64,000 nucleotides of DNA from contig CAYNNB010000002.1 in the NCBI GenBank assembly GCA_964398425.1, positions 7,511-71,510 of the forward strand, read 5' to 3'. The notes beneath the pieces were generated by a model. It made no database searches. It worked only from the letters and a program-made list of their open reading frames with translations, and was not told where the DNA came from. Shown piece by piece: positions 1 to 64,000 of this stretch. The position numbers and the translations under genes were made by a program. This DNA comes from an uncultured Flavobacterium sp. (lineage in GTDB: Bacteria > Bacteroidota > Bacteroidia > Flavobacteriales > Flavobacteriaceae). The stretch's first letter is position 1; every line of letters starts with the position of its first letter.

Positions 1-123
1 TTTAGCTTCTGGAATTAAGTTGAAACTTTTTAATTTTACTTCTACTTCTTTATAGCAACGATCTTGATAGCTACAGTAGTATTCCATTTTACTTCGAATT
101 TCTTCAAGGTTATAACTTTTCAA
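1..123 (-). CDS. recX: RecX family regulatory protein, N-terminal part (runs off the window edge)
   Basis: Not in the ORF track. Manual translation from TTG at 123 gives MKSYNLEEIRSKMEYYCSYQDRCYKEVEVKLKSFNLIPEAK; the YCxYQxRC motif is typical of Bacteroidota RecX N-termini. Confidence 0.7.
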   Translation of the reverse strand, partial: MKSYNLEEIRSKMEYYCSYQDRCYKEVEVKLKSFNLIPEAK

Positions 124-193
124 TTTTTATTTTATTTTTGGATCGAAATATTTTACTAAATTATAAATTTCTATTGTTTGTTTATAGATAAAT

Positions 194-222
194 AAAAAGC
201 CTCTTAATTTAAGAGGCTTTTT
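194..222 (-). terminator. Intrinsic terminator downstream of frr
   Basis: AAAAAGCCTCTTA-att-TAAGAGGCTTTTT, a perfect 13-bp inverted repeat with A/T tails. Confidence 0.8.
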
Positions 223-239
223 GTTTTCTTTATTAAGCA

Positions 240-806
240 TTATACTTTCATGATTTCTGCTTCTTTAACAGCTAATAATTCATCAATTTTTTTGATATAA
301 CTATCCGTTAATTTTTGAATATCTTCTTCTGCTTTTTTACAAACATCTTCAGAAGTTCCATTTTTTTCTTCCTTCTTAATATCTGTATTGGCATCTTTTC
401 TTGCATTTCTTATACCTATTTTTGCGTCTTCTGCCTCTGCTTTAGCTTGTTTTACTAGGTCTCGGCGACGTTCTTCTGTTAAAGGTGGAATGTTTATAAT
501 AATATTTTCTCCATTATTCATTGGGTTCAATCCTAGATTTGCAATCATAATTGCTTTTTCAATAGGTTGTAACATGTTTTTTTCCCAAGGTGTAACGGTT
601 AATGTTCTTGCGTCTGCAGCATTAATATTAGCTACTTGAGAAATTGGTGTTTGAGAACCATAATAATCTACAAAAACACCTCCTAACATTTGAGGAGAGG
701 CTTTTCCCGCTCTAATGTTTAAGAATTCTTTTTCTAAGTGTGCAATAGAACCATTCATTGATTCTTTAGCACTATCAATGATAAAGTTAATTTCTTCGGT
801 CATCAT
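240..806 (-). CDS. frr: Ribosome recycling factor
   Basis: Motifs IRAGKASP, VDYYG, IPPLTEERRRDLVK and KEAEIMKV; directly downstream of pyrH. Confidence 0.97.
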   Translation of the reverse strand: MMTEEINFIIDSAKESMNGSIAHLEKEFLNIRAGKASPQMLGGVFVDYYGSQTPISQVANINAADARTLTVTPWEKNMLQPIEKAIMIANLGLNPMNNGENIIINIPPLTEERRRDLVKQAKAEAEDAKIGIRNARKDANTDIKKEEKNGTSEDVCKKAEEDIQKLTDSYIKKIDELLAVKEAEIMKV

Positions 807-833
807 GTTATTTTTTAATCGAATATTTTATAT

Positions 834-1541
834 TTAGATAGTTACTGTTGTTCCAACGGTTTCTCCCTCACAAACTTTTAATAAGTTACCAGATTTATTC
901 ATATCAAATACAATAATTGGTAATTTATTTTCTTGACTTAAGGTGAAAGCTGTTGTATCCATTACATTTAGTCCTTTTGCTAATACATCATCAAAAGAAA
1001 TTTGATCAAATTTAATTGCATTAACGTCTTTTTCTGGATCAGCCGTATAAACGCCATCTACACGTGTTCCTTTTAAAATTACATCTGCATTAACTTCAAT
1101 TCCTCTTAGAACAGCTGCGGTATCTGTTGTAAAATAAGGATTTCCAGTACCTGCTCCAAAAATTACAATTCTTCCTTTTTCTAAATGACGTGTTGCTCTT
1201 CTTTTGATATAGGGCTCAGCAATAGCTTCAATTTTCAATGCAGTTTGTAAACGAGTTTGCATACCTGCATTTTCCAAAGCTCCTTGTAAAGCCATGCCGT
1301 TAATTACGGTTGCTAACATGCCCATATAATCTCCTTGAACACGATCCATACCATTACTTGCTCCGGCTACACCTCTAAAAATATTTCCTCCACCTATAAC
1401 TATAGCAATTTCAACCCCTTTATCATGAATTTGTTTAATTTCTGCTGCATATTCAGCTAAACGCTTTGGGTCAATGCCATATTGTCTTTCCCCCATTAGA
1501 GCTTCTCCGCTCAATTTTAAAAGAATTCTTTTATACTTCAT
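834..1541 (-). CDS. pyrH: UMP kinase
   Basis: [40 protein letters not shown]. Start placed at the ATG at 1541 (the track extends to 1568). Confidence 0.97.
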
Positions 1542-1602
1542 AATAAATTTAGGTTTGTTTTTGAGCACATTATATGCTATGGTTGTGTTGAATTTTATGT
1601 TG

Positions 1603-1610
1603 CAAATATA
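1603..1610 (-). promoter_or_regulatory. Bacteroidota -7 promoter element for pyrH-frr
   Basis: Minus strand TATATTTG followed by CA, matching TAnnTTTG. Confidence 0.6.
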
Positions 1611-1645
1611 AATATATTCTATTTCAAAAAAAATGTAGTTTCATT

Positions 1646-2428
1646 TTATCCTTTCTGAGATGTATAAGATTTTTTTGCTTCCTCATAGCCTAAATGAAAA
1701 ATAAGATCCATTTTGTTTTTATTTGTTTCAAAAGTACTAAAATTGGCTAATTCCTTAGGTTCAATAATCCAATTACATAAATTAAATTTTTGATAGTTAC
1801 CATGAGCATATAATAAATCGAATGCTCTTGAAGTTACTGATTTTATTGTTTTTAAATCTTCTTTTACTATGTTCTGAATTGGACTAACATAAATGCCAAT
1901 TATGGTATCGCATTTTCCTTGTAAGATATCTGTAGGGAAATGATTCAGAATGCCACCATCACTGTATAATTTGCCATTAATTTCATAAGGAGACAAGACG
2001 CCAGGAAAAGAAGAAGAGGCTAAAACAGCATCAATTAATAAGGTTTCCGGTGGAAAAATTTTTAATTTACCTTTGACTAAATCAGTAGCAGTTATATGTA
2101 AACTAATAGGTAAATCACCAATTTTAGTAGTTCCAAAAATAGCTTTGAAATAAGTTTTAAAGGAGTCAGAGTCGATAATTCCTGGTTTTTTTAAAGTGAA
2201 ATGTTTCCAATGAAAAAAATAAATAGATTTAAAAAACTCAAGTATTTCTTCAGGCTTTTTACCAAAACAGTATAAAGCAGCTACAATGGCACCTGCACTT
2301 GTACCTGCCATTTCGCTTGGAATGATATTTTGTTCAGATAAAAATTGTAAAGCTCCAGCATGCGCAATCCCCTTGGAACCTCCTCCAGAAAGTACAATAC
2401 CAAGTGATTTAGAGGGTAAATTTATCAT
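1646..2428 (-). CDS. Patatin-like phospholipase
   Basis: GGGSKG oxyanion motif, GTSAG nucleophile elbow and DGG catalytic Asp motif. Confidence 0.9.
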   Translation of the reverse strand: MINLPSKSLGIVLSGGGSKGIAHAGALQFLSEQNIIPSEMAGTSAGAIVAALYCFGKKPEEILEFFKSIYFFHWKHFTLKKPGIIDSDSFKTYFKAIFGTTKIGDLPISLHITATDLVKGKLKIFPPETLLIDAVLASSSFPGVLSPYEINGKLYSDGGILNHFPTDILQGKCDTIIGIYVSPIQNIVKEDLKTIKSVTSRAFDLLYAHGNYQKFNLCNWIIEPKELANFSTFETNKNKMDLIFHLGYEEAKKSYTSQKG

Positions 2429-2516
2429 GCGTAACAAATATTACAATTAATTATCAAAGTTAAATGTAAATTTGATACCAAATTCAAAAAATCATCTTTT
2501 TTGTAAATAAATTGTT

Positions 2517-3125
2517 ATGAGAGAAATTATTGAACAAAGTTTAAAAGACAGTTTGTCTTATGTTGCTTACAGGAAACTAATTTCTGATTTACTGTCAGAA
2601 GGTAAATCTACTGGTATGCTACAAAATGAAGACATGAGGCATTACTCAGAATTAAATGAAGCTAGAATGCATCGATTAGATAAAACCATTGAAGTTTTGC
2701 CAGAAATAGCCATGGCATTGAATAAATTATCAAAAAAGTATATTTGGTTAGTATTGTCTGAAGGATGGTGTGGCGATGCTGCTAATATAGTTCCGGTATT
2801 AAATAAAATGGCAGAGATAAGTGCACACATTGAATTAAAAATTGTTTTGCGAGATGATCATGATGCATTGATGCAACATTTTTTAACAAATGGAGGTAAA
2901 GCTATTCCTAAATTAATTGTTTTGGATGCCGAAACACATGAGGTTTTGGGTGACTGGGGACCTAGGCCTGAAGAAGCCAAACAATTAATTTTAGACTATA
3001 AAGCTTCTCACGGCGTGGTGGATGAACCAGCCAAAATTGCTCTTCAGAAATGGTATGTGCAAAATAAAGGAGTAGCTATTCAAAATGAAGTTATGAATTT
3101 ACACGAATATAAAGCTATTTTATAA
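2517..3125 (+). CDS. Thioredoxin-family protein (monothiol WCGD type)
   Basis: SEGWCGDAA, NGGKAIPKLI and WGPRP motifs. Confidence 0.8.
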   Translation: MREIIEQSLKDSLSYVAYRKLISDLLSEGKSTGMLQNEDMRHYSELNEARMHRLDKTIEVLPEIAMALNKLSKKYIWLVLSEGWCGDAANIVPVLNKMAEISAHIELKIVLRDDHDALMQHFLTNGGKAIPKLIVLDAETHEVLGDWGPRPEEAKQLILDYKASHGVVDEPAKIALQKWYVQNKGVAIQNEVMNLHEYKAIL

Positions 3126-3747
3126 TCCCAATTATTTTTAATTTATTTGAAGTGGAAATTCCTCCAGGATTGCATCCCAACTTCCCTTCAGGGATTTCCA
3201 TTTTTAAATTGGAGTAATAATCAACCCAAACTTGAAAAAAGGCTTTGGTTTTAGGAGATTTAAACGTCATTGGTAATAATTCAAAAAAAGGTTTTCCATA
3301 AGCGTTTAAGAAAGCATCATACAAAAGCTCCGAACAATAATATTTCCCATTGTCATACAAGTAAGCATCATCATATGGAATTCCAATTTGTGTCAAAGAA
3401 AAAGAAATTGCTTTTGGAATATATCTTCTATATTTTCTTTTTAGTCGACCAATATACATGGGTGCTTTAGTATATGTTTGAAAAGTTTGTAGAGGAGTTA
3501 GCCGAACAGCATTACCAGACGCTTCAATCACAAAGGTACTGTCGTTTTTAATATATACCAAACCTATATGGCTAAAATCTTTTCCTTGGTAACCTTCAGT
3601 AACTTCATTGATGGCTTCACATAATGGACCACAATCCATAGATTGAAAAATTAAATCTCCTGTTTTAAGTGATATATTTTGAGCTTGAGTTAAAGAGCTT
3701 GTAAGAACAACAAAAACAAGGTACTTAAGCTTCCAATTGTTTTTCAA
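3115..3747 (-). CDS. YiiX/YebB-like permuted NlpC/P60 (papain-like) amidase, secreted
   Basis: GDLIFQ, FSHIGLV (His) preceding YYCSELL (Cys), which is the permuted order. A TTG start at 3747 gives the signal peptide MKNNWKLKYLVFVVLTSSLTQAQ. Confidence 0.75.
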   Translation of the reverse strand: MKNNWKLKYLVFVVLTSSLTQAQNISLKTGDLIFQSMDCGPLCEAINEVTEGYQGKDFSHIGLVYIKNDSTFVIEASGNAVRLTPLQTFQTYTKAPMYIGRLKRKYRRYIPKAISFSLTQIGIPYDDAYLYDNGKYYCSELLYDAFLNAYGKPFFELLPMTFKSPKTKAFFQVWVDYYSNLKMEIPEGKLGCNPGGISTSNKLKIIGIIK

Positions 3748-4417
3748 ATTCTTCAGGAGTAACTCCGTTATCCACATCATATTTTCCAATTTTTGTTCGT
3801 CTTAATGCTGTTAGATGTCCACCTGATTGCAACGCTTTACCAAAATCATAAGCCAGAGAACGGATATAAGTTCCTTTGCTACAAACCACTCTAAAGTTTA
3901 TTTCCGGTAGTGTAATTTTCGTAATTTCAAATTCATGAATACTTACTTTTCTTGCACTAATTTCTACTGTTTCTCCAGCTCGGGCATGTTCATATAGTCG
4001 TTTTCCGTCTTTTTTTATTGCTGAGAAAACAGGGGGGAATTGTTCAATTTCACCTAAAAATTGTTTTGCAGTTTCTAAAATTAATTGGTCTGTAATGTGT
4101 GCTGTTGAGAAGGTAGCGTCGATTGCAGTTTCTAAATCATAGGAAGGGGTGGTAGCCCCTATAGTTATGGTACCAGTATATTCCTTTTCCATACCCATTA
4201 ATTCAGTAATTTTTTTAGTGAATTTACCCGTACAAACGATTAGTAAACCTGTAGCTAGTGGATCTAATGTGCCTGCATGACCAATTTTAAATTTTTTGGG
4301 TAAGTTGAACTTTCTTTTTAAACTGTATTTGAGTTTGTTTACGGCTTGAAATGAAGACCATGTTAAAGGTTTGTCAATCAACAAGATTTTTCCGTTTAAA
4401 ACATCTTCTGCCTTCAT
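3725..4417 (-). CDS. truB: tRNA pseudouridine(55) synthase
   Basis: KIGHAGTLDPLATGLL and VVCSKGTYIRSLAYDFG motifs. Confidence 0.97.
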   Translation of the reverse strand: MKAEDVLNGKILLIDKPLTWSSFQAVNKLKYSLKRKFNLPKKFKIGHAGTLDPLATGLLIVCTGKFTKKITELMGMEKEYTGTITIGATTPSYDLETAIDATFSTAHITDQLILETAKQFLGEIEQFPPVFSAIKKDGKRLYEHARAGETVEISARKVSIHEFEITKITLPEINFRVVCSKGTYIRSLAYDFGKALQSGGHLTALRRTKIGKYDVDNGVTPEEFEKQLEA

Positions 4418-5202
4418 TAGATAATGGTTAATTTTTGAACAAAGAAATGTATTAGTAATATAGCAATCCCAGCTATAATTCTGTAATAACCAAAGATTCT
4501 GAATCCGTTTTTTTGCAAGAAACCAATAAACGATTTTATAGCGATTAGGGCAACAATAAAACCGACAACATTTCCAATGATTAATAAGTTGATTTGGTCT
4601 TGAGAAAGTTCAAATCCAGCTTTATAATAATCATATGATTTTTTTACAGTAGCTCCTAGCATGGTAGGAATAGCAAGAAAAAAAGAAAATTCTGCTGCGG
4701 TTGTTCGAGATAATTTTTGTGTCATTCCACCAACGATACTTGCACCACTTCGAGAAACACCAGGAATCATGGCTAAACATTGAAATAAACCAATTTTAAA
4801 AGCTGTTAAATAAGAAATTTTAGTTTCTTCGGAATGGCTAAACCACTCGTCTACTTTTAATAGTAGAACCCCTCCAATGATTAAAGATATGGCCACGGTT
4901 ATCGGATTTTCCAATAAACTGTCAATAGCATCACTAAACAACAAACCAAAAATGACAGCTGGTATAAAACCAACAAACAATTTTAGATAAAAGTCAATAC
5001 TTTGAAAAAAGCGTTTAAAATACAATACCACTACAGATAAAATAGTGCCTAATTGAATGACTATGGTAAAAAGTTTAGTGAAATCATCTTGAGCAATTCC
5101 AAAAAAGGAAGAGGCAATAATCATATGTCCAGTTGATGAAACTGGTAAAAATTCCGTGATTCCTTCAATTATCGCTAGGATAATAGCTTCTAATGCATTC
5201 AT
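4417..5202 (-). CDS. uppP: Undecaprenyl-diphosphate phosphatase (BacA family)
   Basis: [21 protein letters not shown] and [11 protein letters not shown] motifs. Confidence 0.95.
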
Positions 5203-5208
5203 AAAAGA

Positions 5209-5445
5209 TTACTTCTTCGGATTTTTTAAAATAGAATATATTGTTATTCCAAAACCAATTAAAACTAAAGTAGGAGCCAAACGAATACGTCTGAAACTGA
5301 ATACAGCGTCATTAAATTCATTAGGATTTTCATTAGCTCCACCACTCATTAAAATAAATCCTAGGGTAATTACAGCTAATCCAATCAATAGTATTTTATA
5401 ATTGATTTTTTCAAAAAGAAATTCTGGTTTGTTTTTGTTTTCCAT
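5209..5445 (-). CDS. Small membrane protein, DUF3098-like
   Basis: 78 aa with two hydrophobic segments and FSFRRIRLAP; located between ftsX and uppP. Confidence 0.7.
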   Translation of the reverse strand: MENKNKPEFLFEKINYKILLIGLAVITLGFILMSGGANENPNEFNDAVFSFRRIRLAPTLVLIGFGITIYSILKNPKK

Positions 5446-5480
5446 TTTGTATATTTTTTTAATCTTCGGAGATCCGAATG

Positions 5481-6356
5481 TTAATAAAGATCATCAGTTC
5501 TTAAATTTAAGAATCGAGTAGTCGCAAAATAAGTGCTAATCCAAGTGATAATCGTTCCTATAATCAATACTCCTGCTGCTACCATAACAAAAGAAATAAT
5601 ATCTTTTGCAATTCCTAATGTTGGGAATAATCCATCAACGTATAACCAAACAAAAACCAATCCAATAATAGCCAATAAGGAACCAATTAGCCCTAAAATG
5701 ATGCTTCTAATAATGAATGGTTTTCTAATAAAAGACTTTGTAGCACCTACCATCTGCATGGTTTTAATTGTAAATCTTTGAGAGTAAATTGAAATACGAA
5801 TAGAACTATTAATTAATAACATGGCAATAACAGCCAAAATCCCACTTATAATCAAAATCCAAAAACTAATTTTAGCAACATTTTCATTTACTAAATCTAC
5901 CAATTCTTTTGGGTAAATGACATCTGATACTAGCGGGTTTCGTTTGATTTCCATTTCAATTTTACGAATTTCAGCACTCGTAACATAGTCGGCTTTTAAA
6001 TGGATATCAAATGAATTTTGTAACGGATTGAATCCTAAAAACTCTTTAAAATCTTTGCCAACAATGTCTTCATTGTTTTTTGCTGCTTGCTCTTTGTCAA
6101 CAAATTTATAACTACGAACATACTTTGCATTTTTTAACTCGGTGTCAAATGCTTTTAAAAGCGTATCATTGGCTTCATCTTTAAAATAAACGTTCATCGG
6201 AATATTTTCCTTGAAATCATTTGAAATTTTTTCAGAATTGATCACAAAAAGTCCTAAAGCACCCAACAAGAATAACACTAAAAAAATACTAAAAACAACC
6301 GAAAAGTATGAGGAAATCAATCTTCTGCGTTGATATTGTTCAAATGATACTGCCAT
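5481..6356 (-). CDS. ftsX: Cell division permease FtsX
   Basis: N-terminal TM helix, periplasmic domain (NPLQNSFDI) and three C-terminal TMs with TMQMVGATKSFIRKPF. Confidence 0.9.
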   Translation of the reverse strand: MAVSFEQYQRRRLISSYFSVVFSIFLVLFLLGALGLFVINSEKISNDFKENIPMNVYFKDEANDTLLKAFDTELKNAKYVRSYKFVDKEQAAKNNEDIVGKDFKEFLGFNPLQNSFDIHLKADYVTSAEIRKIEMEIKRNPLVSDVIYPKELVDLVNENVAKISFWILIISGILAVIAMLLINSSIRISIYSQRFTIKTMQMVGATKSFIRKPFIIRSIILGLIGSLLAIIGLVFVWLYVDGLFPTLGIAKDIISFVMVAAGVLIIGTIITWISTYFATTRFLNLRTDDLY

Positions 6357-6444
6357 ATATATAGAATTATGCTGTAAAAATACTAAAGAATTTTTGTTTA
6401 CATAGAATATAACTACAAAGTTTTAAGTTTAGTGTAATAAAATG

Positions 6445-6452
6445 TATTTTTG
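6445..6452 (+). promoter_or_regulatory. -7 promoter element for leuS
   Basis: TATTTTTG followed by CA, about 95 bp before the leuS ATG. Confidence 0.6.
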
Positions 6453-6463
6453 CAGGGAAAAAT

Positions 6464-6546
6464 AGTAATTAGTCGTAGTTACAGTTATCAGTTGTTCAAA
6501 TTGGTACAAAAAAACAGAGACTGAAAACGGAGATTGAAAACTGAAA
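6464..6546. repeat. Degenerate 6-7-mer repeat arrays in inverted arrangement in the leuS leader
   Basis: Left array AGT(T) at 6464, 6471, 6477, 6483 and 6490; right array ACAGAG-ACTGAAA-ACGGAG-ATTGAAA-ACTGAAA at 6514-6546. CAGTT and AACTG are complementary. Confidence 0.55.
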
Positions 6547-6547
6547 T

Positions 6548-9409
6548 ATGAAATACTTCCACAACGAAATCGAAGCCAAATGGCAACAATATTGGGCCGA
6601 AAACGGTACTTTTAAAGCATCCAATACGAGTGATAAACCTAAATATTATGTGTTAGATATGTTTCCTTATCCGTCTGGGGCAGGGTTACATGTGGGGCAT
6701 CCATTAGGCTATATTGCTTCAGATATTGTAGCGCGTTTTAAAAGACACCAAGGGTATAATGTGTTACATCCGCAAGGATACGATTCATTTGGATTACCTG
6801 CCGAACAATACGCAATTCAAACAGGACAACATCCTGAAAAAACAACTCGTGAGAATATTGCGCGTTACCGCGAACAATTAGATAAAATCGGATTTTCGTT
6901 TGATTGGAGTAGAGAAGTACGTACTTCAAATCCTGATTATTACAAACATACTCAATGGATTTTTATTCAATTGTTTAACTCTTGGTACAATAATGCATCG
7001 GATAAAGCCGAAGATATTTCTACTTTGGTTTCAATTTTTGAAAAAGAAGGAAATGCGAATGTTAATGCGGTTTGCGATGAGCATATCATTTCTTTTACAG
7101 CAGCAGAATGGAATGCGTTTTCATCAGAAGAACAACAAAAAATTTTATTACAATATAGATTAACCTATTTAGCGGAAACGGAAGTAAACTGGTGTCCGGC
7201 TTTAGGAACGGTTTTAGCCAATGATGAAATCGTAAACGGGGTTTCGGAACGTGGTGGTCATCCTGTAATTCGTAAAAAAATGACCCAGTGGTCCATGCGA
7301 ATTTCAGCTTATGCAGAACGTTTGTTACAAGGTTTAGATACGATTGATTGGACGGAGTCGTTGAAAGAATCACAACGCAATTGGATTGGAAAATCAGTCG
7401 GTGCTGCTGTTTCATTCCAACTTTTACCAACAACCAACAACCAACAACCAACAACTATTGATGTATTCACAACCCGTCCTGATACTATTTTCGGCGTGAC
7501 ATTTATGACGTTAGCTCCGGAACATGAATTGGTAGCAAAAATCACCACTCCAGAACAAAAAGCTGCGGTTGATGCTTATATTGAAGCAACGGCAAAACGT
7601 TCGGAACGTGAAAGAATGGCTGATGTGAAAACCATTTCTGGTGTTTTCACCGGTGCTTATGCAGAACATCCATTTACCAAAGAACCGATTCCGGTTTGGA
7701 TTGGCGATTATGTATTAGCGGGTTACGGAACAGGTGCAGTGATGGCGGTTCCATGTGGGGATGAGCGTGATTATGCGTTTGCCAATTTCTTCAAAGGAAC
7801 TCACGGTATGCCTGAAATTAAAAATATTTTCAACCAAGATATTTCTGAAGCTGCGTATGGTGAAAAAGGTGGTTTCGAATTAGTAAATTCCGATTTCTTA
7901 AACGGATTGGATTACAAATCGGGAACTAAAAAAGTTATTGAAGAATTAGAAAAAATAGGCGCTGGAAAAGCAAAAGTAAATTACCGTTTACGCGATGCAG
8001 TCTTCTCTCGCCAACGCTATTGGGGTGAACCATTCCCAGTATATTACGTGAATGGCTTACCACAAATGATTGATCCAAAACATTTGCCAATTGTTTTACC
8101 AGAAGTGGAGAAATATTTACCAACCGAAGACGGGCAACCACCATTAGGTAATGCTACGGATTGGGCTTGGGATACTGTAAATAATAAAGTAGTATCCAAC
8201 ACACTTTGTCATGCTGAACTTGATTCAGCATCTCACAATGGCGTTTATCCTCTTGAATTGAACACCATGCCAGGTTGGGCAGGTTCTTCTTGGTATTGGA
8301 TGCGTTACATGGATGCGTCTAACGAAAACGAATTTGCTAGTGCAGAGGCTTTGAAATACTGGGAAAATGTAGATTTATACATAGGAGGAAGTGAGCACGC
8401 AACAGGGCATTTATTGTATTCTCGTTTTTGGAATAAATTCTTAAAAGATAGAGGTTTCGCTCCAACGGAAGAGCCTTTCAAGAAATTGATCAATCAAGGG
8501 ATGATTTTGGGAATGAGTGCAATTGTTTACAGAATTTCTGGAACAAATAAATATGTATCTAAAAATCTAAAATCTGAATATCAAACAGAAGAAATTCGTG
8601 TAGATGTAAATATCGTTAATGCTTCTGATGAAATTGATTTAGAGAAATTAAGAAATTGGATTCCTGAATTCAAAGATGCTGAATTTATTACTGAAAATGG
8701 CAAATATATAGTTGGTCGTGAAGTTGAAAAAATGTCGAAACGTTGGTACAACGTAGTCAACCCAGATGATATATGTAACGAATACGGAGCAGATACCTTA
8801 CGTTTATACGAAATGTTCTTAGGTCCGTTAGAACAAGCGAAACCTTGGAACACCGCTGGTATTACTGGAGTTTATGGTTTCTTGAAAAAATTATGGCGTT
8901 TGTATTTTGATGATAATGGATTAATTGTAACAGATGCTGAACCAACAGCGGAGATGTACAAATCATTACATAAAACCATTAAAAAAGTAACGGAAGATAT
9001 TGAGAATTTCTCGTTTAATACGTCGGTTTCGCAGTTTATGATTTGCGTCAATGAGTTGTCGCAACAAAAATGCCATCATAGAGCCATCTTAGAACCTTTA
9101 GCAGTTTTAGTTTCGCCTTATGCGCCACATATTGCAGAAGAATTGTGGAGCGCTTTGGGTCATGAAGGTTCTATTGCCACAGTTGCTTTCCCTAAATTTG
9201 AAGAAAAATATTTAGTAGAAAGTGAAAAAGAATATCCGGTTTCATTCAACGGAAAAATGCGTTTCACCATTAAGTTGCCTTTAGATTTAACCGCAGCACA
9301 AATTGAAGAAATCGTAATGGCTGATGAAAGAACGCAAAACCAATTACAAGGAAGAACACCAAACAAAGTAATTATCGTACCTGGAAAGATTATTAATTTG
9401 GTCGGATAG
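6548..9409 (+). CDS. leuS: Leucine--tRNA ligase
   Basis: MFPYPSGAGLHVGH (HIGH), TTRPDT editing motif, LYIGGSEHA and KMSKR (KMSKS-like). Confidence 0.98.
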   Translation: MKYFHNEIEAKWQQYWAENGTFKASNTSDKPKYYVLDMFPYPSGAGLHVGHPLGYIASDIVARFKRHQGYNVLHPQGYDSFGLPAEQYAIQTGQHPEKTTRENIARYREQLDKIGFSFDWSREVRTSNPDYYKHTQWIFIQLFNSWYNNASDKAEDISTLVSIFEKEGNANVNAVCDEHIISFTAAEWNAFSSEEQQKILLQYRLTYLAETEVNWCPALGTVLANDEIVNGVSERGGHPVIRKKMTQWSMRISAYAERLLQGLDTIDWTESLKESQRNWIGKSVGAAVSFQLLPTTNNQQPTTIDVFTTRPDTIFGVTFMTLAPEHELVAKITTPEQKAAVDAYIEATAKRSERERMADVKTISGVFTGAYAEHPFTKEPIPVWIGDYVLAGYGTGAVMAVPCGDERDYAFANFFKGTHGMPEIKNIFNQDISEAAYGEKGGFELVNSDFLNGLDYKSGTKKVIEELEKIGAGKAKVNYRLRDAVFSRQRYWGEPFPVYYVNGLPQMIDPKHLPIVLPEVEKYLPTEDGQPPLGNATDWAWDTVNNKVVSNTLCHAELDSASHNGVYPLELNTMPGWAGSSWYWMRYMDASNENEFASAEALKYWENVDLYIGGSEHATGHLLYSRFWNKFLKDRGFAPTEEPFKKLINQGMILGMSAIVYRISGTNKYVSKNLKSEYQTEEIRVDVNIVNASDEIDLEKLRNWIPEFKDAEFITENGKYIVGREVEKMSKRWYNVVNPDDICNEYGADTLRLYEMFLGPLEQAKPWNTAGITGVYGFLKKLWRLYFDDNGLIVTDAEPTAEMYKSLHKTIKKVTEDIENFSFNTSVSQFMICVNELSQQKCHHRAILEPLAVLVSPYAPHIAEELWSALGHEGSIATVAFPKFEEKYLVESEKEYPVSFNGKMRFTIKLPLDLTAAQIEEIVMADERTQNQLQGRTPNKVIIVPGKIINLVG
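7426..7453 (+). repeat. Four perfect tandem copies of ACCAACA inside leuS
   Basis: ACCAACA at 7426, 7433, 7440 and 7447; translated as PTTNNQQPTT just before TTRPDT. Confidence 0.95.
8207..8233 (+). repeat. REP-like palindrome in frame inside leuS
   Basis: TGTC-ATGCTGAA-CTTGA-TTCAGCAT-CT: an 8-bp perfect stem with a TGTC tag, encoding CHAELDSAS. Confidence 0.75.
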
Positions 9410-9432
9410 TTATTTGTCTATTTTGAAAAATT

Positions 9433-9516
9433 AAAGACTGCTTAAAAGTCTGATTTTGTCAAGCTGATTTTGCGTAAATTAGCTATGATAAAGTTAGGAT
9501 TTTTTAGGCAGTCTTT
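9433..9516. mobile_element. Possible MITE / IS-end relic with 15-bp terminal inverted repeats
   Basis: AAAGACTGCTTAAAA (9433-9447) ... TTTTAGGCAGTCTTT (9502-9516), one mismatch, with a 54-bp interior containing CTGATTTTG twice. Confidence 0.4.
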
Positions 9517-9549
9517 TATTTAAAAAGTGATTGATCCAAAGATAATTTG

Positions 9550-10098
9550 TTATTTTTTCGCTTTTTCCCATGCCGTTTCATATCCTAAAAGAATAGGTGG
9601 ATGAACAAACTTCACAAAAGCTAATATTTTATTTCTGTCTATTTCATCAGCTTTAAATAAAGATGGAAAAACATTAATTTCTGTATTAAACATGCTCGTC
9701 AAAGAACCTTTTTCTTCAAAAGCGAAGGCATAATTGTTCATTAAGTATCGCGTTCTTCTTTTTACAATGTAGAATCTTTCCATTTTATTTAAATCAATGG
9801 TTTCTGATTTGTGAAATATTTTTCCAGTAGTTGTTTTATTATAGAAATTTATTGTATTTCCATCACTTTCAACAACAAGCATAATTTCTTTATTTGTTAG
9901 ATATGTGTATAGTTTTGAGAGAAAAAGAATTTCACCACTAACAAGTAATAAGCCTACTATTAGTATCCACCAAGAGAATCCGTCTTTAAATAGAAAACCA
10001 ACAAAACTTATGATTCCAAAGCCACAAAAAATGGCTGCTAAAACGCATAAGATGAATTTTAATTTTCTTTTTACTAATATGATTTCTAACGTTTCCAT
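9550..10098 (-). CDS. Hypothetical membrane protein (two N-terminal TMs plus soluble domain)
   Basis: ORF track 9550..10170. The ATG at 10098 (METLEII) removes the overlap with the upstream gene. Confidence 0.7.
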   Translation of the reverse strand: METLEIILVKRKLKFILCVLAAIFCGFGIISFVGFLFKDGFSWWILIVGLLLVSGEILFLSKLYTYLTNKEIMLVVESDGNTINFYNKTTTGKIFHKSETIDLNKMERFYIVKRRTRYLMNNYAFAFEEKGSLTSMFNTEINVFPSLFKADEIDRNKILAFVKFVHPPILLGYETAWEKAKK

Positions 10099-10120
10099 AA
10101 GGTCTAGTGCTGTGTAATTA

Positions 10121-10387
10121 TTAAAAGCGACCAGTTGCAATGTAGAAAAGTATCCAACCCAAGCAACCAATCGCCAATCTCCAAATTAATTTCTTTAACA
10201 GTTGATGGGAGTATAATTTCCCTTTCTCTAGATACTCATCTGTGTTGTCATTTGATGTTCCTACTTTTTTAGAAATTTTAGTGCCTGCAACGGCACTTAG
10301 TGACAGCACATAAAGAATGGCTACCCAAGCAGCATTAGCAAATCCTATAAGCATTAATATCATTCCGATAATTGATAATGTATCCAT
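10121..10387 (-). CDS. Small hypothetical membrane protein
   Basis: 88 aa with hydrophobic N- and C-terminal segments, co-oriented with its neighbours. Confidence 0.65.
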   Translation of the reverse strand: MDTLSIIGMILMLIGFANAAWVAILYVLSLSAVAGTKISKKVGTSNDNTDEYLEKGKLYSHQLLKKLIWRLAIGCLGWILFYIATGRF

Positions 10388-10444
10388 TTTGTTTTTTATT
10401 TAGTATGGTGATTAATTTTCTTTTGTTTTATTGTAGAAGACAAA

Positions 10445-10993
10445 CTATTTTGACACAGTAGCTTTGGCTGCTTCATACATTACTCTAATGTCTTCATCAC
10501 TATATTTTGTAAACTTATCAGGGGATTTATCATAAGACATTCCTTCTGTAATTGTTATGGCTTTATCTCCTGATTTTACACCATAGAAGAAACTTAGTCC
10601 CGATTCACTTCTTTTGAGAAAACCATCTTGCTCATCTGATTCAAATTTCTTAAACCCTGGATTTAACTCAGAGTCACTAGCTAATATTTTAAGGTCAGCT
10701 ATTTTTTCTGCAATGCTATTGTATTTTTCATCTTCATTAAAAGGATTAGAAAAATCTTCTTTGATAAATGTAATTTTAAAATATTTGCCGCCGTAAACTA
10801 CAATGTTGTTTCCGTCCTGAATAATTTTAGCTCCCTTAGGGGCTTTTGTTATTACATTTATTCCTTTACTACTTAAATCAAGATCAATTAAATCTGATAT
10901 TTTGTAATGAATATCAATATTGTTATTTTTTGAGGTTTGAGCTTGGGAAACAGCAAATACTAGTAGCAGAAGTAGTAGATTAATTTTTTTCAT
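10445..10993 (-). CDS. Hypothetical secreted protein
   Basis: Sec signal MKKINLLLLLLVFAVSQAQ followed by a mature domain with no motif I recognise. Confidence 0.75.
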   Translation of the reverse strand: MKKINLLLLLLVFAVSQAQTSKNNNIDIHYKISDLIDLDLSSKGINVITKAPKGAKIIQDGNNIVVYGGKYFKITFIKEDFSNPFNEDEKYNSIAEKIADLKILASDSELNPGFKKFESDEQDGFLKRSESGLSFFYGVKSGDKAITITEGMSYDKSPDKFTKYSDEDIRVMYEAAKATVSK

Positions 10994-11367
10994 TGTGTTG
11001 ATAGGTTAAAGTTAGTTTTGTATTTATTTCATTCAAATCTATGAGAAATGAATTAATGGAGCAATTTATCTATTGGACTATTTATAAAAAATCAGAAATT
11101 TTAAATTATATATATATCTGTTTTTCAAAAGGTTATTTTTGTTGTAAGGCTTTTATATGAGCTAAATGTGAGATGATTTTTAGTCTTAATTTATGTTGGA
11201 TTATTGTGTTAGTAATGTGCATTAAAAAATAGTCTTGAAAAGTCTCGTTTAGAATATTAGCTAAGAAATAAAATATTACTTAAAGGGATTGTGAATAGAT
11301 TGTAATATTATTTTTAATTAAAACAATAAAAGGGTTAGTTTTGAGTTGTAGTAAAAAACATCTAATC

Positions 11368-12144
11368 ATGAGAAAATATTTATTTTTATTTTTAATTTAT
11401 GCTGGGGTATTACAAGCACAACAATTTCAATTTTTAAGTAAAAATGCAAAAGAATTAACATTAACTGAATTTCAAGCGTATAAATCTAAAGATTCATTAT
11501 GGGTCACAGAAAGTTTTTTAGAGAGCGGTAAAAAATATAATAAAGTGTTTGTCGATTCAATTGTAAAAACTAAAACTTTTGGGAAGTATAAACAGCATTT
11601 TTTTAGAGATACTATTGAGAATACTTTTACTATTGTATTAAGAAAAATGAGTGATGACGAAATTAAGAAAAGAAATGAGGAGCTAAATGCAAAAGTTGAT
11701 GGCGATAAAAAAAATAAAAAAATGATGCTGGGGAAATCTATGCAAAATCTTGTTTTTAAAGACATGAATGGTGCAGTTTACACTTCAGAAGAATTAAAAG
11801 GAAAAGTAGTTGTTGTGAATTTTTGGTTTACAAAATGTGTTCCTTGCATCAGGGAAATACCCGATTTAAATGCATTGAAAAAAGAGTTTGGGACTGATCA
11901 GGTGCTTTATTTTGCGATAACCTATGATAATAAAGATTTGATTAATGAATTTGTAAAAAAACATCCCATTGATTTTACAATAATACCTGAAGATAAGAAT
12001 TCAATTAATCAATTTTTAGTTGGTTTTTATCCCACTAATTTTATATTAGATCAAGCAGGAAAAGTAGTTTTTGTTAATGACTTTTTTATGCAAAACATGT
12101 TTCAAGACATGAGAAAAACAATAAAGAAATGTTTAAAAAAGTAA
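11368..12144 (+). CDS. TlpA/ResA-like disulfide reductase (AhpC/TSA/redoxin domain), exported
   Basis: LKGKVVVVNFWFTKCVPCIREIPDLN and FYPTNFILDQAG; signal peptide from the ATG at 11368. Confidence 0.85.
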   Translation: MRKYLFLFLIYAGVLQAQQFQFLSKNAKELTLTEFQAYKSKDSLWVTESFLESGKKYNKVFVDSIVKTKTFGKYKQHFFRDTIENTFTIVLRKMSDDEIKKRNEELNAKVDGDKKNKKMMLGKSMQNLVFKDMNGAVYTSEELKGKVVVVNFWFTKCVPCIREIPDLNALKKEFGTDQVLYFAITYDNKDLINEFVKKHPIDFTIIPEDKNSINQFLVGFYPTNFILDQAGKVVFVNDFFMQNMFQDMRKTIKKCLKK

Positions 12145-12147
12145 AAT

Positions 12148-12180
12148 AAAAAAAGCGTTTAAATTTTAAACGCTTTTTTT
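12148..12180. terminator. Bidirectional intrinsic terminator (TlpA / hemD)
   Basis: AAAAAAAGCGTTTAA-att-TTAAACGCTTTTTTT between convergent genes. Confidence 0.85.
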
Positions 12181-12186
12181 AGAATA

Positions 12187-12954
12187 TTATTTGGTTTTAT
12201 TAACTTCGGCAACATATTTTTCCAAAGCTCCAGTCATTGATGGTGTTCCAGGAGCAGGAGCCATAATGTCAATGCGAAGCCCGTGTTCTAAAGCTTCTTT
12301 TTTTGTGGTTTCTCCAAAAACAGCTATTCTAGTATTGTTTTGTTGAAAATCAGGAAAGTTCTTAAATAATGATTTAATACCTGTTGGGCTAAAGAAAGCT
12401 AAAACATCATAATAAACATCTTTCAAATCTGATAAATCGCTCATTACTGTTTTATAAAAAATACCTTGTTTCCAATCTACTTTTAAACTTTCTAATGTTT
12501 GAGGTACATCAGCATTTAATTGATCCGTATTAGGTAACAAGAATTTTTCATCTTTATACTTTTTGATTAATGGGGCTAAATCAGCAAATTCTTTTTGACC
12601 TACATAAATCTTTCTTTTTCTATATACTACATACTTTTGTAAATAAAAGGCAATAGCCTCTGCTTGACAAAAATATTTTAAATCTTCCGGAACTTTATAA
12701 CGCATTTCTTCTGCTACTCTAAAAAAGTGGTCTACAGAATTTTTGCTAGTAAAAATAATGGCAGTATAATTGTTTAAATCGATTTTTTGTGCTCTAATTT
12801 CTTTCGCAGGAACGCCTTCCACATGAATAAATGGTCTAAAATCAACTTTAACCTTCCATTTATTTTGCAGGTCGAAATAAGGGGAGTTTTCCACCTTTGG
12901 CTCTGGTTGTGAAACCAAAATAGTTTTCACTTTCAAATTTGACATATCTAACAA
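12187..12954 (-). CDS. hemD: Uroporphyrinogen-III synthase
   Basis: KTILVSQPEP, IIFTSKNSVDHFF and LAFFSPTGIKSL, a Bacteroidota HemD pattern. Confidence 0.85.
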   Translation of the reverse strand: MLDMSNLKVKTILVSQPEPKVENSPYFDLQNKWKVKVDFRPFIHVEGVPAKEIRAQKIDLNNYTAIIFTSKNSVDHFFRVAEEMRYKVPEDLKYFCQAEAIAFYLQKYVVYRKRKIYVGQKEFADLAPLIKKYKDEKFLLPNTDQLNADVPQTLESLKVDWKQGIFYKTVMSDLSDLKDVYYDVLAFFSPTGIKSLFKNFPDFQQNNTRIAVFGETTKKEALEHGLRIDIMAPAPGTPSMTGALEKYVAEVNKTK

Positions 12955-12957
12955 ATA

Positions 12958-13620
12958 CTAATTTTTTGTTATCCAATAATACATGAAATAATACGGTGCT
13001 ATTTCAAGGGTGCAAAGATACAAAATAAAATAAAATATTTTGCCTATGATTATTTTTTGATAAGTCTTTATCAAAAAGTAATAAGTAAGCACGTTGTAAA
13101 GCACAAAAACACCTAGAATTATATAAAATACTAATTGAATTGGTGTTTGATTATAATATAAAAAAATGTTTATGGGCAATAATACTAAACCTAAAAAAGC
13201 ACGATAATTAACTTTAACCAAATTAAATTGTTCTACGAAACTTTCCACATTTAAAGTAGTACCAACAATCTTTTCAATCAAAAATTTAGATAAAATAAAA
13301 ACAAAGAGAAAAGTAAATATTTGAATGAAGGAAATATAATTATCTGTTTTTGTATAATTAAAATAACTTAAAAGCAATAAAATGAAAAAAGAAAAAGAAA
13401 TCAATTGGATGATGAACATGGATATAGTAAACCAGTTCATTAAATTACTCGTGTCTTTATAAATTTTGTTGTACTTATCTGAAATTCCTAATTTAAGAAA
13501 TTCATTAAAACGAACTTCAAAAATAGTTTTATTGGTAGCAATAATTATGGCGGCTAAAACAAACAAAATAGTAGCCCAATCTTTATTTACCAGTATACGT
13601 TCAATAAGTAATATATTCAT
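12958..13620 (-). CDS. DUF4271-like integral membrane protein
   Basis: Multiple TMs and C-terminal YFILYLCTLEIAP; adjacent to hemD. Confidence 0.7.
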   Translation of the reverse strand: MNILLIERILVNKDWATILFVLAAIIIATNKTIFEVRFNEFLKLGISDKYNKIYKDTSNLMNWFTISMFIIQLISFSFFILLLLSYFNYTKTDNYISFIQIFTFLFVFILSKFLIEKIVGTTLNVESFVEQFNLVKVNYRAFLGLVLLPINIFLYYNQTPIQLVFYIILGVFVLYNVLTYYFLIKTYQKIIIGKIFYFILYLCTLEIAPYYFMYYWITKN

Positions 13621-13718
13621 GGTGCAAAAGTAACAAAAATATTTGCTATCAATAATTATAAAATTATTAAGATTTAGAATGTAAAAAAAGCATAATTTTG
13701 CAAAGTAAATAAATTGAT

Positions 13719-14441
13719 ATGTCTGCTGGTATAGTTATCATTCCCACTTATAACGAAATAGAAAATATAGAAAGAATTATTCATGCTGTTTTTCAGTTGC
13801 CCTCTTCCTTTCATTTGTTAATTGTTGATGATAACTCACCCGATGGAACAGCAGCTAAAGTTAAAGAATTACAAATCAAGTATAATGACCGTCTTTTTCT
13901 TGAAGTTCGACAAAAAAAATCTGGATTAGGAACAGCCTACGTTCACGGTTTCAAATGGGCGCTAAGTCATAATTATGAATACATTTATGAAATGGATGCT
14001 GATTTTTCTCACAATCCTAACGATTTAGAAAAGTTGTATGAAGCTTGTAAAAATGGGGCTGATTTAGCTATTGGGTCTAGATATTCAAAAGGAGTTAATG
14101 TGGTGAATTGGCCTTTAAATCGAGTTTTGCTATCTTATTTTGCTTCTGTTTACGTGAAGATGATCACAGGTATGAAAATTCATGACGCCACAGCTGGTTT
14201 TATTTGTTACAGACGCAATGTGCTCGAAACGATTAATCTTGATAAAATAAAATTCGTTGGTTATGCTTTTCAAATTGAAATGAAGTATCGAGCTTTCGTG
14301 AAAAAATTTAAAATAGTAGAAGTACCTATCATTTTTACAGATCGTACTTTAGGTGAATCAAAGATGAGTGGTGCCATTATAAGAGAAGCTGTTTTTGGTG
14401 TAATCATGCTTCGAATCAGAAAAATATTTAATAGACTTTAA
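13719..14441 (+). CDS. Polyprenol monophosphomannose synthase-like GT2 glycosyltransferase
   Basis: IIPTYNE, IVDDNSPDGT, EMDADFSH, GSRY and GYAFQIEMK motifs. Confidence 0.88.
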   Translation: MSAGIVIIPTYNEIENIERIIHAVFQLPSSFHLLIVDDNSPDGTAAKVKELQIKYNDRLFLEVRQKKSGLGTAYVHGFKWALSHNYEYIYEMDADFSHNPNDLEKLYEACKNGADLAIGSRYSKGVNVVNWPLNRVLLSYFASVYVKMITGMKIHDATAGFICYRRNVLETINLDKIKFVGYAFQIEMKYRAFVKKFKIVEVPIIFTDRTLGESKMSGAIIREAVFGVIMLRIRKIFNRL

Positions 14442-14450
14442 TATAAAAAA

Positions 14451-15791
14451 ATGAGTACATTTTTAATTAAAAATGCTAAGATTGTAAATGAAGGCTCTCT
14501 TTTTGAAGGGGATTTGTTAATTGAAAATGAAATAATTAGCCAAATAGGAGAAAGTATAAGCGCTAAACCAAATTACACTATTGTAGATGCGGAGGGCTCT
14601 TTCTTATTACCTGGTGTTATTGATGATCAAGTACATTTTAGAGAACCAGGGTTAACTCACAAAGGAACAATTGCAACCGAAAGTAAGGCGGCAGTAGCTG
14701 GTGGAACAACATCCTTTATTGAGCAGCCTAATACTCTTCCGAATGCTATAACACAAGAATTATTAGAGCAGAAATATGAGATTGCCCGTCAGTCTTCTTA
14801 TGCAAATTATTCTTTTATGATGGGTGGTACTAATACAAATTTAGATGAGTTGCTTAAAACCAATCCAAAAAATGTAGCTGGAATTAAATTGTTTTTAGGT
14901 TCATCAACGGGGAACATGTTAGTAGATGACCAAGAGGCATTAGAGAAAATTTTTTCGTCTACTAAAATGTTAATTGCCGTACATTGTGAGGACGAGGGTA
15001 CAATCAAAGCTAATTTAGAACAGTACAAGGCGGAGTATGGTGAAAATATTCCTGTAAAGTTCCATCATTTAATTCGTAGCACGGAAGCTTGTTATTTGTC
15101 TTCTTCTAGAGCTATTGAATTAGCAAAAAAGACAGGAGCTAGATTGCATGTTTTCCATTTGTCTACAGCAAAGGAAATGGAGTTGTTTACCAATAAAATT
15201 CCATTAGAAGAAAAACAAATTACAGCTGAGGTTTGTGTACATCATTTGTGGTTTACAGATAAAGATTACGAAACCAAAGGCTCGTTAATTAAGTGGAATC
15301 CAGCCGTAAAAACCCAAGATGATCAAGATGCTTTATGGAAAGCCCTCTTAGATGATCGAATAGATGTTATTGCTACTGATCACGCCCCACACACTTTAGA
15401 AGAGAAAAATAATCCTTACATGAGTTCGCCTTCTGGAGGCCCTTTAGTGCAACATTCATTAGTTTTAATGATGGAGGCTTACGCGAAAGGGAAAATTTCT
15501 GTGGAGAAAATTGTAGAGAAAATGTGTCATAATCCAGCTAGGATATTTAAAATAGAGAAAAGAGGTTTTGTTAGAGAAGGATACTTTGCGGATTTAGTTA
15601 TTGTAAATCCACATTTACCATGGAATGTTAAGAAGGAAAATTTATTGTATAAATGTGGTTGGTCTCCGTTAGAAGGTATGAACTTAAAATCTAGAGTAAC
15701 CCATACTTTTGTAAATGGTAAATTGGTGTATCAAAATGGAAAGGTAAAAGAAGTATTAGCGGGACAACGTTTAACTTTTGATCGAGAGTAA
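14451..15791 (+). CDS. pyrC: Dihydroorotase
   Basis: PGVIDDQVHFREPG, KWNPAVK and IATDHAPH motifs. Confidence 0.88.
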   Translation: MSTFLIKNAKIVNEGSLFEGDLLIENEIISQIGESISAKPNYTIVDAEGSFLLPGVIDDQVHFREPGLTHKGTIATESKAAVAGGTTSFIEQPNTLPNAITQELLEQKYEIARQSSYANYSFMMGGTNTNLDELLKTNPKNVAGIKLFLGSSTGNMLVDDQEALEKIFSSTKMLIAVHCEDEGTIKANLEQYKAEYGENIPVKFHHLIRSTEACYLSSSRAIELAKKTGARLHVFHLSTAKEMELFTNKIPLEEKQITAEVCVHHLWFTDKDYETKGSLIKWNPAVKTQDDQDALWKALLDDRIDVIATDHAPHTLEEKNNPYMSSPSGGPLVQHSLVLMMEAYAKGKISVEKIVEKMCHNPARIFKIEKRGFVREGYFADLVIVNPHLPWNVKKENLLYKCGWSPLEGMNLKSRVTHTFVNGKLVYQNGKVKEVLAGQRLTFDRE

Positions 15792-15799
15792 TTTTACGT

Positions 15800-16117
15800 A
15801 TGAGAAAAACAGTATTTTTTATAGGTTTGGTTTTAGTTGTTTCTTGTTCAAGAAATCCGGTTCCAAAGCCTGATCGATTGCTAGATGAAGAAACCATGGA
15901 AAACATTATGTATGATGTGGCTGTTTTACAAGGTGCTTCTGCCAATGCGCCAGAACAATTAATAGAAAAAAATATCAATCCTAAAGATTATATTTATAAA
16001 AAATATAAAATTGATAGTGCTACTTTTCATCAGAACAATAGGTATTATGCAGCTGATGTTAGAAACTATAAGTTTATGTATAAACGCGTACTAGAGCGTA
16101 TACAAAATCATAAATGA
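15800..16117 (+). CDS. DUF4296-like lipoprotein
   Basis: Lipobox LVVSC; IYKKYKIDSATFHQNNRYY. Confidence 0.7.
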   Translation: MRKTVFFIGLVLVVSCSRNPVPKPDRLLDEETMENIMYDVAVLQGASANAPEQLIEKNINPKDYIYKKYKIDSATFHQNNRYYAADVRNYKFMYKRVLERIQNHK

Positions 16118-16119
16118 AT

Positions 16120-16148
16120 AAAAAATCACGCTTTATGCGTGATTTTTT
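16120..16148. terminator. Bidirectional intrinsic terminator
   Basis: AAAAAATCACGC-tttat-GCGTGATTTTTT between convergent genes. Confidence 0.85.
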
Positions 16149-17145
16149 ATTTAAACTCTTTGGCTAATTTTGTTAGGTAGGATTCCATAGGAGTAAATTC
16201 AAAAAATGGTATATTTTTTTTTATTTTTTCTGAGCTATGAAATTCTTCGTTGTGTAAGGATTGTGCTGCTACTTTTGTTAATTTTCTTCTAGTAAAAAAT
16301 AAGGTCGAAAAAATCCAATCCAAACGCCAAATAACAGCGGTTAATACTTTTGAAGCATGCCATTTAGGAGGTTGAATATTAAATGCTTTAGCTAAAATGC
16401 AAAACAATTGTTGGTAAGTCAGGTCTTCGGCTACAAGAATAAAACGCTCTCCAGATATAGGGCTATTCATGAGTAGGTACATGGCTTTCACAACATCTTC
16501 TACAGCCACTATTCCTATTTTGCCTTTGGTGTAAAAAGGTAAACCCTTTTTGATTTTAGTAAAGAATAAACTGCTGCCTGATTTTTTGAATCCAGCGCCA
16601 AAAATTACACCTGGATTTACAATTACAATTGGTAATCCTTCTTGATATCCTCGCCAAACTTCTAACTCGGCTCCGTATTTAGAAATGGAATAATCGCTAT
16701 AATGGAGTTCGTTGTTTCGTTCAGTTTCTTCAGTAATGCAAAGTTGGTGCTCGGTTCTGTTACCTAAAGTTGCAATTGAACTCACATGACACAATTTTTC
16801 TACTCCAAAAGCCAAGCATAGATTAACGACATTAGCCGTGCCAACAATATTGTTTTTGTAAAGATCTGTATGATCTTTGGGTTCAAAAGAAACCAAAGCA
16901 GCACAATGGTAGACCTGTGTTATGTCTTGAAAAGCTAATTCAAGTGAGGGAATGTCTAGTAAATCAGCTTGAAACCAATCAATTTGTTTAAAAATATGAA
17001 GTTGATTTTGTGCCTCAAATAAGTTTTTAATATGGTCTTTTTTTGCTTCCGATCGATACAGCGCGCGAATAGGTGTAGCTTCTTTCGACAACAATTGCAT
17101 CAAATGAAACCCAACTAAGCCGGTTGCGCCTGTAATTAAAATCAT
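16147..17145 (-). CDS. NAD-dependent epimerase/dehydratase (extended SDR)
   Basis: ILITGATGLVG, HCAALVS, HVSSIA, YSISK (YxxxK) and VNPGVIFG motifs. Confidence 0.88.
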   Translation of the reverse strand: MILITGATGLVGFHLMQLLSKEATPIRALYRSEAKKDHIKNLFEAQNQLHIFKQIDWFQADLLDIPSLELAFQDITQVYHCAALVSFEPKDHTDLYKNNIVGTANVVNLCLAFGVEKLCHVSSIATLGNRTEHQLCITEETERNNELHYSDYSISKYGAELEVWRGYQEGLPIVIVNPGVIFGAGFKKSGSSLFFTKIKKGLPFYTKGKIGIVAVEDVVKAMYLLMNSPISGERFILVAEDLTYQQLFCILAKAFNIQPPKWHASKVLTAVIWRLDWIFSTLFFTRRKLTKVAAQSLHNEEFHSSEKIKKNIPFFEFTPMESYLTKLAKEFK

Positions 17146-17258
17146 GAGGTAAAAATAGGGAAAATGCCCTAATCAAGCAATAAAAAAGCAGTTTAATGTC
17201 GTTTTATAAAATGCTTTGAATGTGCGAATCAACATTTTATTAACTCATTTTTTCGCAC

Positions 17259-17266
17259 TATATTTG
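17259..17266 (+). promoter_or_regulatory. -7 promoter element for asnS
   Basis: TATATTTG followed by CA, 23 bp before the ATG. Confidence 0.6.
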
Positions 17267-17289
17267 CATCTTTAATGAAAAGATAGGAA

Positions 17290-18726
17290 ATGAAACATAC
17301 TAAGATTGTTGATTTATTAAACAACACCAAAACGTTACAAGAAGTAACCGCTAAAGGGTGGGTACGTACATTTAGAAATAACCAATTTATTGCGTTGAAC
17401 GATGGTTCAACCATTCATAATATTCAGTGTGTTGTTGATTTTGAAAACACTCCTGAAGAAACATTAAAAAGAGTTACTACTGGTGCTGCCATTTGTGTAA
17501 AAGGTACGTTGGTTGAAAGTCAGGGTGCTGGTCAAAATGTTGAAATTCAAGTAGCTTCATTAGAAATTTTGGGTGATTCTGATGCGGAAAAATTCCCAAT
17601 GCAACCCAAACGTCATTCTCTTGAATTTTTACGTGAAAATGCGCATTTACGTGTCAGAACTAATGTGTTTGGAGCCATCATGCGTGTGCGTTCAGCCTTA
17701 TCGTTTGCAGTGCATCAATACTTCCAACAAAAAGGATTCGTATATGTAAATACGCCAATTATTACAGGATCAGATGCGGAAGGTGCTGGCGAAATGTTTC
17801 AAGTAACTGCGTTGCCTTTAGATGGTTCGGCGCCACGAAATGAAGACGGAAGCATCAACTATAAAGAAGATTTCTTTGGAAAACAAACCAACTTAACCGT
17901 TTCAGGTCAGTTAGAAGGAGAAACATTTGCTATGGCTTTAGGCCAGATTTATACTTTTGGACCTACATTCCGTGCAGAAAATTCTAATACGTCGCGTCAC
18001 TTAGCCGAATTTTGGATGATTGAACCTGAAGTAGCCTTCAATGATTTAGCAGACAATATGGATTTGGCTGAAGATTTTATTAAATATGTTATTAAATATG
18101 CAGTGGACAACTGTGGTGATGACTTGAAATTCTTGGACGAACGTTTTGCACAAGAAGAAAAACAAAAACCACAAGCAGATCGAAGCGAAATGACATTGTT
18201 AGAAAAATTAAACTTCGTTTTAGAAAATAATTTTAAGCGTGTTTCTTATACAGAGGCAATTGATATTCTGAAAGATTCTACACCTAATAAGAAAAAGAAA
18301 TTCCAATATTTAATTGAAGAATGGGGAGCTGATTTACAATCGGAACATGAACGCTTCTTAGTAGAAAAACACTTCAAATGCCCGGTTATTTTATTTGATT
18401 ATCCGGCTAAAATTAAAGCGTTCTACATGCGTTTAAATGAAGATGGAAAAACAGTAAGAGCCATGGATATTTTATTCCCTGGTATCGGCGAAATTGTAGG
18501 AGGTTCTCAACGAGAAGAACGTTATGATGTATTAGTTGAAAAAATGCAAGCTTTAGGAATCGATGAAGAAGAATTGTGGTGGTATTTAGATACGAGACGA
18601 TTTGGATCTGCATTACACTCAGGATTTGGGTTAGGATTTGAGCGATTGGTATTATTCGTTACAGGTATGACAAACATTAGAGACGTAATTCCTTTCCCAA
18701 GAACACCACAAAACGCAGAATTTTAA
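17290..18726 (+). CDS. asnS: Asparagine--tRNA ligase
   Basis: GWVRTFR OB-fold, [24 protein letters not shown] (motif 2) and [10 protein letters not shown] (motif 3). Confidence 0.97.
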
Positions 18727-18740
18727 AAAATAGTTGTTTC

Positions 18741-18798
18741 AAGTTAAAAGTTTCATGCTATAGTTTAGTTTGAAACTTTTGACTTTTGACTTTTGACT
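18741..18798. repeat. Heptamer-repeat hairpin between asnS and rpoN
   Basis: AAGTTAAAAGTTTCA (18741-18755) pairs with TGAAACTTTTGACTT (18771-18785), one mismatch; TTTGACT occurs three times at 18778-18798. Confidence 0.75.
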
Positions 18799-18805
18799 CA
18801 AAGAT

Positions 18806-20272
18806 ATGCTTAAACAGAATCTAAATTTAAAACTTTCACAGAAACTTTCGCCTCAGCAAATTCAGTTGATGAAACTGATTCAATTGCCTACGCAAGCTTT
18901 TGAACAACGTTTGCAAGAAGAAATGGTTGAAAATCCGGCTTTAGAAGGTGATGTGGACGCTTCTTTAGATTCTTATGAAGATTCATTTGATAACTCGAAT
19001 GACGATTACGACGATTATGATAACGAGCATATTGATACTGGAGATTTAAATATCGACGAATATTTAAGTAATGATGAAACTCCAGATTATAAGTATCAAA
19101 CGAATAATTATAGTGATGATGACGAAGATAAATCGTTGCCTATTGCTGCTCAAATGAGTTTTCATCAAGATTTAATTAATCAGTTGAACACTTTTATTTT
19201 ATCAGATGAAGATCGTGAAATTGCTGAGTTTTTAGTGGGTAGTATTGAGGATTCTGGTTATATAAGAAGGACAATTCAAGATGTTGTAGATGATATGGCC
19301 TTTACTCAGGGGATTTACACAGATGAGAAGACCGTTGAGCGAGTGTTGACCGTTGTTCAACAGCTAGAGCCTTCAGGTGTGGGAGCTCGTGATTTGCAAG
19401 AATGCTTGTTAATTCAGTTAAAACACAAAACCCCTACGGATTCAGTAAGTTTAGCTATTGATATTATTGATAAACAGTTTGATGCGTTTACAAAAAAGCA
19501 TTATGATAAATTGTTGCAAAAATTTGATGTTTCTAAAGAACAATTGAAAAAAGCGATTGATGAAATTGAAAAATTAAACCCAAAACCAGGCGGAAGTTTT
19601 GATAGTAGCAGTAGGGTAGTAGAGCATGTGGTACCCGATTTTACAATTCGAGTAATTGATGGGGAATTGGAATTGACTTTAAATTCGAGAAATGCTCCTG
19701 AGTTACATGTTTCAAAGGATTACCAAGAAATGCTAAAAACCTACAAAGATTCAAGTGAAAAATCATCAGCACAAAAAGATGCGGTTCAATTCATTAAACA
19801 AAAATTGGATTCAGCCAAATGGTTTATTGATGCTATAAAGCAACGTCAAGAAACATTGATGGTAACCATGAATGCTATCATGCATTTTCAATACGAATAT
19901 TTTTTAGAAGGGGAAGAAACAAAGTTGAAGCCTATGATTCTAAAAGATATTGCGGACATGGTAGGCTTAGATATTTCTACTGTTTCACGAGTAGCTAATA
20001 GTAAGTATGTTGATACTCCTTATGGAACTAAGCTGATTAAGGAATTTTTCAGTGAAGCGATGAAGAACACAGAAGGTGAGGATGTGTCTACAATTGAAAT
20101 AAAAAAGATTTTGGAACAAGTAATTGCTGAAGAAGACAAAAGTAAGCCTTTGCCAGATGAAGATTTGGCTGTTATTTTGAAAGAACGAGGCTATCCTATT
20201 GCCCGTAGAACAGTTGCCAAATATAGAGAACAGTTGGATATACCAGTAGCCCGATTAAGAAAGAAAATCTGA
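18806..20272 (+). CDS. rpoN: RNA polymerase sigma-54 factor
   Basis: QKLSPQQIQLMKLIQLP region I, GVGARDLQECLLIQL, DISTVSRV and the RpoN box ARRTVAKYRE. Confidence 0.96.
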   Translation: MLKQNLNLKLSQKLSPQQIQLMKLIQLPTQAFEQRLQEEMVENPALEGDVDASLDSYEDSFDNSNDDYDDYDNEHIDTGDLNIDEYLSNDETPDYKYQTNNYSDDDEDKSLPIAAQMSFHQDLINQLNTFILSDEDREIAEFLVGSIEDSGYIRRTIQDVVDDMAFTQGIYTDEKTVERVLTVVQQLEPSGVGARDLQECLLIQLKHKTPTDSVSLAIDIIDKQFDAFTKKHYDKLLQKFDVSKEQLKKAIDEIEKLNPKPGGSFDSSSRVVEHVVPDFTIRVIDGELELTLNSRNAPELHVSKDYQEMLKTYKDSSEKSSAQKDAVQFIKQKLDSAKWFIDAIKQRQETLMVTMNAIMHFQYEYFLEGEETKLKPMILKDIADMVGLDISTVSRVANSKYVDTPYGTKLIKEFFSEAMKNTEGEDVSTIEIKKILEQVIAEEDKSKPLPDEDLAVILKERGYPIARRTVAKYREQLDIPVARLRKKI

Positions 20273-20883
20273 TGCACACCAAGTATTTATTAGTTCCCTT
20301 TTCTTATATATTTCATCCTATTTTTGTTTCCTTATATGGAACTTTATTGTACTTCACTTTTGAAGGGAATCTCGTTTCTGATATTCATATGTATTTTACT
20401 TTCTTTCAGATACTTCTCTTGACAGTTATTCTGCCTTTATGTTTTTATTTATTACTACGCATTTTAAATTTGGTTTCATCTTTTACAGGAGCTACTTTGG
20501 AAGAGCGTAAAATACCCATTTTCATTCAGATGGCACTCATGTATGTTTTGTTGAGGTATGGTGGTCTACAAGAGTCTGAACCAGTATTAAGTCATTTTTT
20601 TGAAGGAGGTTTTATTAGTTCATTTATTGTACTTATTTCTGTATCAGTTGGGTTCAAAGCTAGTTTACACATGATTGGAGTAACATCTTTATTTGTTTTT
20701 ACACTTTTATTAATTAGCTATTTACAAGTACCAGCTATCAATACTCTAGTTGTATTATTATTATGTATGGGTTTTGTGGCTTCTTCGCGTTTATTTATGA
20801 AAGCACACACTCCTATAGAATTGGTTGTTGGTTTATTAATTGGTGTAATTCCTCAGTATTTAGTTTGGATCTATAAAATATAA
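20272..20883 (+). CDS. Conserved integral membrane protein (PAP2-like C-terminal motif)
   Basis: About six TMs with KASLHM and SSRLFMKAHT; overlaps the rpoN stop by 1 nt (TGATG). Confidence 0.6.
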   Translation: MHTKYLLVPFSYIFHPIFVSLYGTLLYFTFEGNLVSDIHMYFTFFQILLLTVILPLCFYLLLRILNLVSSFTGATLEERKIPIFIQMALMYVLLRYGGLQESEPVLSHFFEGGFISSFIVLISVSVGFKASLHMIGVTSLFVFTLLLISYLQVPAINTLVVLLLCMGFVASSRLFMKAHTPIELVVGLLIGVIPQYLVWIYKI

Positions 20884-21527
20884 AATTGAAAACCAATATT
20901 AAGGTTGCTTATTTTAGAACCGTCTTTAAATATAGGGTTTATTCCATAGTAAATATAAGGATTCCATGTGTTGAATCCTGCAGTAATATAGGCACCAAAT
21001 TGCCAACGATTGACTTCATTTGTTATAGATTGTTTGTCTTTTCCAAAAGAAGTTTCTAAATTTAATCGAGCATCAAGAATATAAGTTGCTTTGAAGCCGG
21101 TATAAATTCTCCAAAACTTGTGGCTCAAAGGTGTTGAATTACGCCATCTAATTTCTAATGGAAATTCTAATCCATGGGCAATGATGGTAGTTCTGATATT
21201 TTCAGAAGGTGTAATGGTTCCCACACCTAATAACTCCTCTGAATTAATGAACTGTTTAATATTATTGTATGAATAACCCACTCCTGATGCAATAGCCCAA
21301 TGTCTATTTTTTGTGAATGGCATATCACGTAAGAAGCCAACACTAATTCCTGGTGAGAAAGAGAATTGTTTGAAACCTGCAGGTCGATTTTGGACTAAGT
21401 TATAACTTAATGAAAAGTAGAATTGATCTTCTCTATATAATGAGTCAATTTCTTGTCTAGGTTCTTCTATGGAGTTTTGTGACCACAGAAAGAGTGGTGT
21501 AAGCAAAAGAAAAACAATTCTATACAT
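20871..21527 (-). CDS. Outer-membrane beta-barrel (porin family / PorT-like) protein
   Basis: YREDQFY, LEFPLEIRWR and GFNTWN with an aromatic C-terminus. The true start is MYRIVFLLL at 21527; the track's upstream extension is the tRNA gene. Confidence 0.75.
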   Translation of the reverse strand: MYRIVFLLLTPLFLWSQNSIEEPRQEIDSLYREDQFYFSLSYNLVQNRPAGFKQFSFSPGISVGFLRDMPFTKNRHWAIASGVGYSYNNIKQFINSEELLGVGTITPSENIRTTIIAHGLEFPLEIRWRNSTPLSHKFWRIYTGFKATYILDARLNLETSFGKDKQSITNEVNRWQFGAYITAGFNTWNPYIYYGINPIFKDGSKISNLNIGFQFYIL

Positions 21528-21541
21528 ATAATTTTTGTTAG

Positions 21542-21629
21542 CAGAGAGGAAGGGATTCGAACCCTCGATGCCCTTTTGGAGCATACACACTTTCCAGGCG
21601 TGCGCCTTCGACCACTCGGCCACCTCTCT
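21542..21629 (-). tRNA. tRNA-Ser(GGA)
   Basis: AGAGAGG/CCTCTCT acceptor stem, TGGCCGAGTGGTCGAAGGCG D-arm, CACGC-CTGGAAA-GTGTG anticodon arm, long variable arm and GGTTCGAATCC T-loop. CCA is not encoded. Confidence 0.95.
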
Positions 21630-21636
21630 TTTTTTA

Positions 21637-22671
21637 TTAATTCATTTCACCCCTTAAGGACGTTTCAAATATGGTTTTAAATACAGTTGGAGCCACATTT
21701 TGTCCTAATAAATACATTAGCTTAGTAATCGCCGCTTCTGTGGTAATATCTTTTCCTGAAATTAAACCTAATTCTTTTAATTTAGTACTTGTTTCATAGG
21801 TCCCCATTATTACACTTCCACCACTACATTGGGTTACATTAATAATATGTAAACCTTTTTTTGTTGCGAGTTCTAATTCTTCAATAAACCAATTATGCAT
21901 AGGAGCATTTCCAGCACCATAAGTTTCAAGAACGACTCCTTTTAAGTTTGGTATGGCTAATAATGAAGCTAAAACCGCTCTTGTAATACCAGGGAACAAT
22001 TTAATAACTAAAACATTAGTGTCAAAATTTTTATTTACAATTAATCCTTTATTCTTTGAAGATGAAAATAAAGCATCATAGTTTATATTTAAGTGAACAC
22101 CAGATTCTACTAATTCTGGAAAATTGGGAGATATAAAAGCATTAAAATGTTCAGCGCTAATTTTAGTAGTTCGATTTCCTCTGTATAATTTATATTCAAA
22201 ATATAAGCAGACTTCTTGTACAACTGGTTTTCCTTTTTGCTGTAAAGCAGCAATTTGAATTGCAGTAATTAAATTTTCTTTTGCATCAGTTCTCAAATCT
22301 CCAATAGGTAATTGTGATCCAGTGAAAATTACTGGTTTAGTTAAGTTTTCTAGCATAAAACTTAGAGCGGATGCGCTATATGACATAGTGTCTGATCCAT
22401 GAAGCACGACAAAACCATCGTAGTTATGGTAATGTTGTTCAATAATATTAGCCATTTGAACCCAATTTTCAACTTCCATATTTGAAGAATCTATAGGTTG
22501 ATCAAAAGAGATAGAATGAATAGTGCAATCCAAGAGCTTTAATTCAGGAATTCCTTTTATTAATTTTTTAAAGTTAAAAGCTTTCAACGCTCCAGTATCG
22601 GCATCTTTAACCATACCAATGGTACCACCCGTGTAAATCAATAAGATGTTCGGTTTGTTAATTGGTTTCAA
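21637..22671 (-). CDS. ansA: L-asparaginase type I
   Basis: IYTGGTIGM, HGSDTMSY, FTGSQLP and ETYGAGN motifs. Confidence 0.92.
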   Translation of the reverse strand: MKPINKPNILLIYTGGTIGMVKDADTGALKAFNFKKLIKGIPELKLLDCTIHSISFDQPIDSSNMEVENWVQMANIIEQHYHNYDGFVVLHGSDTMSYSASALSFMLENLTKPVIFTGSQLPIGDLRTDAKENLITAIQIAALQQKGKPVVQEVCLYFEYKLYRGNRTTKISAEHFNAFISPNFPELVESGVHLNINYDALFSSSKNKGLIVNKNFDTNVLVIKLFPGITRAVLASLLAIPNLKGVVLETYGAGNAPMHNWFIEELELATKKGLHIINVTQCSGGSVIMGTYETSTKLKELGLISGKDITTEAAITKLMYLLGQNVAPTVFKTIFETSLRGEMN

Positions 22672-23800
22672 TAGTTTGGTATTTTAATTTATTAATAACG
22701 GGATTGGCATACATGGCTAAAAAGCTTTCTTTTTGTTTTATATCGTCAGCATTGATGCGTAATTCCAATCTTCGCTCAAAAAGTTGTTTTTCTTTTTCTG
22801 TATACTTACAACTATAAATAGATGTTTGGTGTAATAAATCGTAGGCAATAAAATTGGTCGGCCATAGTTGGTAAGATTGTAAAATAGAATCATCTATTGC
22901 TTGAGCTAAGGCCTGTATTTGTTTATTGTTATTATCGTTTGTTGCTTTTATTTGGTCTATTTCATGATTTAAAACATCGCCTACATGAATATGGATACGT
23001 TTTTTTTGGCCAATAATTCCACTTAAAAGTGTTATAAAATCTTCATTCTTATCTTTTATGTAAATTTCATCATTGGCTTCGGCCATTAATTGAGGCATTT
23101 TTAAAGCATCTGTTGGGTCATATTCATAGGATATTGATACGGGAACTAATTTAATTTTCTTAAAAAAGTCCATTACATCAGCTTCATCATTTGCCATTGC
23201 AATCATTTTTAATACACCTTGGTGGGTAGCATCATTGCCATCTTTCGTTCTACCTTCACGTTGTGCTATCCAAACAGATCTGTTTTCTCTTGTTACCAAA
23301 TGATACATGTATTCAGATAATAATTTAGAACTTTGCAACAATTCTCTAGGAGGTAATCCACGTTGTACTAAAAAATTACGATTTAATTTTGATAACTTCA
23401 ATAAAAAATCTTTTTTGACTAAATTATCACCAATTGCCGATGCGGTCATGATTAAATCATGATCAAACAAGCAAACATTTAAAAGTGATGTATCTAAAAT
23501 GATGTCACGATGATTGGAGATGAAGAAATAAGCCGTGTGCGGTTCTAATTTTTCAAAACCTGAAGTGGTTAAGCCATCAGATGTTTTTTCTAAAATTTTC
23601 TTAATGGCTTGATACGCAAAATTAATTTGGAAATCACGTATTGAATATGTGCGTAATAGGTGTTCTTTCCAAACAGAATCTTCCACATTTGGATACGCAA
23701 AATTCATCATCGCTTTCATCATGGGATGATGTGCCAATTCTCTCAAAGCATGGTTTACTTCGGAGTCATAATAAGGACGAATTTTATCGAATTTTGACAT
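22658..23800 (-). CDS. Glycerolipid acyltransferase (PlsC-like superfamily)
   Basis: SNHRDIILD (HxxxxD), IAQREGRTKDG and VPVSISYEYDP motifs. Confidence 0.85.
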   Translation of the reverse strand: MSKFDKIRPYYDSEVNHALRELAHHPMMKAMMNFAYPNVEDSVWKEHLLRTYSIRDFQINFAYQAIKKILEKTSDGLTTSGFEKLEPHTAYFFISNHRDIILDTSLLNVCLFDHDLIMTASAIGDNLVKKDFLLKLSKLNRNFLVQRGLPPRELLQSSKLLSEYMYHLVTRENRSVWIAQREGRTKDGNDATHQGVLKMIAMANDEADVMDFFKKIKLVPVSISYEYDPTDALKMPQLMAEANDEIYIKDKNEDFITLLSGIIGQKKRIHIHVGDVLNHEIDQIKATNDNNNKQIQALAQAIDDSILQSYQLWPTNFIAYDLLHQTSIYSCKYTEKEKQLFERRLELRINADDIKQKESFLAMYANPVINKLKYQTIETN

Positions 23801-23858
23801 GGCTAATTTCTATGGTACAAAAAAACAAAAAAAATGGGAATTAAAATTAAAATTCATC

Positions 23859-24626
23859 TTAAAATCCAAATACATTTTTTGAATTATCAGTGGTAATTTG
23901 TGCAATTTCTTCAACTGTAGTACCATATATTTGGGCTAATTTTTCAGCAACTAGGTATATATAACTACTTTCGTTTCTTTTACCACGATAGGGCACAGGA
24001 GCTAAATAAGGGGCATCTGTTTCTAAAACAATGTGTTCCAGTGGAATTTGTTTTAAGAATTGATCTATTTTTCCATTTTTAAAAGTAGCTACGCCCCCAA
24101 TACCTAGTTTTAAGCCACAATCAATAGCTTGTAAGGCTTGTTGGTAGTCTCCTGTAAAGCAATGGAAGATGCCAAAAAGATTTTTTTCTTTCTCTTGTTC
24201 TAATAACTCGAAAATTTCATTGAAAGCGTCTCTACAATGAATATTTATTGGTAATTCATATTTTTTGGCTAACTTAATTTGATGTGTAAAAGCTTCTTGC
24301 TGTTCTTTTAAATAGGTTTTATCCCAATATAAATCTAGTCCAATTTCACCAATAGCGGCAAATTTTCTTTTTTTTAGTTCATTTTCAACATGCTGTAATT
24401 CTTCTAGATAATTTTCTTTTACATAACATGGGTGCAGGCCAATCATTAGAAAAACTTGATTAGGATATTCTTTTTCTAAATCATACATTTTTTGTGTATA
24501 ACTACTGTCAATTGAAGGAACGAATAACCGAGTTGTATTTTTTTCAAAGGCTCGTTGCATCATTTCTTTTCTGTCTAAATCAAATTCTTCAGCATACAAG
24601 TGGCTGTGTGTATCGGTTAGTGTCAT
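23859..24626 (-). CDS. tatD: TatD family nuclease/hydrolase
   Basis: TDTHSHL, IGEIGLD, IHCR, IFHCFTG and LETDAPYLAP motifs. Confidence 0.9.
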   Translation of the reverse strand: MTLTDTHSHLYAEEFDLDRKEMMQRAFEKNTTRLFVPSIDSSYTQKMYDLEKEYPNQVFLMIGLHPCYVKENYLEELQHVENELKKRKFAAIGEIGLDLYWDKTYLKEQQEAFTHQIKLAKKYELPINIHCRDAFNEIFELLEQEKEKNLFGIFHCFTGDYQQALQAIDCGLKLGIGGVATFKNGKIDQFLKQIPLEHIVLETDAPYLAPVPYRGKRNESSYIYLVAEKLAQIYGTTVEEIAQITTDNSKNVFGF

Positions 24627-24725
24627 TTTTAGAGGAAATATATTGTTTTTCAATTTACATTTTTTCTCGTTGTCAGCAGCATTTTGTGATTAGCTCTTAT
24701 CGAGTCTATTGATTACTTTTCTTTT

Positions 24726-25706
24726 TTATTGTATCATTAAATTGCAACCTCTTATGTCACTATTGTCAAATCTGCCTAAAACTTCAAAGCTTTGGTTTTC
24801 ATGTTTTTTTCCTAAATCTTGTGTCGCTATGAAGGAGCAAGAATTGAAATTTGCCAAATCAATAACATTGATACCGCCAGTTTTATTGTAACCAATCGGG
24901 CTTAGCGCATCTTCCGTATCACGAATCAAAATATCCATCCATGGGGGACATTCAAAAATACCATTACCAAGAGAATAGGCTTGTGATAATAATTCAGTCA
25001 TACCATATTCAGAATGTATTGCTTTTACTCCAAATCCTTTACAAAGTAGTGCATGCAATTCTTCTCGAATCATTTCTTTTCGTTTGCCCTTCATGCCGCC
25101 CGTTTCCATAATAAGGGTGTTTTTCAAGCGGAATGAATGCATTTCAATTAAGCCTAATAAGGCATAAGTAACTCCTAGTAATAAGACATTTTGCCCAGCT
25201 TCATCTAATTCAATGATTTTTTTAATCAATTGTTTGTATTCATTTAAATAAAAACCACTATCTGGGTGTTGACTACCTTCTATTAAATCTTGTACCATGT
25301 AGATTAATGAAGAACCTTCGCGTTCTAAATAGGAAGGTAATAATGCCAATATACAGTAGTCTTCAATATTACCATAAAACAATGAAAAAGCTTGCCTAAA
25401 ACTCGTTTCATATACTTTTAAGTCAGTAACGTGATGTTTGCTAGTGATCATTCCTGTTGTTCCGCTACTTGTAAACACCTTTTCATCTGAATTTGTGCCA
25501 GTAACAATACGATTTGATTTAAAGAATTGTATAGGTAAAAAAGGGATGTCTGTTATTCGTTTTACGTTTGATGGGTTCTTTTTCAATAACGTACAAAACT
25601 GATGATAAACAGCGTTGTGTTCATATTGGTGTCTAAATACTTTCAAGGTTATTTTTTCAAATTCCTTTTTAGACGCTATCGAAAATATATCTGAAGTTGA
25701 AATCAA
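24726..25706 (-). CDS. LuxE/acyl-protein synthetase-like acyl transferase
   Basis: IPFLPIQFFK, FTSSGTTG, METGGMKG, SEYGMTELLSQAY and GRFDNSDIRGCNL; TTG start. Confidence 0.8.
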   Translation of the reverse strand: MISTSDIFSIASKKEFEKITLKVFRHQYEHNAVYHQFCTLLKKNPSNVKRITDIPFLPIQFFKSNRIVTGTNSDEKVFTSSGTTGMITSKHHVTDLKVYETSFRQAFSLFYGNIEDYCILALLPSYLEREGSSLIYMVQDLIEGSQHPDSGFYLNEYKQLIKKIIELDEAGQNVLLLGVTYALLGLIEMHSFRLKNTLIMETGGMKGKRKEMIREELHALLCKGFGVKAIHSEYGMTELLSQAYSLGNGIFECPPWMDILIRDTEDALSPIGYNKTGGINVIDLANFNSCSFIATQDLGKKHENQSFEVLGRFDNSDIRGCNLMIQ

Positions 25707-25749
25707 TGTGCAATAATTTTATGCAAAAATAAGATTTAATAAAGACATA

Positions 25750-25781
25750 AAAAAAGCACCAATTCATATTGGTGCTTTTTT
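25750..25781 (-). terminator. Intrinsic terminator after the T9SS substrate gene
   Basis: AAAAAAGCACCAAT-tcat-ATTGGTGCTTTTTT. Confidence 0.85.
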
Positions 25782-25800
25782 GATATAATAGTATATGATA

Positions 25801-27576
25801 TTAATCAATAACTAATTTTTGAGTTGAAGTTTTTCCTTCTTCTGTTATTTTAACTACATAAATACCACTAGTAAGGTTTGCTACATTAATTGTATTGTTT
25901 ACTACTTTAGTATTTACTACTTCTTTACCAACTAAATCAAAAATAGCTACATCAATGTCTCCGTTTAAAGCAGTTTCAATATGTAAGTTTCCAGCCTTAA
26001 CAGGGTTGGGATACATTTTTAAACCATTAATTTGAGAGAATGAAGCTGATGATAACGTAAAGTTAGGTGTAGTTGTTATTGTTAATTCATCAATTGTCAT
26101 AGCTGGAGTTGATGTCGCAGAGTCTTGACGTAAAATGAAATTAGCTAAACTAGTTAATGCAGTTGTTGGGGTTACAACAACCGAAGGAGATCCAGATCCA
26201 CTAATTGTTGGATTTTCATATAAAGATAATGAATTATTTGTGAAGTCATATCTTAATACTAAATATTGAGTTGAATTTACGGTATATGTATTAGCAGACC
26301 AAACAATATCAGCAACAGCTGTTGTTGGGCTTATTCCGTATTGAAAATTTGTACCATCAGTTTTAAAGTATATTCTAGCAACAGTAAATGAGTTTGAAGC
26401 ATTAGTTAATAATGCAAAATAAGTAGAGCCTGTTGTTGAAATTCCAGTTAAGTCACTTACTTTTACTAAAAAAGATGTAAATAAGTTTCCAGAAGTTGTA
26501 TCTGTAAATGGTAATAAAGTATCGCTACCTGCTCCTGCAAATGAAATTGAATTCCCAGTTGAAGTTATACCAGTGTAAGAAAGGTTTCCATTAACGGCTA
26601 ATATTTCATCTGAACCAACCGAACTGTTTTTCCACATTTGTGATGTGTTTAATGGAGTTCCAATGGTATAGTTAAATGGTTCGTTTACGGGTAATGAATT
26701 AGTAGCAATACAATTGTCAGGACTTGTAAAAGAAAATGTAAAGCTACATGTAGGGCCTGACCCAACAGTTACAGTATAAGTTCCCATTGAACTTTCATTC
26801 ATTGTAATTATTATATTACCTGTAGCAGAAGTTGTTGGATTATCACCACTAACAACACCTGCAGTTGTAATATTATAGGTTGCAGTTGCTCCTCCAGTGT
26901 AAGGAATTGTAACGGTATAATTATCTAGAGCTGAAGTTGAAGCTACACATGCAACAACAGGTGTTCCCAACGATAAAGTACAAGACGCAGATACGTTTTC
27001 TACTTTAATATCATCAATCCTAAATTGTGTAGAAACCGGAGTCGTTGTTGTTGAAGGTTGAGAAAATCTTAAAGACAAAGTTGTTGAAGAAGGGATTACT
27101 CCACCAGAAATTGAAACTAACGACCAAGTATTTGCAGTAGTTGGACCTGTATAAGTTAAAGGTGTCCATGTTGTTCCACCGTTGGTGCTTTGTTCAATAA
27201 TTAACTGTGATGTTGTAACACTTGTACTTAACATTCCAAAAGATAATTTTAAATTAGCAGCACTATATGATGAAGTGTTGATTCCATCAATCTGAAAAAA
27301 ATGACCAACATTAGTAGTTTGATTAAAAAAAACATTTCCATTTCCAGATGCTCCAGTGTAACCCGATGATGCAGTTGAAACTCTCATCATGCTAGCACCA
27401 GATGTGCCTGTGTAAACAATAGGTGTGCTATTTTGAAAGGTAGCAGGAGCGGTTCCTGTAACATAGGCAGAAACTGCTGTATTCCCTGTGGGAGTTCCCA
27501 TATTTTCAGAATAAATAGTTTGTCCAAATGAAGCAAACGAAATTAAACCAATAAAAATTGAGTAAAGTTTTTTCAT
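25801..27576 (-). CDS. Thr/Ser-rich secreted protein with type A T9SS C-terminal sorting domain
   Basis: Signal peptide; C-terminus LKMYPNP...IFDLVGKEV...LTSGIYVVKI...TQKLVID. Confidence 0.85.
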   Translation of the reverse strand: MKKLYSIFIGLISFASFGQTIYSENMGTPTGNTAVSAYVTGTAPATFQNSTPIVYTGTSGASMMRVSTASSGYTGASGNGNVFFNQTTNVGHFFQIDGINTSSYSAANLKLSFGMLSTSVTTSQLIIEQSTNGGTTWTPLTYTGPTTANTWSLVSISGGVIPSSTTLSLRFSQPSTTTTPVSTQFRIDDIKVENVSASCTLSLGTPVVACVASTSALDNYTVTIPYTGGATATYNITTAGVVSGDNPTTSATGNIIITMNESSMGTYTVTVGSGPTCSFTFSFTSPDNCIATNSLPVNEPFNYTIGTPLNTSQMWKNSSVGSDEILAVNGNLSYTGITSTGNSISFAGAGSDTLLPFTDTTSGNLFTSFLVKVSDLTGISTTGSTYFALLTNASNSFTVARIYFKTDGTNFQYGISPTTAVADIVWSANTYTVNSTQYLVLRYDFTNNSLSLYENPTISGSGSPSVVVTPTTALTSLANFILRQDSATSTPAMTIDELTITTTPNFTLSSASFSQINGLKMYPNPVKAGNLHIETALNGDIDVAIFDLVGKEVVNTKVVNNTINVANLTSGIYVVKITEEGKTSTQKLVID

Positions 27577-27680
27577 TTTCTAAATATTAAAATTTTCTAC
27601 AAAGATATAAACAATCTAGTTAAGCAACTAGTATTTTATGTAAAATTTAGATTAAATTTCTAATTTTAACAACTGCTTAA

Positions 27681-28028
27681 TTAGTTGATAATAAGTTTTC
27701 TAGTTGACGAAGCATCGCCTTCTTTGATTTTAATGATGTAAACACCAGGATTCAAATTGGTAATATTCAATTCTTTGCTGTAAAGCGTTACATCAATCAC
27801 TTTTTTACCAAGAACATCAAAAATTTCAACTTTTTTATCTAGGTTTAATTTAGATGTTATGAAAACTTTTCCGGTGTTATTAGGGTTGGGGTAAACATTT
27901 AACCCTTCAATAGTGGGGTCTTGATTTTTGTTCACAGAACCTCTGCTGTCTTGTGCAACCACACTAGCAGAAAAAGAAAAAAAGAATAACAATAAAATAT
28001 AAATGTAATTTTTCTTCATGCGAACCAT
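27681..28028 (-). CDS. Small protein consisting of a signal peptide and a T9SS type A CTD
   Basis: Signal peptide ending VVAQ, short linker, then LNVYPNP...IFDVLGKKV...LNPGVYIIKI...RKLIIN. Confidence 0.82.
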   Translation of the reverse strand: MVRMKKNYIYILLLFFFSFSASVVAQDSRGSVNKNQDPTIEGLNVYPNPNNTGKVFITSKLNLDKKVEIFDVLGKKVIDVTLYSKELNITNLNPGVYIIKIKEGDASSTRKLIIN

Positions 28029-28056
28029 TTGTTTTGTAAAGATATAAAAAAATAAA

Positions 28057-28071
28057 TCAATCTTTGTGCCA
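28057..28071 (-). promoter_or_regulatory. Possible sigma-54-type -24/-12 element upstream of the CTD-only gene
   Basis: Minus strand TGGCACAAAGATTGA: perfect TGGCAC, but TTGA in place of TTGC. Confidence 0.35.
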
Positions 28072-28130
28072 TAATTAAAAAAAAGTGTATTTTTTTATCT
28101 TTGGAAGATTTAATAAAATAGTATATTACA

Positions 28131-28162
28131 AAAAAAGCATCAATTGTAATTGATGCTTTTTT
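28131..28162 (-). terminator. Intrinsic terminator after pckA
   Basis: AAAAAAGCATCAATT-gt-AATTGATGCTTTTTT. Confidence 0.85.
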
Positions 28163-28189
28163 AGATATAGTAGTAGTTAGTTTATAAAA

Positions 28190-29818
28190 TTAACTTAATT
28201 GTGGACCTGCTTTTACCAATGTAGCCCCTTCTTCGTTGTCTGTATATTGAACGAAATTTTTAATAAATCTACCCGCTAAGTCTTCAGCTTTTGTACTCCA
28301 CTCAGAAGCATCAGCATAAGTGTTTCTAGGATCTAAAATGTTTGCGTCTACATTAGGTAATGCGGTAGGCACTGTAAAGTTAAAAACTGGAATTACTTTG
28401 GTTTCTGCTTTTTCAATAGAACCATCTAAGATTGCGTCAATAATAGCGCGAGTGTCTTTAATTGAAATACGTTTTCCTGTTCCATTCCATCCTGTATTCA
28501 CCATATAAGCGGTTGCATTATGTTCTTCCATTTTTTTTACTAATTCTTCTCCATATTTTGTTGGGTGAAGTGATAAAAATGCTTTTCCAAAACAAGCCGA
28601 AAATGTAGGCTCAGGTTGTGTAACTCCTCTTTCTGTACCAGCTAATTTTGCTGTAAATCCAGATAAGAAATAGTATTTAGTTTGTTCTGGTGTTAATTTT
28701 GAAACAGGGGGCATTACACCAAAAGCATCAGCAGTTAAGAAGATTACTTTAGTTGCATGACCTGCTTTAGAAACGGGTTTAACAATATTTTCAATATGAT
28801 AAATCGGATAAGAAACACGTGTGTTTTGTGTAACAGAACCATCTTTGAAATCAATTTTTCCATTAGCATCAACTGTTACGTTTTCTAGCAATGCATCTTT
28901 TTTAATTGCTCCATAGATATCTGGTTCGTTTTCTTTACTTAAATCGATTGTTTTTGCATAACAACCTCCTTCGAAGTTAAATACTCCGTCGTTATCCCAA
29001 CCATGCTCGTCATCACCAATTAACTCACGTTTTGGGTCAGTTGATAATGTCGTTTTCCCTGTTCCAGATAAACCAAAGAAAACTGCAACATCACCATCTT
29101 TACCTTTATTAGCAGAACAATGCATGGAAGCAATTCCTTGTAGTGGTAAGTAGTAATTCATCATGGAGAACAATCCTTTTTTCATTTCTCCACCATACCA
29201 TGTTCCACCTATTAATTGAATTTTCTCAGTTAAATTGAAAGCTACATAAACTTCAGAATTTAATCCATGCGCTTTGTAGTCTTTAAAAGAAGTTTTAGAC
29301 GCATTCATTACAATAAAGTCTGGTTCGCCAAAATTTGCTAATTCTTCAGCAGTAGGGCGAATGAACATATTTGTAACAAAATGAGCTTGCCATGCTACTT
29401 CCATGATGAAACGAACTTTTAATCTTGTATTCTCATTAGCACCACAAAAAGCATCTACTACAAATAATTTTTTTCCAGATAATTGATTAACAGAAGTTTC
29501 TTTTAAGGCATTCCAAGTTTCTGTTGAAATAGGTTTGTTGTCATTTGCTGCTTTGTCAGAGTTCCACCAAATGGTGTTTTCTGTAACACTATCTTTAACA
29601 ATGTATTTGTCTTTAGGGGAACGCCCTGTAAATTCACCTGTCATTACATTAACAGCGCCAAGTTCTGTTAATTGTCCTCTTTCAAAACCTTGTAAATGAT
29701 CATTTAATTCTTCATTATATAGTAAGTCATATGAAGGGTTATAAATGATTTCCTGAACGTCTTTAATACCATATTTTTCTAACGAAATCGTTTTCGTAAA
29801 TTGAGCATGTGTATTCAT
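28190..29818 (-). CDS. pckA: Phosphoenolpyruvate carboxykinase (ATP)
   Basis: [30 protein letters not shown] and NTRVSYP motifs. Confidence 0.98.
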
Positions 29819-29891
29819 AAATAATAAGTTATGTTGCTTTATATTAAAATGCGAAAATAAAAATTAAATTTTAGATATAAGGTGATATTAG

Positions 29892-30275
29892 CTATTTTTT
29901 TGTTAGAAGTTTATATGTAAGCATTCCCCAAGCAGCTATTAAAAATAGCCCACCAATAGGGGTTATTGGGCCTAAAAATTTAGATTTAATGCTAGTAATA
30001 CTAGAAGTAGTCAATAAATAAATAGATCCAGAAAAAAATAAAACACCAATTAAAGTGAAATAAAAGATGATCTCTTTGTCTTTTATAGTTACTAAGCTAG
30101 TTGTGCCGACAAATAATAAGAATAAGGCATGATACATTTGGTATTTTACTCCTGTCTCAAAAGAAGTCAATTGATCAAGGGTTAATACTTTTTTTAAAGC
30201 ATGGGCACCAAAAGCGCCTAAAATAATAGCAAAAAAACCAAAAGTGGCAGCAACTACCAAGATCTTTTTTTCCAT
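29892..30275 (-). CDS. DUF423 family membrane protein
   Basis: GAFGAHAL, FETGVKYQMYHA, FSGSIY and GPITPIGG motifs. Confidence 0.88.
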   Translation of the reverse strand: MEKKILVVAATFGFFAIILGAFGAHALKKVLTLDQLTSFETGVKYQMYHALFLLFVGTTSLVTIKDKEIIFYFTLIGVLFFSGSIYLLTTSSITSIKSKFLGPITPIGGLFLIAAWGMLTYKLLTKK

Positions 30276-30408
30276 TTCTTTCTAAATTTCGGACAAATAT
30301 ATGAAAGTATACTAAAACTTTATCAATAAAATGCAGTTTAACTTTTTAAAAATATAACATTTTATTACCTTCGTGTTATAATTCTATTAAACAAACCAAA
30401 ACAACAGA

Positions 30409-31779
30409 ATGAAAAAAATACTAATTATTGGTGCGGGTCGTTCGGCATCGTCCCTGATAAAATACTTAATTGAAAAATCAACTTCTGAAAATTTACACAT
30501 CACAATTGGAGATTTATCCGAAGAATTAGCTAGAAAAAAGACCAATAACCATTTAAATGCTAGACCGATAGCTTTCGATGTGTTCAATGAAGCGCAAAGG
30601 AAAGAAGAAATTCAGCGAGCAGATTTAGTAATTTCCATGTTGCCTGCTCATTTACATATTGAAGTTGCTAAGGATTGTATTGCTTATAAAAAGCACATGG
30701 TTACTGCTTCCTACATTAGTTCAGCAATGCAAGAATTAGATGAAGTGGCCAAAGCAAATAACCTGATTTTGATGAATGAAATCGGGTTAGACCCAGGTAT
30801 TGATCACATGAGTGCTATGAAAGTAATGGATGAGATTAGAGCAAAAGGAGGACAAATTATTTTATTTGAATCTTTTTGTGGTGGTTTAGTAGCCCCAGAG
30901 AGTGATACTAATTTATGGAATTATAAATTTTCATGGAATCCAAGAAATGTCGTTTTAGCTGGTCAAGGAGGCGCTGCTAAATTTATTCAAGAAGGGAAGT
31001 ACAAATACATTCCGTATAATAAATTATTCAGAAGAACGGAGTTTTTGGAAGTAGAGGGGTACGGTAGATTTGAAGCTTATGCCAACAGAGATTCGTTAAA
31101 ATACAGGAGTATTTATGGTCTTGACGATGCTTTAACATGTTATCGAGGAACTATTAGAAGAGTGGGTTATTCAAGAGCTTGGGATATTTTAGTGCAGTTA
31201 GGAATGACTGATGATACTTATATAGTGGAGAATTCTGAAAACATGACTTATAGAGAATTTACCAATTCTTTTTTGCCTTATCATCCAACAGACACGGTTG
31301 AAATTAAATTAAGACATGCGCAAAAAATAGACCAAGATGATGTTATTTGGGATAAATTAGTGGAATTGGATTTGTTTGATGGAACAAAAAAAGTAGGTTT
31401 AAAAGAGGCTACTCCTGCTCAAATTTTAGAAAAAATATTAGCAGAAAAATGGGCTTTGCAACCTCAAGATAAAGATATGATTGTAATGTATCATAAGTTC
31501 GGTTACATTCTGAATGGAGAGAAAAAGCAAATAGATTCAACCATGGTTTGTATTGGAGATGATCAAACCTATACAGCAATGGCTAAAACTGTAGGTTTAC
31601 CCGTTGCTATTGCCGCATTAAAAATATTAAAAGGTGAAATAACAACTCCAGGAGTTCAACTTCCAATTTCAAAAGAAGTTTATGAACCTATTTTGAAAGA
31701 ATTAGAAGACTATGGTGTTATTTTTAAAGAAATAGAGGTGCCTTATTTAGGTTATAACCATCTAAATATTACTAATTAA
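30409..31779 (+). CDS. Saccharopine dehydrogenase family protein
   Basis: IIGAGRSA, NEIGLDPGIDHM, YKFSWNPRNV and MAKTVGLP motifs. Confidence 0.9.
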   Translation: MKKILIIGAGRSASSLIKYLIEKSTSENLHITIGDLSEELARKKTNNHLNARPIAFDVFNEAQRKEEIQRADLVISMLPAHLHIEVAKDCIAYKKHMVTASYISSAMQELDEVAKANNLILMNEIGLDPGIDHMSAMKVMDEIRAKGGQIILFESFCGGLVAPESDTNLWNYKFSWNPRNVVLAGQGGAAKFIQEGKYKYIPYNKLFRRTEFLEVEGYGRFEAYANRDSLKYRSIYGLDDALTCYRGTIRRVGYSRAWDILVQLGMTDDTYIVENSENMTYREFTNSFLPYHPTDTVEIKLRHAQKIDQDDVIWDKLVELDLFDGTKKVGLKEATPAQILEKILAEKWALQPQDKDMIVMYHKFGYILNGEKKQIDSTMVCIGDDQTYTAMAKTVGLPVAIAALKILKGEITTPGVQLPISKEVYEPILKELEDYGVIFKEIEVPYLGYNHLNITN

Positions 31780-31798
31780 GATAAAGCTTTTGCTCTTG

Positions 31799-31832
31799 AA
31801 TCCTTTTCGAAAACAATTGAAAAGGATTTTTT
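31799..31832 (+). terminator. Intrinsic terminator after saccharopine dehydrogenase
   Basis: AATCCTTTTC ... GAAAAGGATT followed by a T-run. Confidence 0.7.
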
Positions 31833-31880
31833 TATTTCTAATTGTAACTAATTTTATATCTTTAATTAAAAATTGTTAAC

Positions 31881-32351
31881 ATGAAATTAAATCATTTACA
31901 AATAGAAATTGACGGAATAGATAAAGAGATTCTGCGAGATTTGATGGAAGATGCAAGAAAGCCTATTTTACAAATTGCAAATAAGATAGGGATTTCAGGA
32001 GCAGCTATTCACCAACGACTAAAAAAACTAGAGCAAGCAGGAGTAATTTCAGGGTCTAAGTACGTGGTAGACAACAAAGTATTAGGTTATAAAACTATGG
32101 CTTTTGTTGGGATTTATTTGGAAAAAGCTTCAAGTAATCCTGAAGTTGTAAGAGAGTTAAAAAAAATTCCTGAGGTATTAGAAGCACATTATACTACGGG
32201 TAATTGGAGCATTCTAACTAAAATTATTTGTCAAGATAATGAACATTTGATGAATTTATTAAACAAAAAAATTCAGATAATAAAAGGAGTCTCAAGGACA
32301 GAAACATTTATTTCGTTAGAACAGCAAATAGAAAGACAAATTCAACTCTAA
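31881..32351 (+). CDS. Lrp/AsnC family transcriptional regulator
   Basis: DGIDKEIL...DARKP...IGISGAAIHQRLKKLE HTH and a C-terminal RAM domain (EAHYTTGNW). Confidence 0.92.
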   Translation: MKLNHLQIEIDGIDKEILRDLMEDARKPILQIANKIGISGAAIHQRLKKLEQAGVISGSKYVVDNKVLGYKTMAFVGIYLEKASSNPEVVRELKKIPEVLEAHYTTGNWSILTKIICQDNEHLMNLLNKKIQIIKGVSRTETFISLEQQIERQIQL

Positions 32352-32425
32352 AATTAGATTTAAAGAAAAACAATCCAAAATACTTTTAAATATTTGGATT
32401 GTTAAATGTTTTTAAAAATGAGAAA

Positions 32426-33124
32426 TTATTCTCTTCTGCCAAAAACTTGTAAAGCCCAATATAACATAGATGCTACGGCTCCAATTGCAGCTACTAAATA
32501 AGTACGAGCGGCCCATTTTAAAGAATCTTCAGCACCAGCATATTCTTGCTGAGAAACCATGTTTTTATTTTTTAACCAAGCTAGTGCTCGATTACTAGCA
32601 TCATATTCTACAGGTAAGGTAATTAATGAAAATGCAGTTGCAATTCCCATTAATATCAAGCCAATAACCGCAACAATGTATCCAATTGACAAGCCTTTAG
32701 AAGCGATTCCTAAGATTAACCCACCTATAATTAACCATTGTGATAAAGAAGAAGAAACATTAACTATAGGCACCATTTGCGAACGCATTGTTAGCCAACT
32801 GTAGGCTGTAGCATGTTGAACCGCATGACCACATTCGTGCGCAGCTACAGCAGCAGCAGCAGCATTTCTTTGATTGTATACCGCTTCGGATAAATTAACC
32901 GTTTTATCCACTGGGTTGTAATGATCAGTTAAACGTCCGGGTGTTGAAATAACTTTAACATCATAAATTCCATGATCGCGAAGCATTTGTTCTGCAATTT
33001 CAGCTCCACTCATACCATTCCTTAAATGAATTTTAGAATAATAATCAAACTTACTTTGTAAACGGTTACTAACTAGCCAACTTACTAAAGCAATTCCTGC
33101 TATTAAGATATAATATCCAAACAT
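32426..33124 (-). CDS. Putative neutral zinc metallopeptidase (YugP/Zn_peptidase_2-like), membrane-bound
   Basis: LTDHYNP, VAAHECGHAVQH (HExxH), ITLPVEYDAS and WAARTY motifs. Confidence 0.88.
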   Translation of the reverse strand: MFGYYILIAGIALVSWLVSNRLQSKFDYYSKIHLRNGMSGAEIAEQMLRDHGIYDVKVISTPGRLTDHYNPVDKTVNLSEAVYNQRNAAAAAVAAHECGHAVQHATAYSWLTMRSQMVPIVNVSSSLSQWLIIGGLILGIASKGLSIGYIVAVIGLILMGIATAFSLITLPVEYDASNRALAWLKNKNMVSQQEYAGAEDSLKWAARTYLVAAIGAVASMLYWALQVFGRRE

Positions 33125-33155
33125 ATTTTTCTAATTTTAGATTTCAAAAATTACA

Positions 33156-33170
33156 GCAATTTTTAAGCCA
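33156..33170 (-). promoter_or_regulatory. Sigma-54-type -24/-12 promoter for the zinc metallopeptidase
   Basis: Minus strand TGGC-TTAAAAA-TTGC, exact GG-N10-GC spacing, about 32 bp upstream of the ATG. Confidence 0.5.
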
Positions 33171-33181
33171 ATTTAAAAAAA

Positions 33182-33194
33182 TGACAACTTGTCA
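33182..33194. promoter_or_regulatory. Palindromic operator candidate TGACA-N3-TGTCA
   Basis: TGACA-ACT-TGTCA, 11 bp upstream of the -24 element. Confidence 0.4.
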
Positions 33195-33345
33195 AGATTC
33201 TTTTTTTTAAAATAATGAAACATAACTTCTGTCATAAAATTGCTAATTTCTTAAAAATTAAACAACATAGACTTTGAATTATCAATGATTAACAAATTAA
33301 GGTTTAAAAATTTGTTATATTCTTCGTGAGTTGTGTTTTAAAATG

Positions 33346-33353
33346 TATATTTG
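33346..33353 (+). promoter_or_regulatory. -7 promoter element for gdhA
   Basis: TATATTTG followed by CC, 33 bp before the ATG. Confidence 0.6.
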
Positions 33354-33365
33354 CCTCGTAGATAA

Positions 33366-34730
<1,365 letters not shown>

Positions 34731-34752
34731 TTACAAATTGTTATATAAAAGT

Positions 34753-34784
34753 AAAGCAGTTTTCTATTGAAAACTGCTTTTTTT
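34753..34784 (+). terminator. Intrinsic terminator after gdhA
   Basis: AAAGCAGTTTTC-tatt-GAAAACTGCTTT plus a T-tail. Confidence 0.85.
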
Positions 34785-34795
34785 GTTTCTTGTTA

Positions 34796-35440
34796 TTAAG
34801 CTTCGCCTTCCCATTCAGCATAGAATTGTGCTAAAAAACGTTCCATGAAAGCATGCCTATTAGCCGCTATTTTTTTTGCGGTTTCTGTATTCATTTTGTC
34901 TTTGAGTAATAATAATTTTTCGTAAAAATGATTTATTGTAGGTGCAGTAGAACTTTTGTATTCCTCTTTAGTCATATTCATTTTAGGAGAGATTGAAGGA
35001 TCGTAGAGACTCCTGTTTTTAAAACCACCAAAGTTAAACGTACGAGCTATTCCTATCGCGCCGATGGCATCTAGGCGATCAGCATCTTGAACAATTTCTA
35101 ATTCTTTAGAGTGAAATTTTGACTTGAAGTTTCCTCCTTTAAATGATAGATTTTCGATGATAGCTATCACATGTTCAATTGTGGCTTTATCAAGTTGTTC
35201 TTGCTCTAGAAATTGTCTGGCTATTTTTGGTCCAATTTGTTCATCTCCATTATGAAATTTGCTATCCGCAATATCGTGTAAGAGCGCCCCTAATTTAACA
35301 ACGGTGAGGTTGCAGATTTCGGTTTGTGCAATTAGAAGTGCGTTTTTATACACACGTTCAATATGAAACCAGTCATGACCGCCTTCCGCCTCTTTTAATT
35401 TATTTTTTACAAATACTATTGTGTTATCAATGCTACTCAT
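34796..35440 (-). CDS. HD-domain phosphohydrolase
   Basis: GHDWFHIERV, LLHDIAD, VQDADRLDAIGAIG and HFYEKLL motifs. Confidence 0.88.
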   Translation of the reverse strand: MSSIDNTIVFVKNKLKEAEGGHDWFHIERVYKNALLIAQTEICNLTVVKLGALLHDIADSKFHNGDEQIGPKIARQFLEQEQLDKATIEHVIAIIENLSFKGGNFKSKFHSKELEIVQDADRLDAIGAIGIARTFNFGGFKNRSLYDPSISPKMNMTKEEYKSSTAPTINHFYEKLLLLKDKMNTETAKKIAANRHAFMERFLAQFYAEWEGEA

Positions 35441-35481
35441 AGGAAAAAAAATCCTTTCGTTTTTGAAAGGATTGTCATTTG

Positions 35482-36471
35482 TTATTTAATTAAAGCGGGT
35501 TGTACCCATTTGAAAATATGAGTTTCATCTGGAAGTACTAGTCGCTCTGAAATTTTTTTCATTCTGTCTGGTAATCTCATAATGAAATCTCTAGCTTTTT
35601 CTGCTTCATCTGTAAGACCGTTGATTTTATCAATCTCCCATTTATCAATAAGCTTTTGCATGATTTCTACATAATCCATAGCGGTATATACTCCTAGTTT
35701 TTGAGCTGAAGTAGAGAACTGCTCAAAAGCGGTACTTATTTTTTCCCCTGACTCCCTTAAAAAATGGGCTGGCATGGTGATTTTTAACTTCATCATGTGT
35801 TGAAAAGCCAGCATCATTTCACTTGGATCTACTTTAAAAATTTGATTTACAAATTCACTATAGGCTAAGTGATGGCGCATTTCATCTCCAGCAATTAAAT
35901 TACACATTTTGTGTAATTTTTTATCTCCAAATTTTTTAGCAATTTGTGCTACACGGTTATGTGAGATGTAAGTAGCTAATTCTTGAAAACTTGTATAAAC
36001 AAAATTCTTATAAGGATCTTTCCCTGTACCAATATCAAAACCATCGTTAATCAAGTGGTGTGTTGTTTGTTCAACCTCTTTCATATTTACTCTACCTGAC
36101 AGGTACAAATATTTGTTTAGAACATCACCATGTCGGTTTTCCTCTCCTGTCCAGTGACGTACCCATTTACTCCATCCGTTACGGCCTTCATTGTCTACGC
36201 CTTCTACTTCCATTAACCATGATTCATAAGTTGGTAGTGCCTCTTCAGTAATAGTATCTCCTACAAGGACTACCCAAAAATCATAAGGTAAATCTTTTGC
36301 AATTTCTCTTAATTCTGTTACATCGTCTAAAAAAGTTTCGCTTTCAGAGTGAGGTAATAAATCGGTTGGTTGCCAAATTTTTTCCACTGGAATTAAAAAA
36401 TCGTTCATGAAAGAATCGATCTTTTTTTCTAGCAGTTGCATAACTTCCAACCTTACATTTTTTAATGACAT
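35482..36471 (-). CDS. Soluble acyl-ACP desaturase (diiron)
   Basis: ITEEALPTY, WTGEENRHG, YTSFQELAT and DEMRH: two ExxH/DExRH diiron motifs. Confidence 0.9.
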   Translation of the reverse strand: MSLKNVRLEVMQLLEKKIDSFMNDFLIPVEKIWQPTDLLPHSESETFLDDVTELREIAKDLPYDFWVVLVGDTITEEALPTYESWLMEVEGVDNEGRNGWSKWVRHWTGEENRHGDVLNKYLYLSGRVNMKEVEQTTHHLINDGFDIGTGKDPYKNFVYTSFQELATYISHNRVAQIAKKFGDKKLHKMCNLIAGDEMRHHLAYSEFVNQIFKVDPSEMMLAFQHMMKLKITMPAHFLRESGEKISTAFEQFSTSAQKLGVYTAMDYVEIMQKLIDKWEIDKINGLTDEAEKARDFIMRLPDRMKKISERLVLPDETHIFKWVQPALIK

Positions 36472-36477
36472 GTTTTA

Positions 36478-37209
36478 TTATTTTATATTTTGGGTTATTA
36501 TTTTTTCTGTTTTTTCAATTAGTTCTTCAAAACTATAGTCGGCTCCTTTCAAAGCTGGGTGAATCATGAATTCTAAACGATTACCTAGGCCTAATGGAAA
36601 TTGTCCATATCGTGTCATTTTCCAAGAATTATTTATAGTAACTGGAAGAAAATAAGCATCGGGGGCAAATTTATATAACATTTTTAAACCATTGACTGAA
36701 AATTCTTTTGGTTTGCCATTTTTACTTCTTGTGCCTTCAGGAAAAATGACTACTGAATAATTATTTTCGTTGATGTATTCGGCCACTTTTTTAATAGCAG
36801 GCAAGGCTTGTTTTGGGTCTTTTCTGTCAATTAGTGCAGATCCGCCATGGCGTAAATTATAAGAAACACTTGGTATGCCTTTTCCTAATTCTTTTTTACT
36901 GATGAATTTAGGATGTAATTTTCTTAAAAACCAGATAAAAGGCGGAATGTCATACAGACTTTGGTGGTTAGAGACTATGATTACTGGAACATTGTTAGGA
37001 ATATTTTCAAATCCAGTTATTTTATATGTGGTTCCTAAAATATGTGTAGAACGAACTAAAAACCAGTTGAGCACGGCTACACTAATTCGGTGAGCATTGT
37101 AACCAAAAAGATTGAAAGAAATCCATTGAATCGGATGAAAAATCACTAAACAAAGGCCAAAAACAAAATAAAAAATAACCGATAAAGGATAAGAAAGTAT
37201 TTTTTGCAT
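36478..37209 (-). CDS. Lysophospholipid acyltransferase (PlsC family)
   Basis: SNHQSLYDI and IFPEGTRS motifs. Confidence 0.88.
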   Translation of the reverse strand: MQKILSYPLSVIFYFVFGLCLVIFHPIQWISFNLFGYNAHRISVAVLNWFLVRSTHILGTTYKITGFENIPNNVPVIIVSNHQSLYDIPPFIWFLRKLHPKFISKKELGKGIPSVSYNLRHGGSALIDRKDPKQALPAIKKVAEYINENNYSVVIFPEGTRSKNGKPKEFSVNGLKMLYKFAPDAYFLPVTINNSWKMTRYGQFPLGLGNRLEFMIHPALKGADYSFEELIEKTEKIITQNIK

Positions 37210-37239
37210 GGTAATTTTTTGTCAAAGATATTCCTTAAA

Positions 37240-37275
37240 ACAATAAAAACCATCAAAAAGGATGGTTTTTATTGT
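37240..37275 (-). terminator. Intrinsic terminator after the bacilliredoxin gene
   Basis: ACAATAAAAACCATC-aaaaag-GATGGTTTTTATTGT. Confidence 0.8.
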
Positions 37276-37290
37276 TCAATTGCTGATTTA

Positions 37291-37701
37291 TTAGCAAAAT
37301 TCGTTATATGCATCTTTTAAGTTTTCCGCAATTAAGTCGGCTGGTCTACCTTCGATGTGATGTCTTTCAAGCATATGAACTAATTCACCGTTTCTGAATA
37401 AAGCCATACAAGGAGAAGAAGGAGGAAAAGGGAACATATGTTCTCTCGCTTTATCTACCGCTTCTTTGTCTACTCCTGCAAAAACAGTTACTAATTGTGT
37501 AGGAACTTTAGTATTGTCTAAACTCATTCTTGCTCCTGGGCGTGCGTTTCTTGCGGCACATCCACAAACGGAATTAACCACCACTAGAGTAGTTCCTTCT
37601 TTAGCTAACGCTTGTTCAACTTCTTGTGCATTATATAATTCTTGGAAACCTGCTTCTGATAATTCAGCACGCATTGGTTTTACTAATTCTTCTGGATACA
37701 T
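37291..37701 (-). CDS. BrxA/BrxB (YphP/YqiW) family bacilliredoxin
   Basis: [14 protein letters not shown] (CGC motif), TVFAGVD, PPSSP and ERHHIEG motifs. Confidence 0.9.
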
Positions 37702-37846
37702 ACTAATTTAATTTCAATATTAATGATGTACAAATTTACAAAGAATTCTAGTGTAGACCCAATACAAAATCATAAAGATTTGTTATTGTTTTTATAGAAA
37801 CTTCTTATTGCCAAAAGAACCTAATATCTTTGCTAAAAATATACAT

Positions 37847-38653
37847 ATGAAAAATTGGTTGTTTTTTTTATTTTTTACTTTTTTACTTCAGGCACAAAAT
37901 GAAAAAGAAATAGAGGTTGTTGTGGTAAAAAAAGCCCCTAAAATAGCTACTGTTTTAAAACGGTTAAATAAACAATTGCTGAAAAATGTTGATACTACAA
38001 CTTATGTTTATCAATTAGATCAACTCAATTTTGAAAACACAGATACCATTATTTCTAGAAATGAAAAACAACTTTTGAAGTTTACTGATTTTGCTGGTCA
38101 ATTTTCTAAAAAAAATGAGGTTGAAAACAAAGACAATTGGTTTACTAAGATTAAAGAAACGTTTAAAGATTATTCCGCAAAAGAGTCCCCAATAGGTTGG
38201 ATTTCTGGTTTTCCTGTACGAAAAAACATTACTATAACAGACTTAGATTTTATTCGAACCACTAGAGGTTATGTCTATAAGGTCGAATGGATTAATGATG
38301 AAGATTTACTAATTTCATTTCAATCTGCTAATTTTTACAAAGGTCAATTTGTAGTAGATAGAAATTATAATTTACTTTCTCTGTCTTATGAAGTTCAAGC
38401 ACCATATCCATTTTATTATACTAGTGATCAGAGTGTAGGAAAGTATCATACCTTTACTTCAAGTTGGATTTACCAGCGCGAGAAAGTAGCTATGACTTTT
38501 GCAATAGTTAAAAAGAAAATGGCTTTAGTTTCTTTGTCAATTGAAGAAAAGTTGCGCGATTTTGTTTTTAACAGATACAATAAAGAGGGTGTAACATACA
38601 CCAAGAAGACTAATTTCTCTACTCAAATAGAATTGTTTAGACGTATTGAATAA
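37847..38653 (+). CDS. Hypothetical secreted protein
   Basis: Signal peptide MKNWLFFLFFTFLLQAQ from the ATG at 37847; no catalytic motif recognised. Confidence 0.7.
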   Translation: MKNWLFFLFFTFLLQAQNEKEIEVVVVKKAPKIATVLKRLNKQLLKNVDTTTYVYQLDQLNFENTDTIISRNEKQLLKFTDFAGQFSKKNEVENKDNWFTKIKETFKDYSAKESPIGWISGFPVRKNITITDLDFIRTTRGYVYKVEWINDEDLLISFQSANFYKGQFVVDRNYNLLSLSYEVQAPYPFYYTSDQSVGKYHTFTSSWIYQREKVAMTFAIVKKKMALVSLSIEEKLRDFVFNRYNKEGVTYTKKTNFSTQIELFRRIE

Positions 38654-38751
38654 ATTCTAGGAGCATACATTCTTTTTTCAAAGATTTTTGTCCTGTTTTT
38701 CGTATTACAAGGTAGTTTGCTTTAATCAGGGCTACTCTAGACGTTTTGTTT

Positions 38752-39903
38752 TCATAACCTAAAAACCTTTAAAAATCTATTCCAAAAGGCTTTAATGAAA
38801 ATACCTTTTGGACATTTGTTAATAACTTGTAAGTCTTCCCAAAGAGAAGTTTCTTCATCAAGAAATTTGAAAATGAGAGCTACTTTTCCGTCATGAAACA
38901 AGGCGCTAAAAATTTGGTTTCCAACTTTATTGTTTTGGTGTAAAATATCAATGAGTAATAAATCATAGAACCAGAATTTATTTTTGGTATGAAACTGTCT
39001 AAAATCGGTATTAGTTTTAGTAAATGCACTAAGCTTTTTAGCTCTTTTATAGGCACTTTTAAAGGTGTACCCCGTGCTGGCTTTAGTCCATCCTCCAGCT
39101 GATCCAATATGAATGATATTTGCTGTATTGTGCTTCCAAAAAGGATAACAGGTCATAGGGATATTGCCTTGTTCTTTCTCAAGTATTTCAAAATGTTGTA
39201 CACCTAAGTCATTTAGGTAATGTGTAATGGCTTGCTCATATTCCTCTTTAGGTAGAAGGTCTTTAGAAAATAAGGTATATTCAATAAGTGCTTCATTTTT
39301 TGTGTTAGGCAGAACATACATGAATCGGGTATTACCTTTTTGTTTGATAGAAAAATCCATGAAGGTTGGGCAATTCTCTGTGAATACAGCTTCTTTCGTT
39401 CGCACTACCCATCCTATAAAATGTTGTTGAACTAAGGGGAATTTAGTTTGTGAAGCTACCCAATCGGGGTTGTAGATGCTATTAAAAACGCGATTACAGG
39501 TGTAGAGTTGTGTATTAGTTTTTACTGTGCAATAGGTGCCAAGTTCTGTCACATCAATTACTTTTTGATGGGCAAAGTGAACGTTTGGATGTTGTTTAGC
39601 TAGATTGTAGATGAATTGGTAAAAAGAGCTGCTTCTCAGTTTTTTATAACGGTAAGGATGAAGCAACATTTGTTGTGTATGTGTATTGTCTTTAAACCAT
39701 GCTTTTAGCCAAATTTTCTCTGCTTGTTTGTCAAATAAAGAAGAAGAGTCCCAAAAGCACCAAGTACGGTCGTTAGAGTTTTTTATTTCTTGATCTATGA
39801 TAAGGATAGATGAATCTTTCAAAAAAGGGTCTTCAAGGAAATGGTAAAGAGTGAGCAGAGCAGCTAGTCCGCCTCCTGTGAATATGTAATTATAGTGTTG
39901 CAT
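38752..39903 (-). CDS. Lycopene cyclase family protein (CrtY-like)
   Basis: GGGLAAL FAD motif, NDRTWCFW, MDFS, RFMYVLP, EYTLFS, EQGNIPMT and GWTKASTGY. Confidence 0.82.
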   Translation of the reverse strand: MQHYNYIFTGGGLAALLTLYHFLEDPFLKDSSILIIDQEIKNSNDRTWCFWDSSSLFDKQAEKIWLKAWFKDNTHTQQMLLHPYRYKKLRSSSFYQFIYNLAKQHPNVHFAHQKVIDVTELGTYCTVKTNTQLYTCNRVFNSIYNPDWVASQTKFPLVQQHFIGWVVRTKEAVFTENCPTFMDFSIKQKGNTRFMYVLPNTKNEALIEYTLFSKDLLPKEEYEQAITHYLNDLGVQHFEILEKEQGNIPMTCYPFWKHNTANIIHIGSAGGWTKASTGYTFKSAYKRAKKLSAFTKTNTDFRQFHTKNKFWFYDLLLIDILHQNNKVGNQIFSALFHDGKVALIFKFLDEETSLWEDLQVINKCPKGIFIKAFWNRFLKVFRL

Positions 39904-39975
39904 AGCTTCTTTTTTGGTAAAATTAGCCTTAAATTTATTTATGAAAAAATTAATATATAGAAAATATTTTCTTGT

Positions 39976-39983
39976 TACCTTTG
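39976..39983 (+). promoter_or_regulatory. -7 promoter element immediately before the 127-aa ORF
   Basis: TACCTTTG ends 4 nt before the GTG start, implying a near-leaderless transcript. Confidence 0.55.
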
Positions 39984-39987
39984 TATA

Positions 39988-40371
39988 GTGAAAAAGTATA
40001 TAACGCTAGCCTTTTTATGTGTGTATTTGTTTTCAATGACTGAAGTTCATCAGCTATTGAAGATGCCTTTATTGGTTGAGCATTACTTAGAACACAAACA
40101 AGAAAACAAACAATTGTCTTTGTTGAGTTTTTTTGAAATGCATTATTTGAATGGGCAACATCTTGATTCAGATCAAGATAAGGACATGCAGTTGCCATTT
40201 AAGAATTTTCAAGACAATCATCCTAATGTTGTTTTAGCTTTACCAGAATCGGTAGAATTTATCCCTCCGTATGTATTTCCTCAAGATGTTATGGTGCTCA
40301 ATTTTAATGAGCATCAAATATTTATTTCCAATTTTTTGACTTCTATTTGGCAACCGCCTAAAATAGCTTAA
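39988..40371 (+). CDS. Uncharacterised His-rich protein upstream of the metal efflux genes; candidate regulatory upstream ORF
   Basis: Hydrophobic N-terminus, then EHYLEH...MHY...QH and C-terminal IWQPPKIA; GTG start. Confidence 0.7.
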   Translation: MKKYITLAFLCVYLFSMTEVHQLLKMPLLVEHYLEHKQENKQLSLLSFFEMHYLNGQHLDSDQDKDMQLPFKNFQDNHPNVVLALPESVEFIPPYVFPQDVMVLNFNEHQIFISNFLTSIWQPPKIA

Positions 40372-40442
40372 TTAATGTTTTTATTTTCGTCCTTTTCAAG
40401 GATGAATGACTTTTTGTATTCATTAATTAAAGTTCTTTATTC

Positions 40443-43400
40443 ATGTTAAATAAAATTATTGAGTTTTCTGTAAAGAATAAACTCATTGTAGCCTTGTTCA
40501 CCCTTGTTTTAATAGGATTTGGTGTGTACAATGTGCAAAAATTACCCATAGATGCCGTTCCTGATATTACCAATAATCAGGTACAAGTTATTACGGTAGC
40601 GCCTTCGTTTGGAGCCACAGATATAGAGCGATTAGTTACTTTTCCTATCGAACAAGCCAATGCTAATATTGCTGGTTTAAAAGAGATAAGAAGTTTTTCT
40701 CGTTTTGGATTGTCTTTAGTAACTATAGTATTTGAAGACCAAGTAGATGTGTACTGGGCTCGTCAGCAGGTGGCAGAGCGATTACAACAAGTTCAAAGCC
40801 AATTACCTCAAGGGATGGGTACGCCAGCATTGGGGCCAATTTCTACTGGACTAGGTGAAATTTATCAATACGTAGTTCGTGCTAAAAAAGGGTATGAACA
40901 AAAGTATGATGAAACTGCATTACGTACAATACAAGATTGGGTTGTTAAGCGTCAATTAGCAGGTGTGAGAGGCGTTGCTGAAGTCAGTAGTTTTGGCGGA
41001 AAATTGCGTCAGGTTGAAATTAGTATTCAGCCCAATAAATTAAATGCTAATGGGATTACTATTACTGATGTCTTTGATGCCTTAGAAAAAAATAACCAAA
41101 ATACTGGAGGAGCTTATATTGAAAAAGAGGCTTCTGTTTTATTCATTCGCAGTGAAGGCTTGATTAAGAATTTGGAAGCGATTGAAAACACTCCAATAAC
41201 AACAAAAGGAGGTGTGCCTTTATATATCAAAGACGTTGCGGAAGTTAAAAATGGATTTGCCACCCGTTATGGTGCGATGTGTTATAATAATGAAGGAGAG
41301 GTAACAGGAGCAATTGTAATGATGTTAAAGGGTGCCAATAGTAGTGAAGTAATTAAAAATGTAAAAGAGCGTATTGAGCAGATTCAAAAAACTTTACCAG
41401 AAGGTGTGGTTATTGAGCCCTTTTTAGATCGAACCAAAATGGTAAATAATGCCATAGGAACTGTTGAGAAGAACTTAATTGAGGGAGCTTTAATTGTTAT
41501 TTTTGTTTTGGTTGTATTCTTAGGGAATTTAAGAGCAGGTTTATTAGTTGCTTCTGTTATTCCTTTGTCCATGTTGTTTGCGATAATAATGATGAATCTT
41601 TTTGGGGTGAGTGGTAACCTAATGAGTTTAGGAGCTCTAGATTTTGGATTAATTGTAGATGGAGCGGTTATTATTGTTGAAGCAGTGATTCATCAAATCT
41701 ATAATCGTCATCAAAAAGAAGAATCGATTCATTTGACTAAAGATGAGGTAAATAAAGAGGTAGAGTCTTCTGCAAAAAAAATGATGAATAGTGCAGTTTT
41801 TGGACAAATCATTATTTTAATAGTCTATCTGCCTATTTTCACTTTACAAGGAATTGAAGGTAAAATGTTTAAGCCAATGGCTCAAACGGTTGCTTTTGCC
41901 TTAGTGGGTGCTTTTATTTTATCTCTTACCTACATACCAATGATGAGTTCAATTGTGTTAAAAAACATAAAACACAATCCGCAACACTTTTCAGAGCGTA
42001 TGATGGCCTTTTTGGAGCGTATTTATATGATTCGTTTAATACAGGCTTTACACAATCAGAAAAAAATTATAATTGCAACTTTTGTAGCCTTTATTGTAGC
42101 CATAGTAGTCTTGTCTCAGTTAGGAGGCGAATTTATCCCTGCTTTAGAAGAAGGTGATTTTGCAGTTGAAACCCGTGTTTTAACAGGAAGCAATTTAAAT
42201 ACGACAATTTCGTCTACTCAAAAAGCTGCAGGTATACTTAAGGCAAAGTTTCCTGAAGTAGAAAAAGTAGTTACTAAAATAGGAAGTGGAGAAGTACCTA
42301 CAGACCCAATGCCTATGGAAGCTGCTGATATGATGGTGATTCTAAAAGACAAAAGTGAGTGGACTTCGGCATCAACTTTTAATGAGTTGTCAGATAAGAT
42401 GTCCGCTGCTCTACAAGATGTGCCTGGAATTACAGTTGGCTTTCAATATCCTGTTCAAATGCGTTTTAATGAGTTAATGACTGGAGCTCGTCAAGATGTA
42501 GTATGTAAAATTTATGGAGAAGATTTAGATACATTATCTAAATATGCTAATAAAGTCGGCAAGATCGTCAATTCTATTAAAGGAGCCAAGGATTTATATG
42601 TTGAACCTATAGGAGGTATGCCTCAAGTAGTAATCGAATACAAACGTAATCTTTTGGCACAGTACCAACTGAATGTTTCTGATGTGAATAAAGTAGTAAA
42701 TGCTTCATTTGCTGGACAAAGTGCTGGATTGTTGTTTGAAGGTGAGCGTCGTTTTGATGTTGTTGTTCGCGTGGATGCGAACCAAAAACAAAATCTACTC
42801 GATATACAGAATTTATTGATACCAACACCTAAAGGGACACAGGTGCCATTGCAAGTACTAGCCGATGTAAACATAATTAATGGACCTAATCAAATCCAAC
42901 GTGAGGATACCAAAAGAAGAATTGTAGTTGGTTTCAATGTACATGATTCGGATGTTCAAACGCTAGTAAATGAAATGAAACAAAAAGTGGAAACTCAAAT
43001 TAAATTTCCTAGCGGCTATTACATTACTTATGGGGGAAGTTTTGAAAATTTAAATGCGGCCAAAGATCGTTTGATGATTGCTGTTCCAGTTTCATTACTT
43101 TTGATTTTCTTGTTGCTTTATTTCGCATTTAAGTCGATCAAACAAGCTCTGTTGATTTATACCGCAATTCCACTTTCTACTATTGGAGGGATTTTATTTT
43201 TAGCTCTTAGAGGCATGCCTTTTAGTATTAGTGCAGGCGTTGGGTTCATCGCTCTATTTGGAGTAGCTGTTTTGAACGGGATTGTATTGATTGCTGAGTT
43301 TAATGCGCAAAGGAAGCATGGTATTTCCGATTTGACCGAGATTATATTAACAGGTACTAAAAACCGTCTCCGACCTATATTAATGACTGCTTTTGTAGCC

Positions 43401-44774
43401 TCTTTGGGTTTTTTGCCTATGGCTATTAGCAACGGTTCTGGGGCAGAAGTACAGCGACCATTAGCTACAGTAGTTATTGGTGGGTTATTAATTGCAACTT
43501 TTTTAACGTTATTTCTTTTACCCATTTTATATATGATATTTGAAAAAAAATCTATCCGTGTTTTATCTAAAAATAGAGTTGTGGCTTTGTTTTTACTATT
43601 TAGCTTTATGGGTATGGCTCAGCAAAAAATGCCTTTAGATAAGGTTATTGAACAAGGATTGAATGCTAATTTAATTCTTAAAAATGACAAACAACGAGTG
43701 GCTGTTGCCCAAGTTATGGTTAAATCAGCTCAAGAAATACCAGCATTTAATTTAGTGGGTGAGTATGGACAATTGAATAGTGCTTTTAATGATAATCGTG
43801 TTGGGATAACACAAAATATTAGTTTCCCTTTTTTAAATGCTAAAAAGAAAAATTGGTACCAAGTGCAAACAGAGTTGGCACAATTGAATTATCAATCTTC
43901 AGAACAAACCATAAAAAAAGCTATTACTCAAACTTTTTATGATTTAATTTATGCTGTGGAACGCGAAAAAGTTTTGCAACAATCGGATTCCATTTATACC
44001 CAGTTTTTAGAAAAAGCTAAATTACGATTACAAGCAGGTGAAACGAACCATTTAGAAAAAAATGGGGCAGAATTAGCCTTAGCTTCTATTAAAGCTGATT
44101 TTAAAAAGAATCAAGAGATGATTTACCAACTTCAATTGCAAATGCAATATTTGTTATCTACCACTGATTGGGTAATGCCTGCTTATACAGATTTGAAAAT
44201 CGAGGGACAAATTGCTGCTGATTTTGAAACTAATCATTTGCGTTTACAACTCATTGAAAAAGAGAAAAGAGCTAATGAAGCGGCGATACAAGTTGAAAAA
44301 GCAGCGTTGTTTCCAGAAATTACCTTAGGTTATTACAGTATGACGATGCAAGGAATGGGGGCAGATGATGTGCAATATGGAAGTGGAGTACGATTTCAGT
44401 CATTTCAATTGAATTTAGGTATTCCTGTTTTTAATGGGGCCAATAGGGCTCGAAGAGCTGCATATAAAATTAATGGGACCATTTTAGCTAATCAATCTGA
44501 ATTACAGAAAAAAGAACTAGAACAAGCTAAGTTGGCTTTTCAAAATAAACATCAAAATGACGTATTGGTTCTAAAAAATTATGAAAGTCAAGTGCTTCCA
44601 GGGGCAAAATCAATGATTAAAACAGCTGATAAACAACTTTTTAAAGGTGAAATTAACTTTATGGAATGGTCGTGGATTATGCAGCAAGCATTAGCCTCAA
44701 GATTAGATTATTTAGAAAAAGTGAAGTCTTATAATGACGCTTTAATTCAGGTATTGTATCCAACTATAAATTAA
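40443..44774 (+). CDS. CzcA/CusA-family heavy-metal RND transporter fused to a C-terminal TolC-like outer-membrane factor
   Basis: LPIDAVPDITNNQVQV, GALDFGLIVDGAVIIVE, RLRPILMT and QRPLATVVIGG in the first ~1030 aa, then ~400 aa of OMF-like helical repeats. Confidence 0.9.
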   Translation: MLNKIIEFSVKNKLIVALFTLVLIGFGVYNVQKLPIDAVPDITNNQVQVITVAPSFGATDIERLVTFPIEQANANIAGLKEIRSFSRFGLSLVTIVFEDQVDVYWARQQVAERLQQVQSQLPQGMGTPALGPISTGLGEIYQYVVRAKKGYEQKYDETALRTIQDWVVKRQLAGVRGVAEVSSFGGKLRQVEISIQPNKLNANGITITDVFDALEKNNQNTGGAYIEKEASVLFIRSEGLIKNLEAIENTPITTKGGVPLYIKDVAEVKNGFATRYGAMCYNNEGEVTGAIVMMLKGANSSEVIKNVKERIEQIQKTLPEGVVIEPFLDRTKMVNNAIGTVEKNLIEGALIVIFVLVVFLGNLRAGLLVASVIPLSMLFAIIMMNLFGVSGNLMSLGALDFGLIVDGAVIIVEAVIHQIYNRHQKEESIHLTKDEVNKEVESSAKKMMNSAVFGQIIILIVYLPIFTLQGIEGKMFKPMAQTVAFALVGAFILSLTYIPMMSSIVLKNIKHNPQHFSERMMAFLERIYMIRLIQALHNQKKIIIATFVAFIVAIVVLSQLGGEFIPALEEGDFAVETRVLTGSNLNTTISSTQKAAGILKAKFPEVEKVVTKIGSGEVPTDPMPMEAADMMVILKDKSEWTSASTFNELSDKMSAALQDVPGITVGFQYPVQMRFNELMTGARQDVVCKIYGEDLDTLSKYANKVGKIVNSIKGAKDLYVEPIGGMPQVVIEYKRNLLAQYQLNVSDVNKVVNASFAGQSAGLLFEGERRFDVVVRVDANQKQNLLDIQNLLIPTPKGTQVPLQVLADVNIINGPNQIQREDTKRRIVVGFNVHDSDVQTLVNEMKQKVETQIKFPSGYYITYGGSFENLNAAKDRLMIAVPVSLLLIFLLLYFAFKSIKQALLIYTAIPLSTIGGILFLALRGMPFSISAGVGFIALFGVAVLNGIVLIAEFNAQRKHGISDLTEIILTGTKNRLRPILMTAFVASLGFLPMAISNGSGAEVQRPLATVVIGGLLIATFLTLFLLPILYMIFEKKSIRVLSKNRVVALFLLFSFMGMAQQKMPLDKVIEQGLNANLILKNDKQRVAVAQVMVKSAQEIPAFNLVGEYGQLNSAFNDNRVGITQNISFPFLNAKKKNWYQVQTELAQLNYQSSEQTIKKAITQTFYDLIYAVEREKVLQQSDSIYTQFLEKAKLRLQAGETNHLEKNGAELALASIKADFKKNQEMIYQLQLQMQYLLSTTDWVMPAYTDLKIEGQIAADFETNHLRLQLIEKEKRANEAAIQVEKAALFPEITLGYYSMTMQGMGADDVQYGSGVRFQSFQLNLGIPVFNGANRARRAAYKINGTILANQSELQKKELEQAKLAFQNKHQNDVLVLKNYESQVLPGAKSMIKTADKQLFKGEINFMEWSWIMQQALASRLDYLEKVKSYNDALIQVLYPTIN

Positions 44775-44780
44775 AAAATA

Positions 44781-45905
44781 ATGAAAAATATATATGTTTT
44801 AGCACTTGTGCTTTTGTTTTTAGGTTGTCAGTCCAAAATAGAACCACAAACCGCAGGTAAGCAAACGGATGAGAATCAAGTTACATTAACGAGTCAGCAA
44901 TTAAAAAATGCTGATTTATCATTAGGAAATATTGAAGAACAAGCCCTTCAAAGTACTGTTAAAGTAAATGGAAAAATAACTTTATCTCCTGAGTCAGTAG
45001 CGAGTGTAAGTATGCCATTAGGAGGCTATGTGCAAGCAATTAAGGTAATGCCTGGGATGAAAGTTCAAAAAGGACAGGTATTGGCTGTTGTTGAAGATCA
45101 AGCTTTTGTTCAATTGCAACAAGATTATTTGACAACTAAACAACAATTGACTTTCGCAACCAAAGATTATCAACGTCAAAAAGAACTCAATGCTTCACAA
45201 GCGAGTAGTGATAAAAGTTATCAATTAGCAGAGAGTGAATGGGCGAAATATAAAATCACACTCAAGGCTTTAGATGAAAAATTACGTTTAATACATATTA
45301 ATCCAGCAACATTAACAGAAAATAGCATTTCTAAATCGGTTCGTATTTTGGCTCCCATTTCTGGTATGGTTACCCAAGTTAATATAAATATAGGTAAATA
45401 TATAACAGCGACTGATGCATTATTTCAATTAATGGATAACACTAGTATGTATGCACAATTACAAGTATTTGATAAAGATGCTGCCCTTTTGCAAATAGGT
45501 CAGCCAGTAACGGTTTTCACTAATGCTCAACCTAATGTGAAGTATACTACAGCAGTTGCTTTTGTAAATAAAAATTTTGAAGCCCAATCAAATGCGATTG
45601 AAGTCTATGCAAAAATTAATAATCGTACTAACACATTGATTCCAGGAAATTATGTTAATGGCGTAATTGAGTTAAATAACGCTCATGCTTTTGTAGTGCC
45701 AAATGATGCGGTTGTTCATTTTGAAGGTAAGAATTATGTTTTTATTCAAACAGAACCTTTAGTATTTGAAATGGTTGCAGTTCAAACAGGAATTGTTACA
45801 AAAGAGGTGATTGAAATCAGGAATTATGAAGCTCTAATAGGGAAAAAAATAGTTATCAAAAATGCCTATACAGTTTTAATGGCTTTGAAAAATAAAGAAG
45901 AATAA
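44781..45905 (+). CDS. RND periplasmic adaptor subunit (CzcB/CusB-like), lipoprotein
   Basis: Lipobox LFLGC, lipoyl-like hairpin (GMKVQKGQVL ... APISGMV) and C-terminal AVVHFEGK. Confidence 0.9.
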   Translation: MKNIYVLALVLLFLGCQSKIEPQTAGKQTDENQVTLTSQQLKNADLSLGNIEEQALQSTVKVNGKITLSPESVASVSMPLGGYVQAIKVMPGMKVQKGQVLAVVEDQAFVQLQQDYLTTKQQLTFATKDYQRQKELNASQASSDKSYQLAESEWAKYKITLKALDEKLRLIHINPATLTENSISKSVRILAPISGMVTQVNINIGKYITATDALFQLMDNTSMYAQLQVFDKDAALLQIGQPVTVFTNAQPNVKYTTAVAFVNKNFEAQSNAIEVYAKINNRTNTLIPGNYVNGVIELNNAHAFVVPNDAVVHFEGKNYVFIQTEPLVFEMVAVQTGIVTKEVIEIRNYEALIGKKIVIKNAYTVLMALKNKEE

Positions 45906-45921
45906 AGGAAAGATTTTTTAC

Positions 45922-45955
45922 ACTGCCCAAAAGTAAATACTATTTTTTGGGCAGT
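45922..45955. terminator. Inverted repeat between convergent genes (probable bidirectional terminator, IS-end-like arms)
   Basis: ACTGCCCAAAA (45922-45932) ... TTTTGGGCAGT (45945-45955). Confidence 0.6.
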
Positions 45956-45973
45956 CTATTTAAAAACCCTTTT

Positions 45974-48010
45974 TTAAATTTTGTAGCGTATTCCAAAGAA
46001 TCCTCTTCTACCTTGATTAGGAGCATAGACGTAACTAGGGTCAAACGTTAAGGCATAAGGATTGTTAGGTGTGGCTAGTACATTTCCATTAGTGTCGTAT
46101 TGTATATTTTGATCAAACGGATCATTAGCTCGTGCAATAAGAAAAGGGGTGTTTTTATTTGGTGTCCAATTCAGAATGTTTTTTATGCCACCATAGATTT
46201 CAAATCCCCCCCATTTTTTATAGTTCAATTGAATGTTTTGGATACTCCACCAAGGAGAATTTGGGCTTCTTGGGTCTAGTTGGCCTAGAAGCGGCAAACG
46301 CATAGGACTGTAAGCATTGCCAGTATAATCCAAACTGATATACCAAGAAGGAATATCATAACTCAATGTCCAATTAGCACTCCATTTTTCGGTAAGAATA
46401 GGTCGTGTTTTGATGTTATTTTCTACTTTATAGTTCTCCATATAAGTGGCGCCAACTATTGCTTTTAATCCGAAGCTAGATACGTAATCTAAATTTAAAT
46501 TGACACCCTTAGTTGTGGCATAGCCTTTTAGATTTTGGTATATAATAGCATTTGGGTTAGTGTCATAATTTGGTTGTATTTGATTGTAAAAGTACGTGTA
46601 CCAAACGGATGTTTCAAGAGTAAGTAAGGAATAATCTTTGAATCGAATTTTTCTTGTATAGTTTGTATTAGCATTAATTGATTGTTCTGGTTTAAGATTT
46701 TCATTAATGATTACTTCTCTTGAACCAGTTAAAGCAGCATGCTCTTCAGTAAATAAATTCACAACACGAAAACCAGTCCCTGAATTAAATCGGATACTGT
46801 TCTTTTCGTTCCATTTAAAGCGATAAGCCATTCTTGGGGTTTGGATCCAGCCGTGATTGTTATTATAGTCTAAGCGATAGGCAAGCATTAACTTATGTTT
46901 GGGATTCAATACTATTTCGTTTTGAATAAAAATACTTCCTATTTGTAGGTGTTCAGCATTATTTGTAGCGGATGTGTTATCGTTGTAATATTGGTATCGA
47001 TGGGCAAGTCCAATTAATAGGTCTTGATTTAAAAATGTCTTGTTCCAAGTTAATTGATTGAAACTAATTTGTTGATTGGCCAAATAAAAGACATGACCAT
47101 AAACTGAATTCTGTTCGTGATTAGTAAATGAGAACGAAAAATTTATGTTCTCTTTAAAAGGTAAACCATATTTTGCGATAATTTCTTGTCTCTTAGTATA
47201 AATACTTTCTCCATAAATTGCTGTGCCTCCTCTATAAGATTTGTTCCATTGCATTTGCCCGCCCCATCGGTCTTCATAAAAAAATCGCCCTGCCAGTGTT
47301 AGCGTTTTGTTACTTTTTCTAATGACATTCCATTTATTAAAAATAGAGATGCGTTCTTGTAAAGTTACATCGGTAAATCCGTCATGATTATTATCTATGG
47401 GAGAATTATAGTTGAAATAATTTAGCCCAAGTAAGGATTGCGTTTTTTTACCAATTTGGAATTTATATCCTAAATCTAAGTTGTTTTCTAACCAAGAAGT
47501 AGTGAAGAAATCAACTGATATAAGAGGAGCGTTTTGGGGTGATTTGGTAATGATGTTTATCAGTCCCCCAACAGCTTCACTGCCATACAATGTAGAAGCA
47601 GGTCCTTTTATTATTTCAATTCGATCGATAAGTGCATTGGGAATTCCAGACAAACCATATACAGTTGACAGTGCACTAACAATGGGCATTCCGTCGATTG
47701 TAACCATGGTATAAGGTCCTTCCAAACCATTGATATGAATGTCACCCGTATTGCAAATGTTGCAATTGAGCTGTGGACGAACCCCATTTATGCTTTGTAG
47801 TGCTTCAAATAAATTAGAAGTAGGATTCTTTCTTAAGAAGGTAGCTGTATAAATTTCAACTGGGACAAGAGTTTCGCTTCTTAATACAGGCTTTAATGTA
47901 CCAGAAACCACAATTTCATCTATTCCTTTTTCATTGTTGGTGATACTGTCTTTTTTTTGTGACCAAGTATAATTTGTAATCAGAATTAGAAATATATATT
48001 TTTTTATCAT
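45974..48010 (-). CDS. TonB-dependent receptor, probably for a metal
   Basis: TonB-box-like EIVVSGT, plug with RIEIIKGPASTLYGSEAVGGLINIIT and NCNICNTG; barrel ending RRGFFGIRYKI. Confidence 0.88.
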   Translation of the reverse strand: MIKKYIFLILITNYTWSQKKDSITNNEKGIDEIVVSGTLKPVLRSETLVPVEIYTATFLRKNPTSNLFEALQSINGVRPQLNCNICNTGDIHINGLEGPYTMVTIDGMPIVSALSTVYGLSGIPNALIDRIEIIKGPASTLYGSEAVGGLINIITKSPQNAPLISVDFFTTSWLENNLDLGYKFQIGKKTQSLLGLNYFNYNSPIDNNHDGFTDVTLQERISIFNKWNVIRKSNKTLTLAGRFFYEDRWGGQMQWNKSYRGGTAIYGESIYTKRQEIIAKYGLPFKENINFSFSFTNHEQNSVYGHVFYLANQQISFNQLTWNKTFLNQDLLIGLAHRYQYYNDNTSATNNAEHLQIGSIFIQNEIVLNPKHKLMLAYRLDYNNNHGWIQTPRMAYRFKWNEKNSIRFNSGTGFRVVNLFTEEHAALTGSREVIINENLKPEQSINANTNYTRKIRFKDYSLLTLETSVWYTYFYNQIQPNYDTNPNAIIYQNLKGYATTKGVNLNLDYVSSFGLKAIVGATYMENYKVENNIKTRPILTEKWSANWTLSYDIPSWYISLDYTGNAYSPMRLPLLGQLDPRSPNSPWWSIQNIQLNYKKWGGFEIYGGIKNILNWTPNKNTPFLIARANDPFDQNIQYDTNGNVLATPNNPYALTFDPSYVYAPNQGRRGFFGIRYKI

Positions 48011-48018
48011 AAAAAATT

Positions 48019-48040
48019 AAATTTAGACAAAACTAAAAAT
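48019..48040. promoter_or_regulatory. Candidate DtxR/MntR operator overlapping the TonB receptor promoter
   Basis: AAATTTAG-ACAAAA-CTAAAAAT; on the minus strand it contains TAGTTTTG, a -7 element. Confidence 0.6.
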
Positions 48041-48117
48041 AATTTTCAACAAAAAATAATTCTAATCTGATATTTATATTATAATGACATTATGTTGATT
48101 TTGTTAAAAGTTCAAAA

Positions 48118-48726
48118 TTACTTGATATGATCGGTAAAACAACGCTTATTGAAAACAATTAAAATTCCAAATCCAGTAGAAATAGCAACATCTGCAACAT
48201 TGAAAATAGCATTAAAAAAAGTAAATCCTCCTGAATAATCTTTAAATGGAAACCAAGAAGGAACTTGTTCAAAACGATAAATAGGAAAATAAAACATATC
48301 CACGACACGTCCATGAAATAATGTTCCGTAAGGTTCATTAGAAAAGAGAGTAGCTACTTGTCCATAACTATCGTTGAATAATATTCCATAAAAAACAGAA
48401 TCTATTATGTTACCAATTGCACCTGCCATTATTAAAATAATAGCTACCAATAGGTATTTTGAAACATTTTTTTGGATAGAATCCCATAACCACCAAGCTA
48501 ATCCACCGACTGCTATAATTCTAAATAGTGTTAAGGCTAGTTTCCCATAATCGCCTGGTAGCTCTAAACCCCAAGCCATTCCTTCGTTTTCAATAAATTG
48601 TATTTTAAACCAGTTAAAAACGGTAACGCTTTCTCCAATTGTAAAATTAGTTTTAACATATACCTTACTGATTTGATCTATCAGAAGTAAAATAAAAACA
48701 TATAAGTAGGCTTTCTTAACGCTCAT
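48118..48726 (-). CDS. lspA: Lipoprotein signal peptidase
   Basis: IDQISK, ENEGMAWG, GAIGNIIDS, VVDMF and FNVADVAI motifs. Confidence 0.93.
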   Translation of the reverse strand: MSVKKAYLYVFILLLIDQISKVYVKTNFTIGESVTVFNWFKIQFIENEGMAWGLELPGDYGKLALTLFRIIAVGGLAWWLWDSIQKNVSKYLLVAIILIMAGAIGNIIDSVFYGILFNDSYGQVATLFSNEPYGTLFHGRVVDMFYFPIYRFEQVPSWFPFKDYSGGFTFFNAIFNVADVAISTGFGILIVFNKRCFTDHIK

Positions 48727-48797
48727 AATCTAATTTTTATGCAAAAATAGATTTTAATTTAAATTGTTCTTTGTTTTTTATCAATTTTATAACAGAA

Positions 48798-48825
48798 TAA
48801 AAAAACTACGCTTATGGCGTAGTTT
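48798..48825 (-). terminator. Intrinsic terminator after the MORN-repeat gene
   Basis: AAACTACGC-ttatg-GCGTAGTTT with an A-run on the left (U-tail on the minus strand). Confidence 0.75.
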
Positions 48826-48849
48826 GATGTCTTGTAATTAAAGGTTGAA

Positions 48850-49203
48850 TTATTTTACAGCTAAATGATTAGTGTAGAATTTTTTAATTTCAGCTATAGA
48901 ATTTGTGTTATAAGAAACACTACTTACTTCTTCTCCTTTGTAAAAATTCCATAAACCTTCTTTCTTACCGTCTTTGAAACTTCCTTCAGCAATTAAGTTT
49001 CCATTTTCATCATAAGATTTCCATAGCCCATTACTTTTACCATCAATATAGTTTCCTTCATGCATAACTTTACCGTTATTGTGATAATATTTTACTTTAT
49101 AAGTATCGGGAGCTATTTCTTCAGCTGTGGGTTTTATTTCTTGTGAAAATCCAAACGAAATAAATAATAAACCGCAAATTGTCATTAAAACTTTCATAAT
49201 CAT
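48850..49203 (-). CDS. Small exported MORN-variant-repeat (YwqK-like) protein
   Basis: Signal peptide; YYHNNGKVMHEGNYIDGKSNGLWKSYDENG and EGSFKDGKKEGLW repeats. Confidence 0.78.
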   Translation of the reverse strand: MIMKVLMTICGLLFISFGFSQEIKPTAEEIAPDTYKVKYYHNNGKVMHEGNYIDGKSNGLWKSYDENGNLIAEGSFKDGKKEGLWNFYKGEEVSSVSYNTNSIAEIKKFYTNHLAVK

Positions 49204-49242
49204 ATAGTTTTATAGTTTGATAATTCAAATCTAGGAAATAAA

Positions 49243-49298
49243 TTTACATAAAACAAACAATTACTTAACAATTTGGTAACATTAATAAAAAACTTAAC
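49243..49298. promoter_or_regulatory. 11-bp-periodic TTAAC-like direct repeats (OmpR/PhoB-type box candidate)
   Basis: TTTAC 49243, CAAAC 49254, TTAAC 49265, GTAAC 49276; a further TTAAC at 49294. Confidence 0.4.
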
Positions 49299-49306
49299 AT
49301 TGGAGT

Positions 49307-49332
49307 AAAAAAAAACAGCTCAAAAGAGCTGT
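49307..49332 (-). terminator. Intrinsic terminator after the lipoprotein gene
   Basis: A-run then ACAGCTC-aaaa-GAGCTGT. Confidence 0.7.
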
Positions 49333-49353
49333 CTTTCCAAATATTATTATTTT

Positions 49354-50538
49354 TTATTGTAATAAACTAGATCCTTCAACTGTTGACCAAGCTCCATTGG
49401 TTATACTAGCACCTGTTGAAGTTGTGCTAGTTGTAAATTGACCTGAAGGGAAGTTAACTACTACTGAACCAGCACCTTTATAATTTGTTGTTGAACCAGT
49501 AATTTTTACATTTGTCAACTTAATTTTTGATCCATTAACTTGGTTGGTGTTTGTAGTTGCATCTTGAATTTTACAACCTGTTCCTTCATAAGTTGTACCA
49601 TTGTTTGAGAAGCTACCATATCCCTCAATAACGATGTTGTTAAAATCTCCATTTCCTTCTTTTTTAAATTGGAAAGCATCAATTTCAATTGAAGAAACAT
49701 CTTCAGGTACACAGCTAGCATTTCTTTTTAAAGTAATATTGCTGATTACTGGCCAATAATTATTGTTGTTAGAACAAGCTTCAATTTCCATTCCGAAATT
49801 TCCTTTTCCAACTTGGTAAGCATACCAATTTGAGTTGTTTTGTCCTTTCCATCCATCTTGCCAGTCAAAAGCATCATCAAAGTTACCATAAGAAATTGCA
49901 TTAGTCATACTTACTGTCCCACCAAAGAATTCATACCCATCATCAGCACCTTTATAAGCAACTAAGTGATCTAAAGTTGTATTAGAACCAACAGAATAGA
50001 AAGTAAATGAATTAGTTTCTTTTTGTCCATCGGCAATTTTTTTTCCAGCATATTCAACTCTTACATATTTTAATGTACCGCTGTTATCTGCACTATCAGT
50101 TCCTCCGTAAGTAATGTTTGAACCGTCTTCAGAGATTGCAGTTGAAGCGCCTCCAATTGCATTAATTGGAGCATCTCCTACTATCATAATTCCTGACCAA
50201 GAGCCTGGTACTTTTGATAATTCAGTGAAAACAATTGGTTGGTCAGCAGTTCCTATTAAATTAATTGTACCTCCGTTTTCAACAATTAATCCATTGTCTG
50301 TTGAAGCTGTTTTGTCAATTGTAATTACACTTCCAGCAGCAATTGTTAATGTAGCTCCTGGTTTTACTCTCACTACACCTTTTAAGTTGTAGTTTCCATA
50401 AGCATAACTCACATTTCCGGTAATTTCTCCTTGAATTGTTCCTGTTGCAGGTCCATTTGTCTCTTCATTATTGTCGTCTTTTGAACAACTTGTAAAGATT
50501 AAAGATAAAGCAGTTAATCCTAAAAATAGTTTTTTCAT
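49354..50538 (-). CDS. Surface lipoprotein with beta-helix-like repeats, TonB receptor partner
   Basis: Lipobox IFTSC followed by acidic SKDD; motifs SGTLKYVRVEYAG, DDGYEFFGGTV and DDAFDWQDGWKG. Confidence 0.78.
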   Translation of the reverse strand: MKKLFLGLTALSLIFTSCSKDDNNEETNGPATGTIQGEITGNVSYAYGNYNLKGVVRVKPGATLTIAAGSVITIDKTASTDNGLIVENGGTINLIGTADQPIVFTELSKVPGSWSGIMIVGDAPINAIGGASTAISEDGSNITYGGTDSADNSGTLKYVRVEYAGKKIADGQKETNSFTFYSVGSNTTLDHLVAYKGADDGYEFFGGTVSMTNAISYGNFDDAFDWQDGWKGQNNSNWYAYQVGKGNFGMEIEACSNNNNYWPVISNITLKRNASCVPEDVSSIEIDAFQFKKEGNGDFNNIVIEGYGSFSNNGTTYEGTGCKIQDATTNTNQVNGSKIKLTNVKITGSTTNYKGAGSVVVNFPSGQFTTSTTSTGASITNGAWSTVEGSSLLQ

Positions 50539-50646
50539 TTTTTTTAATTTTATTGATTGTTGTTTACGTTGCAAATATCTTAGGAGTGAATTAATTGAGT
50601 ATTTAATTAATATTAATTAATTATAAAATATTTACTTGCGGTATTA

Positions 50647-50684
50647 ATTAAATGTTAGTTAAGATTGCGTTTATGTTAAATTTA
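50647..50684. promoter_or_regulatory. 11-bp-periodic GTTAA-like repeats upstream of the lipoprotein gene
   Basis: ATTAA 50647, GTTAA 50658, GTTTA 50669, ATTTA 50680. Confidence 0.35.
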
Positions 50685-50713
50685 AAAAGGGCTTCAAAGT
50701 GAAACCCTTTTTT
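50684..50713 (-). terminator. Intrinsic terminator after the TonB-dependent receptor
   Basis: AAAAAGGG-cttcaaagtgaaa-CCCTTTTT. Confidence 0.65.
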
Positions 50714-50732
50714 AAATCTATGGACGAATATT

Positions 50733-53543
50733 TTAGAAAGTATAATTTAAACCAACTGAAAATCCAACTCCTCTCTTAAAATCTTTGTAAGTTTTTGAGT
50801 TTTCAATGAAGTTGCTACTACTTTCATCACCTAATTCTAATCTTACTTTTGGGTTTAAAATGTTATCTGCTGAGAATTTAAGATCAAAGTGCTCATTTAT
50901 TTTATTAGTCCAAACCAAGTCTAATTTTTGAACAGGCATTTCATAAATGTGATCAAAACCATTTGAACCCACAGAATAAATTCTTTTACCAAATACATTA
51001 TAAACCGCAGTTACTGTTGAATTCCATTTTTTATTTACATTAAATTGGTATTTTAGATCAGAATTTATCAACCAGTTCGAAGCGCCTTGTAAGTTTCTTG
51101 TTCTTTGTCCTTTTTGGTAAACATTTTCAATGTTGTCTAATAATTGACCATTTATTGGATTTATAATTTTATCAGCTAAGGTTACTTTCGTTTGCATTAG
51201 TGTTCCATTGAAACCTAAAGAGAAATTTGATAAACTTTTTGAAATTCTTCCAAAGTCGAAAATCATTTCTCCCTCAATTCCGTATAAAATAGCATCTTTT
51301 GAATTTGTATATGAAATCATTGGACCTCCAGCAGAAGCGATGTAAATTTTTTCAATTGGATTTTCTATTCTTTTTCCAAAGGCAGATAAAGAAAACATTT
51401 CTTTATTCGTTGGGAAAATTTCATATTTTAAATCAACATTAGTATTCTGACTGTTTTTTAAGAATGAATTTCCTTGAATTGTTTCTCCTTCTGGATCTAC
51501 AATTTGTATTGGATAAGCTTCCATAGAAACTGGTTTTGTATAAGTTAATGACGAAGCAAATCTTAAATTAGACTTGTCGTTAACAACATATTTTAAATTT
51601 AATGATGGTAATATGTATGATTTGGTGTTATTAACTTTTTTGAATTCATTTGATGCAGATCCGTCTTTGTAATAAGAAGTTAAATCAAACTGCTCAAATC
51701 TCAATCCTATGTTGGCATTTAATTTTTCAGTAATATTGTAATTTAAATTAGCATAGGTACCAATAGTGTTATCTTTTACTTTTGCTTTCCAGTTATAGGC
51801 ACTTTGCTCAATGTAAAATAATCTTTGATTCAAATCTGGATTATTCAAATCATATAAGATTTGATCGTTAATATCTTCATAAACTGAAGTGTAAATATTA
51901 TAATTGGTATTAGGATTTAGGTTTAAGAAACGATAACTTGATTCTAATTGATTGCCATTTCCGTTAACTCCTACTGTTAATTTGTTGTCGTTCCCAAAAT
52001 CATAACTATATTCTGCAAATCCAGACATATACAAGGTGTTGTCAATTGTCAAATATTGTCTCAGGAAATTATTTGCTCCATAGTTATAAGAGATTGTATT
52101 GTTACTGTTTTTAATTCCATAAAAAGAGTTTAAATCAGGCAAACCGAATTTTGTTTTTGCAGCAGAAACACCTACTTTAATTTTGTGATTTCCATTTGAA
52201 GTTAATTTGTAATCTCCAAATAATTGTCCGCTGTAAAAGTCAGTTTGCTCATATTTATTAACCCCAACAAATGCATTTGGGGTATTAGTTTGCGCATTTA
52301 AAACCCCAACAGAAGTCGATATTTCACTACTAGATGATTTCAAGTACAAAAAGTTTGTAGATAAATTCAATCGGTTGGAACTATAATTTAATCCTAAAAT
52401 AGCCGATGAATTGGTTTTATAGCTATAAGATTGCTTGTATAAATTGTTGCTAAATTGTGCATATTGACCTGGTTGAAACGTTCTTCTAACCCCTTCTCTA
52501 TATTGATAACTATTGTCAAAATTTAAAGCAAATAAATAACTAAGTTTTGATGTTCCAATATCGAATTTATCACCATGTAAAATACCATAACTTGAATTTA
52601 AAGGACTTTTTCCTTTAGTTGGAGAAACTGAATTGTCAAATATATTTTGAGCTCTCGTGCCGCTAATGCTAATAGATTTAGGTTGTGATCCAAAAACTGA
52701 AGGTAAGTCTCTATAGATTGATTCAAAACCAAAGTAACCAGCACCTTTTTGCGAATTTTTAGAGTAATAAAAATCTTTTAGGTTATTATTGGTTACAAAT
52801 CCGGTTCCTATTGAAATCTTTGTAATTGGTTTGGTGATTTTAGTTGTTGTTTGTACATTAAAGGTAGCACCAGCAAAATCGCCGTAAATGTTAGGACTAA
52901 ATGTCTTATAAGTATCAATTTGATCAACTACATCAGAAGGTATTAAATCTAAAGGAATCATTTTATTAAAAGGATTGTTAGTAGGAGCGGCCAATCCATT
53001 GATTAGTAAGTTTGTATATCTTCCTTCTAGACCTCTTACAAAGATTCCCCTAGAGTCAACTTTAGTAATACCAGATATTTTTGTTAATCCTTCTTCAACA
53101 TCACTAATGCCTTTTCTAGACATTTCTTGTGCACCAATACTTTGTTTGATTTCAACTGCTTTTTGTTGTTCTTTTAAAAGTGCTGTTTCTGTAGTTTTCT
53201 TTAAAGATACTTTAACAACTACTTCTTCAATTTTAGAGGAGTTTTCTTGAAGACTTGTATTTACTTCTAAAGTTTGTCCAGAGGTTAAAGTAATGCTTTT
53301 TTCAATGGATTTGTATCCAACAAATGAAAAAACAAGTGTAAAATTTCCTGGTTTTGCATTTAATTCGTAATTTCCATTTACATCTGTATCGGTTTTATAA
53401 CCAGTTCCTTTTAGGGAAACAGACACAAATCCTAAAGGTTGATTGTTTTCTTTGTCTTTAACAAGACCTTTGATTTTTGTAGTGTTTTGGGCAAAACTGA
53501 TTACCGAAATGAATAACCAGAATAATAAAAATTTAATTTTCAT
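50733..53543 (-). CDS. TonB-dependent receptor with N-terminal carboxypeptidase-regulatory-like domain
   Basis: N-terminal IKGLVKD...TDVNGNYEL, plug (VRGLEGRY, PLDLIPSDVV) and barrel ending FSVGLNYTF. Confidence 0.9.
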   Translation of the reverse strand: MKIKFLLFWLFISVISFAQNTTKIKGLVKDKENNQPLGFVSVSLKGTGYKTDTDVNGNYELNAKPGNFTLVFSFVGYKSIEKSITLTSGQTLEVNTSLQENSSKIEEVVVKVSLKKTTETALLKEQQKAVEIKQSIGAQEMSRKGISDVEEGLTKISGITKVDSRGIFVRGLEGRYTNLLINGLAAPTNNPFNKMIPLDLIPSDVVDQIDTYKTFSPNIYGDFAGATFNVQTTTKITKPITKISIGTGFVTNNNLKDFYYSKNSQKGAGYFGFESIYRDLPSVFGSQPKSISISGTRAQNIFDNSVSPTKGKSPLNSSYGILHGDKFDIGTSKLSYLFALNFDNSYQYREGVRRTFQPGQYAQFSNNLYKQSYSYKTNSSAILGLNYSSNRLNLSTNFLYLKSSSSEISTSVGVLNAQTNTPNAFVGVNKYEQTDFYSGQLFGDYKLTSNGNHKIKVGVSAAKTKFGLPDLNSFYGIKNSNNTISYNYGANNFLRQYLTIDNTLYMSGFAEYSYDFGNDNKLTVGVNGNGNQLESSYRFLNLNPNTNYNIYTSVYEDINDQILYDLNNPDLNQRLFYIEQSAYNWKAKVKDNTIGTYANLNYNITEKLNANIGLRFEQFDLTSYYKDGSASNEFKKVNNTKSYILPSLNLKYVVNDKSNLRFASSLTYTKPVSMEAYPIQIVDPEGETIQGNSFLKNSQNTNVDLKYEIFPTNKEMFSLSAFGKRIENPIEKIYIASAGGPMISYTNSKDAILYGIEGEMIFDFGRISKSLSNFSLGFNGTLMQTKVTLADKIINPINGQLLDNIENVYQKGQRTRNLQGASNWLINSDLKYQFNVNKKWNSTVTAVYNVFGKRIYSVGSNGFDHIYEMPVQKLDLVWTNKINEHFDLKFSADNILNPKVRLELGDESSSNFIENSKTYKDFKRGVGFSVGLNYTF

Positions 53544-53594
53544 GAAGTTGTGTTTATTTTTGCTGCAAAATAAACTCTTGAAAATTATGCGATT

Positions 53595-53662
53595 GTTATT
53601 CAGAAGTTATTAGTAAGTTTGTTAAAAGTTAAGTTAAGGTTAATAGATTAAATTACCGTTAA
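53595..53662. promoter_or_regulatory. Array of 11-bp-periodic GTTA(A/T) direct repeats in the divergent receptor / response-regulator promoter
   Basis: GTTAT 53595, GTTAT 53606, GTTTG 53617, GTTAA 53628, GTTAA 53639; also ATTAA 53647 and GTTAA 53658. Confidence 0.55.
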
Positions 53663-53724
53663 GTCAAAGTTTTCTAACTTTTTTATCTTTAACTTTACCG
53701 AAATATTGAATGAAATTTCACAAA

Positions 53725-54414
53725 ATGAAGAAAAAAGATATTAAAATCTTATTAGTGGATGATGAACCAGATATTCTAGAAATAGTAGGATATAATTTGG
53801 CTCAAGCAGGTTATCAAATTTCAACAGCTACAAACGGTAAAGAAGCAGTAAAACAAGCTATTAAAATTAAGCCACATTTAATTATCATGGATGTCATGAT
53901 GCCTGAAATGGACGGAATGGAGGCTTGTGAACAAATACGAGAAATTCCCGATTTAAAAGACGTTATCATTACATTTTTAACAGCTAGAAATGAGGACTAT
54001 TCTCAAGTAGCTGGTTTTGAAGTGGGTGCCGATGACTATATTGCTAAACCTATAAAACCTAAGTTGTTAGTTAGTAAAGTTAAAGGTCTACTTCGAAGGC
54101 TTAAAGAAGAGGATACAGTAGCAGAATCTACTTCAATTCAAGTAGGAAATCTTCAAATTAATAGAGAAGAATATAAGGTAATAAAAGATGATCAAACTAT
54201 AATATTACCTAGAAAAGAGTTTGAGTTACTTTATTTATTAGCTTCTAAGCCAGGTAAAGTTTTTACCAGATCTGAAATTTTAGATAAAGTTTGGGGAAAT
54301 GAAGTAATCGTTGGTGGAAGAACAATTGATGTTCACATTAGAAAATTAAGAGAAAAAATTGACGACGACATTTTTAAAACAATTAAAGGTGTGGGTTATA
54401 AAATTGAATTTTAA
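53725..54414 (+). CDS. OmpR/PhoB-family response regulator (PhoP-like)
   Basis: ILLVDDE, LIIMDVMMPEMDG, GADDYIAKP, winged helix RTIDVHIRKLREK and KTIKGVGYK. Confidence 0.92.
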   Translation: MKKKDIKILLVDDEPDILEIVGYNLAQAGYQISTATNGKEAVKQAIKIKPHLIIMDVMMPEMDGMEACEQIREIPDLKDVIITFLTARNEDYSQVAGFEVGADDYIAKPIKPKLLVSKVKGLLRRLKEEDTVAESTSIQVGNLQINREEYKVIKDDQTIILPRKEFELLYLLASKPGKVFTRSEILDKVWGNEVIVGGRTIDVHIRKLREKIDDDIFKTIKGVGYKIEF

Positions 54415-55469
54415 TGAGTGTCAATTTTAAAAAATCATATAAGTTTGCTTTTAAATCATCACTTTACATCTCAATATTTTTATTGGGATGTCTTAGTTTA
54501 TATCATTTTCTTTTTGAAAAAATAGATGTATTCTTCTTGTTTTTCTTTCCAATAGTTTTATTTGTTTTTAGTTTTTTTCTTATTCAATACCGAGTAGAAA
54601 TATTTATATATAAACGAATTAAAAAATTATATGATGAGGTTTCTATTCTTGATGCTACTTCATTGACAGATAAAACAGTAACAACAGATATTGCCAGTCT
54701 AACAAAAGATATTCGGAATTTTGCCAAAGAGAAAAAAATCGAAATAGAATCTTTAAAGGTGCGAGAAGAATACCGTAGAGAATTTTTAGGAAATGTTTCT
54801 CACGAATTAAAGACACCTTTATTTACTGTTCAAGGTTATTTAGACACACTAATTGAAGGAGGGGCTATTAAGGACAAAGAATTGAGAAAAAAATATATTG
54901 AACGTGCATCAAAAGGTGTAGAACGATTGATTCATATTGTGCAAGATTTAGACATGATAACAAAATTTGAATCAAATGATTTGAATTTAGACCTTTCTAC
55001 ATTTGATATTATAACTGAAGTTCAGAATGTTTTTGATCTACTCGAAATGGAAGCGGATAAAAAGAATATCATTTTGATGTTTGATGAGAAATATTCTAGT
55101 CCAGTTTTTGTACATGCAGATAAAGAGAAAATACAGCAAGTATTGGTAAATCTGATTATGAATTCCATCAAGTATGGAAAAGAGAATGGAACAACAGAAG
55201 TAGCTATTGAGAACATTAATAAAAATAAGGTTCTAATTAGAATTCAAGATAATGGCGAAGGTATTGATAAACAGTATTTATCAAGAATTTTCGAGCGTTT
55301 CTTCAGAGTTAACAAAAGCGGTTCTAGAGCCGAAGGGGGATCAGGTTTAGGATTAGCCATTGTTAAGCATATTATAGAAGCCCATCAAGAGAAAATTTTT
55401 GTACAAAGTAACCTTAAAAAAGGTTCCGAGTTTTCGTTTACATTGAAAAAAGGAAAATGGCTTGATTAG
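54414..55469 (+). CDS. Sensor histidine kinase (PhoR-like)
   Basis: EFLGNVSHELKTPL (H box), NLIMNSIKY, QDNGEGI and GGSGLGLAIVKHI; two N-terminal TMs with no large periplasmic domain. Confidence 0.92.
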   Translation: MSVNFKKSYKFAFKSSLYISIFLLGCLSLYHFLFEKIDVFFLFFFPIVLFVFSFFLIQYRVEIFIYKRIKKLYDEVSILDATSLTDKTVTTDIASLTKDIRNFAKEKKIEIESLKVREEYRREFLGNVSHELKTPLFTVQGYLDTLIEGGAIKDKELRKKYIERASKGVERLIHIVQDLDMITKFESNDLNLDLSTFDIITEVQNVFDLLEMEADKKNIILMFDEKYSSPVFVHADKEKIQQVLVNLIMNSIKYGKENGTTEVAIENINKNKVLIRIQDNGEGIDKQYLSRIFERFFRVNKSGSRAEGGSGLGLAIVKHIIEAHQEKIFVQSNLKKGSEFSFTLKKGKWLD

Positions 55470-55482
55470 ATTTCTTTTCTTT

Positions 55483-55540
55483 TGTTATTCCTTTTCTCAA
55501 CTTGTGTTGCGTATTTTTATTTCAATGTTATTCCTTTTCT
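55483..55540 (+). repeat. 15-bp perfect direct repeat
   Basis: TGTTATTCCTTTTCT at 55483-55497 and 55526-55540. Confidence 0.85.
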
Positions 55541-55636
55541 TTTGATTTATTCGCTAAATTGTCTAGTCATACGTTTTAGACTACAATATGAAGATTCACT
55601 TTATTTTTATACTTTTACCAAAAAATTTAGAAAAAC

Positions 55637-56311
55637 GTGGGAAGTAAAAATAAACTGAAAAGATTTAATGAAAATGCAACTTTTTCAAACGTAGTTCAAC
55701 CTACAAGAGAAGAGGTAGTGAATGAACAATTAGCGTTAAAAGGAAAATGGAGAGCTGATTTTTTTAAAAACAACAATCCAATTGTACTTGAATTAGGTTG
55801 CGGGAAAGGTGAATATTCAGTAGGTTTAGCAGAACGTTATCCAAATAAGAATTTTATAGGTGTCGATATCAAAGGAGCTCGTTTTTGGCGAGGAGCTAAA
55901 ACAGCCGTTGAAAACGGATTGCAAAATGTAGGTTTCTTGCGCACTCAAATTGAGTTGATTCATCATTGTTTTGCAGAAAACGAAGTTGATGAAATTTGGA
56001 TTACTTTTCCAGATCCTCAAATCAAATACAAACGCACCAAACATAGAATGACAAATTCTGAATTCCTTCAACGTTATAAACAAATTTTGAAACCCGAAGG
56101 ACTAATGCATTTAAAAACAGATAGTGAGTTTATGCATGGTTATACTCTAGGATTGTTACACGGTGAAGGACATGAAGTAATATATGCTAATCATAACATA
56201 TATAAAAATGAGGGTGCTCCAAACGTAGTAACGGCCATACAAACTTTTTATGAAAAACAATATTTAGAGATTAATAAACCCATCACGTACATTCAATTTA
56301 AAATTAAATAG
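55637..56311 (+). CDS. trmB: tRNA (guanine-N7)-methyltransferase
   Basis: VLELGCGKGEY, IGVDIK, ITFPDP and LKTDS motifs; GTG start. Confidence 0.95.
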   Translation: MGSKNKLKRFNENATFSNVVQPTREEVVNEQLALKGKWRADFFKNNNPIVLELGCGKGEYSVGLAERYPNKNFIGVDIKGARFWRGAKTAVENGLQNVGFLRTQIELIHHCFAENEVDEIWITFPDPQIKYKRTKHRMTNSEFLQRYKQILKPEGLMHLKTDSEFMHGYTLGLLHGEGHEVIYANHNIYKNEGAPNVVTAIQTFYEKQYLEINKPITYIQFKIK

Positions 56312-56940
56312 TGTCTATTCTTTTAGCTTTTGCATTAGCAGTTTTATTTTCCGCTATAGGGGTGCTTCCACCTGGAATAGTTAACATGACTGTGGCAAAT
56401 TACAGTGTAAAAAAGACATTAAAAAAGGCTAAGAAGTTCATAAATGGAGCAATACTAGTTGTTTTTTTACAAAGTGTATTAGCATTTACTTTTGCCATTT
56501 ATTTAGAATCTCATCCTAAGATAATGCAAAATCTAAAAGTGGTAGGAAGTGTAGTCTTTGTTGTTTTAACGGTTTTTTTTCTTGGTAAAGGAATACAAAG
56601 TCATATTCAATCAAAAGATGAAGTAACAAAAGGTGTTAAAAAAAGCAAACTGAGACCTTTTGTACACGGCGTTGTTATTTCAGGATTAAATGTGTTCCCT
56701 ATCCCGTATTATGCATTTGTAAGTTTATATCTTTCTACTTTTATTAAAGATTTTTTTACCAACCTTGTCGGATTGTTTTTTGTATTAGGAACAACTTTTG
56801 GCTCGTTTTTAGTATTTCTAAGTTATGCTTATCTGTTTAGAAAAATAAAATCAAACGTAACTTTTTTTATAAAAAATATTAATTTTATTATCGCATTTAT
56901 TACTGCTTTAATTGCTTGTTTTACACTTTACAATTTGTAA
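56311..56940 (+). CDS. LysE-family translocator
   Basis: N-terminal IGVLPPGIVN, multiple TMs and NVFPIPYY. Confidence 0.75.
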   Translation: MSILLAFALAVLFSAIGVLPPGIVNMTVANYSVKKTLKKAKKFINGAILVVFLQSVLAFTFAIYLESHPKIMQNLKVVGSVVFVVLTVFFLGKGIQSHIQSKDEVTKGVKKSKLRPFVHGVVISGLNVFPIPYYAFVSLYLSTFIKDFFTNLVGLFFVLGTTFGSFLVFLSYAYLFRKIKSNVTFFIKNINFIIAFITALIACFTLYNL

Positions 56941-56959
56941 TTTTTAAAATATATTTTAA

Positions 56960-57286
56960 ATGAAAAACGATTTTTTTGAAAGAGTTTATCAAATTGTAAG
57001 GCAAATACCAGAAGGGCGCGTAACTTCTTATGGCGCCATTGCTAAAGCAATTGGAGCAGCGCGTTCCGCAAGAATGGTAGGTTATGCTATGAATGCTTCG
57101 CATCATTTAGAAGATGTACCCGCACATAGAGTAGTCAATAGAAGCGGGGTGTTAACGGGTAAACATCATTTTGATGGCACCAATTTAATGCAACAATTAC
57201 TTGAAAATGAAGGAATAAAAGTGGTGAACAATCAAATTGTCGATTTTAAAAAATATTTTTGGGAGCCTGAAATCAATGAGTTTTAA
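56960..57286 (+). CDS. MGMT-family alkyltransferase-like protein
   Basis: IPEGRVTSYGAIA, ARMVGYAM and VPAHRVV (Ala at the catalytic Cys position). Confidence 0.88.
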   Translation: MKNDFFERVYQIVRQIPEGRVTSYGAIAKAIGAARSARMVGYAMNASHHLEDVPAHRVVNRSGVLTGKHHFDGTNLMQQLLENEGIKVVNNQIVDFKKYFWEPEINEF

Positions 57287-58998
57287 TTCATTTCAATTTT
57301 TAATAATTGCTTCTTTTTATTCTTTACGCCATAAAAATAATATGAATCATCAATTTTTATACCATTTGAAACCATAAAAGGAGTTGCGTTTTCATCTTTA
57401 TCCAATATTTCTTGATAATTATAATTGCCGTTTTTGTCAATTTTAAGAATCATTAAATTTGAATTTGAATTATTTCCATTTGAAACAAATTCTATTCTAT
57501 TGTTTTTTAATTCTTTAATTTTATCTTTTGCATTAAAAATAAAAAAGATGTCTTCATTTTTAAAAAATGAAGTGTAAGAATTAAAACTATTTTCTTCTGA
57601 TTGTTTTTTATTAATAATTCTTGACCAAATAAGTTCTCTTTTATCGTTTATTTTAATGCATAATAAATCTTCATAATTAGAATAACTATTTATCATTTGA
57701 TAGTTAGTAGCCATAGATACATTATTGAAATTTGAAGATAACGAAACTGTTTTATTAGGTACAATAGAAGTACCACTATTATAATTGTTTTTTAAAATTT
57801 CTTCTTCTCCATTTATATAAATTTCATTATCATTATTCAAATGAATTTCTCTAAGTTTTAAGTTTTTTAATTCTTTGTTTTTAGATTTTCCAAACTTATC
57901 TATGATAAGTTGTTCAGAAAATTCAAAATTTTTTGAAGTAATTAATTCAAATGGATCTAAATTTATTTCATTTATATAAACACCTGAATAACTATAATCT
58001 TTTTCTTTAGATGAAAATCCAACTAAAAAAAGTTTGTTATTAGTTGTTTTAAAGTTTGTATTTTCAACATATTGGTCTTTAGAGTCAATAATTATTTTTT
58101 GTTTTGTTCCGTTTTCAATTTTTATTACTTCATAATTGCTTGGTTTGTATTTACCAAACAATGATTCGTTTTTAAAATGGATTTTATCTACTACTATAAT
58201 TGAGTTATTTGCTAATAAATCTATAAATTTAAAATTGCCAATTTGATCAACTTTTGTAGGTTCATCAATATAATCAGTTTTTAAAAGAGTACCATCTAAA
58301 CTAAATGAAAACAATTTTAATTTTCTATTTTTTTCATTTGAAAAATCAATTCCAATTAAAAATCGTTGATTGTTTTTTGTAAATAGAAAACCAGAATTTC
58401 TTTCATTATGAGGCAAATAAGACGAGTTGATTATTTCTCCTTGAGTAGAGCTTGTTTTTGCACTTGAAATAAATATTCCGTTTGTTGGAATAAATATTTT
58501 TTTTAAATTTTCATTAAATAAACTTTCAATGTTTAATTTTTCTCCTTCTAAAAACTCATTACTTTTAATAACAATTAATTCTTGAAACTCTAATTTTTTT
58601 GTTTTTATTGAAAGTTTATTAGCTCCAAATACATAAGCTTTTTGTTTTAAATCATAAAATACATTTATAAAAAAAATCATGTTATTGTGGTAAAAAATAC
58701 TAACCAAATTTGTGTATTTTCTATGTAAGGGATTTTTAAATTCAATATCTAAAGAATATTTAAATTTCAAATCTCTATCAAATTCTTCTATAAATAATCC
58801 ATTGCTATAAAACATAGAATTTGATTTTGAAGAGCGTACAATAACTAAATTTCCTTCTTCAGTTTTATCTGAAAATAATACTGAAGTGTTGTTAAAACCA
58901 TCGTTGAACACAACACTTTTTGTTGTTTTAATATCTAAAGTCTGACTATTTAATAGTTGATTTAAAATAACGATACAGAAAAAAAATATTTTATTCAT
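57283..58998 (-). CDS. Very AT-rich hypothetical secreted protein
   Basis: Long ORF; likely start MNKIFFFCIV at 58998 with a signal-like N-terminus; Asn/Lys/Ile-rich, beta-strand-like pattern. Confidence 0.72.
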   Translation of the reverse strand: MNKIFFFCIVILNQLLNSQTLDIKTTKSVVFNDGFNNTSVLFSDKTEEGNLVIVRSSKSNSMFYSNGLFIEEFDRDLKFKYSLDIEFKNPLHRKYTNLVSIFYHNNMIFFINVFYDLKQKAYVFGANKLSIKTKKLEFQELIVIKSNEFLEGEKLNIESLFNENLKKIFIPTNGIFISSAKTSSTQGEIINSSYLPHNERNSGFLFTKNNQRFLIGIDFSNEKNRKLKLFSFSLDGTLLKTDYIDEPTKVDQIGNFKFIDLLANNSIIVVDKIHFKNESLFGKYKPSNYEVIKIENGTKQKIIIDSKDQYVENTNFKTTNNKLFLVGFSSKEKDYSYSGVYINEINLDPFELITSKNFEFSEQLIIDKFGKSKNKELKNLKLREIHLNNDNEIYINGEEEILKNNYNSGTSIVPNKTVSLSSNFNNVSMATNYQMINSYSNYEDLLCIKINDKRELIWSRIINKKQSEENSFNSYTSFFKNEDIFFIFNAKDKIKELKNNRIEFVSNGNNSNSNLMILKIDKNGNYNYQEILDKDENATPFMVSNGIKIDDSYYFYGVKNKKKQLLKIEMN

Positions 58999-59154
58999 GG
59001 TTTTAAGTATTTCAAACAAAGTTAACTTTAAATTAAATCCTATAAAAATTTATTTTTGTTTTTATATATAGTCTTAAAATGTATTATAAATAAATCCTAT
59101 ACTGTCATTCACAAACTTTTAACCATTCCTTTTTGCCTTTAATCTTTTTCAAAC

Positions 59155-59162
59155 TATCTTTG
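59155..59162 (+). promoter_or_regulatory. -7 promoter element for mrp
   Basis: TATCTTTG followed by CA, 39 bp before the ATG. Confidence 0.6.
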
Positions 59163-59201
59163 CATTTAAAATAAGTCTAAATAAAATATTCATATATACT
59201 T

Positions 59202-60335
59202 ATGAAACTTGATAGAAAAGAAATTTTAGCAGTGCTAGAAACTATTACTGTAGCTGGTGAAGGTAAAAACATGGTGGAAAGCGGTGCTATACAAAACGTA
59301 TTGACTTTTGGAGATGAAGTGGTAGTAGATGTAACTTTAAGTACTCCTGCACTTCATATAAAAAACAGAACTGAGAGTGATATTAAGAAAGTTATTGCTG
59401 AAAAATTCGGTTCAGATGTAAAAATTAAAGTGAATATTAAAGTTGAAGTTCCAGAAAAACAAGAGAATACAATTAAAGGTAAACCCATTCCTGGTATTTC
59501 TAATATTATTGCGGTATCTTCGGGAAAAGGTGGTGTTGGAAAGTCCACTATTACAGCTAATTTAGCAGTTTCTTTAGCTAAAATGGGCTTTAAAGTTGGG
59601 GTTTTAGATGCCGATATTTATGGTCCATCAATGCCTATTATGTTTGATGTGGAAACCGCTAAACCAATTTCTGTCGAAGTAGATGGGAAATCAAAAATGC
59701 AACCTATTCAGAGTTATGGTGTAGAAATTCTTTCTATTGGGTTTTTTACTAAACCTGATCAGGCTGTGATTTGGAGAGGTCCAATGGCTTCTAAAGCCCT
59801 AAATCAAATGATTTTTGATGCAAACTGGGGTGAAATTGATTTTATGCTGATTGATTTACCTCCTGGAACTGGCGATATACATTTATCAATCATGCAGTCT
59901 TTACCCATTACGGGTGCTGTAGTGGTTAGTACACCTCAGGCAGTTGCATTAGCGGATGCAAAAAAAGGAGTAGCAATGTTTATGTCTGATGCGGTACAAG
60001 TTCCTGTTTTAGGAATTGTAGAGAATATGGCTTATTTTACACCAGAAGAATTACCAAATAATAAATATTATATTTTTGGAAAAGAAGGAGCTCGTAATTT
60101 AGCTGAAGATTTAGATGTGCGAATGTTGGGTGAAATCCCATTGGTGCAAAGTATTCGTGAAGCTGGAGATTTTGGTCGACCAGCAGCACTACAAGAAGAT
60201 ACACCTTTAGCCAATGCTTTTGAAGAATTAGCTAGAAATGTTGTGGAAGAAACGGTTAAAAGAAATGATTCTCTTCCGCCTACCGAGGCAATTAAGATTA
60301 CAACAATGGCTGGTTGTTCAGCCGTGAAAAAATAA
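59202..60335 (+). CDS. mrp: Mrp/ApbC (NBP35-family) Fe-S carrier ATPase
   Basis: VSSGKGGVGKST, DADIYGPS, WRGPMA, DLPPGTGD and VENMAYF motifs. Confidence 0.93.
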   Translation: MKLDRKEILAVLETITVAGEGKNMVESGAIQNVLTFGDEVVVDVTLSTPALHIKNRTESDIKKVIAEKFGSDVKIKVNIKVEVPEKQENTIKGKPIPGISNIIAVSSGKGGVGKSTITANLAVSLAKMGFKVGVLDADIYGPSMPIMFDVETAKPISVEVDGKSKMQPIQSYGVEILSIGFFTKPDQAVIWRGPMASKALNQMIFDANWGEIDFMLIDLPPGTGDIHLSIMQSLPITGAVVVSTPQAVALADAKKGVAMFMSDAVQVPVLGIVENMAYFTPEELPNNKYYIFGKEGARNLAEDLDVRMLGEIPLVQSIREAGDFGRPAALQEDTPLANAFEELARNVVEETVKRNDSLPPTEAIKITTMAGCSAVKK

Positions 60336-60405
60336 ATCTCAAAATAGCTATACGTTGACAGAATTTTATTGACTATAGCTTTTTGAAAAATGAATTAATT
60401 AAACT

Positions 60406-60645
60406 ATGACTACAGTAGAAATTAGAGAAAATGTTGAAAAAGCATTAGACGAAATCAGACCGTTTTTAAACTCTGATGGAGGAAATATTTCTTTAGTGGA
60501 GATTATTGATGATAAACATGTTAAAGTTCGACTTGAAGGCGCTTGCACCTCTTGTAATTTAAGCATCAGTACCATGAAGGCAGGAGTGGAGACAACCATT
60601 AAGAAATATGTGCCGCAAATCGAAACAGTTGAAAATATTGCTTAG
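60406..60645 (+). CDS. NifU C-terminal/NfuA-like Fe-S carrier
   Basis: IRPFLNSDGGNI and RLEGACTSC (CxxC). Confidence 0.9.
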   Translation: MTTVEIRENVEKALDEIRPFLNSDGGNISLVEIIDDKHVKVRLEGACTSCNLSISTMKAGVETTIKKYVPQIETVENIA

Positions 60646-60722
60646 TAAATACCTCATGGTTGATATATGTCATATTTCAAATAAGAAATAGGTCTTTACT
60701 TTGTAATCTCAAATTCTAAATC

Positions 60723-61775
60723 ATGATTGAAACAGATATACTTATCATTGGAGCAGGTCCAACAGGGCTTTTTGCGGTTTTTGAAGCCGGATTATTGCAA
60801 TTAAAGTGTCATATTATTGATGCCTTACCCCAACCAGGAGGGCAGTTAGCTGAATTGTATCCTAAAAAACCTATATTCGATATTCCAGGTTATCCATCGG
60901 TTTTAGCTGGAGAATTAGTTGATAATTTAATGGAGCAAATCAAGCAATTTCAACCAGGTTTCACATTATCAGAAACAGCAGAAACAATTGATAAATTAGA
61001 AGATGGAACATTTGTGGTAACTACAAATAAAGGAACAAAACATCATGCTAAAGCTGTTGCCATTGCGGGTGGATTAGGAACTTTTGAACCAAGAAAGCCT
61101 GCTATTGAAAATATTGCTTTTTATGAAGAAAAAGGAGTAGAGTATTTTGTTAAAAACCCAGACCAATTCAAAGATAAAAATATTGTTATCGCTGGTGGTG
61201 GAGATTCAGCATTAGATTGGAGTGTATTTTTATCAAATGTTGCAAAATCAGTTACTTTGGTGCATAGGCGAAATGAATTTAGAGGAGCTTTAGATTCTGT
61301 TGAGAAAGTTCAAGAATTAAAAAAATTGGGTAAAATTAATTTGATTACCCCAGCTGAAGTTGTTGCCGTTCATGGCGAAAATCATGTTGAAGCAGTGACA
61401 TTAGATATAGATGGTGAGCATCAAAAAATAGAAACAGATTTCTTTATTCCTTTATTTGGTCTTACACCAAAGTTAGGTGCTATTGCTAATTGGGGATTAG
61501 AGATTGAAAAGAATGCAATTAAAGTAAATAATGCACTAGATTATCAGACCAATATTGAAGGCATCTATGCTATTGGTGATGTAAATATTTATCCAGGAAA
61601 ATTGAAATTAATTTTATGTGGTTTCCACGAAGCTACTCTAATGTGTCAAAGTGTTTATAATAGAATCAATCCAGGTAAACGTTATGTGTTAAAATACACT
61701 ACGGTTTCGGGTGTTGATGGTTTTGATGGAACTAGAAAAGAAGCAGAGAAAGCAGTAGTTAAAGCAATTGAATAA
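60723..61775 (+). CDS. Ferredoxin-NADP+ reductase, thioredoxin-reductase-like type
   Basis: IIGAGPTGL, LYPKKPIFDIPG, GGGDSALDW and YAIGD; no CxxC. Confidence 0.85.
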   Translation: MIETDILIIGAGPTGLFAVFEAGLLQLKCHIIDALPQPGGQLAELYPKKPIFDIPGYPSVLAGELVDNLMEQIKQFQPGFTLSETAETIDKLEDGTFVVTTNKGTKHHAKAVAIAGGLGTFEPRKPAIENIAFYEEKGVEYFVKNPDQFKDKNIVIAGGGDSALDWSVFLSNVAKSVTLVHRRNEFRGALDSVEKVQELKKLGKINLITPAEVVAVHGENHVEAVTLDIDGEHQKIETDFFIPLFGLTPKLGAIANWGLEIEKNAIKVNNALDYQTNIEGIYAIGDVNIYPGKLKLILCGFHEATLMCQSVYNRINPGKRYVLKYTTVSGVDGFDGTRKEAEKAVVKAIE

Positions 61776-61776
61776 T

Positions 61777-62109
61777 ATGGCTCAAGACGTAACAATTTTT
61801 ATTACAGATCGAAATGGCGAAAGGCACGAAGTACAAGCGCCAACTGACATGAACATGAATGTTATGGAGTTAATACGTTCATATGAATTAGCAGAAGAAG
61901 GAACATTAGGAATTTGCGGTGGTATGGCCATGTGTGCTTCATGTCAAGTTTATGTACTAAATGATGTAATTTCTTTGGAGAGAAATCCTGATGAAGAAGC
62001 AATGTTAGACGAGGCTTATCATGTAAAGGAAAATAGTCGATTAGGTTGTCAGATTCATATTTCTGAAGACTTAGAAGGCTTAGAAATTCAAATTGCGCCA
62101 GAACAATAA
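61777..62109 (+). CDS. [2Fe-2S] ferredoxin (adrenodoxin-type)
   Basis: CGGMAMCASC ... SRLGCQI. Confidence 0.92.
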   Translation: MAQDVTIFITDRNGERHEVQAPTDMNMNVMELIRSYELAEEGTLGICGGMAMCASCQVYVLNDVISLERNPDEEAMLDEAYHVKENSRLGCQIHISEDLEGLEIQIAPEQ

Positions 62110-62132
62110 ATACAATATATATAAATTTTCTT

Positions 62133-62167
62133 AAAAGTAACGAATTCTATTTTGTTACTTTTTTTTT
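62133..62167 (+). terminator. Intrinsic terminator after ferredoxin
   Basis: AAAAGTAAC ... GTTACTTTT plus a T-run. Confidence 0.7.
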
Positions 62168-62201
62168 GACCATTAATCAGATGGTTATTTTGAAGACATA
62201 T

Positions 62202-62223
62202 AATTTTAGATTAAACTAAAAAT
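62202..62223. promoter_or_regulatory. Candidate DtxR/MntR autoregulatory operator
   Basis: AATTTTAG-ATTAAA-CTAAAAAT, with the same TTTAG-N6-CTAAA core as at 48022-48037. Confidence 0.6.
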
Positions 62224-62275
62224 AATTTACAAGTATAATAATAAAAATATTTATTTTTGTTTAAATATTGTTTTT

Positions 62276-62923
62276 ATGACCACTTCAGAAGAGAATTACT
62301 TGAAAGCTATTTATCACTTAACACAGGTAATGCCTAAAGGTGTAAATACTAATGCAATTGCAGCTTCATTAGATACAAAAGCATCTTCCGTTACCGATAT
62401 GATAAAAAAACTAGCTGAAAAAGAGTTGGTTACTTATCAAAAGTACCAAGGTGTAAACTTAACGGAATTAGGAAAACTTTCAGCTAAAATGATTATTAGA
62501 AAACATCGCCTTTGGGAAGTGTTTTTGGTAGAAAAATTAGGTTTTACTTGGGATGAAGTCCATGAAGTAGCTGAAGAATTAGAACATATTCAGTCAGAAA
62601 AGTTGATAAATCAATTGGATCAGTTTTTGGGATTTCCAAGTTATGATCCTCATGGAGATCCAATTCCAAATGCAAAAGGGGAAATTCAACTAGAAAATAA
62701 ATGGTTATTGTCTGAGATAGAAGTTGGTCTCAAAGTAACCTGTATTGGTGTAAAAGATTCATCGGCTGATTTTTTGAAATATTTAGATAAGCAAAAAATT
62801 GCTTTAGGTACGACTTTACAATTACTAGAAAAGGAATCTTTTGATGGAACATTAAAGATTGGTATAGGAAACCAAGTCTTAGTTATTTCAGATAAAATTG
62901 CTAACAATTTATTTGTTAAATGA
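62276..62923 (+). CDS. DtxR/MntR-family metal-dependent repressor with C-terminal FeoA/SH3-like domain
   Basis: SEENYLKAIY, SSVTDMIKKL, RKHRLWEVFL, HEVAEELEH and DPHGDPIP motifs. Confidence 0.93.
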   Translation: MTTSEENYLKAIYHLTQVMPKGVNTNAIAASLDTKASSVTDMIKKLAEKELVTYQKYQGVNLTELGKLSAKMIIRKHRLWEVFLVEKLGFTWDEVHEVAEELEHIQSEKLINQLDQFLGFPSYDPHGDPIPNAKGEIQLENKWLLSEIEVGLKVTCIGVKDSSADFLKYLDKQKIALGTTLQLLEKESFDGTLKIGIGNQVLVISDKIANNLFVK

Positions 62924-62955
62924 TTACAATGTTTTTAATTAAAATAGATTAAATT

Positions 62956-63774
62956 ATGTTTGAAGAATTAATTGCCTATTTAGAAAGTACAGATCCTGTG
63001 TGGGCGGCATTAATGGCCACCACATTTACATGGTTTGTTACAGCTGCAGGAGCGTCGTTTGTTTTCTTTTTTAAAACAATGAACCGAACGGTTTTAGATG
63101 GAATGCTAGGTTTTACAGGTGGAGTTATGGTAGCAGCTAGCTATTGGAGTTTACTTTCGCCTGCCATAGAAATGAGTAAAGGTGAAGGGTTTGAAAAAGT
63201 GATGCCCGCTGCTATTGGTTTTCTATTAGGTGCTTTGTTTTTGTTTGCTTTAGATAAAACTTTACCTCACTTACATATAAACTTTAAAGAAACAGAAGGA
63301 ATGAAATCGCCTTGGCAAAGGACTACTTTATTAGTTTTAGCCATTACTTTGCATAATATTCCAGAAGGTTTAGCGGTAGGTGTTTTGTTTGGAGGGGTAG
63401 CAGCTGGAATTCCTGAGGCATCTATTGCTGGTGCAGTAACCTTAGCCATTGGAATAGGAATTCAAAACTTTCCTGAAGGAATAGCCGTATCTATGCCGTT
63501 AAGGCGAATGGGGATGAGTAGAAGAAAAAGTTTTATGTACGGACAATCCTCTGCTTTGGTAGAACCCATAGCTGGAGTTTTAGGAGCTGTAGCCGTAACA
63601 TTTTTTACACCAATTTTACCCTATGCACTTGCCTTTGCAGCCGGAGCAATGATTTTTGTGGTAGTAGAAGAAGTGATTCCAGAAACTCAACAAGACAAAA
63701 ATACTGATATTGCCACTTTAGGTTTCATAGGTGGATTTATAGTAATGATGAGTTTAGATGTAGCTTTAGGATAA
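62956..63774 (+). CDS. ZIP (GufA/ZupT-like) divalent metal transporter
   Basis: AITLHNIPEGLAVG, IQNFPEG, EPIAG and GAMIFVVVEE motifs. Confidence 0.92.
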   Translation: MFEELIAYLESTDPVWAALMATTFTWFVTAAGASFVFFFKTMNRTVLDGMLGFTGGVMVAASYWSLLSPAIEMSKGEGFEKVMPAAIGFLLGALFLFALDKTLPHLHINFKETEGMKSPWQRTTLLVLAITLHNIPEGLAVGVLFGGVAAGIPEASIAGAVTLAIGIGIQNFPEGIAVSMPLRRMGMSRRKSFMYGQSSALVEPIAGVLGAVAVTFFTPILPYALAFAAGAMIFVVVEEVIPETQQDKNTDIATLGFIGGFIVMMSLDVALG

Positions 63775-63775
63775 A

Positions 63776-64000
63776 ATGAAAAAAATCAGTCTTTTTTTAC
63801 TACTACTCATATTGGTTTCATGTAAATCAATACAAGAGGAAAAAACAAGTTTTGAAGTAACTTCAAAAAAAGAAGTCTTTTTTAATGATTATGCTTTTGA
63901 AATTACTAAAATAGACTCCGATTCAAGATGTCCAGAAGGGACGAATTGTATTTGGGCGGGTGAATTAGTTGTTGAAGTAAGTGTATGGCAAAAAAATAAG
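63776..64000 (+). CDS. Lipoprotein, N-terminal part (runs off the window edge)
   Basis: Not in the ORF track. Manual translation gives MKKISLFLLLLILVSCKSIQ...IDSDSRCPEGTNCIWAGE, a lipobox plus a disulfide motif. Confidence 0.7.
   Translation, partial: MKKISLFLLLLILVSCKSIQEEKTSFEVTSKKEVFFNDYAFEITKIDSDSRCPEGTNCIWAGELVVEVSVWQKNK

Follow-up and report, generated by a model that had tools for sequence, protein, structure and literature searches.

A candidate metal-sensing leader peptide with a C-terminal IWQPP module upstream of czc efflux operons of Bacteroidota

Analysis of the window, a stretch of 64,000 nucleotides from an uncultured Flavobacterium sp., showed the presence of a metal efflux operon headed by a small open reading frame (ORF) on the same strand. 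The operon contains a fused czcA-tolC gene and a gene of a czcB-type periplasmic adaptor (Table 1). The czcA product scores 1148 bits against TIGR00914 (CusA/CzcA), its OEP domain extends from residue 1065 onward, and transmembrane helix 4 of CzcA carries the motif DFG...DGA...VE, which we take, after Nies (2003), to denote a divalent-cation pump. The combination of a CusA/CzcA permease, an outer-membrane factor and a membrane-fusion protein is that of HME-RND pumps of the CzcCBA type. The operon is flanked by a divergent gene of lycopene cyclase upstream and a convergent gene of a TonB-dependent receptor downstream, and no regulator gene adjoins it in the window, as had been stated in an earlier annotation of this DNA, hereafter the sequence-only reading.

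The product of the small ORF begins with VKKYITLAFLCVYLFS and includes the stretches EHYLEH, MHY and QHLDSDQDKD in a middle part rich in His, Glu and Asp. The -7 promoter box ends 4 nt 5' of the GTG at 39988. The motif I120-W-Q-P-P124, encoded at 40345-40359, is followed by K-I-A and the stop codon at 40369-40371, three codons thus separating it from the stop, and the next ORF, czcA, opens 71 nt past the small ORF, at 40443. In the position of the box, the length and composition of the 127-residue product, the place of the motif and the distance to czcA, the read-out agrees with the sequence-only reading.

Table 1. Features of the small ORF and the czc operon in the window (forward-strand coordinates; residue numbers refer to the small-ORF product)
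Feature	Position	Strand	Basis or remark
-7 promoter box, Bacteroidota sigma-A, TACCTTTG	39976..39983	+	fits TAnnTTTG consensus
Candidate sensor and arrest leader peptide ORF	39988..40371	+	first cistron of czc operon; 127 aa, GTG, TAA
Signal-peptide-like N-terminus, residues 1-18	39988..40041	+	A2 column statistics
His/Asp/Glu domain, residues 19-72, presumed metal sensor	40042..40203	+	invariant and near-invariant columns of A1 and A2
Spacer, residues 73-113	40204..40326	+	sequence variable, length fixed
Arrest-like module S-x-[Y/F/H]-L-S-x-I-W-Q-P-P-[K/R], residues 114-125	40327..40362	+	Pro-Pro codons 40354-40359
Long-range closing helix, 5' arm UUAAUUAAUG	40368..40377	+	MFE fold, duplex geometry
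Inner 9-bp hairpin, terminator-like	40386..40406	+	then U-run 40411-40415
Closing helix, 3' arm CAUUAAUUAA	40421..40430	+	12 nt 5' of czcA AUG
Fused czcA-tolC, HME-RND pump and outer-membrane factor	40443..44774	+	1443 aa, ACR_tran and OEP
czcB-type periplasmic adaptor (membrane-fusion protein)	44781..45905	+	TIGR01730/HlyD_D23

The small-ORF family is represented in at least 569 species genomes of Bacteroidota; the first search gave 166 homologues, and a profile search gave about 2,575 clusters at 50% identity. The protein of the window has no Pfam match at E≤1 and belongs to no NCBIfam family. Comparison of 134 family members with Pfam and NCBIfam gave sub-threshold noise only, namely DUF2946 at E = 0.035 in one of the 134 and DUF6660 at 0.01 in two, and zero relatives were returned by a PDB sequence search and by Foldseek against the PDB. 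The number of homologues, the conservation of PP and IWQ and the recurrent -7 box place the gene status of the small ORF far beyond chance: it is a real gene.

The order small ORF, czcA, tolC, czcB was found in 78 of 80 loci, the remaining two being contig ends, and was unchanged in those further fetched loci that had enough downstream DNA. A Chryseobacterium plasmid also carries the small ORF and the pump in that order. Cultivable carriers include Flavobacterium terrigena DSM 17934, Pedobacter cryophilus, Flavihumibacter fluvii and, with plasmid NZ_CP033935, Chryseobacterium balustinum. The gap between the small ORF and czcA is 52-130 nt in 62 loci (the short-gap loci) and 190-300 nt in about 15 of the 80. 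The leader module travels, since in three loci, L008, L036 and L067, an inserted gene for a membrane ORF takes the first downstream slot, 81-90 nt away. Conservation of a position directly upstream of metal RND or TonB genes had been named in the sequence-only reading as a point to check. This holds for RND genes, while a TonB-gene association of the CruR kind was not seen, the downstream gene being czcA or, in the three loci named, the inserted membrane ORF.

An exact TAnnTTTG box is present 4-7 nt 5' of the first codon in 49 of the 80 homologous loci. In F. johnsoniae, the G of the -7 box sits at -5; in Bacteroidota, which are without SD sequences, structure between -20 and +20 tunes initiation (PMC6847099). 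From the position of the box, the transcript is predicted to start at the start codon of the small ORF or no more than 1 nt away from it, that is, to be a leaderless mRNA, and this putative leaderless layout is family-wide. The first codon of the family ORFs is mostly TTG, GTG or CTG, and translation of the small ORF may be poor because a mostly non-AUG first codon stands on a leaderless mRNA. The sequence was found in metagenome and metatranscriptome contigs only. A metatranscriptome contig covering 39700-40500 fits co-transcription; it defines no 5' end and may stem from DNA carry-over.

Conservation within the protein was assessed with alignment A2, comprising 134 sequences and reaching down to about 30% identity, and with a second family alignment, A1. 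Residues 1-18 consist of M/V-K-K (K/R-K/R), a 12-residue hydrophobic core and [S/A/T/G]16-x-T18 ahead of E19, in keeping with the -3/-1 rule for signal peptides. The uncharged N-terminal run comprises 15 residues in 88 of the 134 members, a length insufficient to form a stable helix in the membrane. Key residues of the following part are H32-x-x-E35-H36, F48, H52-Y53, D60, D62, D66 and L69-P70-F71-K72; H32, H52, Y53 and L69-P70 are invariant, and H36, F71 and K72 nearly so. Residues 19-72 are presumed to be a metal-binding sensor. The mature part is without conserved Cys, so that metal motifs of the CXXC or CxxxC type are absent. An ATCUN-type N-terminal Cu/Ni site (NH2-E-x-H after cleavage) was considered as well and dropped, since H21 is conserved in only 59 of the 134 members. 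AlphaFold predicted helices at residues 26-39 and 45-54 with pLDDT above 90; the whole model has pLDDT 83 and pTM 0.55, with values of 67-88 in the spacer. The spacer has a mean column conservation of about 0.2 in A2. Of the 258 proteins in which both motifs occur, 254 have the first Pro 50-54 residues from LPFK, and in 79% the distance is 51-52.

In the C-terminal module, P123 and P124 are invariant, I, W and Q are each 94-96% conserved among the 134 sequences, and the next K/R is nearly invariant; the pattern xxxPPx lies inside the last 14 residues in 266 of 269 proteins. The sequence-only reading had named loss of QPP conservation as an observation that would speak against it, and the invariance of the prolines removes this objection. 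Synonymous codons vary freely at the motif, with all four Pro, both Gln and three Ile codons in use. A nucleotide-level cause of the motif was rejected because every degenerate codon position varies, and the codon pattern indicates that selection on IWQPP acts at the peptide level. Conservation extends to the K/R that follows PP and to a C-terminal Cys that is often present, although both are added past the proposed arrest point. The motif is not of the R-A/G-P-P type, as not one of the 134 aligned sequences has Arg at -2 or -3. In work on E. coli, an amide control, PQPPK, was made beside the non-pausing PNPPK, lowered translation tracked an acidic residue at -2, and only 2.8% of PPX motifs paused even without EF-P (PMC4140641). 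On its own, QPPK behaved there as a non-pausing control, and it is a weak pause motif with no strong intrinsic effect.

The gap between the small ORF and czcA contains a long-range closing helix. Its 5' arm reaches back over the stop of the small ORF into the last sense codon and may be extended from 40360; if pairing is extended to 40439, the 3' arm stops 3 nt short of the czcA AUG. In most short-gap loci, the 3' arm ends 0-10 nt ahead of the czcA AUG, and in L067, the helix closes on the AUG of the inserted gene. At least five closing pairs were present in the MFE fold of 53 of the 62 short-gap loci, with an average of 12.2 closing pairs vs 4.15 in dinucleotide shuffles and a mean duplex z-score of -1.59 (p ~1e-11). 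Duplex energy is -9.0 kcal/mol for cognate pairs as against -6.4 kcal/mol for non-cognate ones, and 0 of 10,000 permutations gave a result as good. The variable tail 5-mer has its Watson-Crick complement upstream of the AUG in 24% of cognate vs 6% of non-cognate pairs (0/5000). In absolute terms, the duplex energy does not surpass that with a GC-richer segment inside czcA. No consensus structure emerged from RNAalifold with 48 gaps aligned by MAFFT, which is attributed to register shifts of the 3' arm between loci, and the claim of a helix rests on folding each locus separately, with shuffles and permutations as controls. In the approximately 15 of 80 loci with gaps of 190-300 nt, the helix is weak or unclear. 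No Rfam element was detected in 39850-40550.

The 5' arm starts 4-12 nt past the first Pro codon. Where the tail after PP has 4-8 residues, the arm still starts at +4 to +12 from the first Pro, which places it 7-25 nt before the stop. The co-varying helix is therefore anchored to PP, not to the stop codon.

This anchoring bears on the possibility that the small ORF encodes a stable exported or membrane-tethered metal-binding accessory of the pump, similar to CzcI, CusF or a chaperone, with IWQPPK as a docking or structural motif and the helix as ordinary translational coupling. Simple termination coupling predicts another placement than one set by PP, and a spacer of fixed length and near-random sequence would be odd in a folded subunit, although its moderate pLDDT leaves the predicted model compatible with a stable folded protein, and the invariant His/Asp ligands in a confidently modelled helical N-terminal domain would suit one too. 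Co-occurrence with a single pump type is strict, as for a subunit, the K/R125 and the frequent terminal Cys are kept beyond the proposed arrest point, and the weakness of QPPK as a pause motif in E. coli points the same way. On the other side, leaderless mRNA with mostly non-AUG starts suggests a low output, solved proteins include no structural or sequence relative, and CutF, whose layout is similar, cannot be detected in cells and works in cis only (PMC9973294). We consider an accessory protein unlikely, though to be kept in mind; it would be compatible with a simultaneous regulatory role.

Between the arms of the closing helix lies a terminator-like hairpin followed by a U-run, which might serve for attenuation or might clamp the closing helix. 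Comparable elements were found in 19 of the 62 loci vs 3.7 expected, and this enrichment, together with the element of the window itself, would suit control of transcription by the pause, or just by translation of the end of the ORF, in which a ribosome at or near PP would block the terminator (40386-40406 and the U-run) or Rho loading, as in CruR and TnaC; CruR acts via Rho-dependent termination. However, the hairpin is present in only about one third of loci, and the feature conserved family-wide is the helix reaching the AUG region. The stem in the window is separated from the U-run by 4 nt and has only three G-C pairs, and the gaps, being AT-rich and containing few C, would be poor rut sites. 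Moreover, a ribosome at PP reaches approximately 40369, 17 nt short of the hairpin, so that a direct block of hairpin folding is impossible. Transcription control of this kind is regarded as improbable.

Metal RND operons are normally controlled by two-component or MerR/ArsR-type systems, and an ATGA-N6-TCAT inverted repeat was found 5' of the promoter in seven loci of one clade. Both observations would suit regulation of the pump by a distant transcription factor, for instance through upstream operators such as this repeat, with the motif and the helix as conserved features that are unrelated and the ORF a passenger. The repeat is clade-specific. PP position, tail length and helix start are jointly conserved across families of Bacteroidota, which would be difficult to account for if they had no functional link, and a regulator gene is absent beside the operon in the window; we regard this explanation as the least probable of those considered, with very little chance of being correct.

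Comparison with known leader peptides suggests that the IWQPP ORF looks like a new, sequence-unrelated counterpart of the copper-sensing leaders CutF and CruR. CutF of R. capsulatus (operon cutFOG) is likewise an ORF of less than 150 residues located directly before a metal-homeostasis gene on the same strand, and it has a Sec-type signal peptide, to which an N-terminus of signal-peptide-like composition would correspond here, a metal-ligand motif, presumed here, and a proline motif in the C-terminal region, which here lies within the last 15 residues. The spacer has about 45-52 residues in CutF and here, CutF being discussed at 45; conserved spacing is found in DUF2946, with 45±2 residues between CXXC and RAPP, as in the present family, with 50-54 between LPFK and Pro. 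In CutF, an intergenic stem-loop also covers the downstream initiation region, and its melting by a paused ribosome has been proposed (PMC9973294; bioRxiv 10.1101/2025.02.05.636593). The two systems differ in ligands (CxxxC in CutF vs His/Asp/Glu), in the proline motif (a PPP-rich stretch vs I-W-Q-P-P) and in the target (a multicopper oxidase vs a Czc-type RND pump). The stem-loop of CutF hides an SD sequence, whereas the helix here would hide an unstructured landing zone, and the predicted mRNA is leaderless, unlike that of CutF.

CruR (Bp2923 of Bordetella pertussis, DUF2946) is likewise a small uORF at the head of a metal-related operon; its product is exported and has a metal motif, both of which are putative in our case. 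In vitro work has shown that CruR arrests at P-P (PMC9426467; PMC12992588); for IWQPP, such an arrest would be the analogue. CruR contains CXXC and R-A-P-P, and copper relieves its arrest, whereas the motif here is without Arg. The target of CruR is a TonB-dependent importer, controlled across a 162-nt unstructured C-rich gap, in contrast to the exporter and the structured gap found here.

Homology to DUF2946 (PF11162) was rejected. For the profile-profile test, the SilD family of pMOL30 was taken, some of whose annotations name PF11162, and hhalign against this SilD/DUF2946 profile gave 6.6%, over the signal peptide only. A 2023 survey reported 5,334 'CutF-like' proteins, to which Bacteroidota contributed 19%; the neighbours included ACR_tran (PMC9973294). 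Since CzcI matches DUF2946 only weakly (E = 0.026) and SilD gives no match, 'CutF-like' is a loosely defined set. CzcI of Cupriavidus metallidurans, a small exported His/Cys-containing protein and suspected regulator, is comparable to the present candidate and is likewise encoded directly before a Czc RND operon (czcCBA); it is without the C-terminal PP motif and without similarity to the small-ORF family.

Ile-Trp near prolines with an upstream aromatic residue is shared with FxxYxIWPPP and with the uC_KYxIW uORFs before yidC. In FxxYxIWPPP, the residues F, Y, I and W are essential for arrest, and relief by EF-P is little or none (Tanner 2009; Woolstenhulme 2013). That sequence is artificial and was tested in E. 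coli only; in the present motif, Gln follows W, two prolines are present, and the aromatic residue stands at -4 from Ile, not at -2/-5. SecM, MifM, VemP and ApdA/ApdP have an N-terminal export signal, a C-terminal arrest module close to the stop codon and, further downstream, a stem-loop that controls initiation of the next cistron, a layout which the present candidate would share, but they monitor Sec/YidC and regulate components of the translocon, with RAGP, RAPP and other motifs. The principle having been published for CutF and CruR, the term 'undescribed system' used in the sequence-only reading is too strong.

We give an about even chance to the reading in which the small ORF serves a leaderless czc mRNA as leader cistron and sensor, in the manner of the metal-sensing arrest uORFs CutF and CruR. 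The sequence-only reading had proposed a metal-sensing arrest uORF; peptide-level conservation of the motif and synteny with RND pumps support it in part, and the other steps we infer as follows. The nascent chain would be targeted to SecYEG, and peptide-bond formation would slow with the ribosome at P123/P124 (40354-40359), a point at which the His/Asp domain would just have emerged from both the tunnel of the ribosome and the translocon. Once bound to this domain, a divalent metal, be it Zn, Co, Cd or Ni, would alter the duration of the pause. The paused ribosome would cover the mRNA to about +15 nt and melt the 5' arm (40360/40368-40378), and the melted helix would expose the SD-less initiation region of czcA, leading to synthesis of the pump. 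Should the pause be absent, termination would occur at 40369-40371, the helix would re-form and czcA initiation would be low. The polarity, in which metal would lengthen the pause and increase pump synthesis, is assumed from the analogy with CutF and from the regulated gene being an exporter.

A more specific proposal is held tentatively, with somewhat less than an even chance: IWQPP may be a new convergent, Bacteroidota-specific class of natural arrest peptides with no sequence relation to DUF2946, SecM or the RAPP peptides, in which an export-coupled His/Asp sensor of periplasmic divalent metal would gate an SD-less pump gene by means of a PP-anchored helix, on a leaderless mRNA with a mostly non-AUG start.

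If confirmed, metal sensing by nascent exported peptides would reach from the copper systems of Proteobacteria to efflux of the Zn/Co/Cd type, and would be found in an SD-less phylum with poorly understood gene regulation. The motif I-W-Q-P-P, with S-x-Y-L-S upstream, would join the few natural arrest motifs available for structures of the peptidyl-transferase centre. More than 2,500 unnamed clusters would gain a name and a model for annotators, and the control of thousands of czc operons of Bacteroidota without a neighbouring regulator would be explained.

The small ORF ahead of czcA encodes a product with a hydrophobic N-terminus, a middle part containing EHYLEH...MHY...QHLDSDQDKD and the motif I120-W-Q-P-P124 (40345-40359), followed by K-I-A and the stop codon. 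An ORF of 1443 aa, encoding a CusA/CzcA-family RND permease fused to an outer-membrane-factor domain (TIGR00914, 1148 bits), begins 71 nt later, and the gene of the membrane-fusion protein is next. The promoter box, ORF, motif, 71-nt gap and czcA of the sequence-only reading were all found where that reading had placed them. The operon is flanked by a divergent lycopene cyclase gene and a convergent TonB-dependent receptor gene, and no regulator gene is present among these flanking genes of the window.

Features of the small ORF–czcA operon, its surroundings and homologous loci
Feature	Location	Strand	Remarks
-7 promoter box TACCTTTG	39976-39983	+	fits Bacteroidota consensus TAnnTTTG; 4 nt ahead of GTG 39988
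Small ORF	39988-40371	+	127 aa, GTG start, TAA stop
Helix 5' arm UUAAUUAAUG	40368-40377		overlaps last sense codon and stop; pairs with 40421-40430
Inner 9-bp hairpin	40386-40406		enclosed by helix
Helix 3' arm CAUUAAUUAA	40421-40430		pairs with 40368-40377
TonB-dependent receptor gene	45974-48010	-	convergent, just past czcB
281-aa ORF near operon	37808-38653	+	no Pfam family at E≤1e-3
406-aa ORF near operon	49354-50574	-	no Pfam family at E≤1e-3
Inserted ~165-aa multi-pass membrane ORF (MNPTHIHLLLNHFPI...)	L008:6465-~6960, L036:6474-~6975, L067:6458-~6955		

No family for the small-ORF protein was found in Pfam or NCBIfam, and every annotated member is labelled 'hypothetical protein'. The first search yielded 166 homologues; in a profile search against 1.84 billion representatives, 2,575 clusters at 50% identity were matched (E≤1e-3), and scanning a single genome of each species placed the family in at least 569 species. 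Among the carriers are Flavobacterium, Chryseobacterium, Pedobacter, Mucilaginibacter, Arcicella and many Chitinophagaceae. Two members bear labels from outside Bacteroidota, namely, locus L080 (uncultured Bifidobacterium sp.) and protein P0275 (Phycisphaerales bacterium); the likeliest cause is erroneous binning, not real presence outside the phylum.

The gene order small ORF, czcA, tolC, czcB on the same strand is present in 78 of 80 homologous loci, the other two being contig ends, which agrees with the proposed placement directly upstream of metal RND genes. Among 11 more loci, found by exact protein look-up, the same downstream gene follows in all with sufficient DNA, and a plasmid of Chryseobacterium balustinum bears the same module, annotated as a 'CusA/CzcA family' gene preceded by a hypothetical protein. 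In 62 loci, 52-130 nt separate the small ORF from czcA, and about a dozen loci have longer gaps of 190-300 nt; in three loci the distance reaches ~575 nt, each with an inserted membrane ORF 81-90 nt past the small-ORF stop. The inserted ORF has no match in Pfam, and only its decayed fragments are left in L020 and L021. In L085 (1-660; Flavihumibacter fluvii CP092333) and L089 (1-579), the small ORF is preceded, at 40-120 nt, by the end of a TonB-dependent receptor gene on the same strand.

In an alignment of 134 family sequences, with identity down to ~30%, the columns H32, H52, Y53, L69, P70, P123 and P124 are invariant, and H36, F71, D66, K72, K25, Q122, T18, I120, W121, D62, P27, F48 and E35 are 90-99% conserved; the expected conservation of QPP is thus borne out, PP being unchanged. 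The N-terminus is signal-peptide-like in its sequence. Residues 76-113 are nearly free in sequence (mean conservation ~0.2), and the length of the spacer is fixed: 50-54 residues separate LPFK (L69-K72) from the first proline in 254 of the 258 proteins with both motifs, and 51-52 residues in 79% of them.

Codon usage at the motif was compared in 75 loci. Isoleucine is encoded by ATC, ATT and ATA, glutamine by CAA and CAG, all four proline codons occur at each proline, and the following residue, K or R, is specified by seven different codons; accordingly, explanations at the nucleotide level are excluded, and on codon evidence IWQPP is a motif selected as a peptide. The rare variants IFQPP, ILQPP, VWQPP, IWNPP and IWHPP leave PP itself intact. 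The codons of W-Q-P-P (UGG CAR CCN CCN; 40348-40359 in the window) are self-complementary, and the UGGC/GCCA mini-hairpin seen in many per-locus folds is probably their by-product.

The small-ORF product may possibly act as a stable protein instead of an arrest peptide, as its AlphaFold model is fairly confident (pLDDT 83, pTM 0.55). Two residues follow K/R in 68 of the 75 loci; among the 134 aligned members, K/R after PP is nearly universal and the final residue is cysteine in 43 (PPKxC-stop, alignment column 127; e.g. L009, L010, L014, L016). Both K/R125 and the terminal cysteine lie past the proposed arrest point, which speaks against arrest at PP, and neither is accounted for by it. In E. 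coli, moreover, QPPK on its own is a weak pause: PQPPK served as the amide control, built beside the non-pausing PNPPK, lowered translation followed an acidic residue at -2, and even in the absence of EF-P, pausing is confined to 2.8% of PPX motifs (PMC4140641). Therefore, any arrest must need the upstream S-x-Y-L-S-x-I-W context, force or metal. In the selected arrest peptide FxxYxIWPPP, Ile-Trp ahead of the prolines is essential, and relief by EF-P is little or none.

Of the 80 loci, 49 have an exact TAnnTTTG box 4-7 nt ahead of the first codon, most commonly at 5 nt. In F. johnsoniae the G of the -7 box is at -5 (PMC6847099), which puts the predicted transcript start at the first codon or 1 nt upstream; only ~5% of flavobacterial transcripts are leaderless (PMC9723704). 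This arrangement leaves no space for a 5'-UTR riboswitch, and the small ORF would be translated first on the operon mRNA. TTG serves as first codon in 42 loci, GTG in 14 (as at 39988-39990 of the window), ATG in 13 and CTG in 10. The combination of a predicted leaderless or 1-nt-leader mRNA with a non-AUG start is unusual; such starts may represent deliberately weak initiation or a novel initiation mode of Bacteroidota. In the Ginsengibacter/Hanamia-type loci L008, L020, L021, L034, L036, L057 and L059, an inverted repeat ATGA-N6-TCAT lies ~25-40 nt upstream of the box, which could be a transcription-factor operator or mere clade relatedness.

The end of the small ORF pairs with the region before the czcA AUG. 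In the window, the 151-nt region folds with z = -2.8, and per-locus folds repeat the design: the 5' arm starts 6-10 nt past the first base of the first proline codon (Pro1) and spans the stop, taking in the TGT/TGC codon of the terminal cysteine where present, and the 3' arm ends 0-10 nt ahead of the AUG. At least five closing pairs are present in the MFE fold of 53 of the 62 loci with short gaps, with an average of 12.2 versus 4.15 in dinucleotide shuffles. With the 3' window of each locus shuffled for comparison, the duplex z-score averages -1.59 (p ~1e-11), and cognate arms pair at -9.0 versus -6.4 kcal/mol for non-cognate ones (0/10,000 permutations as good), absolute duplex energy being no better than that of pairing with a GC-richer coding window. 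In 24% of cognate and 6% of non-cognate pairs (0/5,000), a Watson-Crick complement of the variable 5-mer before the stop is present ahead of the AUG, and compensatory pairs CUUG/CAAG, CCUG/CAGG, GCCUG/CAGGC and GUCUUG/CAAGAC are seen in the gap alignment. RNAalifold on the MAFFT alignment gave no consensus structure because the 3' register shifts among loci, and the helix is indistinct in several long-gap loci.

A helix serving termination-reinitiation coupling would follow the stop codon, whereas one invaded by a paused ribosome would follow PP. The two positions separate in loci with 4-8 residues after PP and the stop at +18 to +30 from Pro1 (L002-L005, L084, L087, L089, L091, L093, L094). 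There the 5' arm still starts at +4 to +12, i.e. 7-25 nt before the stop, most clearly in L091 (stop +30, helix start +5), which disfavours termination-reinitiation coupling alone. The helix is thus anchored to PP; it also co-varies and extends as far as the initiation region of czcA. With Pro1 in its P site, a ribosome covers the mRNA to ~+15 and so would open the first 5-10 bp of the helix, which is AU-rich and 10-15 bp long. In L067 the start codon on which the helix closes belongs to the inserted gene, not to czcA; thus, the module would control whichever cistron follows.

Bacteroidota lack SD sequences, and initiation is tuned by structure near the start codon (PMC6847099). In the proposed mechanism, the nascent chain would be exported during translation; with the ribosome at P123/P124, a stretch of 52 residues would lie behind the peptidyl-transferase centre, just long enough to span the ribosomal tunnel and translocon, leaving the His/Asp domain freshly exposed in the periplasm. 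Metal bound to this domain would alter the duration of the pause, and the paused ribosome would hold the helix open for czcA initiation. Metal is assumed to lengthen the pause, on the model of CutF and because the controlled gene encodes an exporter. The metal-sensing arrest uORF of the sequence-only reading is partly supported, and the spacer, the helix and its PP anchoring lend it strength, its mechanism still being inferential; we give the full scheme, an export-coupled metal-sensing pause gating czcA, an even chance. A transcriptional component may also contribute, as hairpins that resemble terminators and precede a U-run occur in the gaps more often than in shuffles (19 of the 62 short-gap loci versus 3.7 expected; 40386-40415 in the window) and possibly form an attenuation layer in a subset of loci.

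The functional layout is that of CutF and CruR, metal-sensing uORFs of DUF2946 (PF11162), in which a signal peptide, metal motif, fixed spacer and C-terminal proline motif lead to metal-dependent downstream expression, CruR arresting with both prolines in the P and A sites. Unlike DUF2946, the family has neither the defining Cys motif nor a RAPP or PPP motif. Sequence comparison speaks against membership: the small-ORF protein has no match to PF11162, with only stray sub-threshold matches among the 134 members, and hhalign against the SilD/DUF2946 profile gave 6.6% probability, confined to the signal peptide. The EMBO J 2025 survey of RAPP/RGPP uORFs found no copper-related uORFs of that type in Bacteroidota, the only uORFs reported for that phylum in the Nat Commun 2024 survey were Sec-related Pro-stop ones, and a full-text literature search for IWQPP or WQPPK returned no relevant paper. 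Of the 5,334 proteins classed by rule as 'CutF-like' in the 2023 CutF paper, 19% are from Bacteroidota, and ACR_tran is among the downstream neighbours (PMC9973294); the family may be included there, though undescribed. IWQPP is a candidate for a new arrest motif, and the family, judged by its sequences, is apparently not homologous to the CutF/CruR sensors but an analogue of them, His-based and specific to Bacteroidota.
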